Shown piece after piece: positions 1-48,861 of a stretch of DNA of 48,861 bases. Position 1 is the first letter of the stretch; each line of letters begins with the position of its first letter. The notes beneath the pieces are model-generated. The model saw only the letters and a program-made list of their open reading frames with translations. It ran no database searches and was not told the origin of the DNA. This DNA is from Minisyncoccota bacterium (GTDB lineage: Bacteria; Patescibacteriota; Minisyncoccia; Phycocordibacterales; UBA9973): NCBI GenBank assembly GCA_031972685.1, contig DALYEI010000006.1:1-48861 (forward strand). The letters run 5' to 3'. The position numbers and the translations under genes were made by a program.

Positions 1-175
1 GGTCAGACATACCGCGGTGAATACGTTCTCAAGTCTTGTACTCACCGCCCGTCAATTCAAGGGAGCCGGGAGTACCCGAAGTCTCTTCATAAGGAGGGCC
101 TACGGTAAGCTCGGTGACAGGGAATAAGTCGTAACAAGGCACGGGTAGCGGAAGCTGCTCGTGGAATAATTCAAT
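1..175 (+). rRNA. rrs: 16S rRNA, 3'-terminal ~175 nt (gene continues upstream of window; mature 3' end approximate)
   Basis: Universal 16S motifs GGTGAATACGTTC, CACCGCCCGTCA and AAGTCGTAACAAGG. Helix-45 hairpin at 140-163 (CACGGGTAGC-GGAA-GCTGCTCGTG). Confidence 0.9.
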
Positions 176-358
176 TTGAATGTATTAATGTTTTCTATAT
201 AAAACTTAATACGTGTCGATATTGTATACCTCAATTGAGTATACAATGGTCTTTATATAATACGGACCTAAAAAATTATATTGACAGAGAGGAAAGACTC
301 TTAATATTTTAAATAATATTAGAACGGAACAAAATAAAGGACAGCATAAAATAAAAAA

Positions 359-387
359 CCTATTCGCAAGAATAGGTTTTTTATTTT
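359..387 (+). terminator. Rho-independent terminator downstream of 16S
   Basis: CCTATTC-GCAA-GAATAGG stem-loop followed by TTTTTTATTTT. Confidence 0.7.
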
Positions 388-398
388 AGTTTATTTGT

Positions 399-404
399 TA
401 TAAT
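399..404 (+). promoter_or_regulatory. -10 hexamer TATAAT, 6 nt before ATG 411 (leaderless-type)
   Basis: TATAAT-ttaaat-ATG. Confidence 0.55.
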
Positions 405-410
405 TTAAAT

Positions 411-1295
411 ATGAGTTCTACTCGTGTTGGAATAATTAGACATATAGATAATCCAAACTTCGAAAAGACAAGTGGTTTATTTGATATTTTTCAAAATGAA
501 TTAAATAATGATCAATATAAATTAGTTGATATTTTTATCGATGATAAAAATACTTGGCATCATTTAGGTATTCCAATACTGCCTATGGATTTACATCATA
601 AAGTAGATTTAGTGTGGAATGAAAACGATCCTCATATTGCTCAAACCCTTTCTCATATAGGTATTCCTCATGTTAGTAGAAATGCTTTTCATATTTTATT
701 AGAAAAAAATAAAAATAATTTAAAAAAATATTTAGAAAATTTAAATATATCTGCTCCAAGGAATCTAATAATCTCTCCATATCAAAAAGATATTGATGGT
801 GATCTAGAAATTTATGCTATGAAAAAAGCAAAAGAAGTTTGGAATAAATTTTCTCCACCGTATACTTTGCATGCAAGTAATGATAAAGATACAGCAATCT
901 TTACTGTTAAAACTTTTGATGAATTATTATCTCGTATCTATGAATTGTTAAGTAGAGGCAATGCTGTATTAGTTGAAGAAATTATTTTTGGAGATAAAAC
1001 TACTTTTCATTTTTTGCCGAATTTCCGTAATCAAGATTATTATAGTTTATCGCCCCTAGCTTTAAAGAAAGATATTAAAGATAAAATAGAAGAGATCGCT
1101 AAGACTTTAATTAATAATTTAGGCATAAAACATTATTTAAAAATCGATTTTATAATTAAAGGTAATACTCTATACATAGATAATATAAATACTAATTTAA
1201 ATTTACAAGATCAAGATTTTAAAGGACGTATTCATAATTTTGGTATTAAAAATAAAGATATCATTGAACATATTTTTAAAAATGCTACAATATAA
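411..1295 (+). CDS. ATP-grasp protein, divergent D-Ala-D-Ala ligase-like (key motifs degenerate)
   Basis: 294-aa ORF with Ddl-like layout (IGIPHVSRN..., LVEEIIFGDKTT, KIDFII...INT). The usual GGxSxEHxVS and KPxxxGSSxG motifs are not recognisable. Confidence 0.4.
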   Translation: MSSTRVGIIRHIDNPNFEKTSGLFDIFQNELNNDQYKLVDIFIDDKNTWHHLGIPILPMDLHHKVDLVWNENDPHIAQTLSHIGIPHVSRNAFHILLEKNKNNLKKYLENLNISAPRNLIISPYQKDIDGDLEIYAMKKAKEVWNKFSPPYTLHASNDKDTAIFTVKTFDELLSRIYELLSRGNAVLVEEIIFGDKTTFHFLPNFRNQDYYSLSPLALKKDIKDKIEEIAKTLINNLGIKHYLKIDFIIKGNTLYIDNINTNLNLQDQDFKGRIHNFGIKNKDIIEHIFKNATI

Positions 1296-1387
1296 ATGTT
1301 GTTTTTATCTGTAGCGGATGGTCGCACTCACATAGGCACATATGTTGGAGTTTAGCCATCATCCGCTTCAAATGCAAATAACAAAAA

Positions 1388-1418
1388 ATCACTTACAAAA
1401 TTTGTAAGTGATTTTTTG
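1388..1418 (+). terminator. Rho-independent terminator
   Basis: TCACTTACAAA/TTTGTAAGTGA stem followed by TTTTTT. Confidence 0.65.
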
Positions 1419-1800
1419 TTAGATTATTTTTTAATTTTTTAAATTATTTAAGAAAAATATTTTTCTTAAATAATTATTTTATTTCTGATTTTATTTTTTG
1501 ATTAAAATTATTTTTTATTTTTCAAAAAAATTTTTTTAAAAAATAAAAAATATTTTTTTACACTTCAATTTATTCAGTGTTCTAAATTTTTTAAATTTAT
1601 TTTATAAATAAAAAATTTGAAGTTATCCACATTTTTGTGAAAAAAAATTTGTTTTTTATTTTGAAGTGCGAGATAATTAAATTAGATATTTACAATAATT
1701 TTTTTAAAAATATTTTTTAAAAATTTTTTCTAAAATATTTTTACGGTCGGTTATTGTAAACATGATTAAAAATTTAATTTCGCGCAAGCGACAAAAATAT

Positions 1801-1902
1801 ATGGCAGCAAAAAAGAAAGTTGCAAAGAAAGCAGTTAAGAAAGTTGCAAAGAAAACAACAAAGAAAGTTGTTAAGAAAGCAGCTAAAAAAGGAAAGAAAT
1901 AA
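1801..1902 (+). CDS. 33-aa Lys/Ala-rich basic protein (histone H1/Hc1-like composition), below ORF-track threshold
   Basis: ATG 1801 to TAA 1900-1902 encodes MAAKKKVAKKAVKKVAKKTTKKVVKKAAKKGKK. A strong terminator follows immediately. The 71-aa minus-strand ORF 1704..1919 is its mirror artefact. Confidence 0.6.
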   Translation: MAAKKKVAKKAVKKVAKKTTKKVVKKAAKKGKK

Positions 1903-1925
1903 TTCTTTTCCCACTTCAAGAAAAA

Positions 1926-1950
1926 GCCCCCACGTGGGGTTTTTTCTTTT
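1926..1950 (+). terminator. Rho-independent terminator
   Basis: GCCCCACGTGGGG palindrome followed by TTTTTTCTTTT. Confidence 0.75.
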
Positions 1951-1974
1951 CTTTATATTTAAGCCTTTATTTGA

Positions 1975-1980
1975 TATAAT
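1975..1980 (+). promoter_or_regulatory. -10 hexamer TATAAT, 6 nt before secA ATG
   Basis: TATAAT-gattat-ATG(1987). Confidence 0.6.
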
Positions 1981-1986
1981 GATTAT

Positions 1987-4455
1987 ATGAGTATATTTGA
2001 TACAATTTTCGGGGATACGAGTGTTAAGTTTATAAAAAAAGCAGAAAATTTATTGGCTAAAATCAATGATTTAGAATCAGAAGTTATAGAACTTAAGGAT
2101 GAAGATTTCCCTAATAAAACCAAAGAATTAAAAGATAGATTAGAAAAAGGTGAATCTTTAGAAGATATTTTACCTATAGCTTTTGCTTTAGCTCGTGAAG
2201 CAGCCAAAAGAAATCTCAAAGAGCGCCATTATGATGTGCAAATTTTAGGAGGTATCGCATTACATAAAGGCAACATAGTTGAAATGAAAACAGGTGAAGG
2301 TAAAACTTTAGTTGCAACCTTGCCTACTTATTTAAATGCACTTAGTGGTAAGGGAGTTCATATTGTTACAGTGAATGATTATTTGGCTCGTCGTGATGCC
2401 GTACTGATGGGGCAAGTTTATAATTTTCTCGGTTTGTCTGTGGGAATTATTAATTCGCAAAATGTTTCTTATCAATACGATCCAACTCATAAAGAAGAAG
2501 ATAAAGAACGTGATCAAGTTGGTGAATTTAAGGTTATGTATGATTTCTTGAAACCAGTAAGTCGTAAAGAAGCATACGCTTGTGATATTACTTATGGAAC
2601 TAATAATGAATACGGTTTTGATTATTTACGTGATAACCTCGCTCATAATAAAAACGATCTCGTTCAACGCGAGCACAATTTTGCAATTGTCGACGAGGTA
2701 GACTCGATTTTAATCGATGAAGCGCGTACTCCTTTGATTATTTCTCAAGCTTCAAGTGATTCTGAAGATTTTTATACTAAATTTAATAATATAGCTCGTC
2801 AACTCAAAAGAGATCTCGACTATACTGTTGATGAAAAGTTGCGCGCAATTACCTTGACTGATGACGGTATAACAAGAGCAGAAAATTTACTCGGTATTTC
2901 AAATATTTATACTGAAAAGGGAATAAAATACGTGCATCATTTAGAAACTGAGGTTAAAGCTAATGCGATTTACGAAAAAGATAAAGATTATGTTGTTCAA
3001 AATGGTGAAGTTATTATCGTTGATCCTTTTACCGGACGTTTGCAACCTGGACGTCGTTGGTCTGAAGGTATTCATCAAGCGATAGAAGCTAAAGAAGGGG
3101 TGAAAATCGAGAAAGAAACTCGTTCTGCAGGCTCTATAACTTTTCAAAATTATTTTCGTTTTTATAAAAAACTTGCTGGTATGACTGGAACTGCTATTAC
3201 TTCTAAAGAAGAATTTTTGAAAGTTTATGGTTTAGATGTTATCGTCGTGCCAACTCATAGAAAAGTTCAAAGAATTGATCAATCAGATTTAATTTTTCAA
3301 ACAGAAAAAGGTAAGTGGCAAGCAATTGCTCGCAAGGTTAAAGAATTAAATAGTAAAGGGCAACCCGTATTAATAGGTACAATTTCTATTGAAAAAAATG
3401 AATTACTTTCTGCTTATTTGAAAGAATCAGGCGTACCTCATACTATACTTAATGCTAAAAATCACGAGCGTGAAGGTGAAATTATTGCTCAAGCTGGGCG
3501 CAAAGGAGCGGTAACTATCGCTACGAATATGGCTGGACGTGGAATCGATATTAAACTTGGTGGAAATCCTGCAACTAAAGAAGAATACGAAGAAGTAAAA
3601 TCTTTAGGAGGACTTTTTGTTTTAGGTACGGAGCGTCATGAAGCTCGTAGAATAGACAATCAGCTTAGAGGCCGTTCGGGTCGTCAAGGTGATCCGGGAG
3701 AAACTCAATTTTTCGTATCACTCGAAGATGACTTAATGCGTATTTTCGGTTCAGAAAATATTAAAAAAATGATGGGGCGTTTCGGTATTCCAGAAGACGA
3801 ACCTATTCAAAATGGTTTAATTACTAGAACTTTAGAAGGAGCTCAAGCTAAAATCGAAGGTTTTCATTTTGATGCTCGTAAAAATACCTTAGAATATGAT
3901 AACGTCTTAAATCACCAAAGAAATTCTATTTATGACCGTCGTCGTAAAATGCTACTCGCAGACAAGGAGGGTATAGAAGAAGTTCTAAATAATGTGGTTA
4001 TTTTTAATCCAGATTTAGCAAATATTATAGAAGAAAAAAGAAGTAAATTAGGCGAAGTTTCTTTCTTGGAGACTGTACGACGTATTGCGTTATATACTAA
4101 TGATACTTTATGGATGGAGCATTTAGAAGCGATGGATTATTTGCGTTCTTCTGTGAATTTGCGTGCCTATGGTCAGAGAGAGCCTTTAGTTGAATATAAA
4201 CGTGAAGGATTACTTATGTTTAGAGAAATGGAGCAAGCTTTCCTTGAGCAAACTTCATCACTAATTTCAAATATCAAAACTGATAATGTTCAAATTAATC
4301 TAGTAGAAGAAGAGAAGAAAGAAACTGTTTATGTAACTAATCAAAATAATACTATCCCTAATAATTCTACTAGTTCTAATAAAGATGAAGTTGGTAGAAA
4401 CGATCTCTGTCCTTGCGGATCAGGAAAAAAATACAAAAAATGCCATGGAGCGTAA
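1987..4455 (+). CDS. secA: Preprotein translocase ATPase SecA
   Basis: 822 aa. Motifs MKTGEGKTL (Walker A) and DEVDSILIDEARTPLII, plus the C-terminal zinc finger CPCGSGKKYKKCHG. Confidence 0.97.
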   Translation: MSIFDTIFGDTSVKFIKKAENLLAKINDLESEVIELKDEDFPNKTKELKDRLEKGESLEDILPIAFALAREAAKRNLKERHYDVQILGGIALHKGNIVEMKTGEGKTLVATLPTYLNALSGKGVHIVTVNDYLARRDAVLMGQVYNFLGLSVGIINSQNVSYQYDPTHKEEDKERDQVGEFKVMYDFLKPVSRKEAYACDITYGTNNEYGFDYLRDNLAHNKNDLVQREHNFAIVDEVDSILIDEARTPLIISQASSDSEDFYTKFNNIARQLKRDLDYTVDEKLRAITLTDDGITRAENLLGISNIYTEKGIKYVHHLETEVKANAIYEKDKDYVVQNGEVIIVDPFTGRLQPGRRWSEGIHQAIEAKEGVKIEKETRSAGSITFQNYFRFYKKLAGMTGTAITSKEEFLKVYGLDVIVVPTHRKVQRIDQSDLIFQTEKGKWQAIARKVKELNSKGQPVLIGTISIEKNELLSAYLKESGVPHTILNAKNHEREGEIIAQAGRKGAVTIATNMAGRGIDIKLGGNPATKEEYEEVKSLGGLFVLGTERHEARRIDNQLRGRSGRQGDPGETQFFVSLEDDLMRIFGSENIKKMMGRFGIPEDEPIQNGLITRTLEGAQAKIEGFHFDARKNTLEYDNVLNHQRNSIYDRRRKMLLADKEGIEEVLNNVVIFNPDLANIIEEKRSKLGEVSFLETVRRIALYTNDTLWMEHLEAMDYLRSSVNLRAYGQREPLVEYKREGLLMFREMEQAFLEQTSSLISNIKTDNVQINLVEEEKKETVYVTNQNNTIPNNSTSSNKDEVGRNDLCPCGSGKKYKKCHGA

Positions 4456-4482
4456 GCATAAAATATGCTAGAATAATATTCT

Positions 4483-5706
4483 ATGACTAGACGAGTTTGG
4501 TTTATGTTTTTTACTATATTTATCGATATGTTGGGAATCGGAATTCTTTTTCCGGTTATTCCTCAACTTTTAGGTAATCCTGATTCTCCTTATTTTTTAC
4601 TTCCCACTACTGAGGCTGATTTAGGTTTAATCTTTTTAGGGCTTTTAGTTTCTAGTTATCCTTTCGCTGCGTTTTTTGCTGCGCCTATATTAGGTGCGAT
4701 ATCTGATAAATTTGGTAGAAAACCTGTGCTTCTAATCTCGATTTTAGGAACTTCTATTTCTTATTTTATCTTTGCTTATGCGATTTTGATTAAGAATATT
4801 CCTTTATTGTTTTTTTCTAGAATTGTCGATGGTATAACCGGAGGTAATATTGCCGTAGCTCAAGCGGTAGTAGCAGATATTACTAAACCTGAAGATAGAG
4901 CAAAAACTTTTGGAACGATAGGAGCTGCTTTTGGACTTGGCTTTATTATCGGGCCTTTTTTGGGTGGAATTTTATCTAGTCCGTCAATTTTGCCATTTTT
5001 TAATGCGACTACACCTTTTATTTTTTCTGGATTTTTAGCATTATTTAATGTAATTTCTATTAAATATTTCTTTAAAGAAAGTATTAAAGATAAAGATCAT
5101 GCTAGGAAAATTGATTTTTTTGCTTCGATTAAAAATATAGTAAAAGCTGGAAAATTTGAAAATATTCGTTTTTTGTTTTTGGTATCATTTTTATTTAATG
5201 CAGGTTTTTCTTTCTTCACTTCTTTTTTTAATGTTTATTTAACTCATAAATTTAATTTTTCTTCAGCTTTGATTGGTAACTTTTTTGCTTATGTTGGTGT
5301 TTGGATTATCCTTACTCAAGTTTTAGTAGTTCGGAAATTATCTAAAAAATATTCCGAAATCGATATTTTAGGTATTAGTTATATTCTTTCAGCTATAGGA
5401 ATTATTTTATATTTATTACCTGATCATGCTTGGGTATTACTTTTTATTGTTCCTCTTGCTTCTATCCCAAATGGTGTTCAACAGGCTAATTTTTCAGCTC
5501 TGCTTAGTAAAAGAACTCCAGAAAACGTGCGTGGCGAGGTTATGGGTATTAATTCTTCAGTGAACTCTTTGGGTCAAGCAATACCTCCGCTTTTTGCTGG
5601 AGGTATTGCTGCTATTTTTAGCTCAACTACTCCTATTGTTTTTGGGGCTGTTATTGTATTTTGTGCAGGAATAGTCTTTATATATAAAGTTAAAAAAGCT
5701 AATTAA
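4483..5706 (+). CDS. MFS transporter (drug/H+ antiporter-like)
   Basis: 407 aa with a ~12-TM hydrophobic profile and an MFS motif-A-like GAISDKFGRKPV. Confidence 0.75.
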   Translation: MTRRVWFMFFTIFIDMLGIGILFPVIPQLLGNPDSPYFLLPTTEADLGLIFLGLLVSSYPFAAFFAAPILGAISDKFGRKPVLLISILGTSISYFIFAYAILIKNIPLLFFSRIVDGITGGNIAVAQAVVADITKPEDRAKTFGTIGAAFGLGFIIGPFLGGILSSPSILPFFNATTPFIFSGFLALFNVISIKYFFKESIKDKDHARKIDFFASIKNIVKAGKFENIRFLFLVSFLFNAGFSFFTSFFNVYLTHKFNFSSALIGNFFAYVGVWIILTQVLVVRKLSKKYSEIDILGISYILSAIGIILYLLPDHAWVLLFIVPLASIPNGVQQANFSALLSKRTPENVRGEVMGINSSVNSLGQAIPPLFAGGIAAIFSSTTPIVFGAVIVFCAGIVFIYKVKKAN

Positions 5707-5725
5707 ATATTGTTTAAATTAATGC

Positions 5726-5731
5726 TATAAT
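5726..5731 (+). promoter_or_regulatory. -10 hexamer TATAAT, 6 nt before GTG 5738
   Basis: TATAAT-attagc-GTG. Confidence 0.55.
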
Positions 5732-5737
5732 ATTAGC

Positions 5738-6973
5738 GTGAAAAATATAATCAAAAATCTGAAATTTAAAAGAAAAGCTATTGCTTTTTTAGCAAAAGCT
5801 AAGTTTTTTGGTGATCCTGGTAATGATTTTAAAATCATTGGTGTTACGGGAACTAACGGCAAAACTACTACGGCTACTTTGCTTTATCAAATTACTCTAG
5901 CTTTAGGGTATAGAGTTGGGCAAATTGGAACTACAGGGATTTATATTAATGGCAAGAAAATTAATTTTGATCAAAAAATACCTACGACTCCGGATCCCTT
6001 AGGTTTGCGTAAAATTTTCAAATTAATGAAAAAAGAAAAAGTAAAATACGTATTTATGGAAGTTTCAAGTCACGCTATGGATCAAGATAGAGTTGCCGGG
6101 ATTACTTTTACAGGAGGAATTTTTACAAATTTAACTCACGATCATTTAGATTATCATGATAGTTTTGCAGAATATTTTAAAGCCAAGAAAAAGTTTTTTG
6201 ATATTTTACCTAAAGGAGCTTTTGCTTTATCTAATACTGATGATGAGCACGGACCTTTAATCTACGAAAATACAAAAGCAAAAAAGTATTCTTATGGTTT
6301 TATGGGTGGAGAGAGTTTTCATGGCGAATTATTTAAAGCTGATTTTTCAGGTATTTATGCTCGTTTTAATGGAGAAAATATTTATTCGAAACTTTTAGGA
6401 AAATTTAATGCTTATAATTTACTAGCAGTTTTTAGTACTTGCTTTATTTTAAAATTTCCAGTACATAAAGTAGTAATGCTTTTAGAAGATATCAAAGCCC
6501 CAGAAGGTAGATTTGAATATTTTACTAAAAATAATATTACTGTTATTGTAGATTATGCTCATAGTCCGGATTCTTTAGAAAAAGCTATTTTAACTGCAAA
6601 AAATATTAAAAATGAAGAAAGTAAACTCATTACTGTTTTTGGTTGCGGAGGAGATAGAGATAAATTAAAAAGAAGAGTGATGGGTAAAATCGGAGTTACT
6701 TTATCTGATATTGCTATACTTACTTCTGATAATCCTCGTTATGAAGATCCTGATAAAATTTTAGAAGAAATGAAGACTGATTTATCTATGCCCGAACTTA
6801 AAAAAACTTATACTATATCAGATAGGAAAGAAGCAATTTCAAAATCTATAGAAATTGCTAAAGCTGGAGATATTATACTTTGTGCAGGGAAGGGTCACGA
6901 AGATTATCAAGAAATACGAGGAGTTAAAAATCATTTTAATGATTTAGAAGAATATAAGAAAATTTTAAAATAA
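5738..6973 (+). CDS. murE: UDP-MurNAc-L-Ala-D-Glu:2,6-diaminopimelate ligase (MurE), short N-terminus
   Basis: Mur-ligase P-loop GVTGTNGKTTT and a DNPR motif (TSDNPRYEDP). 411 aa. Confidence 0.8.
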   Translation: MKNIIKNLKFKRKAIAFLAKAKFFGDPGNDFKIIGVTGTNGKTTTATLLYQITLALGYRVGQIGTTGIYINGKKINFDQKIPTTPDPLGLRKIFKLMKKEKVKYVFMEVSSHAMDQDRVAGITFTGGIFTNLTHDHLDYHDSFAEYFKAKKKFFDILPKGAFALSNTDDEHGPLIYENTKAKKYSYGFMGGESFHGELFKADFSGIYARFNGENIYSKLLGKFNAYNLLAVFSTCFILKFPVHKVVMLLEDIKAPEGRFEYFTKNNITVIVDYAHSPDSLEKAILTAKNIKNEESKLITVFGCGGDRDKLKRRVMGKIGVTLSDIAILTSDNPRYEDPDKILEEMKTDLSMPELKKTYTISDRKEAISKSIEIAKAGDIILCAGKGHEDYQEIRGVKNHFNDLEEYKKILK

Positions 6974-8325
6974 TGAAAAATTATCAAGAGTTTTTTAAAG
7001 GTAAAAAGATAACTATTATGGGTCTCGGTTTACTCGGAGGAGCACTTAATGATGCTATTTTCCTTAGCGAAGCAGGAGCAATTTTAACTATTACTGATAT
7101 TAAGACTGAATTAGAATTACAACCTTCTTTAAATAAATTAAAAAAATATAAAGATATCAAATACGTTTTAGGACGTCATGATTTAGAAGATTTTAAAAAT
7201 GCGGATTTTATACTTGAGCCCGGGAATGTATCACCTGAATCTATTTATATCAAAGAAGCAGAAAAAAATAATATACCTATTCATACTAGCGAATCTTTAT
7301 TTTGTCAGTTTCTAAAAGATGTAAAAGTTATAGGTATTACGGGTACTCGAGGTAAGACTATGACTACTATGCTGGTATATGAAATTCTTTCAAAATCTTT
7401 AAAAGATAAAGGGGTTTATTTAGGAGGAAATATCCGTAACACTTCAACCTTAGCTTTATTAAAAAAAGTTAAAACAGGGGATATTGTAGTTCTTGAATTA
7501 GATTCTTGGGCATTGTCAGCTTTAGGAGAAATTAAATTCTCTCCTTATATATCTGTATTCACTTCGTTTATGGAGGATCATATGAATTATTATACTTCGA
7601 CAGGTCTCAGTACGAGTAAAGCTATGGAAGTTTATTTTAATGATAAAGCCAATATTTTTAAATATCAAAATAAAGAAGATTTTTTAATAATAAATCCAAA
7701 TTTAAATCGACTTATAAATAAAGATTTTACTAAAGCAAAAATTATAAAAGGGAATATTAAAAATGTAGAGAATTTTAAATTCATAGTCCCTGGAGAGCAT
7801 CAGAAAATGAACCTTGCTTTAGCTTATGAAGTAGCGAAACTTTTTGATATTAAAGAATCACAAATTAAAAAGGTAGTAAAAGAATTCAAGGGCGTAGAAG
7901 GTAGGCTTGAATTCTTACGAGAATATAAAGGTATAAAAATTTATAATGATAATAATGCGACGACTCCGGAGGCGACTATAGCTGGAATTAATGCCTTTTC
8001 ATTAAAACCTAAACAAAATTTAATATTAATTTCCGGAGGTGCTAGTAAAAATATTAAACTTGATAATTTTGTAAAAACTTTAAATAATAAAGTTGATCAA
8101 CTTTATTTAATTCCTGGAAATGGAAGTGAAGAATTGCTTAAATATAAAATCGAGCCTTATTTGTATTTAGGTAAAGATTTAAAAGATATAATAATGGAGG
8201 TTTTTAAAAATGCAAAAAAGGGAGACGTTGTATTATTCTCTCCAGCATTCGCCTCATTCGGAATGTTTAAAAACGAATACGACCGAAACGATCAATTTGT
8301 AAAAATAATTAAGGGATTAAAATAA
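6973..8325 (+). CDS. murD: UDP-MurNAc-L-Ala:D-Glu ligase (MurD)
   Basis: N-terminal Rossmann MGLGLLGG and P-loop GITGTRGKTMTT. The start overlaps the murE stop (TAATG). Confidence 0.8.
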   Translation: MKNYQEFFKGKKITIMGLGLLGGALNDAIFLSEAGAILTITDIKTELELQPSLNKLKKYKDIKYVLGRHDLEDFKNADFILEPGNVSPESIYIKEAEKNNIPIHTSESLFCQFLKDVKVIGITGTRGKTMTTMLVYEILSKSLKDKGVYLGGNIRNTSTLALLKKVKTGDIVVLELDSWALSALGEIKFSPYISVFTSFMEDHMNYYTSTGLSTSKAMEVYFNDKANIFKYQNKEDFLIINPNLNRLINKDFTKAKIIKGNIKNVENFKFIVPGEHQKMNLALAYEVAKLFDIKESQIKKVVKEFKGVEGRLEFLREYKGIKIYNDNNATTPEATIAGINAFSLKPKQNLILISGGASKNIKLDNFVKTLNNKVDQLYLIPGNGSEELLKYKIEPYLYLGKDLKDIIMEVFKNAKKGDVVLFSPAFASFGMFKNEYDRNDQFVKIIKGLK

Positions 8326-8326
8326 T

Positions 8327-9643
8327 ATGCAAAACGTAGACTTATCACAAATTAAGAAAGTATTTTTTATAGGAATTGGGGGAATAGGTATTTCCGCTTT
8401 GGCGAAATGGGCATATGCAAAGGGTATGGAAATCGGAGGAGTAAATGATGAAGATAGCCCTAAAACCTTAGATCCACTTCGTGAATTAGGGGCGCAAATA
8501 TTTTTAATTCCTGAGTTTGAAAATTTAGAAACTATTCCTGAAGCGGATCTTTATGTATATAGTGATGCTTGGCCTTATAGAGGTCCACATATTATAAAAA
8601 TGGCTCGTGATACAGGTAAACCAACTCTAAGCTATTTTGAAGCTTTGGGAATGTTTGCAAAAGATTATAAAGTCATTGCAATTTCAGGAACTCACGGTAA
8701 AACTACTACTACTGCTATGGTAGGAGAAATGTTAGTAGATTTAGGATTGGATCCAACTATTGTTGTCGGTTCTTTTGTTAAAAAATTTAATAGTAATTTT
8801 AGATATGGGCAAAGTGATATTCTCGTAGTTGAAGCGGATGAATTTAATAAACATTTTTTGAATTTTGATCCATTAATAACAATAATTACAAATATAGAAC
8901 TCGATCACGTAGATACTTATAAAGATTTACATGAAGTTGAAAGTACTTTTAAAGAATTAATTATGAAAACTAAAAATGCTGTAATTTGCAATTTAAATAA
9001 TCAAAATTTAAATTTCTTAACTTCAGATTTTAAGGGAGAATTAATTAATTATATGAATTATTATGATGATTTACCTAATATGCTTGTTCCTGGAAATCAT
9101 AATCGTATGAATGCTTCTACTGTGTTAGCATTAGCTAAGTATTTAAATTTAAATATAGATGAAGCTAAAAAGTCTCTCTCTAAATTTAGCGGTACTTGGA
9201 GAAGGCTCGAGAAAATAGCAGAAAAAAACGGAGTTATCATTTATGATGATTATGCCCATCATCCGACCGAAGTTAAGGCTAGCTTATCCGCTTTACGAGA
9301 AATTTACCCTAAGGATCAAAATAGGATTATTGTAGTTTTTCAACCTCATTTATATAGTAGGACTAAAGCTTTTTTTAACGAATTTATAGATGCTTTTGAT
9401 GAAGCTGATATTGTAGCTCTTTTGCCAATATATTTTGCTAGAGAAGATAAAGATCCTAGTATTTCAAGTATTTTGCTTGCCGAAGAGATTAAAAAGCATA
9501 AAAATGAAGTGTTTGGTTTTGATACTTTTTTAGAAACCTTAGATTTTGTTAAGGATTTAGAGCTTAAAAGTGGGGATATTTTCATAACTATGGGGGCAGG
9601 GGAAGCTTACAAGATTGCGAATGATTTATTTGATCTTAAGTAA
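8327..9643 (+). CDS. murC: UDP-MurNAc:L-Ala ligase (MurC)
   Basis: FIGIGGIGISALA N-terminus, P-loop ISGTHGKTTTTAM, and DDYAHHPTE. Confidence 0.85.
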   Translation: MQNVDLSQIKKVFFIGIGGIGISALAKWAYAKGMEIGGVNDEDSPKTLDPLRELGAQIFLIPEFENLETIPEADLYVYSDAWPYRGPHIIKMARDTGKPTLSYFEALGMFAKDYKVIAISGTHGKTTTTAMVGEMLVDLGLDPTIVVGSFVKKFNSNFRYGQSDILVVEADEFNKHFLNFDPLITIITNIELDHVDTYKDLHEVESTFKELIMKTKNAVICNLNNQNLNFLTSDFKGELINYMNYYDDLPNMLVPGNHNRMNASTVLALAKYLNLNIDEAKKSLSKFSGTWRRLEKIAEKNGVIIYDDYAHHPTEVKASLSALREIYPKDQNRIIVVFQPHLYSRTKAFFNEFIDAFDEADIVALLPIYFAREDKDPSISSILLAEEIKKHKNEVFGFDTFLETLDFVKDLELKSGDIFITMGAGEAYKIANDLFDLK

Positions 9644-9762
9644 TTGTCCACACATAAAAACTACACAATTTTTAAACTATTTTGTCAAATATAAATACAT
9701 AAAATATCATTATTTTACAAGCTATTTTTGATTTGACATAGGTAAAAAATATGGTTTAACTA

Positions 9763-9791
9763 TTGACTTTTGTATTAAAAAATGCTAATAT
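9763..9791 (+). promoter_or_regulatory. Sigma70-type promoter TTGACT-17 nt-TAATAT
   Basis: TTGACT at 9763-9768, a 17-nt spacer, then TAATAT at 9786-9791. Confidence 0.6.
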
Positions 9792-9799
9792 ATTAGTAT

Positions 9800-9841
9800 A
9801 ACCTTATTATAGGCAATAGCCTTATTAATAAAGGTTTTTTT
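9800..9841 (+). promoter_or_regulatory. Terminator-like hairpin plus U-run at the 5' end of the leader (possible attenuator)
   Basis: AACCTTATTA...TAATAAAGGTT imperfect hairpin followed by TTTTTTT. It sits between the promoter and ATG 9893. Confidence 0.4.
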
Positions 9842-9892
9842 CGTCTCAGGCGAAGTTTCAGAATTTGGTTGGTAGAGCGAAACTATCAAGTT

Positions 9893-10534
9893 ATGACAAA
9901 TAAAACTTGGGTAAGGTTTGTGCATTCATTAGTTTTATTACCGTTTTTAACATCAATGCCAATAGGCAACGTTAAAGATACTAATATTATTACTGATAAG
10001 CCCCTAACTTTATCTATACAATTAAATAATAGTTCTTCTAATCTTTTTGCTCTTAACCAAGCAGAAGATGAGGAGAAAGAAAAAGAACTAATCTTATCAA
10101 AAAAGGCCGAAATTATCGATAATTATTATAAGACTCGTAATATGCCACTTTATGGTTACGGCCGTAAAATGGTAGAAGAAGCCGAGAAAAACGATCTTGA
10201 TTGGCGCCTTATTCCAGCTATTTCTGTGATAGAAACTACTGGGGGGAGACACCTTTGCAAGAACCCAAAAGCCGGAAATAATCCTTTCGGTTGGGGATCT
10301 TGCAGAATAGGATTTAAAAGTTTTGATGAAGCTATTGAAAAAATAGCTCTAAATTTAGGAGGAAATAATCCTAAAACTGCTCATCATTATGACGGTAAAA
10401 CAACGTTGGAAATTATTAATAAATATAATCCACCGTCAATAGTACCTGATTATTCAAAGAAGATTTTTAAAGTTATGAATACTTTAGGAGATGAGATAGT
10501 TATTATAGAAGATACAGAAAAAACAAACTCATAG
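9893..10534 (+). CDS. Secreted peptidoglycan hydrolase-like protein (GH73 glucosaminidase-like domain)
   Basis: The ORF track starts at TTG 9869; ATG 9893 gives a hydrophobic N-terminus. AISVIETTGG...NNPFGWG...FKSFDEAIEKIA resembles the glucosaminidase E-S/T-x-x-G ... NNxFG pattern. Confidence 0.45.
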   Translation: MTNKTWVRFVHSLVLLPFLTSMPIGNVKDTNIITDKPLTLSIQLNNSSSNLFALNQAEDEEKEKELILSKKAEIIDNYYKTRNMPLYGYGRKMVEEAEKNDLDWRLIPAISVIETTGGRHLCKNPKAGNNPFGWGSCRIGFKSFDEAIEKIALNLGGNNPKTAHHYDGKTTLEIINKYNPPSIVPDYSKKIFKVMNTLGDEIVIIEDTEKTNS

Positions 10535-10550
10535 AGATATGAGTTTGTTT

Positions 10551-11726
10551 TTATTTAGTCCATAGATCCCAGATTTTTTCTGCGGGATTTATTTTAGGGC
10601 CTACTTCAGCGTAATAATGTAAATCTATAAAAGGTAGGGAATTGCATTCGATAATACCCCATTTTTGAGTGTCTGGATCAGCTTCAGGATTTTGTATGAT
10701 AATATCAAAGCCAGCAACTGGAGCCTCGATTATTTTTGCTGCTTTTTGGAAAATAGCATGTATTTTAGGATGAACCTTATCTATCATTTCTTCAGTATGA
10801 CCCCCGTAAAGTCTTCCAGTTTTAGCTATCAAGTCTATAGTTTTATCTTTTTCTAAAATACTCTCTAGGGTATAACCTTGTCTACTTATAAAATTTATTA
10901 ATTCTTCATTGATTAAAATATCACCTAATTTTTCGTTTTTGTTTTTATTTTTTTCTTGTATTAATTTTTCAATTGTATTTATACCGTCTCCAGTAATTTG
11001 TGGAGGTAAGGCTTTAAAAAACCCTACTAGTTCGTTTCCCACTATAGTCGCCCTACAAACGCTACCGTATAGATGTTCTTGTAAAACTAAAGTAAAAGAG
11101 ATTTGTTTAGCTAATTTAAAAGCTTTAATTAATTCTTCTTTGGTATTTATATTTGTAGTAGTATGTCTACCTCGAGAGCCATTTTTTGGTTTTACAATTA
11201 TAGGTTTTTCGAGCTTATCAAATGCTTTTAAGGCACCTCTCTCCGTAATAGCGAGAAAAGTTTTAGGAGTTTTTAATTCACCCTTACTTAATTTACGAGC
11301 AAGCTTAAGTTTATCATCTAACCAAGTATAGCCGTATTGATTTAGATATGGAGGAATAGGTATACTTTCGAAATAGTAGGTTTTGTTATTTATAAAAGCA
11401 CGATAATTATCGATATATTTATTAAATATTTTTATTTGTTCCATTTTAATACCTCTTTTTCGGGCTTCTACCCAGACCAATTCTGAGCGACCACTACCTA
11501 CTTTAGAGATATCAGTATTAAAACGTAGCATCCCAATCATACGTAAAAATGTAAACATTACTATTTCTACATATCTCGTTAAGCGACGGTTTTTATAAGT
11601 ATTAAATAAACTACCCATAATTTTGCCGATAGTTTCATTAAGAAAATTATCTACTAGTAAAAAAGTATGATTAACTGGGCTAGTACCGCAAGCACTACAT
11701 ATTTTTTTGTTTTTTGTTTTTTTCAT
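10551..11726 (-). CDS. ATP-grasp ligase, cyanophycin-synthetase-like ATP-grasp region, with an N-terminal CxxC segment
   Basis: 391 aa. Motifs IIVKPKNGSRGRH, GFDIII...WGIIECNSLPFIDLHYYAEVGPKINPAEKIWDLW. Confidence 0.5.
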   Translation of the reverse strand: MKKTKNKKICSACGTSPVNHTFLLVDNFLNETIGKIMGSLFNTYKNRRLTRYVEIVMFTFLRMIGMLRFNTDISKVGSGRSELVWVEARKRGIKMEQIKIFNKYIDNYRAFINNKTYYFESIPIPPYLNQYGYTWLDDKLKLARKLSKGELKTPKTFLAITERGALKAFDKLEKPIIVKPKNGSRGRHTTTNINTKEELIKAFKLAKQISFTLVLQEHLYGSVCRATIVGNELVGFFKALPPQITGDGINTIEKLIQEKNKNKNEKLGDILINEELINFISRQGYTLESILEKDKTIDLIAKTGRLYGGHTEEMIDKVHPKIHAIFQKAAKIIEAPVAGFDIIIQNPEADPDTQKWGIIECNSLPFIDLHYYAEVGPKINPAEKIWDLWTK

Positions 11727-11895
11727 CTAAACGAAAAAAATTTAAAGAAACTAAGTCTCTTTAAATTTTTTCCAAGCTTACATAAAATTAGTGTCCTCCT
11801 AACATATATTTTGTAAAAGATTAATTTAGTAAAATCAATCGACTTATATATTATATCATTAAAATAATAAGCTAGTAAATATATATGTGGATAAA

Positions 11896-11934
11896 TAAAA
11901 GCCCGGCCGCCATAGGCGGCCGGGCTTTTATTTT
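11896..11934 (-). terminator. Strong GC-rich (bidirectional) terminator after rpsA
   Basis: GCCCGGCCGCC-ATA-GGCGGCCGGGC flanked by A-run and T-run. Confidence 0.85.
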
Positions 11935-11940
11935 ATAACT

Positions 11941-13026
11941 TTATTCTAAAAACATTAGAGTCATTTTTTGTTCTTTTGGTTCAAAAAGAGTAATTTGGAA
12001 ATTATAGTTTTTACCTAATTCTAATTTTTCTCTTAGTTTTGATTCACCTCCTAGGGTAGAATTGTGAACAAGTCCAGCAACTCCTTCTTTAATAGAGATT
12101 AAAGCTCCGTGTTTATTATATTTAATAACAACACCTTTAATAATATCTCCTTTTTTAAGTTTACCTTCGTATTCTTTCCAAGGATTTTCTTTAAGAGCTT
12201 TAACTGATAAAGAGATTTTACCTTCTTTGATTTCGATAACGCGAGCCTTGATTTTATCGCCAACTTTAAACATTGAGCGAGGATCTTCAACTAGACCCCA
12301 ATCAAGTTCTGAAATGTGAACTAATCCTTCAAGACCGTCTTCTAATTTTAAGAATATTCCGAAATCTACAATACCAGCAATAGTGCATTCAATATCATCT
12401 CCGACATTATATTTATTTAATATTTCTTTCTTTTCGTCTGGATTATTGTCTTTTTCTGAGAAGATTAATTTACCTTCTTTTGGTAATGTAGAAATTATCA
12501 TTACAGAGATTTTCTTACCAATTAACTTCTTTAATTCTTTTAAGATTTTATCTTTATCAGAATCTAAAACGCGAGGGTAGTGATCAGTCTTAAGTTGAGA
12601 AGCTGGTAAGAATCCAGAAATTCCTTGCCATTCTAATATCAAACCTCCTTTATTAGCATCTTTAATTTCAAGTTCCATAACAGTTTTAGCTTTAATAGCT
12701 TTTTCTGCTTCACTCCAAATCAAAGCTTGCTTTGCTTCTTTGAGAGAGAGCTCTGTATAACCGTCTTCATTTTCAACTTCAACAACCTTTGCTTTAATAT
12801 TATCTCCTAAATTAATTTTCTTGATAATATCTTTAGCATTAATAAATTCTTTTCCGTATATAATACCAGTTCCATATGGAGCTAAGTCTACGAATACACG
12901 AGACTTTTCTATAGAGATAACAGGTCCTTCTACGATAGATTCTATCTCAGGCTTATTAACACTTTGTTCTAAAATAGATTTTAGAACTAAATTTTCTTCA
13001 CTTATTTCTTCTGTGTGTTTTTTCAT
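11941..13026 (-). CDS. rpsA: 30S ribosomal protein S1 (four S1 domains)
   Basis: 361 aa with repeated S1/OB motifs (G.V.....FG.F..L..G..GL.H.SE). Confidence 0.75.
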   Translation of the reverse strand: MKKHTEEISEENLVLKSILEQSVNKPEIESIVEGPVISIEKSRVFVDLAPYGTGIIYGKEFINAKDIIKKINLGDNIKAKVVEVENEDGYTELSLKEAKQALIWSEAEKAIKAKTVMELEIKDANKGGLILEWQGISGFLPASQLKTDHYPRVLDSDKDKILKELKKLIGKKISVMIISTLPKEGKLIFSEKDNNPDEKKEILNKYNVGDDIECTIAGIVDFGIFLKLEDGLEGLVHISELDWGLVEDPRSMFKVGDKIKARVIEIKEGKISLSVKALKENPWKEYEGKLKKGDIIKGVVIKYNKHGALISIKEGVAGLVHNSTLGGESKLREKLELGKNYNFQITLFEPKEQKMTLMFLE

Positions 13027-13217
13027 AATTTTTAACTTAAAATAAAAATTCCGCCAATAATAAAGCGGATTTAAGGTTTTAGGTTTCCTTCGATAAGTTC
13101 TCAGGAGGTTAGCCTAAATCCATACTTTTAATAAAATATTTAAGTTGTATTAGTATATTACTATAATTTTTACAAAAAAGCAATATTAAATAGTTTTATT
13201 TATTTTGAATTATTTGC

Positions 13218-13223
13218 TATAAT
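13218..13223 (+). promoter_or_regulatory. -10 hexamer TATAAT, 7 nt before ATG 13231
   Basis: TATAAT-attaaca-ATG. Confidence 0.55.
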
Positions 13224-13230
13224 ATTAACA

Positions 13231-13863
13231 ATGATAATTACATATTACGGAAAACAATTTTTTAAGATAACTCAAGGAGATTTAACTGTGGCTTTTAATC
13301 CTGTGTCTAAGAACTCAAAGAGTGGTATTAATACACACTTTGGAGCAGATTTAGCTTTAGTTACTACTAATCATCCAGACTATAACGGTATTTCTCAACT
13401 TGAGCACGGAGATAGAGTACCATTCGTTGTATCTTCTCCAGGAGATTATGAAGTTAAAGAAATTTTTATAAAAGGCTCTATGGTAGAAAGTAATATTAGT
13501 GGCAAGAAGTATATTAACACTATTTACTCTTTAGCAATTGATAATATCAATATTGCTTTCTTAGGAACTCCAAGTGATGAAAATTTAAATAAAGAAGTGC
13601 TTGAAAGTATCAACGAGCCAGATATTTTATTCTTACCAGTAGGAGGCAAGAGTTCAGGTATGATAGATGTAAAGGGTGCAGCTAAACTCGCATCAATGCT
13701 TGAACCTAAGATCATAATTCCTATGGAATATGATAAAGAAACCTTAAAAGCATTTTTGAAAGAAATGGGTGATGAAAAAATAGAAGAATTAGACAAATTA
13801 ACCTTAAAAAGAAAAGATTTAGACGGTAAAGAAGGTGAGATAATAGTATTAAAAACTTCATAA
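13231..13863 (+). CDS. MBL-fold hydrolase-like protein (UPF0173-like), metal motif degenerate
   Basis: 210 aa. The N-terminus MIITYYGKQFFKI...AFNP matches the layout of beta-lactamase-fold UPF0173 proteins. HxHxDH is not intact (TTNHPDYNG). Confidence 0.4.
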   Translation: MIITYYGKQFFKITQGDLTVAFNPVSKNSKSGINTHFGADLALVTTNHPDYNGISQLEHGDRVPFVVSSPGDYEVKEIFIKGSMVESNISGKKYINTIYSLAIDNINIAFLGTPSDENLNKEVLESINEPDILFLPVGGKSSGMIDVKGAAKLASMLEPKIIIPMEYDKETLKAFLKEMGDEKIEELDKLTLKRKDLDGKEGEIIVLKTS

Positions 13864-13866
13864 TTT

Positions 13867-14091
13867 ATGAAAAAAATAATTCACAAATTAAGACAAAAAC
13901 CGCATGAAGATCGTAGACAAGTTCTACATGCATATTTGTTAGTTTGTATTGTGGTTTTAGGATTACTTTTTAGTTTTAGTTTAAAAGCAAATTTTAGAGC
14001 AAACCGTGAAAACATAGAATCAGATTTTAAAGATTTTGATAATTTAAAAGAAAGTTTATCAGATGATTTAGGAAATTTTAGTAATAATTAA
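13867..14091 (+). CDS. Small single-TM protein, unknown function
   Basis: 74-aa ORF packed tightly between neighbouring genes, with one hydrophobic helix. Confidence 0.4.
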
Positions 14092-14093
14092 TT

Positions 14094-16553
14094 ATGGCAA
14101 AAGAAAAAAAAGAAAATAATATAGAAGATAATTCAATCGATAAAATTTTACCGATTGATATTATTAAAGAAATGAAAGAATCATACTTGGCTTATGCTAT
14201 GAGTGTGATTACTTCTCGTGCTTTGCCTGATGTTCGCGACGGATTAAAACCTGTGCACCGTCGTATTTTATATGCTATGCATGAAATGGGACTTACTTAT
14301 CAATCTCGTTTTCGTAAGTCTGCTACTGTAGTTGGAGACGTTTTAGGTAAATATCACCCTCATGGAGATGTCGCAGTTTATGATTCTATGGTGGGTCTTG
14401 CTCAAGAATTTTCTGCGCGTTATCCTTTTGTTTTAGGTCAAGGTAACTTTGGTTCTATAGATGGAGATAATGCTGCAGCTATGCGTTATACTGAAGCAAA
14501 AATGGCAAAATTATCTGCTGAAATGCTTCGTGATATAGAAAAAGAAACAGTAGATTTTCGTCCTAATTATGATCAAACTCGTAAAGAGCCCACTGTTTTT
14601 CCTTCAGCTATACCTTCACTTCTTTTAAACGGAACTCTCGGTATTGCGGTTGGTATGGCGACTAATATACCACCTCATAATTTAGGTGAAGTATTAGATG
14701 CTACGACTCACTTAATAGAAAATCCAGAATCAACTACTGAGGACTTGATGCAATTTATCAAAGGTCCAGATTTTCCAACTGGAGGTATAGCATACGGTTA
14801 TAAAGATATGCTCCATGCTTATTCTTCTGGACGCGGGGGAGTTGTTTGTCGTGGTGAAGCTGAAATCGTAGAACAAAAAGGAGGAATGTATCAGATTATC
14901 ATAACTTCGATACCTTATCGTGTGAATAAAGCAAATCTTATAATGAGTATTGCTGAACTTGTTCAAGAGAAAAAATTAGATGGTATCAAGGGTTTGCGTG
15001 ATGAATCGACTAAAGATATTCGAGTAGTTATTGATCTTAAGGCTGGAGCTTATCCTGAAAAAGTTTTAAATTATATTTATAAAAATACTCAACTTGAATC
15101 AAATTTCAACTATAATATGCTAGCTTTAGTAGAAGGCGTACCTCAAACCCTATCTTTGCGTTCTATTTTAGATAATTTCATAATTCATAGAAAGGAAATC
15201 GTTAAGAGAAGAAGTATGTACGATCTTAAAAAAGCACAAGATCGTGAGCATATTTTACTCGGTCTTAAAAAAGCATTAGACAAAATTGATAGAGTCATTA
15301 CTATTATTCGTTCATCTAAAGATAGTGCTGTCGCAAAAGTGAATTTGATTAAAGAATTTAAATTCTCTGATTTGCAAGCTACAGCTATCTTAGAAATGAA
15401 GCTTGCAAAACTCGCTGGACTTGAAAGAAAAGCTATTGAAGATGAATTAAAGGCTAAACAAGAATTTATTAAAGAGATGGAAGATTTGCTTGCAAGTCCA
15501 AAGAAAATTCTGAAAGTTATTTCAAATGAAATCAAAGAAATTCGTGAAAAATATGCTGATGATAGAAGAACTAAAATTATCAAAGGCGGAGTTAAAGAAA
15601 TCTCTGAGGAAGATTTAGTTCCTGAAGAAGAAACTGTATTAGTTTATACTTCTGGGGGCTATGTTAAAAGAACTGATCCAAAAGAATATCATTCTCAAAA
15701 ACGTGGTGGTGTAGGAGTTATTGATCTTGAAACTAAAGAAGAAGACTTCGTTACAATGCTACTTAACGGATCTACTCATGATGATTTATTATTCTTTACG
15801 AATTTAGGTAAAGCTTACAGTATCAAGATGTACGATATTCCAGTAGGGAAAAGAGCTACTAAAGGTAAATCAATTATGAATTTCTTGTCTTTGTCTGATT
15901 CTGAAAGTGTAACTTCAATTTTACCAATGCCAAAAAGCAGTGATAAAACTTCTTCTTTAATGCTTGTAACTAAAAACGGTACAGCAAAGAAAATGGCAAG
16001 TTCGAGTTTCGCAGATGTTAGAAGAAGCGGAATTATTGCTATCAAACTCGACAAGGGTGATAGTTTAGTTTCAGCCTTAATTACTGGAAAAGGAGACAAC
16101 GTCATAGTTGCTACAGCTCTCGGTCAATCTATTAGATTTAAAGAGTCAGATATACGCGAGATGGGTCGCACTGCAGGAGGAGTGAGAGGTATTAAACTTG
16201 ATAAAAATGATGAAGTAATTAGCGTAGATGTAATACGAAAAGATTTAGGAGATAAAGGATTTTTCTTGACTATGAGTGCAAATGGTCTCGGCAAGAAAAC
16301 TTCTCTAGAAGAATATAAAGTTCAAAATCGTGGTGGTTCTGGTATTAAAACTGCAAAGATAACCCCTAAAACTGGTAAATTAATAGTTGCAAAAGTTATT
16401 AATGAAGAAGAAGAATTAATAGCTATGTCTAAAAAAGGTCAAGTGATTAGAACTGCGCTCAAAGATATTCCAGATTTAGGTCGCCAAACTCAAGGAGTAA
16501 CTATTATGAGACTGCGCGCTGGAGACGGTATTGCATCTCTAACTTGTTTTTAA
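14094..16553 (+). CDS. gyrA: DNA gyrase subunit A
   Basis: 819 aa. Motifs [14 protein letters not shown], active-site AAMRYTE, and C-terminal beta-pinwheel repeats. Confidence 0.97.
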
Positions 16554-16565
16554 AAATAAAATAAA

Positions 16566-16596
16566 AAACTCCACTTTATAGTGGAGTTTTTTATTT
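16566..16596 (+). terminator. Rho-independent terminator after gyrA
   Basis: ACTCCAC-TTTATA-GTGGAGT followed by TTTTTTATTTT. Confidence 0.8.
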
Positions 16597-16605
16597 TAAT
16601 AATGT

Positions 16606-16611
16606 TATAAT
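16606..16611 (+). promoter_or_regulatory. -10 hexamer TATAAT, 6 nt before GTG 16618
   Basis: TATAAT-taagaa-GTG. Confidence 0.55.
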
Positions 16612-16617
16612 TAAGAA

Positions 16618-17151
16618 GTGTTTAGTGATCCACTTTCCAATTTAAAACTTTTTGATTTGTCTGAAAAAATGATAGTCGCTGATTTAGGAGCGGGGACTGG
16701 TTTTTATACTTTGCATGTAGCAAAGATGGTTCCTTTAGGCAAAGTCTATGCTATTGATATTAATAAAGATTTTTTGAAAACTATTGCTAATAATTCAACT
16801 GAGAAAAAAATCAAAAATATAGAAATTTTACATGCAGATTTAGAGCATAAAGAAGGTTCTAAACTTAAAAATGATTTAGTAGATAGAGCTATTATTTCCA
16901 ATATTTTATTTATGATTTCTGACCGGAAAACTTTTTTAAAAGAAGCAAATCGTATTTTAAAAGATGGAGGTAAAATTTTATTCGTAGATTTTTCTCCAGA
17001 TTCTATAATCTTAAAAAATACTAAACATAAAACTGTTACCAAAGAAGAAGCAAGAAAGATTTTCGAAGATGCAGATTTCCTTTATGAACGAGATATAGAG
17101 ACAGGAGATCACCATTATGGTATGATTTTTACAAAACCAATTAAAAAATAA
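16618..17151 (+). CDS. Class I SAM-dependent methyltransferase
   Basis: 177 aa with SAM motif I VADLGAGTGFYT. Confidence 0.75.
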   Translation: MFSDPLSNLKLFDLSEKMIVADLGAGTGFYTLHVAKMVPLGKVYAIDINKDFLKTIANNSTEKKIKNIEILHADLEHKEGSKLKNDLVDRAIISNILFMISDRKTFLKEANRILKDGGKILFVDFSPDSIILKNTKHKTVTKEEARKIFEDADFLYERDIETGDHHYGMIFTKPIKK

Positions 17152-17152
17152 A

Positions 17153-18457
17153 ATGGGAAATTTAAAAAACTTTCAATTAATTATGGTTGTCTTGTTTACC
17201 TTCGGAGGTATTTTAGGAGTTTTCGTTTTTGCTGGTTTTATTGACCTCGGAGATAAAGCAGTTAATAGTGTAGTTAAGGGGAATGCAACTATTTGGGGTA
17301 CTTATCCAAATTCTGTCATTTCTCCAATTTTAACTGAAATTAATCAGAATGCAGATATCACTATTAAATACGTATATAAAGATCCAACTACTTTTGAAAA
17401 TGAATTAGTTGAAGCATTTTTGGCTGATAAGGGTCCAGATTTATTTTTCTTTCCAGATAATTTTATAATTAAGCATCAAGATAAGGTTTCAGTTATTCCT
17501 TATACTAATTATCCTTTAATTAATTTCAAAAATAATTTTGCTGAAGCTGGTGAAGTTTTCTTGAACAATAAAGGTATTTTAGCTTTTCCTATAACTATTG
17601 ATCCCTTAGTTTTATACTATAATCGTACCTTGCTTGATTCTAATGATATAGTTTACCCACCTTCGTTTTGGGAAGAATTTCCTAATCTTGTAAAAACCCT
17701 TACTAAAAAGACTACAGAAGGCCAAATATTAAAAAGTACTTTCGCTTTAGGACAAGTGAGTAACGTAAATAATGCTAAAGAGATTTTATTTTCTATGTTT
17801 ATGCAAAACGATAATCCTATTACTGCTCTTAATTCTAATAATATTTATTTTTCTACTATTAAAAAGGATCAAGATATTAATGCTAAACTAGTAAATGCTT
17901 TTGATTTTTATCTAAGTTTTGCTAATCCTTTAAATTCAAATTATTCTTGGAACAGGTCTTTACCTAATTCATTCGATGCATTTTCAAAAGAAGATTTAGT
18001 ATTTTATTTTGGTTTTGCTAGTGAATTAAATAAAATTTTTGCAAAAAATCCTAATTTAAATTTTGGAGTTTACCCAATTCCTCAATATAAAGATGACCCT
18101 AGTAAAGCAACCTTAGGTAGAGTAGGAGGTATTGCTATATCGCGTTTTTCTAAAAATCCAACAGTAGCTTATTCTGCATTAAATCTCTTAGCTAGCGGAC
18201 CATTTGTAGATAAATTAAGTAAAGCTTTAGCTATACCTCCAGCCCGACGAGATTTACTTTCAAAACGAAATAATGATTCTTATACTCCGATTTTTTACTC
18301 TTCAGCCTTATTTGCTAAAGGTTTTATAGATCCTTCAAAACGAGACACCGATAATTTATTTAGAAGTGTATTAGAGAATGTATTATCGAATGGTTCCGAT
18401 ACTAAAGATGCCGTCGAAGCTTTACATAATAGACTAAACCTTTTATTATTTAATTAA
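17153..18457 (+). CDS. Membrane-anchored extracellular solute-binding-protein-like (SBP family 1-like), orphan
   Basis: 434 aa with an N-terminal TM. Contains GPDLFFFP and LVLYYNRTLLD...PPSFWEEF, patterns typical of sugar-type ABC substrate-binding proteins. No permease or ATPase is adjacent. Confidence 0.5.
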   Translation: MGNLKNFQLIMVVLFTFGGILGVFVFAGFIDLGDKAVNSVVKGNATIWGTYPNSVISPILTEINQNADITIKYVYKDPTTFENELVEAFLADKGPDLFFFPDNFIIKHQDKVSVIPYTNYPLINFKNNFAEAGEVFLNNKGILAFPITIDPLVLYYNRTLLDSNDIVYPPSFWEEFPNLVKTLTKKTTEGQILKSTFALGQVSNVNNAKEILFSMFMQNDNPITALNSNNIYFSTIKKDQDINAKLVNAFDFYLSFANPLNSNYSWNRSLPNSFDAFSKEDLVFYFGFASELNKIFAKNPNLNFGVYPIPQYKDDPSKATLGRVGGIAISRFSKNPTVAYSALNLLASGPFVDKLSKALAIPPARRDLLSKRNNDSYTPIFYSSALFAKGFIDPSKRDTDNLFRSVLENVLSNGSDTKDAVEALHNRLNLLLFN

Positions 18458-18458
18458 T

Positions 18459-18932
18459 ATGAAAAATCTTTTAAAATTTAGTATACATTTATTTATTTTT
18501 TTGAGCCTTGTATTAAGCCCAGCTTTTACTATAATTAAAGCAGAAAATGATAAAGCCTTCGACCTTGATGAAAGCTCCGTTTTGATTCCTTGCGGGCAAG
18601 ATAAAGCGGTAAAAGGTGATAAGGATGAAAACGGTAATCCTATACCTGAGGGGGCACCTCTTCATCCTTGCAACGCAGAGCATTTTATTTTGATGGTCAA
18701 TAGGGTAATAGAATTCGTACTTATTTATTTAGTTTTACCGATTGCAGCTATTATGTTTGCTTATGCTGGAGCTAAACTTATGTTCTCTGGAGGGGATACA
18801 GAAGCGAGATCTCAAGCGAAAGCTTTATTCTGGAATATTGTTAAAGGAGTTTTATTTATAGCGGGAGCTTGGCTTATAGTTACTACTATTTTATCAGTTT
18901 TAGGTTATACTGGTTCGACTATCTTAAAATAA
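18459..18932 (+). CDS. TrbC/VirB2-type (T4SS-pilin-like) small membrane protein, paralog 1
   Basis: 157 aa: signal-like N-terminus, a 2-Cys ectodomain, then two TM helices joined by the charged loop SGGDTEARSQAK. Confidence 0.6.
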   Translation: MKNLLKFSIHLFIFLSLVLSPAFTIIKAENDKAFDLDESSVLIPCGQDKAVKGDKDENGNPIPEGAPLHPCNAEHFILMVNRVIEFVLIYLVLPIAAIMFAYAGAKLMFSGGDTEARSQAKALFWNIVKGVLFIAGAWLIVTTILSVLGYTGSTILK

Positions 18933-18937
18933 TAATA

Positions 18938-18943
18938 TATAAT
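18938..18943 (+). promoter_or_regulatory. -10 hexamer TATAAT, 6 nt before ATG 18950
   Basis: TATAAT-ttatat-ATG. Confidence 0.5.
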
Positions 18944-18949
18944 TTATAT

Positions 18950-19360
18950 ATGAATTTAATCAATAAACTTAAAAAACAAAATTATTTAAATCGTAATTTT
19001 ATTTTAGCTTTTGTAATTGTATTTTTGTTTTTTTCTAGTCTTACAGTTTTAGCACAAGTTCCAAATACTACTAGCACCAACGTAGTTTCTTCTCAATTTT
19101 CAAAACTTAAAAACCCTATTCAATCAGATACAATTCAAAAATTCGTTCGAAATATATTAGAAGGCGTTCTTAAGGTAGGTGTTCCGCTTGTAGCTCTCGC
19201 TATTATTTATTCTGGTTTTCTTTTTGTTACAGCTCTCGGTAATCCTGGTAAAATAGAAGAAGCAAAGAAAACTTTGACCAATACTATCATAGGTGCAGCT
19301 TTATTATTAGGGGCTTGGGGTTTATCAGAATTAATAGTCGAAACAGTTAAAAAATTATAA
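18950..19360 (+). CDS. T4SS-pilin-like small membrane protein, paralog 2
   Basis: Start moved from 18869 to ATG 18950 (MNLINKLKK...), which removes the overlap with paralog 1. Signal-like TM followed by a two-TM hairpin with the loop GNPGKIEEAKK. Confidence 0.6.
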   Translation: MNLINKLKKQNYLNRNFILAFVIVFLFFSSLTVLAQVPNTTSTNVVSSQFSKLKNPIQSDTIQKFVRNILEGVLKVGVPLVALAIIYSGFLFVTALGNPGKIEEAKKTLTNTIIGAALLLGAWGLSELIVETVKKL

Positions 19361-19367
19361 TTTATTT

Positions 19368-19895
19368 ATGTTTAAAAAATTATTTTCCGTATTTTTAGTT
19401 TTAAGTATAGTTTTGCCTGCTAGTTTTTTGTTTCCAAGTTATAAAATAGCACAAGCTCAATGCGGAGTTTTAGCTCCAGGTTCTGATGAGTGGTGGGCTA
19501 GTGGTTGTAATCTTGAAGATCCTGATTTAAACGGTAATGGAGGAGGAGGTTCTGGTGGAGGATCAGGAGGAGGATCTGGATCTTCTGCGAGTGCTGTAGG
19601 TTGTAGTTTGGCTAATGATGCAAAATTACAAGATTTATTTACTTACGCGAATTGTATTATTAATCGTTCTATTATTCCTTTGCTTTTTACTTTAGCTACT
19701 TTATTCTTCCTTTGGGGAGTTGTGCAATATATGCTTGCTGATGCGAATGAGAGTAAGAGAGAGACTGGGAAGCAATATATGGTTTGGGGAATTATAGCTC
19801 TTACGGTGATGCTTTCAGTTTGGGGTTTGGTAAATCTGCTCGGTAATACCTTCGGACTTGATACTGGATTTGTACCTCAAGTATCCCCAAATTAG
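19368..19895 (+). CDS. T4SS-pilin-like small membrane protein, paralog 3 (Gly/Ser-rich linker, 4 Cys)
   Basis: 175 aa: signal peptide ending in AQA, a GGGGSGGGSGGGSGSS tract, then the core YFLWGVVQYMLADANESKRETGKQYMVWGIIAL. Confidence 0.6.
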   Translation: MFKKLFSVFLVLSIVLPASFLFPSYKIAQAQCGVLAPGSDEWWASGCNLEDPDLNGNGGGGSGGGSGGGSGSSASAVGCSLANDAKLQDLFTYANCIINRSIIPLLFTLATLFFLWGVVQYMLADANESKRETGKQYMVWGIIALTVMLSVWGLVNLLGNTFGLDTGFVPQVSPN

Positions 19896-19902
19896 TATTA
19901 AA

Positions 19903-19928
19903 AAGCTTGCATTTTTGCGGGCTTTTTA
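19903..19928 (+). terminator. Terminator inside the pilin array
   Basis: AAGCTTGCA-TTTT-TGCGGGCTT (two G-U pairs) followed by TTTTT. Confidence 0.5.
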
Positions 19929-20021
19929 TGATATAATTAATTCAGCCTATTATTTAGGAAAATGAAAGGTCGAGTAAAAACAAAATTAAAATTATAAAAT
20001 TTAACGTTAAATTTATAAAAT

Positions 20022-20450
20022 ATGAAAAAGAAATTAGTTGTTTCGTTTTTAGTTTTAGCTTCATTCTTGATGCTAGTAGGATTCGTAGCTCCAACTTTAG
20101 TTTCTGCGCAAACTGTTACTGGAGATTGTGCTAATATTCCTGGAGCAAATGAATTGCAAGTATTGATTTGTAAGATTGGTCTTTTGATCAATAGTGTTAT
20201 TCCTATAGTTATCTCTATTGGAGTACTTTACTTTATCTGGGGAGTTATTCATTACGCTATTGCACGTGATGAAGAAGCGAAAGCAGAAGGTCGTAGTGCT
20301 ATGATCAACGGTCTTATTGCCTTGTTAGTTATAGTATCTATTTGGGGTATTGTTAACTTCATGAAGAGATTCTTAGGAGTTAACTTAAACGACAATACTA
20401 TTGCAGTTCCTTGTATTCCTTCTCCTGGAATTGATTGTCCACAAAATTAA
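20022..20450 (+). CDS. T4SS-pilin-like small membrane protein, paralog 4
   Basis: 142 aa: signal peptide ending in SAQ, Cys pairs at both ends, and the core YFIWGVIHYAIARDEEAKAEGRSAMINGLIAL. Confidence 0.6.
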   Translation: MKKKLVVSFLVLASFLMLVGFVAPTLVSAQTVTGDCANIPGANELQVLICKIGLLINSVIPIVISIGVLYFIWGVIHYAIARDEEAKAEGRSAMINGLIALLVIVSIWGIVNFMKRFLGVNLNDNTIAVPCIPSPGIDCPQN

Positions 20451-20453
20451 AAT

Positions 20454-20777
20454 ATGTATTTAATTTTATTATTTATTCCTAATATCGCTTTTGCAAGCTT
20501 TGATTCATTCTTTGCGAATGTTGTTAATCAAATTGTAAATCCGCTTATTTACTTCGTTTTTGCTTTAGCTATTCTTTATTTTCTTTATGGAGTTGTAAAA
20601 TTCATAATGAATATGGATAATGAAGGAGCGAGAGATGAAGGTAAGAAGCATATGATGTGGGGAGTTATCGGAATTACTATTATGATGGGTGTTTGGGGGA
20701 TTATGAACTTGATTCTTAATACTTTAAACATCGATTATATTGATCCTGAGACTAATGATATAAATTTACCTAATTAA
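20454..20777 (+). CDS. T4SS-pilin-like small membrane protein, paralog 5
   Basis: 107 aa with the core YFLYGVVKFIMNMDNEGARDEGKKHMMWGVIGI. Confidence 0.6.
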   Translation: MYLILLFIPNIAFASFDSFFANVVNQIVNPLIYFVFALAILYFLYGVVKFIMNMDNEGARDEGKKHMMWGVIGITIMMGVWGIMNLILNTLNIDYIDPETNDINLPN

Positions 20778-20786
20778 ATATAATTT

Positions 20787-20812
20787 AAAAACCTTCGAAA
20801 GAAGGTTTTTAA
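20787..20812 (+). terminator. Terminator closing the pilin operon
   Basis: AACCTTC-GAAA-GAAGGTT followed by TTTTT. Confidence 0.75.
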
Positions 20813-20830
20813 ATTTGTAAAAATAGGAAA

Positions 20831-20862
20831 TAAAAAAAGCGAGATGCAGAGCATTCTCGCTT
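20831..20862 (-). terminator. Terminator of the convergent minus-strand operon
   Basis: AGCGAGA...TCTCGCT stem. The A7 run on the plus strand is a U-run on the minus strand. Confidence 0.6.
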
Positions 20863-20868
20863 TTGTTG

Positions 20869-21303
20869 TTATTTCAAAGAAGTAACAACGATTCTTTGCC
20901 CGAATGTAACATCGGGAGTTTGAATCATTTCTTCTTTGAATGCTTTGTTGCAATCAAGCCTTATTGGAAACGGGCTCGGCCAATTACTGCATTCAACCAA
21001 AATGGTTTTTCCGCATTGGCTAGGCCTTATTTTGAAAGGATACCGTGCCTTAAATTGGTAAGGCGTAGGGCCTTGATACAAAACGTTGGGACCATATCCA
21101 GGTATGGTTTCAATGATTTGTATTTCGGTTTGAAAAGCTTCTTTTTCTTTTTCTTTTTCTTCATGTTCTTTCCACCAAGATTTAGTAGAAAAAATTACTA
21201 TTAAAAGAATAGAAATATAAATCCCATCCTTTATGTACTCTTTTGGACTTTTTGAATGGGTGTCCGCTTTTTTGTCTGGAGTGTGACCGTGATCATCTGA
21301 CAT
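20869..21303 (-). CDS. Small membrane-anchored protein, unknown function (partner of the SPFH gene)
   Basis: 144 aa: His/Lys-rich N-terminus, one TM (GIYISILLIVIF), an EKEKEKE linker and a 3-Cys globular C-terminus. Lies 2 nt after the SPFH stop. Confidence 0.5.
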   Translation of the reverse strand: MSDDHGHTPDKKADTHSKSPKEYIKDGIYISILLIVIFSTKSWWKEHEEKEKEKEAFQTEIQIIETIPGYGPNVLYQGPTPYQFKARYPFKIRPSQCGKTILVECSNWPSPFPIRLDCNKAFKEEMIQTPDVTFGQRIVVTSLK

Positions 21304-21305
21304 TT

Positions 21306-22184
21306 TTACGGTTTTTTAGATTTGAAAAAAGTAATTATCGCTTCGTTTAGCTCTTTTGGGATCTCTATCCCAGAAATTTTAAATTCTTTTATCTCTTTAT
21401 TGAGCTTCACATGGTCACTCATAAGAGGTGCTATGGCTTTTGCTTCTTCAGGAGTATAACCTCCTTCATTTTCCAAAAGTTTAGTCAGTTCTACAAGAGC
21501 TTCTCCTCCAAACAATGAGTTTCTCATTTTTTGCGTTTGCTCGTTATAATCTATGTCTTTGACGACACTTTTTATAACTTTCACAGAAAGCTTTTCTTCT
21601 AGTTCTTCAAATCCACAAGCCTTTACAATATCGTCCGACTTTAATTTTACAGCTTCCTTGCTAGTATGCTCATTGATTTTTTCTCTGATTGTGTTTTTAA
21701 AAACACTTTCGAGTTGACCCTTGATTGCTGATTCTGTAAAAGAAGCAAAGACTATTAGTCTTTCTACTGGAGAAAAATCTTCATGTTCGAAGTTTGGTTT
21801 CGACATAATAGAAGCCTTATAAGAAACACTACCGTCTTTTGTTGGGGCTGTTTCTTCTATATTGCTTTCTATTTCAGTTTTTAAAGAAACTTCTCTTTCA
21901 ACTTCTTCCCAAGGGAGTTTAAAATAAAATCCTTCGAAAAGTGCTCTAGTGCTTTTAAACAAAGGGTCAAATATTAAAACCGCTTTATACTTATCTATAT
22001 CGATTGACCAAGAGTCAATCGTTGATCCCGCTAACATTAAAAAAAGTATTAGCGATACTTTCGGGTATGCTTCATCAAAGATAGCAAATAGCATACCATA
22101 AATTAGGAGTAAAACTATTACCCCTAAAAGAATCAGCAATGCCTCTGCTTCTTTTTCTTGTCTGATTTTTCCTATTTTTTTCAT
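21306..22184 (-). CDS. SPFH/Band-7 (stomatin/prohibitin-like) domain membrane protein
   Basis: 292 aa with N-terminal TMs. GFYFKLPWEEVEREVSLKTEI...TKDGSVSYKASI matches the SPFH pattern, and the C-terminus is coiled. Confidence 0.55.
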   Translation of the reverse strand: MKKIGKIRQEKEAEALLILLGVIVLLLIYGMLFAIFDEAYPKVSLILFLMLAGSTIDSWSIDIDKYKAVLIFDPLFKSTRALFEGFYFKLPWEEVEREVSLKTEIESNIEETAPTKDGSVSYKASIMSKPNFEHEDFSPVERLIVFASFTESAIKGQLESVFKNTIREKINEHTSKEAVKLKSDDIVKACGFEELEEKLSVKVIKSVVKDIDYNEQTQKMRNSLFGGEALVELTKLLENEGGYTPEEAKAIAPLMSDHVKLNKEIKEFKISGIEIPKELNEAIITFFKSKKP

Positions 22185-22311
22185 TTTCTTGTTTTAAAGA
22201 TTAATTAATAGTTTTAAGAAGGAGAGTATTATCCCGCTCAAGACTATTAATTAATCAATAAAAATTCTTTTTCAAAGATCAATTTACTCTCTATATTGTA
22301 TCATATAAAAG

Positions 22312-22343
22312 TAAAAAAGTCAATCTTTTGATTGACTTTTTTA
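22312..22343 (-). terminator. Bidirectional terminator after the IPT/TIG gene
   Basis: AGTCAATC-TTTT-GATTGACT flanked by A6 and T6. Confidence 0.7.
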
Positions 22344-22362
22344 CAAATTACTTTATAAAATT

Positions 22363-23223
22363 TTAAGCGTGTTTTAGGGGTTTTGCGTGATCAGCTGGAG
22401 TTAACCAAAGCTTTCTGAAAAGTAATACTGAGAAGAGGATCAGAGCGAATAATACTAACCATTCGATAACACTATTAGGCATCATACTATTATCTCCGTT
22501 AACTACTGCTGCTGCTAAATTCTTGTTTAATTTTTCAGTTGCAGTACTTACTTTACTTGCTGTACTACTTGCTACTTTAGTTGTAGTTGCTTTCGCTGTA
22601 GATTTTGTAGTAGTAGATTTAGTTGATAGAGAAGATGAACCGTTTACAGTAGAAGATCCATTTGTAGTATTAGCACCGTTAGATTTAGTACTTGCACCAG
22701 CTACTGCTCCATTTAGATTATTAACTTTACCTTTTATTACGTTTACAACTTTTTGATTTGAGAATTTACCTCCATCTACTGAAGGATTTACTACTGAAAC
22801 TTGGTATTTACCAGCGGTAGCAGTATCTTCAGGATCAAGACGGATAAGTAATTTATTTGCACTTACGAAAGTTGTAGGTCTATCTACACTATTCCAACGA
22901 GCGATAGAATCAGGTTTGAATCCAGTACCGAAGATTGTAATAGTTTTTGTACCGTCACTTGTACCTACTTCTTCAGGATTAGTTGAATAAATAGTAGGTA
23001 TAGAATTCTTGTCTAAAACGTTAGGGTTAAAGTTGTTGTTTCCGTTATTATAACCGTTATTATAATAATTTGAATTACTTCCTTCACAAGGACCATCACA
23101 GTAAATATAAGCCCCTTTTGTTGTATAAGCATTAGCTGAAGCAGGGGATAAAAGCATTGTAAATAAAGCTAAAACAGCAAATAAACCTGCACTCAATATT
23201 GATTTGTTGTTTATATTTTTCAT
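22363..23223 (-). CDS. Cell-surface protein: signal peptide, Asn-rich tract, IPT/TIG-like Ig domain, Ser/Thr-rich stalk, C-terminal TM anchor
   Basis: 286 aa. Signal ends in ASANA. ITIFGTGFKPDSIARWN...YQVSVVNP is an IPT/TIG-like pattern. The S/T-rich stretch is followed by the hydrophobic VIEWLVLFALILFSVLLF. Confidence 0.55.
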   Translation of the reverse strand: MKNINNKSILSAGLFAVLALFTMLLSPASANAYTTKGAYIYCDGPCEGSNSNYYNNGYNNGNNNFNPNVLDKNSIPTIYSTNPEEVGTSDGTKTITIFGTGFKPDSIARWNSVDRPTTFVSANKLLIRLDPEDTATAGKYQVSVVNPSVDGGKFSNQKVVNVIKGKVNNLNGAVAGASTKSNGANTTNGSSTVNGSSSLSTKSTTTKSTAKATTTKVASSTASKVSTATEKLNKNLAAAVVNGDNSMMPNSVIEWLVLFALILFSVLLFRKLWLTPADHAKPLKHA

Positions 23224-23302
23224 ACCTATAGTATAGCATATCTAAACCTATTTGTCAAGTCATATCAGTCGAGACTTACAGGTAAGTGTTATTTTTATAT
23301 GT

Positions 23303-23308
23303 TATTAT
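23303..23308 (+). promoter_or_regulatory. -10-like TATTAT, 7 nt before ATG 23316
   Basis: TATTAT-atataag-ATG. Confidence 0.4.
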
Positions 23309-23315
23309 ATATAAG

Positions 23316-24368
23316 ATGATTTGGACTAAAATTAGAATTATTTTATTGTTTTTATTATTATTTACTATTTTTATTTTTCTCGCTTTAACTAGAAATAGTA
23401 ATATCAAAAAAGTTGTTTTACCTAGTGAAGAAGATATATCTTTTCAAAATATTTCGACTTTACAAAATGATGATTTCCTTTTAAATACTAAAAAAGAATT
23501 TCAAAATATTGTTTTAGAAAAAGATCCAAAAGAAGCTATTTCTTTATTAAAAGAAAAATCAAAAATAGATTATAAAACTTTTTCTATTTGTCATGATATT
23601 TTACATGAAATAGGTCACACTGCTTATAAAAAATATAAAAATCTTGGTGAATCTTTAATTTTTTTAGATGATTTTTGTAATTCTGGTTATGGGCATGGAT
23701 TATTTGAAGAATATTTTTCTCATACAAAAAATCCCTTAGAAAATTTTTCTAATATTTGTGAGAATTCTTTCAAAAGAAAATTTGATAAATGGCAATGCTA
23801 TCACGGAATTGGGCACGGATTAATGTATTTTACTGGTGGTGATTTAGATGAATCTTTAAATTTATGTATAAATTCTTTTGCAAATAAAACTTATAAAAAT
23901 TATTGTACTAATGGTGTTTATATGGAAATTTTTAATACTCAAATTTTAGCTAAAGAAATTAATTTTATAGATAAAAATAATCCTTCTAAAATTTGTGAAG
24001 GTAGATCTATTGATAAAAATTCATGTTATTTGTATTTACCTACTTATTATAATCAAATTTTAAAAATAAAGTTTTCAGATATTTTTGATGAATGTAAAAA
24101 TGTAGATAGTAATTATGTAAATATTTGCATCTTTGGTATTAGCTCGGAAGCCTTAAAAAGAAACATGAATAATATTAATGATGTATTTACTTTATGTAAA
24201 AATTCTTTGAATTTTTTTCAAACGCAGAGTTGTGTTCGTGGAATGGTATCTATGTATGTAAACCAAAATGCTTCTATAGAAAAAGGGGAAGAGCTTTGTA
24301 ATTCTTTACCGTTTTTATATAAATTTCAATGTAAAAATTATTTAAAAGATTTAAAGTATCTTTTTTAA
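23316..24368 (+). CDS. Membrane-anchored Cys/His-rich repeat protein, unknown function
   Basis: ATG 23316 is preferred over GTG 23286. One N-terminal TM, then repeated C-x2-3-(H/G)-x-(G)-H-G units (CHDILHEIGHTAY, CNSGYGHGLFE, CYHGIGHGLMY, CTNGVYMEIF, CIFGISSEAL, CVRGMVSMYV). Confidence 0.55.
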   Translation: MIWTKIRIILLFLLLFTIFIFLALTRNSNIKKVVLPSEEDISFQNISTLQNDDFLLNTKKEFQNIVLEKDPKEAISLLKEKSKIDYKTFSICHDILHEIGHTAYKKYKNLGESLIFLDDFCNSGYGHGLFEEYFSHTKNPLENFSNICENSFKRKFDKWQCYHGIGHGLMYFTGGDLDESLNLCINSFANKTYKNYCTNGVYMEIFNTQILAKEINFIDKNNPSKICEGRSIDKNSCYLYLPTYYNQILKIKFSDIFDECKNVDSNYVNICIFGISSEALKRNMNNINDVFTLCKNSLNFFQTQSCVRGMVSMYVNQNASIEKGEELCNSLPFLYKFQCKNYLKDLKYLF

Positions 24369-24391
24369 TAAAAAATATTTTTCATTTTTAT

Positions 24392-24416
24392 AAAAGCAAA
24401 CTACTTTGCTTTTTCT
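24392..24416. terminator. Bidirectional terminator between the plus-strand CDS and the minus-strand tRNA cluster
   Basis: AGCAAA-CTAC-TTTGCT flanked by AAAA and TTTT. Confidence 0.6.
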
Positions 24417-24435
24417 TGTGGGTAATAGGGACTCG
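24417..24435 (-). pseudogene. Degenerate copy of the 3' end of tRNA-Leu(TAG)
   Basis: TGTGGGTAA-TA-GGGACTCG here versus TGTGGGTAA-GGA-GGGACTCG at 24563-24582. Confidence 0.5.
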
Positions 24436-24564
24436 GTCATATATAAATTTCTGCTGAAATTTTATCCGACCCTGACTCGAGCCGTCGCTCTCCGTCTTTC
24501 TCGTCCTTTCTTGCCAGTAAAACTAAAATCCCCAATATAAAATATTGAGGATTAAAGTTTTATG

Positions 24565-24646
24565 TGGGTAAGGAGGGACTCGAACCCTCAAGCCTTGCGG
24601 CATTAGTTCCTAAGACTAACGCGTATACCAATTCCGCCACTTACCC
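24565..24646 (-). tRNA. tRNA-Leu (anticodon TAG), long variable arm, no encoded CCA
   Basis: Reverse complement folds as a cloverleaf: acceptor GGGTAAG/CTTACCC, anticodon loop CTTAGGA, T-arm GAGGG-TTCGAGT-CCCTC. Confidence 0.9.
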
Positions 24647-24651
24647 GTTTT

Positions 24652-24732
24652 TGTGTTAATTTTTGAAACTTGGTTAAATTGCTTGATTAGTACAAAAGAC
24701 TAACTTGTATACTAATTTATAGCCACTTACCC
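24652..24732 (-). pseudogene. AT-decayed full-length copy of tRNA-Leu(TAG)
   Basis: Aligns collinearly with the intact gene (GATTAGT...AAGACTAAC..GTATAC.AATT...GCCACTTACCCGT), but the stems are destroyed. Confidence 0.5.
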
Positions 24733-24737
24733 GTATC

Positions 24738-24756
24738 TGCGTCCTTTTGGAATCGG
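24738..24756 (-). pseudogene. Degenerate copy of the 3' end of tRNA-Lys(CTT)
   Basis: TGCGTCCTTTTGGAATCGG here versus TGCGTCCTGAAGGGATCGA at 24857-24875. Confidence 0.4.
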
Positions 24757-24856
24757 CTATTACATAGCCAGGTGAGTTTTAGGTTTTATAAATAAAACAT
24801 TAAAACTCCTTTCGACCCCTTCACGCAAGCAAAGTCATTTGCTTGCTAGTCCGCTG

Positions 24857-24929
24857 TGCGTCCTGAAGGGATCGAACCTTCGACCTTATCCTTAAGAGGG
24901 ATCTGCTCTACCAGCTGAGCTAAGGACGC
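24857..24929 (-). tRNA. tRNA-Lys (anticodon CTT), no encoded CCA
   Basis: Cloverleaf with acceptor GCGTCCT/AGGACGC, D-arm GCTC-AGCTGGTA-GAGC, anticodon loop CTCTTAA and T-arm GAAGG-TTCGATC-CCTTC. Confidence 0.88.
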
Positions 24930-24978
24930 ATGTAACTTTATTTTAAAACTATTTATATCTTTTAACTTATCTAACGAT

Positions 24979-25001
24979 TTACCAAAACAACTAAGGACTC
25001 A
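24979..25001 (-). pseudogene. Degenerate copy of the 5' part of tRNA-Lys(CTT)
   Basis: TTACCAAAACAACTAAGGACTCA here versus CTACCAGCTGAGCTAAGGACGCA in the intact gene. Confidence 0.35.
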
Positions 25002-25024
25002 TATATAAATATTTTTAAAAACTG

Positions 25025-25106
25025 TGCCTGAGGTGGGGGTCGAACCCACATCCCTTGCGAGACACGATTTTAAGTCGTGCGCGTATACCAATTCCGCCAC
25101 TCAGGC
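25025..25106 (-). tRNA. tRNA-Leu (anticodon TAA), long variable arm, no encoded CCA
   Basis: Acceptor GCCTGAG/CTCAGGC, anticodon stem-loop CACGA-CTTAAAA-TCGTG, T-arm GTGGG-TTCGACC-CCCAC. Confidence 0.9.
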
Positions 25107-25179
25107 AATTAATTTAAACTACAAATATTATTCTAACTATTTTTTTTAAAAAATACAATACCTTTTAGTATTTGTATTG

Positions 25180-25251
25180 AGGCCTAGGCCGGAATCGAAC
25201 CGGCGTATAAGAGTTTTGCAGACTCTTGCCTTACCACTTGGCGACTAGGCC
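25180..25251 (-). tRNA. tRNA-Cys (anticodon GCA), U73 discriminator
   Basis: Acceptor GGCCTAG/CTAGGCC, anticodon stem-loop AGAGT-CTGCAAA-ACTCT, T-arm GCCGG-TTCGATT-CCGGC. Confidence 0.9.
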
Positions 25252-25275
25252 GAATTGTATCAACTACTCTTTATC

Positions 25276-25599
25276 TTACTTTTCTCTTAACAATTCGTCA
25301 ATTTTTTGTCTATTTTTTTCTCCTCTATCTATTTCTATATCAACAAAAGGTATGACTTTAATATTCATATTTTTCTTTAAATATTCTCGTAAATTTCCTC
25401 TTTGTCTCTTAGCAAAAAACAAAGCGTTTTCTTCTTTGGATTCTGGCATTACTGTAATAAATATTGTTGCTCTTTTAAAATCAGGAGAAACGTTGGTGTT
25501 AGTCACAGTAATTAGGGAAGTGTTATTATTTTCTCGAGCTAAAAAAGTAGCAGCTAATTCTTTGAGGATTTCTTTCATTTGTTCTTTTCTTTCTTTCAT
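25276..25599 (-). CDS. rbfA: Ribosome-binding factor A
   Basis: 107 aa immediately downstream of infB. RbfA-like pattern (ITVTNTNVSPDFKRATIFITV...LREYL). Confidence 0.75.
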   Translation of the reverse strand: MKERKEQMKEILKELAATFLARENNNTSLITVTNTNVSPDFKRATIFITVMPESKEENALFFAKRQRGNLREYLKKNMNIKVIPFVDIEIDRGEKNRQKIDELLREK

Positions 25600-25600
25600 A

Positions 25601-27103
25601 CTATTTTACTACAACTTTAAAAGTCTCAATAATATCATTTTGAGCAATTTCAATTTTTGATTCTATCATCATTCCAAATTCTCTGCCTTCTTCTACTATG
25701 CTTGTTTTAGTTTTATCTTTTTCTAAGTTAATGATTTTACCTCGTCCGATTTCCGCTTCGCGACGCATAATTCTAACTTGCCCAGAATGAATTTCACCAA
25801 CAACAACTTTGCCTCCTAAAACTTGGCGTTCTTTGGTTTTACTAAAAACCTTGAGAATTTTTGCTTGACCAGTAACTTCGGTGGTGGTGATTTTTGGTCT
25901 ACGATTTTCCATCTCTACTTCTAGCCATTCTGTCATTTTATAAATAATATCAAAAGTCATTATCTCTATATTCATTCTTTCTGCTAAAGATAAGGCATTA
26001 TTGTCAGCTTTAACATTAAATCCAATAACAATAGCATTCTCGTCAGAGATAGCGTTTTTAATATCTTTTTCTCCGATAATACCTTCACCTTTTTGAATTA
26101 TTTTAAAGCGCGCGTTAGCAACTTCGATTTTACTGATTTCTTTTTCTATAGCTTCTATGGAGCCTGAAGTATCCGCTTTTAATACTATAGGTATGATTTT
26201 CTTATCATTATTCAAATCTAGTTCTTTTACGTGTTTTTCAACTTCTACAACTTCTTCTTCAAAAGTAGTCATATCATTCTTTTTATGAAAGGCAATGAAC
26301 TCAGCCCCTACTTTAGGCATTTTATCAAAACCAATTAATCTAACTGGAGCTGAGAAGGTAGCTTCTTCTACGGCCTTACTTTTAAAATCTAAAAGTATAC
26401 GCACAGGGCAATGACTATCTCCTGCGAGTACCCACATACCTTTTTTAAGAGTACCGTTTTTAATAATCATTACTGCTTCGATACCGCGTTTTTGATCTAA
26501 ATTAGCTTCGATAATAAATCCAGTAGCTTCTTTCGTCATATCTCCTTTAAAATCTTCTAGATCTGAAACTATAGTTATCAGAGATAATAATTCTGGTACA
26601 TGAGTCCCAGCCTTAGCAGAAATTTCCACGAAGGGAATACTACCTCCGTAATTTTCGAGATAAACTCCGTGTTCGGAAAGTTCCATTTTAGTTTTCTCTA
26701 CATTAGCCCCGGGTTTATCTATTTTATTAATAGCAACAATTACTGGAATTTTTGCTTCCTCGATAGTTTTCCAAGCTTCAATAGTTTGAGGTTTTACTCC
26801 GTCTTCAGCTGATACTATTAAAATAGCGATATCAGCGATATTTGCACCTCTTTTACGCATTTTAGAAAAAGCAGCATGTCCCGGAGTATCAATAAAACTG
26901 ATTTTGCGATCTTTGCCGTTTTCATCTTTATGAATTATTTCATAAGCGCGAATATGTTGCGTAATACCTCCAGCTTCAGTATCAACAATATTTGTATTAC
27001 GAATATAATCAAGTAGGGTTGATTTACCATGATCTACGTGACCCATAATTACAACAACGGGTGGGCGAGTGATTATAGAATTTTCTTTGTTTGTTTTTGA
27101 CAT
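25601..27103 (-). CDS. infB: Translation initiation factor IF-2 (short form; starts at the G domain)
   Basis: 500 aa. G motifs GHVDHGKSTLLD, DTPGH and NKID, plus C-terminal IF2 domains. Confidence 0.93.
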   Translation of the reverse strand: MSKTNKENSIITRPPVVVIMGHVDHGKSTLLDYIRNTNIVDTEAGGITQHIRAYEIIHKDENGKDRKISFIDTPGHAAFSKMRKRGANIADIAILIVSAEDGVKPQTIEAWKTIEEAKIPVIVAINKIDKPGANVEKTKMELSEHGVYLENYGGSIPFVEISAKAGTHVPELLSLITIVSDLEDFKGDMTKEATGFIIEANLDQKRGIEAVMIIKNGTLKKGMWVLAGDSHCPVRILLDFKSKAVEEATFSAPVRLIGFDKMPKVGAEFIAFHKKNDMTTFEEEVVEVEKHVKELDLNNDKKIIPIVLKADTSGSIEAIEKEISKIEVANARFKIIQKGEGIIGEKDIKNAISDENAIVIGFNVKADNNALSLAERMNIEIMTFDIIYKMTEWLEVEMENRRPKITTTEVTGQAKILKVFSKTKERQVLGGKVVVGEIHSGQVRIMRREAEIGRGKIINLEKDKTKTSIVEEGREFGMMIESKIEIAQNDIIETFKVVVK

Positions 27104-27558
27104 TATACTTTTGATTTATTTATTACTTCGCGTTCTTCTTCTGTTAATTCATAGCTAGAAGTTCCTTTTTTAATAGGTTTAGCAAATATACTCATTCTTT
27201 CGCGTGCATATAAACTTGAAATTACTACTCCGTCTCCGTCTTCGTTTTGTATGCCGATAGCAAAGCTTTGATTACCACCTTGATCAGGGAAGGGATTAAA
27301 ACGAATCATTTCAAGTCCGCGAAGACTTTTTCTTAATTTTTGATTTACAACTATGAGTTCAGCTTCGATTTTATTTTTTGATAAATTTAGATTTTTGACT
27401 TCATCTTCTAAATGAATTAAAGTATCTTCTAAGTCTTTACCTTTTTTGCCTAAGAAAAAACGTTTGAGTCTTTTCTCAGTTTTAACAATCCAAAAGATAT
27501 TGCACAGAAGTACAATTAAGATTAAGATGAAAAAAACAATTTCGAGCTTGGAAATCAT
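27103..27558 (-). CDS. DUF4446-like single-TM protein
   Basis: 151 aa with an N-terminal TM and a coiled segment. RFNPFPDQGGNQSFAIGIQNEDGDGVVISSLYARE. The stop overlaps the infB start (TAATG). Confidence 0.55.
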   Translation of the reverse strand: MISKLEIVFFILILIVLLCNIFWIVKTEKRLKRFFLGKKGKDLEDTLIHLEDEVKNLNLSKNKIEAELIVVNQKLRKSLRGLEMIRFNPFPDQGGNQSFAIGIQNEDGDGVVISSLYARERMSIFAKPIKKGTSSYELTEEEREVINKSKV

Positions 27559-27603
27559 ACCATTCCAATATATACTATTTTTAGAGTTTTATCAAATTAA
27601 GAA

Positions 27604-28815
27604 ATGAAAATCAAAAATAAAAAAATTATATATTTAGATAATGCTTCTGCGACAGAAATCGATAAAGAAGTATTAAAAACAATTTCAAAATCTTTAAAAG
27701 AAGATTTTTATAATCCTAGTTCTATTTCAGAAGGAGGAATTTCAGTTAATGAAAAAATTAAAAACTCTAGAAATAAAATAGCTCAAATGTTCTCTAGTTT
27801 AGCTGATGAAATTTTCTTTACTAGTGGAGCAACTGAGTCAAATAATTTAGCTATTTTAGGTGCTCTAAATAATTTTCAAAATATTTTTACAAAACCTCAT
27901 ATCATTAGTACTAAAGTCGAGCACGCTTCAGTTTTAGAAGTTTTACTTACTTTAGAAAAAGAAAACAAAATAGAATTAAGCTTATTAGAAGTTGATCAAG
28001 AGGGGAATTTAGATATTAGGGAACTTAAGAAAAATTTAAAAGATAATACGATCTTAGTTTCTATTATGTATGCGAATAATGAAATTGGAACTATCTTTGA
28101 TATTAAAGAGATAGCGAAAACAATTCGTCATTTTCGAAAAAATAAAAAAGCAAATAATAATTCCCCTTATTTGCATACTGATGCGACTCAAGCTACGAAT
28201 TACCTCAATATGAATGTTATAAGTTTGGGCATAGATTTATTATCTCTCAATGCGGGGAAGATATACGGTCCAAAAGGAATAGGAATTTTATACAAAAAAA
28301 GAAATATAGAAATTGGAGCTGTATTTAAAGGGGGAGACCAAGAAGAAGGGTTAAGACCGGGAACTTTGAATGCTCCTTTGATTTTAGGATTTGAAAAAGC
28401 TTTAGAAATTACTAATAAAATTAAAGAAAAAGAAGTAATTAGACTGACAAAACTCAGAAATCAATTTTATTTAAAATTAAAAAAAGTATTTCAAAAGCAT
28501 GATATAGAAATTCGATTAAATGGTAGCTTAGAGGAACGCTTGCCTAATAATTTAAATATCTCAATATCTAAAATTCCAAGTGATTTATTTTTAGTTGAAT
28601 TATCTATGAGAGGAATATATCTTTCTGAAAAAAGTGCTTGCAAAACCGGCGAAAAGAAAAGCTCTCATGTTTTAAATGCATTATATAAAGAACAAAATTC
28701 TCAAAATGAAAGCTTGCGTTTTTCTTTAGGTAGAGCAACTAAAAAAGAAGATTTAAATTTTGTAATACAATCTATAGATGAAATTCTAAAAAAATTAAAA
28801 TCTTGGTATCTTTAA
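27604..28815 (+). CDS. Cysteine desulfurase (class V aminotransferase, NifS/IscS-like)
   Basis: 403 aa. TSGATESNN, PLP-Lys region SLNAGKIYGPKGIGILY, and catalytic-Cys loop SEKSACKTGEKKSSHVL. Confidence 0.8.
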   Translation: MKIKNKKIIYLDNASATEIDKEVLKTISKSLKEDFYNPSSISEGGISVNEKIKNSRNKIAQMFSSLADEIFFTSGATESNNLAILGALNNFQNIFTKPHIISTKVEHASVLEVLLTLEKENKIELSLLEVDQEGNLDIRELKKNLKDNTILVSIMYANNEIGTIFDIKEIAKTIRHFRKNKKANNNSPYLHTDATQATNYLNMNVISLGIDLLSLNAGKIYGPKGIGILYKKRNIEIGAVFKGGDQEEGLRPGTLNAPLILGFEKALEITNKIKEKEVIRLTKLRNQFYLKLKKVFQKHDIEIRLNGSLEERLPNNLNISISKIPSDLFLVELSMRGIYLSEKSACKTGEKKSSHVLNALYKEQNSQNESLRFSLGRATKKEDLNFVIQSIDEILKKLKSWYL

Positions 28816-28834
28816 AAAAACTTGACTTTTATGC

Positions 28835-28840
28835 TATAAT
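28835..28840 (+). promoter_or_regulatory. -10 hexamer TATAAT, 6 nt before ATG 28847
   Basis: TATAAT-caaagc-ATG. Confidence 0.55.
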
Positions 28841-28846
28841 CAAAGC

Positions 28847-29212
28847 ATGGATATAAAAGATTTAAACAAAGGGCAATTTATATTACTTATGATATTAGTT
28901 TGTTTTGTTGTTTCTATTGCGACTAGTATTACTACTTATTCTCTGATATCAGAAGCACCGGAAAGTGTTAAAAGACCAATAACTCAAGTTGTGCAAAGAA
29001 CCGTAGAACGTATAGTCGAAGTTCCTCAAGGAGAAACTTTGTCAAAAGACGAATTAGAGTTGATTGAAGATTTGAAGGCTTTAAAACCACTTATCGATAA
29101 ATTAGCTAAAGAAGAAAATACAGATACTACAACTACCACAACTAATCCCGAGAATTCAAATACAAATACAACAAACGAAAATCCTACAGAAAACCCAATC
29201 CCAAATCCATAA
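28847..29212 (+). CDS. Single-TM protein with Thr/Asn-rich C-terminal tail, unknown function
   Basis: 121 aa with one TM (FILLMILVCFVVSIATSITTY) and a low-complexity TDTTTTTTNPENSNTNTTNENP tail. Confidence 0.45.
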   Translation: MDIKDLNKGQFILLMILVCFVVSIATSITTYSLISEAPESVKRPITQVVQRTVERIVEVPQGETLSKDELELIEDLKALKPLIDKLAKEENTDTTTTTTNPENSNTNTTNENPTENPIPNP

Positions 29213-29230
29213 TTTTAATAAATAATTAAT

Positions 29231-29236
29231 TATAAA
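29231..29236 (+). promoter_or_regulatory. -10-like TATAAA, 6 nt before clpB ATG
   Basis: TATAAA-actcat-ATG(29243). Confidence 0.45.
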
Positions 29237-29242
29237 ACTCAT

Positions 29243-31927
29243 ATGCCACCACTAAATAAATTCACAACAAAAGCAAAAGAAACTATTAAGAAAGCACATG
29301 AGCTCGCTATTGAAAGAGGACAAAATCATGTGTCTGCAATGCATTTACTCGCAGCTCTAATCTTGCAAGAAGAAAGTATGGTTAATTCTATTTTAGATAA
29401 AATGGAAATTGATACTATGTTACTTACTGACTCAGTTTTAGAAGCAATTGAATTACCGGAACGCGATACTACCTTATCTCCTTCATATCAAATTTATCTT
29501 AACCCTGATTTAGCTCAAACTATAGAGCATTCTTTGGCCGTTGCAGTTTTTACTAAAGATGAATTTGTTTCTACGGAACATTTGTTTATAGCACTTATCG
29601 ACGTAGAGAGTGATGCGAAAACCTTACTAATGAAATTTAAAATCACTAAAGAAAAAGTTTTTGAAATTTTAAATGAATTAAAAGATCAAAATATTAGCGA
29701 AGGTCCTAAAAAGATGAAAATGATTTTAAAATATACTCGTAATCTAACTCGTCTTGCTCGCGAAGATAAACTTGATCCGGTAATCGGACGTGATAGTGAG
29801 ATTATGCGTATTATGCAAATTCTTTCTCGTCGTACTAAAAATAATCCTATCTTGATAGGGGAAGCGGGAACTGGTAAAACTGCTGTGGTAGAAGGTTTAG
29901 CTGAACGTATTGCCAAAGGCACTGCTCCGGAATCCCTGCGAGATAAAGAAGTAGTTTCGCTAGATCTCGGTATGCTTATTGCTGGAACTAAATATAGAGG
30001 AGAATTTGAAGAAAGATTAAAGGGTATAATGAAAGAAATTGAAAAGACTGATGGTAAAGTTATACTTTTTATTGACGAAATTCATACTATTGTCGGAGCT
30101 GGAGGATCTGAGGGAACGCTTGACGCATCTAATATGCTTAAACCGGCACTTGCTCGAGGTGAGCTTCGTGCAATAGGTGCTACTACTCTCAAAGAATATC
30201 AAAAATATATAGAGCGTGATCCAGCTCTTGCGAGACGTTTTCAGCCTGTATATATTGATGAACCCAATATTGAAGATGCTATTACTATACTTCGTGGACT
30301 TAAAGAACGTTACGAACTTTTTCATGGAGTTCGAATTACTGATGATGCAATAGTGAGTGCGGTTAATCTTTCATCTCGATATATAACTAATCGTTTCTTA
30401 CCTGATAAAGCAGTAGACTTGATAGATGAAGCTTCATCTTCATTAAAAATTTCTTTAGAGAATAAGCCAGCGATTTTAGAAGAAGCTCATAGGAAAATAA
30501 TGCGTCTTGAAATCGAGCGCGAAGCTTTAAATAAAGAAATTTCAATTATTGAAACTCCAAAAGAAAAAATTAAAGAAGAAAAAACTCGTATCAAAGAAAT
30601 CGAACGTGAAATAGCAAATCTCAACGAAAAAACTAAAGAGATAGAATTAAAATGGCAAAATGAAAGAAATATTGTTATGGAAATTCGTCAGATTAAAAAG
30701 GATTTAGAAACTTTGCGCGTAGATGCTGAAAATGCAGAAATGCAAACTGATTTATCTAAAGCTGCTGAAATTAGGTATGGCAAAATTCCAACCTTGAAAA
30801 AAGAATTAGATACGAAACTTGCTCGTTTAAAGAAATTGCAAAAATCCCGTAGAATTCTCAAAGAAGAAATTACTGAAGAAGATATAGCGAGCGTAGTTGC
30901 ACGTTGGACTGGTATACCAGTTTCAAAAATGCTTGAAGAAGAAAGAGAAAAGTTAGGCAAAATGGAAGAAGAACTCGCTCAAAGAATCATTGGTCAAAAC
31001 GATGCTGTCAAAAGAGTGGCTGAAGTTATCAAACGTTCGAAAGCTGGGATTTCGGATCCTAATCGTCCGATTGGATCTTTTATATTCTTAGGTCCAACAG
31101 GAGTAGGTAAAACTGAGCTTACTAAAGCTTTAGCAGAAATTATGTGGAATGATGAGAAAGCAATTATTCGAGTTGATATGTCTGAGTATATGGAGCGTCA
31201 TAGTGTTTCTAAACTCGTAGGTTCACCTCCAGGTTACGTAGGTTATGATGAAGCTGGACAATTAACCGAAGCTGTACGTCATCGCCCGTATTCAATAATT
31301 TTATTTGATGAAATTGAAAAAGCTCATCCTGAAGTTTTCAATATTTTACTTCAAGTACTCGATGAAGGACGTATGACAGACGGCAAGGGTAGAGTAGTGA
31401 ATTTCAAAAATACTATAATCATAATGACTTCAAATATCGGTTCGCAATTTATTGAAAAGATGGAGTCTATCGGATTTTCAAATACAACTGAAAAAGAAGA
31501 TTATATTAATGTCAAAGATAGAGTTATGGAAAGCTTGAAAGATCATTTCCGTCCTGAATTCTTAAATCGTATCGATGAGATAGTTTTATTCGATATTCTT
31601 TCTAAAGAAGCAATTTTAGAAATTGTAAATCTAAGAATTAAAGTTGTAAAAGAGAGAATTGAAAATAAAGGAATTCATTTCGAAATCACTAAAGATGCTT
31701 TAGAATATCTCGCTCTCGAAGGTTATAATCCGCATTATGGAGCGAGACCCTTAAATAGGCTTATTCAAAATAAAATCTTAAATCCTTTAGCTAATTTGAT
31801 GATTAGTAACAACCTCCGTAAAGGTGATAGCGTTATAATTAATGCTAAAAATAATGAATTAATAATTACTCCAAAAAAAGGAAAAGTAAAAAGTAATCTC
31901 AAAATAAAAAGTAAGATAAAAGTCTAA
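29243..31927 (+). CDS. clpB: ATP-dependent chaperone/disaggregase ClpB
   Basis: 894 aa: Clp N-domain repeats, two AAA+ modules ([18 protein letters not shown]) and a long coiled-coil M-domain between them. Confidence 0.95.
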
Positions 31928-31930
31928 ATT

Positions 31931-31966
31931 AAATCCCACAGATATAACCTGTGGGATTTAATTTTA
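31931..31966 (+). terminator. Terminator after clpB
   Basis: AAATCCCACAG-ATATAAC-CTGTGGGATTT followed by a T-rich run. Confidence 0.75.
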
Positions 31967-32013
31967 AAAAGATGCAAAAAAAATAAATTTATGTTATTTT
32001 ATATATTGTAATT

Positions 32014-32097
32014 GCGTCGGTGGTAGAGTGGTCAATTACAACAGACTGTAAATCTGTCGGGCTTTGCCCTACGAAGGTTCGAATCCTTCCCGGCGCA
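32014..32097 (+). tRNA. tRNA-Tyr (anticodon GTA), long variable arm, no encoded CCA
   Basis: Acceptor GCGTCGG/CCGGCGC (one G-U), anticodon stem-loop ACAGA-CTGTAAA-TCTGT, T-arm GAAGG-TTCGAAT-CCTTC. Confidence 0.9.
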
Positions 32098-32105
32098 CTA
32101 TAGTA

Positions 32106-32135
32106 TTGACTTAGTATTAATATCCGTGGTATTAT
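32106..32135 (+). promoter_or_regulatory. Sigma70-type promoter TTGACT-18 nt-TATTAT
   Basis: TTGACT at 32106-32111 and TATTAT at 32130-32135. Confidence 0.55.
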
Positions 32136-32186
32136 CCAAAACGAATAGGTCTTCAAATTTTTTCAAAATTTTTAAAAATTTTAAAA

Positions 32187-32396
32187 ATGAAAGCTACAAG
32201 TTTATTTTTTAGATTATGGGATTATACCATAATCAAGTTTTTATTCTTTGTTTTTTTAATTCATATCAATTATACAAAATTAGTTGATTTGAATCCGTAT
32301 TTTGTTTTTTTGATTATACCGATTGTAATTTTTGCAATTATATGTTTTCAAAAAGATGAAATTAAAAAACAAAAATTAAAAAATAAAAATTTATGA
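32187..32396 (+). CDS. Small hydrophobic two-TM protein, unknown function (only ORF here ending in TGA)
   Basis: 69-aa ORF between a consensus-like promoter and terminators. Two hydrophobic helices and a Lys-rich tail. Confidence 0.35.
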   Translation: MKATSLFFRLWDYTIIKFLFFVFLIHINYTKLVDLNPYFVFLIIPIVIFAIICFQKDEIKKQKLKNKNL

Positions 32397-32501
32397 ATTT
32401 CATTTGTTCTGAATAAGAGGCTGTTTGATTTTTTTACTCATTCGGCCTCTTTTATTTTGTATTTTTTTAAAAGTGTGTTATTATATTTATATTAGATTTG
32501 T

Positions 32502-32527
32502 AACTCTTTCTGAAGAGTTTTTTTATT
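32502..32527 (+). terminator. Rho-independent terminator upstream of typA
   Basis: AACTCTT-TCTG-AAGAGTT followed by TTTTTTTATTT. Confidence 0.7.
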
Positions 32528-32552
32528 TAAATTATTAATTAAATTTTTTTAT

Positions 32553-34370
32553 ATGGATATTAGAAATATTGCGATTATTGCTCACGTGGACCATGGTAAG
32601 ACTACTCTTACTGATGCGCTTATGAAGCAAAACGGTATAGTTTTAGATGAAGGAGTTTCTATGGACTCAAATGCTCTAGAAAAAGAGCGAGGTATTACGA
32701 TTTATGCAAAGAATACTTCTATTTATTACAAAGATACAAAAATTAATATCGTAGATACTCCAGGTCACGCGGATTTCGGTTCTGAAGTAGAGCGCGTACT
32801 TCGCGCTATTGATTCAGTTTTACTTCTTGTAGATGCTGTAGAAGGACCGATGCCTCAAACTCGTTTCGTACTTAAGAAGTCTCTAGAACTCGGACTAAAG
32901 CCTATTGTAGTTATTAATAAGATAGATAAACCTGCAGCCGATATCGCTCGTGTACACGATGAAATTTTAGAATTGTTTTTGGAGCTTGGAGCAAACGATG
33001 AACAAACTGATTTCAAAACTATTTATGCTATTGGACGTGAAGGTAAGGCTTTTAAAAATGTAGGTGATGATTCAAATGATCTTTCTCCATTACTTGATCT
33101 TATTTTAGATATAGTTCCTGTTGCTTCAGGAGATAAAGAAGGTAAACTACAAGCTCAAGTTTTTAACCTAGCTTATGATAATTTCTTGGGAAGAATGGCT
33201 ATTTGTAGAGTATATGAAGGTAGTATTAAAAATGCTAGCTCATTAATAGTAAAAGGAGAGAACGGTTCTCGTAATGGTAAAATCACTAAACTTTTTACTT
33301 TTGAAGGTACTATTCGTAAAGAAGTACAAAGTGCAAGTAGAGGAGATATTGTGATGATTGCTGGAATACCTGATATTTTTATCGGAGAGACTTTGTGTTT
33401 TGATGAGAGTGTGGAATCTTTGCCTCATATTGCTATTGATGAACCAACTTTGTCGCTTAACTTTTTAGTTAATGATTCTCCATTTGCAGGTAAAGAAGGT
33501 AAATTCGTAACTAGTCGTCAAATCAAAGAAAGATTAGAAAAAGAATTAGAAATTAACGTAGGACTTAAGGTAGATTTTTCTCCTGATCAAGGTGAAGATA
33601 AATCAGGTCCAAGCTTCTTTAAGGTTTACGGACGAGGAGAACTTCATGTTGCAGTTTTACTTGAAAATATGCGTCGCGAAGGTTTCGAGATGCAAGTTTC
33701 TCAACCTGAAGTAATTATTAAAGTTGATGCACAAGGTAATAAAACTGAACCTTACGAAGAATTAGTGATTGATGTTCCTACTATATCATCTGGAACTGTA
33801 ATTGAAAAAATCGGTAAAAGAAAAGGAATTATGAAAGATATGCAAGATAAAGATGGAATTGCTAGAATTATTTTTGAAATTCCTACTCGTGGATTACTTG
33901 GATATCGCGGTGAGTTTATAATCGATACAAAAGGAGAGGGAATTATGTCTTCTCGTTTTAGTAGCTTTAAAGAATATGCTGGAGAAATCAAGAAAAGAGA
34001 ATACGGATCTATGACTTCGATGATAGCTGGTAAAGCAGTTGCTTTTGCACTTGCTAATTTACAAGAACGTGGTATATTATATATAGATCATGGTACAGAA
34101 GTTTACGAAGGTATGGTAATTGGTAACGTTTTAAAAGGGGAAGACATGTCAGTTAACCCTATAAAAGGTAAACAACTTACAAATATGCGTGCTTCTGGTA
34201 CTGATGAAATGATTGTGTTAAAACCTGCTTTCGTGCTCAGCATTGAACGCGGATTAGAAGTAATGGGTATGGATGAGTATTTAGAAATAACTCCGAAATC
34301 AGTTAGACTTCGCAAGAAGTTCTTGACTGAAAACGATAGAAATAAAGCTTTACGTACCAAAAACAATTAA
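32553..34370 (+). CDS. typA: Translational GTPase TypA/BipA
   Basis: 605 aa. IAIIAHVDHGKTTLTD, DTPGHADF, NKIDKP, and EF-G-like domains without domain IV. Confidence 0.93.
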   Translation: MDIRNIAIIAHVDHGKTTLTDALMKQNGIVLDEGVSMDSNALEKERGITIYAKNTSIYYKDTKINIVDTPGHADFGSEVERVLRAIDSVLLLVDAVEGPMPQTRFVLKKSLELGLKPIVVINKIDKPAADIARVHDEILELFLELGANDEQTDFKTIYAIGREGKAFKNVGDDSNDLSPLLDLILDIVPVASGDKEGKLQAQVFNLAYDNFLGRMAICRVYEGSIKNASSLIVKGENGSRNGKITKLFTFEGTIRKEVQSASRGDIVMIAGIPDIFIGETLCFDESVESLPHIAIDEPTLSLNFLVNDSPFAGKEGKFVTSRQIKERLEKELEINVGLKVDFSPDQGEDKSGPSFFKVYGRGELHVAVLLENMRREGFEMQVSQPEVIIKVDAQGNKTEPYEELVIDVPTISSGTVIEKIGKRKGIMKDMQDKDGIARIIFEIPTRGLLGYRGEFIIDTKGEGIMSSRFSSFKEYAGEIKKREYGSMTSMIAGKAVAFALANLQERGILYIDHGTEVYEGMVIGNVLKGEDMSVNPIKGKQLTNMRASGTDEMIVLKPAFVLSIERGLEVMGMDEYLEITPKSVRLRKKFLTENDRNKALRTKNN

Positions 34371-34373
34371 TTC

Positions 34374-34402
34374 TTGACATTATCATAAAAATAAGGTATA
34401 TT
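34374..34402 (+). promoter_or_regulatory. Sigma70-type promoter TTGACA-17 nt-TATATT
   Basis: TTGACA at 34374-34379 and TATATT at 34397-34402. Predicts a leader of about 18 nt, AU-rich, with no SD. Confidence 0.65.
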
Positions 34403-34426
34403 AAAACTATTAATTAACAAAAATTT

Positions 34427-35461
34427 ATGTCATCAACAATATCGTTTAAACCAAAACAAGTTACCAAAAGAATAATCGCTCATTTGCCTGAACGCGCAAG
34501 TGATGTTTTGATTAGTCGTTTTGGGCTTGATGCTAATGATTTAGAGAGAAAAACTCTCGAAGAAATTGGAAAGAAGTACAATATAACTCGCGAAAGAGTT
34601 CGTCAAATAAAAGAAAACGGTATTAACTTGATTAAAAAGTCTTCTGTATTTAAAGCCGAGCAAGCATTGTTCGAAGAATTGCGTGATTTAGTTCATGAAT
34701 TAGGAGCTATTGTTTCAGAACATGATTTACTAAATCATATCTCAAAAGATAAGGCTACTCAAAATCATATTCATTTTTACTTAGTACTTAGTGATCATTT
34801 TACAAAGCATAAAGAAGATGAGCATTTTAAAGCTCGTTGGAGTGTTGATGATGAGATGGCTGATAGTGTGCATGATGCTTTGAAAAAACTTTATGCGTCA
34901 CTAAAAGACGAAGATTTAGTTCCTGAAACTGAAATGATTAAAAAATTCTTCGATCATATGAAAGATACTGCTGATAAGTACAAAAATGATGAAGTTGCAA
35001 AACGTTGGCTTTCTGTGTCTAAAAAGATTTCTAAAAATCCGCTAGGAGATTGGGGTCGTTCTCATTCACAAAACGTACATACTCGTGGAGTAAAAGACTA
35101 TGCTTATTTAGTTATGCGTCGTCACGGCTCACCTATGCACTTCAAAGAAGTTACTGATTCTATATCAAAGACTTTTGGACGTAAATCTCACTATGCTACA
35201 ACTCATAACGAGCTTATCAAAGATCCACGTTTCGTTTTAGTTGGTCGTGGACTTTATGCGCTTTCAGAATGGGGATATAAAACTGGAATTGCTCGTGATG
35301 TTATTTCTGATATTCTTAAAAAAGAAGGCCCGATGACTAAAGAAGAAGTAGTTGAAAAAGTTATGAAAGAAAGATATTTCAAGAAAAATACAATTTTAGT
35401 TAATCTTGCAAATAATAAATATTTTAAGAAAAATAAAGAAGGACTCTATACTGCAATATAA
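34427..35461 (+). CDS. DNA-binding protein: N-terminal sigma-70 region-4-like HTH plus C-terminal HARE-HTH-like winged helix
   Basis: 344 aa. RFGLD...KTLEEIGKKYNITRERVRQIKENGINLIKK resembles sigma region 4.2. YLVMRRHGSPMHFKEVTD...FVLVGRGLYALSEWGY resembles the RpoE-delta/HARE-HTH type. Confidence 0.55.
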   Translation: MSSTISFKPKQVTKRIIAHLPERASDVLISRFGLDANDLERKTLEEIGKKYNITRERVRQIKENGINLIKKSSVFKAEQALFEELRDLVHELGAIVSEHDLLNHISKDKATQNHIHFYLVLSDHFTKHKEDEHFKARWSVDDEMADSVHDALKKLYASLKDEDLVPETEMIKKFFDHMKDTADKYKNDEVAKRWLSVSKKISKNPLGDWGRSHSQNVHTRGVKDYAYLVMRRHGSPMHFKEVTDSISKTFGRKSHYATTHNELIKDPRFVLVGRGLYALSEWGYKTGIARDVISDILKKEGPMTKEEVVEKVMKERYFKKNTILVNLANNKYFKKNKEGLYTAI

Positions 35462-35470
35462 ATAAAGTAA

Positions 35471-35500
35471 AAGAAAAACTCCCTAGGGAGTTTTTCTTTT
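35471..35500 (+). terminator. Rho-independent terminator
   Basis: GAAAAACTCCC-TA-GGGAGTTTTTC palindrome followed by TTTT. Confidence 0.75.
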
Positions 35501-35520
35501 ACTTTATTTGTTTTTTGTAA

Positions 35521-35526
35521 TAAAAT
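35521..35526 (+). promoter_or_regulatory. -10-like TAAAAT, 6 nt before ATG 35533
   Basis: TAAAAT-atttat-ATG. Confidence 0.45.
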
Positions 35527-35532
35527 ATTTAT

Positions 35533-36891
35533 ATGGATCAAATCGACGAAGTATTAAATGAAATGCCAAAAAGTTTTTGGATGTTTTTGACTATTATTGT
35601 CGTCAGTTCGGCCGTAGTTAGTTTACTTGGTTGGGAAGTTTTATTCCTTTCTATTATGGCTTTATTTTTAGGAGTTTTCGGTTGGGAACTTTGGATGCAT
35701 TATATTCGTCAAGATTTTATATCTGGCATTGATTGGGTAATTTTAGAAGTTATTCCTCCTCGTGATGTAGCTCGTTCACCTAAAGCTATGGAACTTTTCT
35801 TTACTAATGCTCTTTATCATTGGAGTATGAAGGGAGGCCGTGAAGAAATCTGGCAAGGTGCTGTTTGGTTTTGGTTTTCGCTCGAAATTGTATCTATAGA
35901 AGGGCAAATTCATTTTTATATTCGTACTCCTACCCGTATTAAAGGTCTTATAGAAACGCAGATTTATGCTCAATACCCTCAAGCATATGTTAAAGAAGTT
36001 GAGGATTATACTGCTGCAGTAGATGAAATTTCAGAAAAAAGTGAGTGGAATATGTGGGGTTGTGAATGGAAATTAGAAAAACCAGAAGCTTATCCTATAA
36101 GAACTTACGTTGATTTTGGACTTGATAAAGATCCAGACGAAGAATTAAAAGTTGATCCTCTTTCTCCTGTGATTGAACTTTTTGCATCTTTAAAAAAAGA
36201 TGAGCAAATGTGGCTTCAGATAGTTATTCGTCCAACTAAGAAGAAATTCCATACTCACGGTACTTGGGGAGGTCATCATGATTGGGTCAAAGAATCAGAA
36301 TTAGAATTAGAGCGTGTTTCTGCCCCTTACACTAAAATAGAAACCTTGCCTAATGGTCAAATATTAAAGTCAGGACGTACTCCGGATTCGATGAAACCTA
36401 TTATTGATGGACTTACTAAAAAACCTCAAAAAATTGGTTTTGATGTCGGAATTCGATCTTGCTACGTTGCTAAAAAGCATGCCTATGATATGAATCACCG
36501 CCGTGATATTCGTCTAATTTTTAGACAATACGCAAATCCACTTTTAAATCAATTTGCTCGTTACAATGGTACTCAGGCTGATGCTTACGGAGGCTTAGTA
36601 TTTGTTTTAAATCAAAAGCAAGTTTTTACTTTAGCTAATCGAATGCTTCATGAATACAAAGAGCGTAATTTCTTTAATCATCCAATGCGTAATCAATGGC
36701 TAGCTATGGGGAATATCCCTTGGCCAATTTCTCCGACTATATTTATGGCATATTTTCACTCGGTGACTTTTGTATTAAATGTAGAAGAAATTGCAACTCT
36801 CTGGCACTTCCCAGGTCAAATTCTCAAAATTCCTACTCTTGAAAGAGTTGAAAGTAAAGAAGCTTCACCTCCTACAAATTTACCGACCTAA
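35533..36891 (+). CDS. Large conserved-looking membrane protein, unknown function (two N-terminal TMs plus ~380-aa soluble domain)
   Basis: 452 aa. The TM pair is followed by WVILEVIPPRD...FWFSLEIVSIEGQIHFYIRTP...IYAQYPQAYV and a C-terminal IATLWHFPG. Confidence 0.5.
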   Translation: MDQIDEVLNEMPKSFWMFLTIIVVSSAVVSLLGWEVLFLSIMALFLGVFGWELWMHYIRQDFISGIDWVILEVIPPRDVARSPKAMELFFTNALYHWSMKGGREEIWQGAVWFWFSLEIVSIEGQIHFYIRTPTRIKGLIETQIYAQYPQAYVKEVEDYTAAVDEISEKSEWNMWGCEWKLEKPEAYPIRTYVDFGLDKDPDEELKVDPLSPVIELFASLKKDEQMWLQIVIRPTKKKFHTHGTWGGHHDWVKESELELERVSAPYTKIETLPNGQILKSGRTPDSMKPIIDGLTKKPQKIGFDVGIRSCYVAKKHAYDMNHRRDIRLIFRQYANPLLNQFARYNGTQADAYGGLVFVLNQKQVFTLANRMLHEYKERNFFNHPMRNQWLAMGNIPWPISPTIFMAYFHSVTFVLNVEEIATLWHFPGQILKIPTLERVESKEASPPTNLPT

Positions 36892-36894
36892 TTT

Positions 36895-37830
36895 ATGGAA
36901 AAAGATAACGATTTAAATTTAAAAGAAAATATTTATAACAATGTTCAGAAAAAACCTTTTAATTTTTTCAAGGTTTTTTCTTTGTTTTTTGTATTTTTAA
37001 TTTTAATTATTATTGTCTTTTTTAATAATTTAAATCAAGCACCAAATAATTTTCCTCAAGGAGAAATATTTATTATAGAAAAGGGCGATAGCCTAAGAAC
37101 TATATCTAAAAATTTAGAAGAACAAAATTATATTAAATCGAGAGTTCTATTTGAATCTTTTGTGATTTTATTTGGAGGGGAAAAAAGTTTGAATACAGGA
37201 GATTATTTATTTAAAGAAAAGTACAATACATTAAATTTAGCTGATAGAATATCGAAGGGGGAGAAAGATTTAAATCCTATCAAAATAACTATCCCTGAAG
37301 GTTTTACTAAAGATGAGATTATCTTATTACTCGACAAAAAACTTCATAATTTTGATGGAAATAAATTCAAAGAAAAGGCACAGGAAGGTTATCTTTTTCC
37401 TGATACTTATTTCTTTTTGTCTTCTGATAATGAAGAAACAGTTTTTAAAACTATAACTGACAACTTTAATAAGAAAACAAATAAAATTTTTGAAAATATA
37501 CCAATTCAAAAACAAAAAGAAATTTTAATTATGGCTTCTATATTAGAAGGTGAAGCTAAAGGCGAATCTGATCGCAATATTATTTCTGGAATTTTATGGA
37601 AAAGGATTTCTATAAATATGCCTCTTCAAGTAGATATCGCTCCGATTACTTATAAAGAGCGAGGATTACCCGAAAATCCAATTTCTAATCCTGGCCTTTC
37701 GACTATTTATGCTGCTATAAATCCAGAGAATTCACCTTATCTATACTATATTCACGATAAAGAAGGCAATACTTATTTTGCGAAAACTTTTAAAGAACAT
37801 AGGGCTAATATAGAAAAATATCTAAAATAG
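36895..37830 (+). CDS. mltG: Endolytic murein transglycosylase MltG (YceG-like)
   Basis: 311 aa with an N-terminal TM. YLFPDTYFF and MASILEGEAK match the YceG signature. Confidence 0.8.
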   Translation: MEKDNDLNLKENIYNNVQKKPFNFFKVFSLFFVFLILIIIVFFNNLNQAPNNFPQGEIFIIEKGDSLRTISKNLEEQNYIKSRVLFESFVILFGGEKSLNTGDYLFKEKYNTLNLADRISKGEKDLNPIKITIPEGFTKDEIILLLDKKLHNFDGNKFKEKAQEGYLFPDTYFFLSSDNEETVFKTITDNFNKKTNKIFENIPIQKQKEILIMASILEGEAKGESDRNIISGILWKRISINMPLQVDIAPITYKERGLPENPISNPGLSTIYAAINPENSPYLYYIHDKEGNTYFAKTFKEHRANIEKYLK

Positions 37831-38909
37831 TGTATAAATATATAGTGGCTAAGGTTTCAAGTAAAAAATTAAATAAAACTGTATTCGTAGGATTATCTGG
37901 CGGAGTAGATAGCTCTGTGTCAGCGTTACTGCTTAAAAGAGCTGGTTATAAGGTTGTTGGAGTTTTTATTAAAACTTGGCATCCGGATTTTATTACGTGT
38001 AATGAAGAAGAAGAAAGACTCGATGCTATGCGAGTTGCAGCTTTTTTAGATATTCCTTTTTTGACTCTAGATTTAGAGGATGTTTATAAAAACGGGGTCG
38101 CAGACTACATGATTGCTGAATATAGGAAAGGCAGAACTCCGAATCCAGACGTGATGTGTAACAAGGAAGTAAAGTTCGGAGCTTTTATGCAATTTGCTTT
38201 AGAAAAAGGAGCGGATTTTGTAGCGACTGGGCATTATGCTCGGAACATTAATAATTCTTTATTGAAGGGTAAAGATATTACTAAAGACCAAAGTTATTTT
38301 CTTTGGACTTTGACTAAAAAACAATTAGAAAATATTTTATTTCCTGTTGGTCATTTAAATAAAAAAGAAGTTAGAAAAATAGCAGAGAAATATAAATTAC
38401 CAGTTTCTACGAAGAAAGACAGTCAAGGAATTTGCTTTTTAGGAGATATAGATTTAAAAGATTTTCTTAAGCATTATATTGAAACTAAAAAGGGCAAAGT
38501 ATTAAACGAAGACGGCGAAGAGATAGGATATCATGATGGGGTACTTTTTTATACTTTAGGTGAACGTCACGGTTTTACTATAACTAAGAAGACGAGTAGC
38601 GACATGCGGTATTATATCGTATCTAAAGATATTAAAAATAATATTTTAGTAGTATCTAATCAGAAAAAAACTTTAGCGAATAAAAATGAGATTATTATTT
38701 CTAATTTAAACATTTTAGAAAATTTTAAAGAAGATAAGTCTTACGATATGCAAGTCCGTTATCATGGAGAATTAATTAAAACTAAATTATCTAAATTAAA
38801 TGATCAGAGAATTAAAATTCTACCTCAAAATGAAGTATTAGTGGCGAGCGGGCAATCCATAGTGATTTATGAAGGTGATAAAGTTATACTTGCTGGAGTT
38901 GTAGAGTAG
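37830..38909 (+). CDS. mnmA: tRNA 2-thiouridine(34) synthase MnmA
   Basis: 359 aa. PP-loop VGLSGGVDSSVSA, plus NPDVMCN and DSQGICFLG. The GTG start overlaps the mltG TAG. Confidence 0.9.
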   Translation: MYKYIVAKVSSKKLNKTVFVGLSGGVDSSVSALLLKRAGYKVVGVFIKTWHPDFITCNEEEERLDAMRVAAFLDIPFLTLDLEDVYKNGVADYMIAEYRKGRTPNPDVMCNKEVKFGAFMQFALEKGADFVATGHYARNINNSLLKGKDITKDQSYFLWTLTKKQLENILFPVGHLNKKEVRKIAEKYKLPVSTKKDSQGICFLGDIDLKDFLKHYIETKKGKVLNEDGEEIGYHDGVLFYTLGERHGFTITKKTSSDMRYYIVSKDIKNNILVVSNQKKTLANKNEIIISNLNILENFKEDKSYDMQVRYHGELIKTKLSKLNDQRIKILPQNEVLVASGQSIVIYEGDKVILAGVVE

Positions 38910-38932
38910 ATGAATTTTTATTAATTTTAAGT

Positions 38933-38938
38933 TAAAAT
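38933..38938 (+). promoter_or_regulatory. -10-like TAAAAT, 6 nt before ATG 38945
   Basis: TAAAAT-atacaa-ATG. Confidence 0.45.
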
Positions 38939-38944
38939 ATACAA

Positions 38945-39409
38945 ATGGAACTATTTTTTATAGAGAACAGTGATTTAATTTTAAAATTATTATTAGCAGT
39001 AGGTTTGGGTGGTATTATTGGACTTGAGAGATTTATCGTACATAAAGAAGCAGGTATGAAAACTCATGCTATTGTAGCTTTGGGTTCAGCTTTATTTGTA
39101 GTTATTTCGGAAGAGCTTATGTTTTTATATGGAGATATAGGGAGTTTTGACCCGACTCGTATCGCTTCGCAAATTATCGTAGGTATCGGATTTTTAGGAG
39201 CTGGATCTATAATGCTTCAAGGTTCAAGAATTAAAGGCTTAACGACTGCCTCAGGGCTCTGGCTTACGGCAGGTATCGGTATGGCTGCGGGATTTGGATT
39301 TTCAAATATTGCAATTATAGCTACTGTATTAGTTTTACTTGTTTTTACTTTGATGACAATTTTAGAAAAGCCTATTAGTAAATTAATCGGAGAAAATAGA
39401 GAAGAATAA
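38945..39409 (+). CDS. MgtC/SapB family membrane protein
   Basis: 154 aa. LAVGLGGIIGLERFIVHKEAGMKTHAIVALGSALF matches the MgtC N-terminal domain pattern. Confidence 0.75.
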   Translation: MELFFIENSDLILKLLLAVGLGGIIGLERFIVHKEAGMKTHAIVALGSALFVVISEELMFLYGDIGSFDPTRIASQIIVGIGFLGAGSIMLQGSRIKGLTTASGLWLTAGIGMAAGFGFSNIAIIATVLVLLVFTLMTILEKPISKLIGENREE

Positions 39410-39412
39410 GTT

Positions 39413-41152
39413 ATGAAATCAGAAGAAATTCGAAATAGATTTTTAAAGTTTTTTGAAGCGAGGGGACATGCAATAATTCCTTCGGCTTCGCTCGTGCCTG
39501 AGAACGATCCTTCTGTATTATTTAATACTGCAGGAATGCAACCTTTAGTTCCGTATTTGCTTGGTCAGATTCATCCTATGGGTAAGCGTATTGCAGATGT
39601 TCAGAAATGCGTTCGTACTGGAGACTTGGACGATATAGGAGACAATAGACATTTCTCTTTTTTTGAAATGCTTGGTAATTGGTCCTTGGGAGATTATTTT
39701 AAAGAAGAAGCTATAGCTTGGAGTTATGAATTTTTAACTTCTAAAGAAGAAGGATTAGGGCTTGATCCAAAAAGACTTTATATAACAGTTTTCGAAGGGG
39801 ATGAGAATGCTCCTTATGACGAAGAATCTAAACAAATTTGGATGAAAGTTGGCATTCCTGAAAATCGTATTTATGCGCTTCCTGCAGAAGATAATTTCTG
39901 GTCTCCGGGAGATAACGGACCTTGTGGACCTTGTTCGGAAATGTTTTATGATATGGTTGGTAATATTGGAGATTTATCTCATGAAGAATTTTTACAAGCC
40001 TTGAAAAGAGAAGACGTAATAGAAATCTGGAATGACGTTTTTATGGAATATGAGAAAAAAGATGGTAAAGTTATCGGAAAGTTAAAACAAAAAAACGTAG
40101 ATACTGGTGCAGGACTTGAAAGAATTACAGCAGTAATGCAAGGGAAAAAAACTGCATATGATACTGATCTGTTTGAAGGAGTTTTAGATTTTATAAAAAG
40201 TAATTCAAAAGATTACAATGAAAAAAATGCAAGAGTAATAGCAGATCATATTCGTGGTTCTTTATTTCTTATAGCAGAAGGAGTTTTACCTTCAAATAAA
40301 GATAGGGGTTATGTTTTACGTCGATTACTTAGACGAGCAGGTACAAGAGCTCAACAAATGAATATTTCTGTATCTAAATTAGTGGAATTATCTTTTAAAT
40401 ATGGTGAATATTATGGAAAGTATTATGAGAATGTATCTGATTCAAAAAATAATGAAATAATTAGAGAAGAATTAAATAAATTTAATCAAACTTTAATTCA
40501 AGGTTTAAAAGAATTTGAAAAAGGAGTTGATCCATTTATTTTAGCTACTACTTACGGTTTCCCAATAGAGCTTACTTTAGAACTTGCAAAAGAAAAGGGA
40601 ATAGAGATAGATTTAGAAGATTTTAAAAAGAAAATGGAAGAGCATCAAAAGCTTTCAGCGACTGCTTCGGCTGGGATGTTCAAGGGTGGACTTGCAAATC
40701 ATAATGAGAAAACTATACGTCTCCATACCGCGCACCATTTACTCCTTGCAGGACTGCAACAAATAGTAGATAAAAATATTAAGCAAAGAGGTAGTAATAT
40801 TACCGAAGAGCGTTTGCGTATTGATTTCCTTTGTGATCATAAGCTTACTGATGAAGAGAAGCAAAAAGTAGAAAATTTCGTAAATGAAAAAATCTCTCAA
40901 GGGTTAAACGTTATTCGTCGCGAAATGCCTTTCGTAGAAGCTGAGAAATTAGGAGCTGAAATGGAATTCGGAGCTAAGTATCCTGAAGTGGTTTCAGTTT
41001 ATTTTATTGAAGATGAAAAAGGTAATCCAATCTCTAAAGAATTCTGCGGAGGTCCTCACGTATCTAATACTTCTGAATTAGGAAAATTTAAAATCCAAAA
41101 AGAAGAAGCGGTTGCCTCAGGTATTCGTCGTATCAAAGCAGTTTTGGAATAA
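39413..41152 (+). CDS. alaS: Alanine--tRNA ligase, short form (no C-Ala domain)
   Basis: 579 aa. N-terminus FLKFFEARGHAIIPSASLVPENDPSVLFNTAGMQ. Editing/second-additional-domain metal motifs HTAHHLL and CGGPHV. Confidence 0.9.
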   Translation: MKSEEIRNRFLKFFEARGHAIIPSASLVPENDPSVLFNTAGMQPLVPYLLGQIHPMGKRIADVQKCVRTGDLDDIGDNRHFSFFEMLGNWSLGDYFKEEAIAWSYEFLTSKEEGLGLDPKRLYITVFEGDENAPYDEESKQIWMKVGIPENRIYALPAEDNFWSPGDNGPCGPCSEMFYDMVGNIGDLSHEEFLQALKREDVIEIWNDVFMEYEKKDGKVIGKLKQKNVDTGAGLERITAVMQGKKTAYDTDLFEGVLDFIKSNSKDYNEKNARVIADHIRGSLFLIAEGVLPSNKDRGYVLRRLLRRAGTRAQQMNISVSKLVELSFKYGEYYGKYYENVSDSKNNEIIREELNKFNQTLIQGLKEFEKGVDPFILATTYGFPIELTLELAKEKGIEIDLEDFKKKMEEHQKLSATASAGMFKGGLANHNEKTIRLHTAHHLLLAGLQQIVDKNIKQRGSNITEERLRIDFLCDHKLTDEEKQKVENFVNEKISQGLNVIRREMPFVEAEKLGAEMEFGAKYPEVVSVYFIEDEKGNPISKEFCGGPHVSNTSELGKFKIQKEEAVASGIRRIKAVLE

Positions 41153-41181
41153 AATTATTTTGAGAAAATTTTTAGAAAGGT

Positions 41182-41187
41182 TATAAT
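41182..41187 (+). promoter_or_regulatory. -10 hexamer TATAAT, 6 nt before ATG 41194
   Basis: TATAAT-attagt-ATG. Confidence 0.55.
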
Positions 41188-41193
41188 ATTAGT

Positions 41194-42372
41194 ATGTGGC
41201 CTTTTACTAAAACAGAAAATCAAAAAGAATTATCTCTAGTTTTTGATATTGGTTCTTCTTCTGTGGGAGGGTCTTTGTTTTATATTGAAAGTTCAGGTAA
41301 TCCTAAAATTATTTATTCAAATCGAGAGCCTATCTTAATAGACCAGAATTTAGATTTGCAAAGTTTTTTTAATCTTACGATATCATCTTTAAATAAATTA
41401 GTAGAAAAAATTCATAAAGAAAATCCAGCTAAAGTGAATCGGGTTTTTTGTGTTCTTTCTTCACCTTGGTTTCACTGTCAAACTCGAAATATTAAATATG
41501 AGAAAAATACTCCGTTTATTTTTAATACTAAATTCGCGGATGAATTAATCAAAAAAGAAGTTGAAAACTTAATAAAAGGTTATGAAAATAATGATTCAAA
41601 TTCTAATAAAGTTCTACCAATCGAAATGAAAACCATGAGCGTAAAGCTTAATGGTTACGATGTTAAAAATCCAGTAGGTAAAAAGGTTAAAAATGTAGAA
41701 ATGCCTATTTTTATTTCTCTTAGTGAAGAACTATTTATTAAAGAAGTTGAGAGAGTGATAAATACGGCTTTTCATTTTAAAAGCATCAAATTTTCGTCTT
41801 TTTTGATGTCTTCTTTTGCTGTAGCGAGAGATATGTTTATTAATCAAGATAAATTCTTACTTATTAATATTGGTGGTGAGATTACTGATATTTCTATGAT
41901 CAAGAAAGATATTTTGAAAGACAACGCTTCTTTCCCGATGGGAGTAAATTTCTTGATTAGAGGACTTTCTAAGGATTTAAAAGTTAATGCTGATGAAGCG
42001 AAATCTTTACTTTCTTTATATAAAGACGATCATTCTAATCCGAATACTAATCAAAAATTAAATCAATCTATCGAAACACTTAAAAAAACTTGGCTTAAAA
42101 ATTTCCAAGAAACGCTAAATAATCTTTCTCATGATATATCAATCCCTTCGACGATATTTATAACCGTAGATCAGAATTTAGCTTTATTCTTTTCGCAAAT
42201 TATTAAAAATGAAGAACTTAATCAGTATTCTTTGACCGAAAATAAATTCCGCATCGTTTTTCTCGGGACTGAAGCTCTTCATGGGATAGCAGTCTTTGAT
42301 GATAAAAAAGAAATAGAAAGAGACCCGTTACTTATTATCGAGGCAATTTATATTAACAGATTTTTGAAATAA
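41194..42372 (+). CDS. Actin-fold (ASKHA) ATPase, FtsA/PilM-like
   Basis: 392 aa. Phosphate-1 motif VFDIGSSSVGG and phosphate-2 motif INIGGEITDIS. Confidence 0.55.
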   Translation: MWPFTKTENQKELSLVFDIGSSSVGGSLFYIESSGNPKIIYSNREPILIDQNLDLQSFFNLTISSLNKLVEKIHKENPAKVNRVFCVLSSPWFHCQTRNIKYEKNTPFIFNTKFADELIKKEVENLIKGYENNDSNSNKVLPIEMKTMSVKLNGYDVKNPVGKKVKNVEMPIFISLSEELFIKEVERVINTAFHFKSIKFSSFLMSSFAVARDMFINQDKFLLINIGGEITDISMIKKDILKDNASFPMGVNFLIRGLSKDLKVNADEAKSLLSLYKDDHSNPNTNQKLNQSIETLKKTWLKNFQETLNNLSHDISIPSTIFITVDQNLALFFSQIIKNEELNQYSLTENKFRIVFLGTEALHGIAVFDDKKEIERDPLLIIEAIYINRFLK

Positions 42373-42375
42373 TAT

Positions 42376-43755
42376 ATGGCAAAAAGATTTTTAGAAGACA
42401 TGATACAAGTTAAAAATGCAAATAAGATAAAAAGAGAAAATGATATTTCTTCTAATGTAAAAGCGCCCCTAAATACTAAAAAAGACGAATTACAAGAAAA
42501 CAAAAAACAATCAACTAAAGAAACAAACAAAGAAATAAAAACTGAAATCAAAAAAACTCCTTATTTAAAAAATACTAAAGCTTATTTCGATAATGATGGT
42601 TATAGAGAAGTAATAGATACGAAACAAAATTCCAATAATTATTTCTTGTGGTTTTTAGTTGTATTGGTAGTTGTAATTTCTTTTTTTAATATTTCGTCTC
42701 GTTTTAGTAAAGCAAATATAACGATAGACCCTAAAATCGAAGAATTTACCTTAGAAGAATCTTTGATTGCGAAAAAAGATTTGAGTCAAACTGAAACTGA
42801 TTTATCCTATCAGCTCATCATAGTAGATGGTAATCAGAGTAAAATAATCACAGCAGAAGGGGAAAAAGAAGTTAGAGAAAAAGCAACAGGTAAAGTAGTT
42901 CTTTATAATGCTTTCGCTACTAGTCCTCAAAAATTAAACATTGATACGAGACTTATCGGTTCTAATAATAAAATTTATAAAACTAAAGAAGCTGTTACAA
43001 TACCGGCTATGACTTCGAATTCTTTTGGTTCTATAGAAGTAGAAATTTATGCTGAAAAAGAGGGGGAAGAATACAACAGTGAACCATTAGATTTTCAAAT
43101 TCTTGGTTTTAAGGGTACAGCTAAATTTGATAAAATTTATGGACGTTCTAAGGGAGAGATTGCTGGAGGCTTTGCTGGTAATAAAAAAATAGTTAATGAA
43201 GAATCTTTTAATCAAACTAAAGAAGAATTAGAAAACGCTTTAGAGTTAAGATTATTAGAAAAAGCTTTAGATCAAATCCCTAATGATTATATTTTATTCC
43301 GTGACGCAACTTTCTATAACTTAGATTCTCAAATTACGAATAATAGCGGTACTAATAATGAAGCCGAAGTTACAGCGAGTGGTACTTTATATGGTTTTAT
43401 ATTTAATAAAAAGAATTTAGAAAACTATATTTTAGATAATAAATTTCAAGACAAAAAAGGTAACTATTATATTTCTAACCTCAAAGATTTAGTTTTTGAA
43501 ATAATAGATAAAAATATAGTTCCTAGTGAAGCAAGTCAAATTAGTTTTAATTTAAAGGGTCAAATTAATGCACCTTATAAAATAAACGAACAAAAAGTTA
43601 AAGAAATCCTAGCAGGGAAGGCCAAAAAAGAATTTAGCAATATTATTGCGACTTATGAAAATGTAGAAAATGCAGAGTTATCAATAAAACCTATTTGGCA
43701 AAATAAAATTCCAAAAGAAATTAAAAAAATCAACCTCAAGGTTAATTATCCTTAA
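42376..43755 (+). CDS. Single-pass membrane protein: Lys/Glu-rich cytoplasmic N-terminus plus large extracytoplasmic domain, unknown function
   Basis: 459 aa with a TM at about residues 88-106 (YFLWFLVVLVVVISFF). Lies 3 nt after the actin-like gene. Confidence 0.5.
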   Translation: MAKRFLEDMIQVKNANKIKRENDISSNVKAPLNTKKDELQENKKQSTKETNKEIKTEIKKTPYLKNTKAYFDNDGYREVIDTKQNSNNYFLWFLVVLVVVISFFNISSRFSKANITIDPKIEEFTLEESLIAKKDLSQTETDLSYQLIIVDGNQSKIITAEGEKEVREKATGKVVLYNAFATSPQKLNIDTRLIGSNNKIYKTKEAVTIPAMTSNSFGSIEVEIYAEKEGEEYNSEPLDFQILGFKGTAKFDKIYGRSKGEIAGGFAGNKKIVNEESFNQTKEELENALELRLLEKALDQIPNDYILFRDATFYNLDSQITNNSGTNNEAEVTASGTLYGFIFNKKNLENYILDNKFQDKKGNYYISNLKDLVFEIIDKNIVPSEASQISFNLKGQINAPYKINEQKVKEILAGKAKKEFSNIIATYENVENAELSIKPIWQNKIPKEIKKINLKVNYP

Positions 43756-43770
43756 TTCACATTTAAATAT

Positions 43771-43799
43771 TTGACCAAATTAATTTAATTTGGTATGAT
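43771..43799 (+). promoter_or_regulatory. Sigma70-type promoter TTGACC-17 nt-TATGAT
   Basis: TTGACC at 43771-43776 and TATGAT at 43794-43799. ATG 43812 lies 12 nt downstream. Confidence 0.65.
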
Positions 43800-43811
43800 T
43801 GAATAGTTACA

Positions 43812-44033
43812 ATGATTGATTCAAAAAACGACAAAGCTTTAACCAAAAAAGGACTAGTAATAGAGGCTTTACCTCAAACTTTATTTAGAATAGAGTTCGA
43901 AGAAGGCGAAGTAATACTTGCTTATCTGGGAGGTAAAATGCGATTAAATCGAATTAAAGTTTTAGTTGGAGATACTGTAGAAGTTTTGCTCGATCCATAC
44001 GGTGGAAAGGGTAGAATTATTAAAAGGTTGTAA
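43812..44033 (+). CDS. infA: Translation initiation factor IF-1
   Basis: 73-aa S1-like OB fold. AYLGGKMRLNRIKVLVGDTVEV. Confidence 0.93.
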   Translation: MIDSKNDKALTKKGLVIEALPQTLFRIEFEEGEVILAYLGGKMRLNRIKVLVGDTVEVLLDPYGGKGRIIKRL

Positions 44034-44094
44034 TTTTTTTTGAAATAGTGTATTATATGTTTTATAAGTTTTAAATAGTTTAAAAGTATTTAAA

Positions 44095-44126
44095 AATAAG
44101 GATAAATCCTTATTTGTTTCGTTTTG
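44095..44126 (+). terminator. Terminator-like hairpin between infA and rpmJ
   Basis: ATAAGGA-TAAA-TCCTTAT followed by TTGTTTCGTTTT. Confidence 0.45.
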
Positions 44127-44144
44127 TTAATAGATTAATAATTT

Positions 44145-44255
44145 ATGAAAATTAGAGCATCAATTAAAAAGATTTGTGATAAATGTAAAATGGTAAAGCG
44201 CAAAAGACATTTGCACGTTATTTGCTCTAACCCAAAGCATAAGCAAAAGCAATAA
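44145..44255 (+). CDS. rpmJ: 50S ribosomal protein L36 (below ORF-track threshold)
   Basis: Encodes [36 protein letters not shown] (36 aa) with a CxxC...CxxxxH zinc ribbon. Canonical position before rpsM. Confidence 0.92.
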
Positions 44256-44261
44256 AAATAT

Positions 44262-44642
44262 ATGAGAATTTTAGGAATTACAGTACCAAATGAAAAAAGA
44301 CTTGAAATAGGATTAACTTGCCTTTACGGTATAGGTATTTCAAGAGCACGCAAAATACTTGATCAAGTTGGAATCGATCACGGCAAGAAAGCTAAAGATT
44401 TAACAGCAGATGAAGAGAATAAAATCCGTACTATTGTAGAAGGTATAACTATCGAAGGTAACTTAAAAAGAGAAATTTCTGCAAATATAAAAAGACTAAA
44501 AGATATTAAAGCTCATCGCGGAGTTCGTCATATGAAAAGACTACCAGTTCGTGGACAAAGAACAAAGACTAATTCTAGAACTGTGAGAGGTAATGTTAGA
44601 AATACGATGGCTTCAGGTAGAAGAAAAGAAAGTAAGACTTAA
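44262..44642 (+). CDS. rpsM: 30S ribosomal protein S13
   Basis: 126 aa. GIGISRARKIL and HRGVRHMKRLPVRGQRTKTN. Confidence 0.95.
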   Translation: MRILGITVPNEKRLEIGLTCLYGIGISRARKILDQVGIDHGKKAKDLTADEENKIRTIVEGITIEGNLKREISANIKRLKDIKAHRGVRHMKRLPVRGQRTKTNSRTVRGNVRNTMASGRRKESKT

Positions 44643-44675
44643 TTTATAAAAGAAATTTAAAAGTTTAAAATTATC

Positions 44676-45113
44676 ATGGCAAAAACAAAAGTTACAAAAG
44701 AAGAAGAGATTAAAGAAGTTGATACTACTGTAGTAGCGCCTTCTAATTTAAAAGCACCAAAGAAGAAAATTACTTCTGGTATTTTAAGTGTTGAAGCAAC
44801 TTTTAATAATACAAAGGTTGTTTTTGCAGATAAGAATGGAAATACACTTTTCTGGTCTTCAGCAGGTTCTCTAGGATTTAAAGGAGCAAAAAAAGGAACT
44901 CCTTTTGCTGCAGGTAAAGTAGGTGAAGTTTTAGGAGAAAAAGCAGCTGCACTTGGCGTTAAAGATGCTGATGTAGTGATTAAGGGAGTAGGTTCTGGTC
45001 GCGAACCAGCAGTGAGATCATTTATGTCTTTCGGTATTGAAATTAATTCTGTAAAAGATATGACACCTGTTCCGCACAATGGTCCAAAACCTAAAAAACC
45101 AAGAAGAGTTTAA
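44676..45113 (+). CDS. rpsK: 30S ribosomal protein S11
   Basis: 145 aa. FNNTKVVFADKNGNTLFWSSAGSLGFKGAKKGTPFAA. Confidence 0.95.
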   Translation: MAKTKVTKEEEIKEVDTTVVAPSNLKAPKKKITSGILSVEATFNNTKVVFADKNGNTLFWSSAGSLGFKGAKKGTPFAAGKVGEVLGEKAAALGVKDADVVIKGVGSGREPAVRSFMSFGIEINSVKDMTPVPHNGPKPKKPRRV

Positions 45114-45135
45114 TATTAAATTTAATTTATAAAAT

Positions 45136-45720
45136 ATGTTAACAAAACCAAAATTCAAAATTTGTAAAAGATTAGGCCCTGGAGTTTATGACAAATGTCA
45201 AACTCCAAAATTTTCACCTGGCGTTCCAAAAAGAGGCAAAGCTTTATCTGAATACGGAACTCAACTTATTGAAAAGCAAAAAGTTCGTTTTTCATATGGT
45301 ATAACTGAAAAGCAACTTTCTAACTACGTTAAAAAGGCTTCACTTATTAAGGGAGCAGGTACAGCAGAAAAGTTTTACGAAGAATTAGAATCTCGTTTAG
45401 ATAATATAGTTTATCGTTTTGGTTTAGCTCCTTCTCGCCGTCAAGCTCGTCAAATGGTATCACACGGACATTTCACAGTAGCAGGTCACAAGGTAACAGT
45501 TCCTTCTTATCAAATTAAAACAGGAGAAGTTATCTCTGTTCGTGAAGGTTCAAAAGGTTCAAAATTATTCGCTGATCTAGAAGTAAGACTTAAAGATTAT
45601 ACAGCTCCAAAGTGGCTTTCTTTTGATATTAATAAAATGGAAGGTAAAGTTTTAGCAAAGCCACAAAATACAGAAGGATTCTTTGATTTAAACGCAGTAC
45701 TTGAATTCTATAGTCGTTAA
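45136..45720 (+). CDS. rpsD: 30S ribosomal protein S4
   Basis: 194 aa with an S4 RNA-binding domain. RLDNIVYRFGLAPSRRQARQMVSHGH. Confidence 0.95.
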   Translation: MLTKPKFKICKRLGPGVYDKCQTPKFSPGVPKRGKALSEYGTQLIEKQKVRFSYGITEKQLSNYVKKASLIKGAGTAEKFYEELESRLDNIVYRFGLAPSRRQARQMVSHGHFTVAGHKVTVPSYQIKTGEVISVREGSKGSKLFADLEVRLKDYTAPKWLSFDINKMEGKVLAKPQNTEGFFDLNAVLEFYSR

Positions 45721-45764
45721 TTTTTTTAAAAAAAATTTATTATTAACTTTTAATTTTATAAAAT

Positions 45765-46754
45765 ATGCCTGAATATAAAATATTAATGCCTTCAAAACCA
45801 AAAGCTGTTTTAGAAGAAGGGAATAAAGGAGTTTTTGAGATAGATGGTTTATATCCTGGTTACGGCCACACTTTAGGTAATTCACTAAGAAGAATTATTC
45901 TTTCTTCTTTGCCTGGAGCGAGTGTTGTTTCTATTAAAATAGACGGCGTAAGTCACGAATTCCAAACAATGGAAGGACTTAAAGAAGATATGATCGTTCT
46001 TATTTTGAATCTTAAAAAGATTCGTTTTAAGATGATTACTGATGAACCTCAAACTGTTACCTTATCAATTAAGGGTCCAAAAGAAGTAACCGCAAATGAT
46101 ATTAAAACTTCTGGACAAGTTGAAGTATTGAATCCTGATTTATATATTGCTACAGTTACAGGTAAGATTTCTTTAGACATAGAACTTCGTATTGAAAAAG
46201 GACTTGGTTTTATTCCAAAAGAAATGATTCAAAAAGAAAAAGTTGAGATTGGTACAATAGCAGTAGATGCTATCTTTACACCAATCCGTAGAGTAGCTTA
46301 TGAAGTTGAAAATATGCGCGTAGGTGATAAAACTAACCACAACAGACTTCGTATCACTATAGAAACCGACGGCACAGTATCTCCCCGTGAAGCTCTTTCA
46401 GAATCTATTAAAATCATGATTATGCAACTTAAAGCAATCGTAGATTTTAAAGATGAAGAAGTAGAAGAAGTTAAAACTTCAAAGAAAGAAGAAAAGTTAA
46501 ATCATGAAGATGTAGAAGAAGACGAAGAAGATAAAAAAGGAGATGATTTTACTGACGTTTTAAAAACTAGAATTGACGGACTTGATTTATCTACTCGTAC
46601 ACTTAACGCTTTAACTGGAGCAAATATTAGAACCTTAGGAGGTCTTGCTCGCAAGAAAAGAGAAGATTTATTAGAAGTAGAAGGTATTGGAGAAAAAGGA
46701 ATTACAGAAATCAAGAAAGTTTTAACTAAATTCGGACTTGCCCTCAAAGAATAA
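45765..46754 (+). CDS. rpoA: DNA-directed RNA polymerase subunit alpha
   Basis: 329 aa. GYGHTLGNSLRRILLSS-type N-terminal domain, an acidic linker, and a C-terminal-domain HhH (LDLSTRTLNAL). Confidence 0.95.
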   Translation: MPEYKILMPSKPKAVLEEGNKGVFEIDGLYPGYGHTLGNSLRRIILSSLPGASVVSIKIDGVSHEFQTMEGLKEDMIVLILNLKKIRFKMITDEPQTVTLSIKGPKEVTANDIKTSGQVEVLNPDLYIATVTGKISLDIELRIEKGLGFIPKEMIQKEKVEIGTIAVDAIFTPIRRVAYEVENMRVGDKTNHNRLRITIETDGTVSPREALSESIKIMIMQLKAIVDFKDEEVEEVKTSKKEEKLNHEDVEEDEEDKKGDDFTDVLKTRIDGLDLSTRTLNALTGANIRTLGGLARKKREDLLEVEGIGEKGITEIKKVLTKFGLALKE

Positions 46755-46775
46755 TTAGTAGATTAAATTAATAAT

Positions 46776-47129
46776 ATGAGACACCATAACAACAAAAGAA
46801 AATTTGGAAGAAAGAAGAACGGTAGAAATGCTCTTATGCATTCGCTTGCTTTAAATTTGATCGTAAAAGGTAAAATTAAAACTACTTTGATTAAAGCTCG
46901 TGAGCTACGTCCTTTTATAGAAAAATTAGTCACTCATGCGAAGACTGATACTCTTTCAAAGCGCCGAACTGTTATGGCTAAGATTGCAAACCGTAAATCT
47001 GAAACTAAAAAATTATTCGAAAAGATTGCTCCTAACTACGCTGACCGTAAGGGAGGATATACTAGAATACTTAAATTAGGTCAAAGAAAATCAGATGGTG
47101 CAGAAATGGCATATATCGAATTTGTATAA
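46776..47129 (+). CDS. rplQ: 50S ribosomal protein L17
   Basis: 117 aa. MRHHNNKRKFGRK and GGYTRILKLGQRKSDGAEMAYIEF. Confidence 0.95.
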   Translation: MRHHNNKRKFGRKKNGRNALMHSLALNLIVKGKIKTTLIKARELRPFIEKLVTHAKTDTLSKRRTVMAKIANRKSETKKLFEKIAPNYADRKGGYTRILKLGQRKSDGAEMAYIEFV

Positions 47130-47150
47130 TTAATATTAATTTTTATTAAA

Positions 47151-47519
47151 ATGAAAACAGAAGCAACAAAAAAAGAAATAAAAAATATAGACGCTAGCGG
47201 AAAAACTCTAGGTAGACTTGCTAGTGAAGTAGCTCAAATACTACTAGGTAAAAATAAAGCAAGTTTCAAGAAAAATGCATATTCAGGTTCACCTGTGTCT
47301 GTTTCTAATGCTTCAAAAATCAGAATCACTAATAAAAAATTAGAAGAACTATATCATACTCGTTATTCAGGATATCCAGGAGGACTTAGAGTTATGACTG
47401 GTGCATATACTAAAGCAACAAAAGGCATGAAAGAGTTAGTAAAATTAGCTGTTTATCGTATGCTCCCAGACAACAAACTAAGACGCGAAATGATGAAAAA
47501 TTTAGTAATAGAAGATTAA
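47151..47519 (+). CDS. rplM: 50S ribosomal protein L13 (short)
   Basis: 122 aa. IDASGKTLGRLASEVAQILLGKNK and YHTRYSGYPGG. Confidence 0.9.
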   Translation: MKTEATKKEIKNIDASGKTLGRLASEVAQILLGKNKASFKKNAYSGSPVSVSNASKIRITNKKLEELYHTRYSGYPGGLRVMTGAYTKATKGMKELVKLAVYRMLPDNKLRREMMKNLVIED

Positions 47520-47531
47520 TTATAAAAATAT

Positions 47532-47942
47532 ATGGATAAAAAAGAACAATACTTTGAAAGTACAGGTAGAAGAAAAACATCAACTGCAAGAGTTCGTGTT
47601 TTCTCTTCTTCAAAATCTAGTTTTCTAGTGAATGAAACTCCTGCTAACGAATACTTTAAAACTGATGAAGAGAGAAGAATCGTATCTTTACCTTTAACTG
47701 TTGTCAGTGATTTAGATAAAGGAGCAAAATTTGCTATTACTGTAAAGGTTACAGGTGGAGGAACTCATTCTCAAGCAGAAGCAGTTCGTCACGGACTTTC
47801 AAGAGCATTACTTCTTGTGAACGGAGAATTAAGAGAAAATCTTAAAAAAGAAGGTTACCTAAAACGTGATCCTCGTGCAAAAGAAAGAAGAAAATTCGGA
47901 CTCAAGAAAGCTCGTAAAGCTCCACAATGGAGTAAACGTTAA
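47532..47942 (+). CDS. rpsI: 30S ribosomal protein S9
   Basis: 136 aa. GRRKTSTARV, GGGTHSQAEAVRHGLSRAL, and a C-terminal RKAPQWSKR. Confidence 0.95.
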   Translation: MDKKEQYFESTGRRKTSTARVRVFSSSKSSFLVNETPANEYFKTDEERRIVSLPLTVVSDLDKGAKFAITVKVTGGGTHSQAEAVRHGLSRALLLVNGELRENLKKEGYLKRDPRAKERRKFGLKKARKAPQWSKR

Positions 47943-47945
47943 AAT

Positions 47946-47976
47946 AAAAAGACCTCGCAAGAGGTCTTTTTATTTT
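47946..47976 (+). terminator. Terminator after rpsI
   Basis: AAAGACCTC-GCAA-GAGGTCTTT followed by TTATTTT. Confidence 0.8.
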
Positions 47977-48023
47977 AACCCCAAACCCCTTATCAGGGGC
48001 TTCCTCCCTTGATAAGGGGAGGA

Positions 48024-48052
48024 TTGAGGAGGGGTTTAAATCATGCTATTAT
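48024..48052 (+). promoter_or_regulatory. Putative grpE promoter TTGAGG-17 nt-TATTAT, with the -10 element 6 nt before ATG 48059
   Basis: TTGAGG at 48024-48029 and TATTAT at 48047-48052. The -35 element lies inside a GC-rich palindromic element. Confidence 0.5.
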
Positions 48053-48058
48053 AGAGGT

Positions 48059-48682
48059 ATGAGTGAAGAAAATAAAAATTTAAATGAAAATATAGAAAAT
48101 AATGATATAGAAGCATCCTTCGAGAATACTCAGGACGAATCTGATGATTCGGACATAGTAGAATTCGAATACAATGAAGACGGGGAAGAAGATTTAAAGA
48201 AAACCCTTAAAAAGCTTCGTAATGACTTAAAACAAGCTAAAAAAGAAAAGGAAGAATATTTGACTGGCTGGCAGAAAGAGCGAGCTGATTTTGCGAATTA
48301 TAAGAAGCAAGAAGAAGATAGAAAGACTATGTTTTCTGAATCTATGCGAGAGAGAATCCTATCACGATTTTTAACTGTTATGGATAGCTTTAATATGGCT
48401 TTCGCTAATCGCGAAGCTTGGGAGAAGGTAGATATAAATTGGCGTAAAGGAGTAGAATACATCCACTCTCAAATGAATACAGTTTTTGAAGAATATGGAG
48501 TTAAAGAGATAGGGAATATTGGAGAGCCTTTTGATCCTAATATTCATGAATCTTTAGAAATGATAGATACGAATGAAAAAGATAAAAATCACACTATTGC
48601 AAGCATAATTCAAAAAGGGTATAAACTAGGCGATCGCGTTCTTCGTCCTGCGAGAGTAAACGTATTTGAGTATAAAGAATAA
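48059..48682 (+). CDS. grpE: Nucleotide exchange factor GrpE
   Basis: 207 aa: acidic N-terminus, coiled coil with RERADFANYKK, and C-terminal beta domain GDRVLRPARV. Confidence 0.9.
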   Translation: MSEENKNLNENIENNDIEASFENTQDESDDSDIVEFEYNEDGEEDLKKTLKKLRNDLKQAKKEKEEYLTGWQKERADFANYKKQEEDRKTMFSESMRERILSRFLTVMDSFNMAFANREAWEKVDINWRKGVEYIHSQMNTVFEEYGVKEIGNIGEPFDPNIHESLEMIDTNEKDKNHTIASIIQKGYKLGDRVLRPARVNVFEYKE

Positions 48683-48861
48683 TGTCTTATCAATCTGAAA
48701 AAGTAAATTGTCAGAATTGCAAAAACGACTTCGTTATCGAGCCTGATGATTTTTCTTTTTATGACAAAATTAAAGTCCCTCCGCCAACTTTTTGTCCGGA
48801 ATGTAGGATGATACGTAGAATGGCTTGGAGGAATGTGAGGTCTTTGCATAAAAGAAATTGT
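48682..48861 (+). CDS. Zinc-ribbon protein, unknown function (partial, runs off window)
   Basis: ATG 48682 overlaps the grpE stop (TAATG). Encodes MSYQSEKVNCQNCKNDFVIEPDDFSFYDKIKVPPPTFCPECRMIRRMAWRNVRSLHKRNC, with CxxC...CxxC. Confidence 0.55.
   Translation, partial: MSYQSEKVNCQNCKNDFVIEPDDFSFYDKIKVPPPTFCPECRMIRRMAWRNVRSLHKRNC

Follow-up and report, generated by a model that had tools for sequence, protein, structure and literature searches.

Introduction

The pairing of the Shine-Dalgarno (SD) sequence with the anti-SD sequence of 16S rRNA is textbook bacterial biology, and lineages without the rRNA half of this helix are rare natural experiments. The closest described system is found among the Parcubacteria, of which only 48% were reported to have a detectable CCTCCT; the lineages without this motif overlap the group that lacks uL1, and SD helices are thought not to form in them (Tsurumaki et al. 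2022; RNA 28:1041; PMC9297842). The genome described here shares with that subgroup its lineage, the loss of CCUCCU as a lineage trait and a uL1 that could not be found. Anti-SD loss in Parcubacteria is thus already published, and our genome is one more member of the group and not a new kind of loss. That paper gives a detection rate only and leaves aside what replaces the motif, SD usage, the manner of initiation and the relatives that keep CCUCC, with which we deal here; its main text does not name Nomurabacteria.

Outside this subgroup, a 2024 survey (PMC10783764) places Campbellbacteria and Wolfebacteria among the CCUCC-lacking, "SD-scarce" organisms, and Amin et al. (2018; PMC6107228) found that taxa without an anti-SD also have no SD sites and no compensating motif. 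The taxa of these two studies resemble our genome in their CCUCC-less tail, in the lack of SD sequences upstream of genes and in the lack of a compensating motif, but they are mostly Flavobacteriia, Mycoplasma and insect endosymbionts, whereas here a whole order has lost the anti-SD and graded intermediates exist within one class.

Two further systems share only part of these features. Mycobacterium, Deinococcus and Haloferax volcanii are described as rich in leaderless mRNAs (PMC3986360; Cortes et al. 2013), with a −10 element that sets the transcript start at the start codon for a large fraction of genes, as we propose below. These prokaryotes keep a canonical anti-SD and SD sequences on some genes, whereas the leaderless starts reported here are predicted from sequence. 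In the Bacteroidota, work of the Fredrick laboratory on Flavobacterium johnsoniae has reportedly revealed an SD-independent initiation in which the anti-SD is kept but sequestered by ribosomal proteins. Our genome shares with this phylum genes without SD and an A-rich, G-poor region before the start, and it is the CCUCC-keeping relatives from the same class that the Bacteroidota resemble; Bacteroidota keep the anti-SD, however, and our genome has lost it, so it does not share their canonical anti-SD. To our knowledge, a leaderless promoter signature is not a hallmark of Bacteroidota either. For two of our observations we met no published description: the missing SD signal in genomes that keep CCUCC, and the pairing of the former anti-SD with the trailer in what is likely a small, covarying hairpin.

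The 3' end of the 16S rRNA

The window, by which we mean the whole analyzed stretch of 48,861 nucleotides, is contig C6 of a 590-kb, 33-contig MAG with 32% GC and 94.85% completeness. It opens with the end of a 16S rRNA gene:

1 to 176, plus strand: 3' end (last 176 nt) of the 16S rRNA gene (Rfam RF00177, model positions 1347-1533)
140 to 163, plus strand: helix 45 with a GGAA tetraloop and 10 pairs (RF00177 alignment)
164 to 176, plus strand: 16S 3' tail, GAAUAAUUCAAUU in place of GAUCACCUCCUUU, with AUUCA for the CCUCC core

The bacterial SSU rRNA model RF00177 matched positions 1-176 of the plus strand with 130.7 bits (E 2.5e-37) and posterior probabilities near 1, in an alignment that is cut by the contig end on its 5' side and reaches the last position of the model on its 3' side. 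The 3' minor domain, comprising the last part of helix 44 together with helix 45 and its GGAA loop, fits the covariance model. Helix 45 reads CACGGGUAGC-GGAA-GCUGCUCGUG and is formed by 8 Watson-Crick and 2 G-U pairs; among 21 sequences from the order its pairing is 100% maintained, and pair 6-19 switches between G-C and C-G. The first-pass annotation had described a fully paired helix 45 with the GGAA loop at 140-163, followed by a tail without CCUCC, and the alignment bears out both points: all 10 pairs are present, and the 13 nt at 164-176 read GAAUAAUUCAAUU where the RF00177 consensus is GAUcACCUCCUUu, with no CCUCC anti-SD core in the aligned tail. It had also found no CCTCC in the ∼200 nt that follow, and we can extend this to the plus strand of the first 600 nt, where the motif is absent.

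The genome, which is 95% complete, yielded no clear KsgA/RsmA for the GGAA loop of helix 45. Its sole RrnaAD/KsgA-like match scores 24.7 bits, marginally above the cut-off of 24, and lies at 16651-16851 of the window (plus strand), in a 178-aa ORF of a pilin operon; the dimethyl-A label that the first-pass annotation gave to the loop is therefore putative.

Shine-Dalgarno usage

For every genome we called non-overlapping ORFs of at least 80 aa from their longest start, a crude procedure, and counted those with GGAG, GAGG or AGGA (SD4) starting at −16 to −6 (near), with −50 to −40 as the control distance:

Own genome: 21/562 near, 32/562 control
E. coli, positive control: 26/56 near, 4/56 control
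Four genus and order relatives: 20/366 near, 21/366 control
Five class members of other families, CCUCC degenerate or lost: 65/760 near, 53/760 control
Seven same-class genomes from seven families, CCUCC perfect: 53/732 near, 77/732 control
Four CCUCC-bearing genomes from other classes of Patescibacteria: 57/406 near, 21/406 control (odds ratio 3.0, p = 2e-5)

The lack of SD motifs upstream of coding sequences, noted before for the window, is therefore true of the whole genome. No GGAGG-like enrichment, which would have spoken against the earlier reading of the tail, exists in it, and the same pipeline detected the signal of E. coli. A 5-mer SD core was found 4-11 nt before the longest-ORF start in 0 of 575 ORFs of the genome, and G content at −12 to −1 of its starts is only 5-10%. 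We also considered that some genes might be SD-bearing imports, but all 27 matches sit at internal candidate starts and none at a primary start, at about the frequency that chance would give inside genes (2.8% per position). We conclude that the SD:anti-SD helix cannot form in this organism and that its genome is without SD sites.

Erosion of the anti-SD across the class

The class sample comprised 161 genomes, which yielded about 97 genuine 16S 3' ends, about 34 of them canonical (CACCUCCUUUCU) and about 63 not. The latter include a graded series of tails, running from CAUCUCC through CACUUCU, UUUCUCC, UUUCUCU and AUUUCU to the AAUUCA of this order and to tails of A and U only, and the state of the tail is uniform inside a family but differs between families. 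One class thus shows the anti-SD intact, half-eroded and vanished, and this makes the Paceibacteria suited to asking in what sequence a mechanism of translation initiation is dismantled. No SD signal is visible in the class overall. Since the seven same-class genomes that keep a perfect CCUCC show no SD enrichment either, the comparison, made with seven canonical genomes and no rooted tree, suggests that the use of SD sequences was lost before the anti-SD itself decayed.

A probable hairpin between tail and trailer

Pairing is possible between the stretch now in place of the anti-SD and the first bases of the trailer:

169 to 181, plus strand: small hairpin AUUCA-AUU-UGAAU, made of the former anti-SD and the first trailer bases (minimum free energy fold; weak alone)

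This hairpin is present in the minimum free energy fold but not in the centroid fold, and at the level of the order it consists of only 4-5 A/U-rich pairs worth about −1.6 kcal/mol. The 4-bp helix reaches 79.8% pairing when the sequences of the order are aligned, and the ungapped alignment holds a single covarying pair, A-U to C-G, while further UUCC...GGAA variants occur in a shifted register among the order relatives. Because the ungapped order alignment gave only this one compensatory pair, the case for the hairpin rests mainly on a class-wide test, in which a stem of at least 4 bp was sought in any register and compared with 300 shuffles, a comparison that is inflated by the relatedness of the sequences. 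Such a stem was found in 19 of 24 canonical tails (shuffle mean, 8.3) and in 52 of 71 non-canonical tails (shuffle mean, 28.0), counts that 0 of the 300 shuffles reached in either set. The arms differ by family, as CUCCU/AGGAG, CUCUU/AAGAG, UUCU/AGAA, AUUUC/GAAAU, AUCCU/AGGAU, UUCCA/UGGAA and UUCA/UGAA. Judged from these sequences, the hairpin between the former anti-SD and the trailer is likely to be real.

A competing explanation is neutral decay, in which a tail without function drifted to A and U and the hairpin is a by-product of low complexity. Every change from CCUCC is indeed from C to A or U in a genome of 32% GC, the hairpin is thermodynamically marginal and many members of the class do not have it. 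Neutral decay, however, would have to accommodate the fact that 17 nt of the tail are conserved across 14 families while the adjoining trailer is not, that hairpins exceed the shuffles in canonical and non-canonical tails alike and that the arms vary between families in a compensatory manner, and we regard it as unlikely. The hairpin is most likely an element for the maturation or processing of the pre-16S 3' end, a role that would explain why 17 nt remained conserved after the mRNA-binding function was lost.

No evident replacement for the anti-SD in the tail or trailer

A different reason for the conservation of the tail, which extends over 17 nt across the order, would be that it serves as an alternative anti-SD, coevolved with a novel SD-like motif of A and U in the A/U-rich sequence before genes. 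The k-mer counts largely refute this. At −20 to −6 there is no excess of 6-mers that could pair with the tail (82 near and 87 far), complementary 5-mers rise less (417/347) than those of a reversed-sequence control (612/388), complementary words containing G drop (49 versus 56) and G, which the single C of the tail would need as its partner, reaches its minimum close to starts. In a study of 128 anti-SD-less taxa, a variant SD to match the tail was likewise not found (Amin et al. 2018; PMC6107228), and we consider such compensatory pairing very improbable.

The trailer itself is strongly structured at 177-260 (z = −5.3 for 128-260). One hairpin lies around 182-213, and two other elements follow it:

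221 to 247, plus strand: 9-bp palindromic hairpin in the 16S trailer, which holds ACCTCA (228-233)
347 to 388, plus strand: intrinsic-terminator-like hairpin with a T-run, at the end of the 16S transcription unit

This structure could be taken to favor a mature 16S whose 3' extension carries a CCUCC-like element of the trailer, such as ACCUCA at 228-233, and so provides the anti-SD farther downstream. With no CCTCC within 600 nt, with ACCUCA confined to the loop region of the palindrome in which the first-pass annotation had placed it, unconserved in relatives whose trailers diverge right past UUGAA, and with a genome that offers no SD sites to read, this too has very little to recommend it.

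Neither tRNAs nor a 23S gene follow the 16S gene between positions 177 and 410, a protein gene begins at 411 and an Rfam search found no LSU rRNA in the window; the rRNA genes are therefore unlinked.

A fixed trait of the lineage

The tail, in the form GA[AU]U[AU][AU]UUCAA[AU]UUGAA, was found in 12 genomes of the same genus and in 13 genomes from other families of the order, and none of these 25 carries CCUCC. Their sequences diverge right past the UUGAA of the tail, with the exception of one relative (L024) that matches the window exactly, far into the 16S trailer. In a whole-genome pattern search, helix 45 followed by CCUCC was present in 0 of 8 order genomes versus 213 of 401 genomes of the phylum sample. 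Motif scans of our own assembly returned this 16S fragment and one 23S 3' piece on contig C17 but no other 16S fragment, whereas a genome search with RF00177 missed even the 176-nt fragment; the 16S rRNA gene is probably single-copy. Neither a second rrs copy nor an order relative with CCUCC has therefore come to light to contradict the earlier observation and, because the same tail type occurs in 25 genus and order relatives, the CCUCC-less tail is a fixed lineage trait. There is next to no probability that it stems from misassembly at the contig end, from faulty sequencing or from an rRNA pseudogene beside a working 16S with CCUCC: the gene is truncated at the contig start, MAG rRNA genes are frequently assembled poorly and the assembly has no other rrs piece to compare, but the same or nearly the same tail recurs in 25 independent genomes, which include 100%-complete assemblies of few contigs with one 16S match each, the identity with L024 continues through the trailer, helix 45 with CCUCC is nowhere in the 8 order genomes, helix 45 is intact and covaries and the genome-wide lack of SD sites lends the tail independent support.

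Among order-level relatives (loci L015-L018; genomes G055, G039, G056 and G053), several 16S genes are 2.2-2.9 kb long or are matched in multiple pieces of the model, which probably reflects the intervening sequences known from 16S genes of the candidate phyla radiation (CPR).

Predicted leaderless promoters and start classes

The first gene after the rRNA illustrates the type of start that is frequent in this genome:

396 to 404, plus strand: extended −10 box TGTTATAAT, predicted to drive the first gene as a leaderless mRNA, with 6 nt between box and ATG (411)
411 to 1295, plus strand: first ORF after the rRNA gene, 294 aa, without SD, an example of a leaderless-type start

A TGnTAnnnT box (TGNTANNNT) lies exactly at −15 in 69 of 562 genes, against 4 of 562 at a control offset. 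TATAAT is found exactly at −12 in 59 of 566 genes and only 0-3 times at most other offsets, and the looser TANNNT occupies −12 in 131 of 566 genes over a background of about 27. Within this TANNNT set, 60% have G at −14, 78% have T at −1 and 95% have A at 0, and a TTG-like −35 element is visible upstream of the box; T at −1 is found in 63-78% of genes. All four relatives tested from the genus and order show the box signal (4-10% versus 0-1%); most other members of the class, and E. coli, have a weaker signal or none. With an extended −10 box at −15 to −7, transcription should begin at the A of the ATG, and the pattern predicts σ70-type promoters that place the transcription start site on this base and so give rise to leaderless mRNAs. 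Gene callers that rely on ribosome-binding-site motifs will misplace starts in such genomes, where the −10 box at −12 can serve to locate them.

Computational predictions from longest-ORF starts divide the genes into four classes:

Box at −13 to −11: 184/563 ORFs, about 80 expected by chance
No box, start within −25 to +10 of an upstream same-strand stop: 120/563 ORFs
Box at a nearby alternative start: 62/563 ORFs
Neither box nor coupled: 197/563 ORFs

In the coupled class, stop-to-start distances of −1, +1 and +3 dominate.

We found no paper in the literature that describes leaderless promoters or mRNAs in Parcubacteria, Patescibacteria or the CPR. In a genome from another class of the phylum (G076, loci L097-L101), the anti-SD is canonical, the SD signal is weak (18/97 versus 8/97) and a strong TGnTAnnnT box lies at −15 in 9 of 97 genes; leaderless-type promoters are therefore not confined to anti-SD-less lineages of Patescibacteria.

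Proposed course of the loss

Taken jointly, we hold with good confidence that the anti-SD has been lost across the order, that SD sites are absent, that three other routes of initiation are in use, that the use of SD was lost first and that the tail remains constrained by its hairpin. SD-dependent initiation would most likely have gone first, at the base of the class or earlier, after which the anti-SD would have eroded under relaxed selection. The CCUCC core would have decayed to AUUCA through changes from C to A or U that became fixed in the whole order, whose tail would then represent one end of a graded, class-wide erosion. The former anti-SD segment would still be constrained by its pairing with the first bases of the trailer in the small hairpin.

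Initiation could then proceed by three routes. Roughly a fifth to a third of genes would be translated from leaderless mRNAs transcribed from the TGnTAtaaT box at −15 to −7, and starts within a few bases of an upstream stop would be reached by re-initiation or coupling. The remaining genes would depend on A/U-rich, G-poor and unstructured 5' regions, probably with the aid of a ribosomal protein encoded in the window:

11941 to 13026, minus strand: bS1-like ribosomal protein gene, 361 aa, four S1 domains (PF00575, 125.4 bits, 4 stretches)

A more specific version of this account, in which SD initiation had ended by the base of the class, the anti-SD eroded repeatedly and gradually in many families and selection keeps not CCUCC but the tail-trailer hairpin as a checkpoint of 3'-end maturation, is a possibility that we advance tentatively. 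Selection on the hairpin would explain the order-wide conservation of the replacement tail.

Affiliation and ribosomal proteins

The relatives of the SecA protein at 73-91% identity come from MAGs of Candidatus Nomurabacteria or Paceibacterota, and on this sequence evidence the organism is therefore assigned to the Parcubacteria, as a Nomurabacteria-type member of the Parcubacteria/Paceibacteria within the CPR. Table 11 yields long, back-to-back ORFs, and because of this there is no sign of stop-codon reassignment in the genome; the stop codons of 575 ORFs are TAA in 478, TAG in 75 and TGA in 22.

uL1 (PF00687) was not found in the 94.85%-complete genome, a result that in a MAG is not absolute proof of absence, while all 14 of the 14 control genomes gave a match. 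The genes rplA, rplJ and rplL are usually placed after nusG-rplK, and here this place is taken by two ORFs:

39 to 1115 of locus L281 (contig C14), minus strand: ORFs of 230 aa and 125 aa after nusG-rplK, in the usual rplA slot

The 125-aa ORF matches no family. The 230-aa ORF was considered as a divergent uL1, a reading that we rejected because neither Pfam nor NCBIfam has a family that it matches and its sequence includes an H-D pair (VIHDFGE).

In other bacteria, ribosomal protein bS21 touches the anti-SD region. An 82-aa ORF on the plus strand of contig C12 (10036-10149, locus L136) gave a sub-threshold match to bS21, with 22.9 bits against a cut-off of 27, and may encode a divergent form of this protein.
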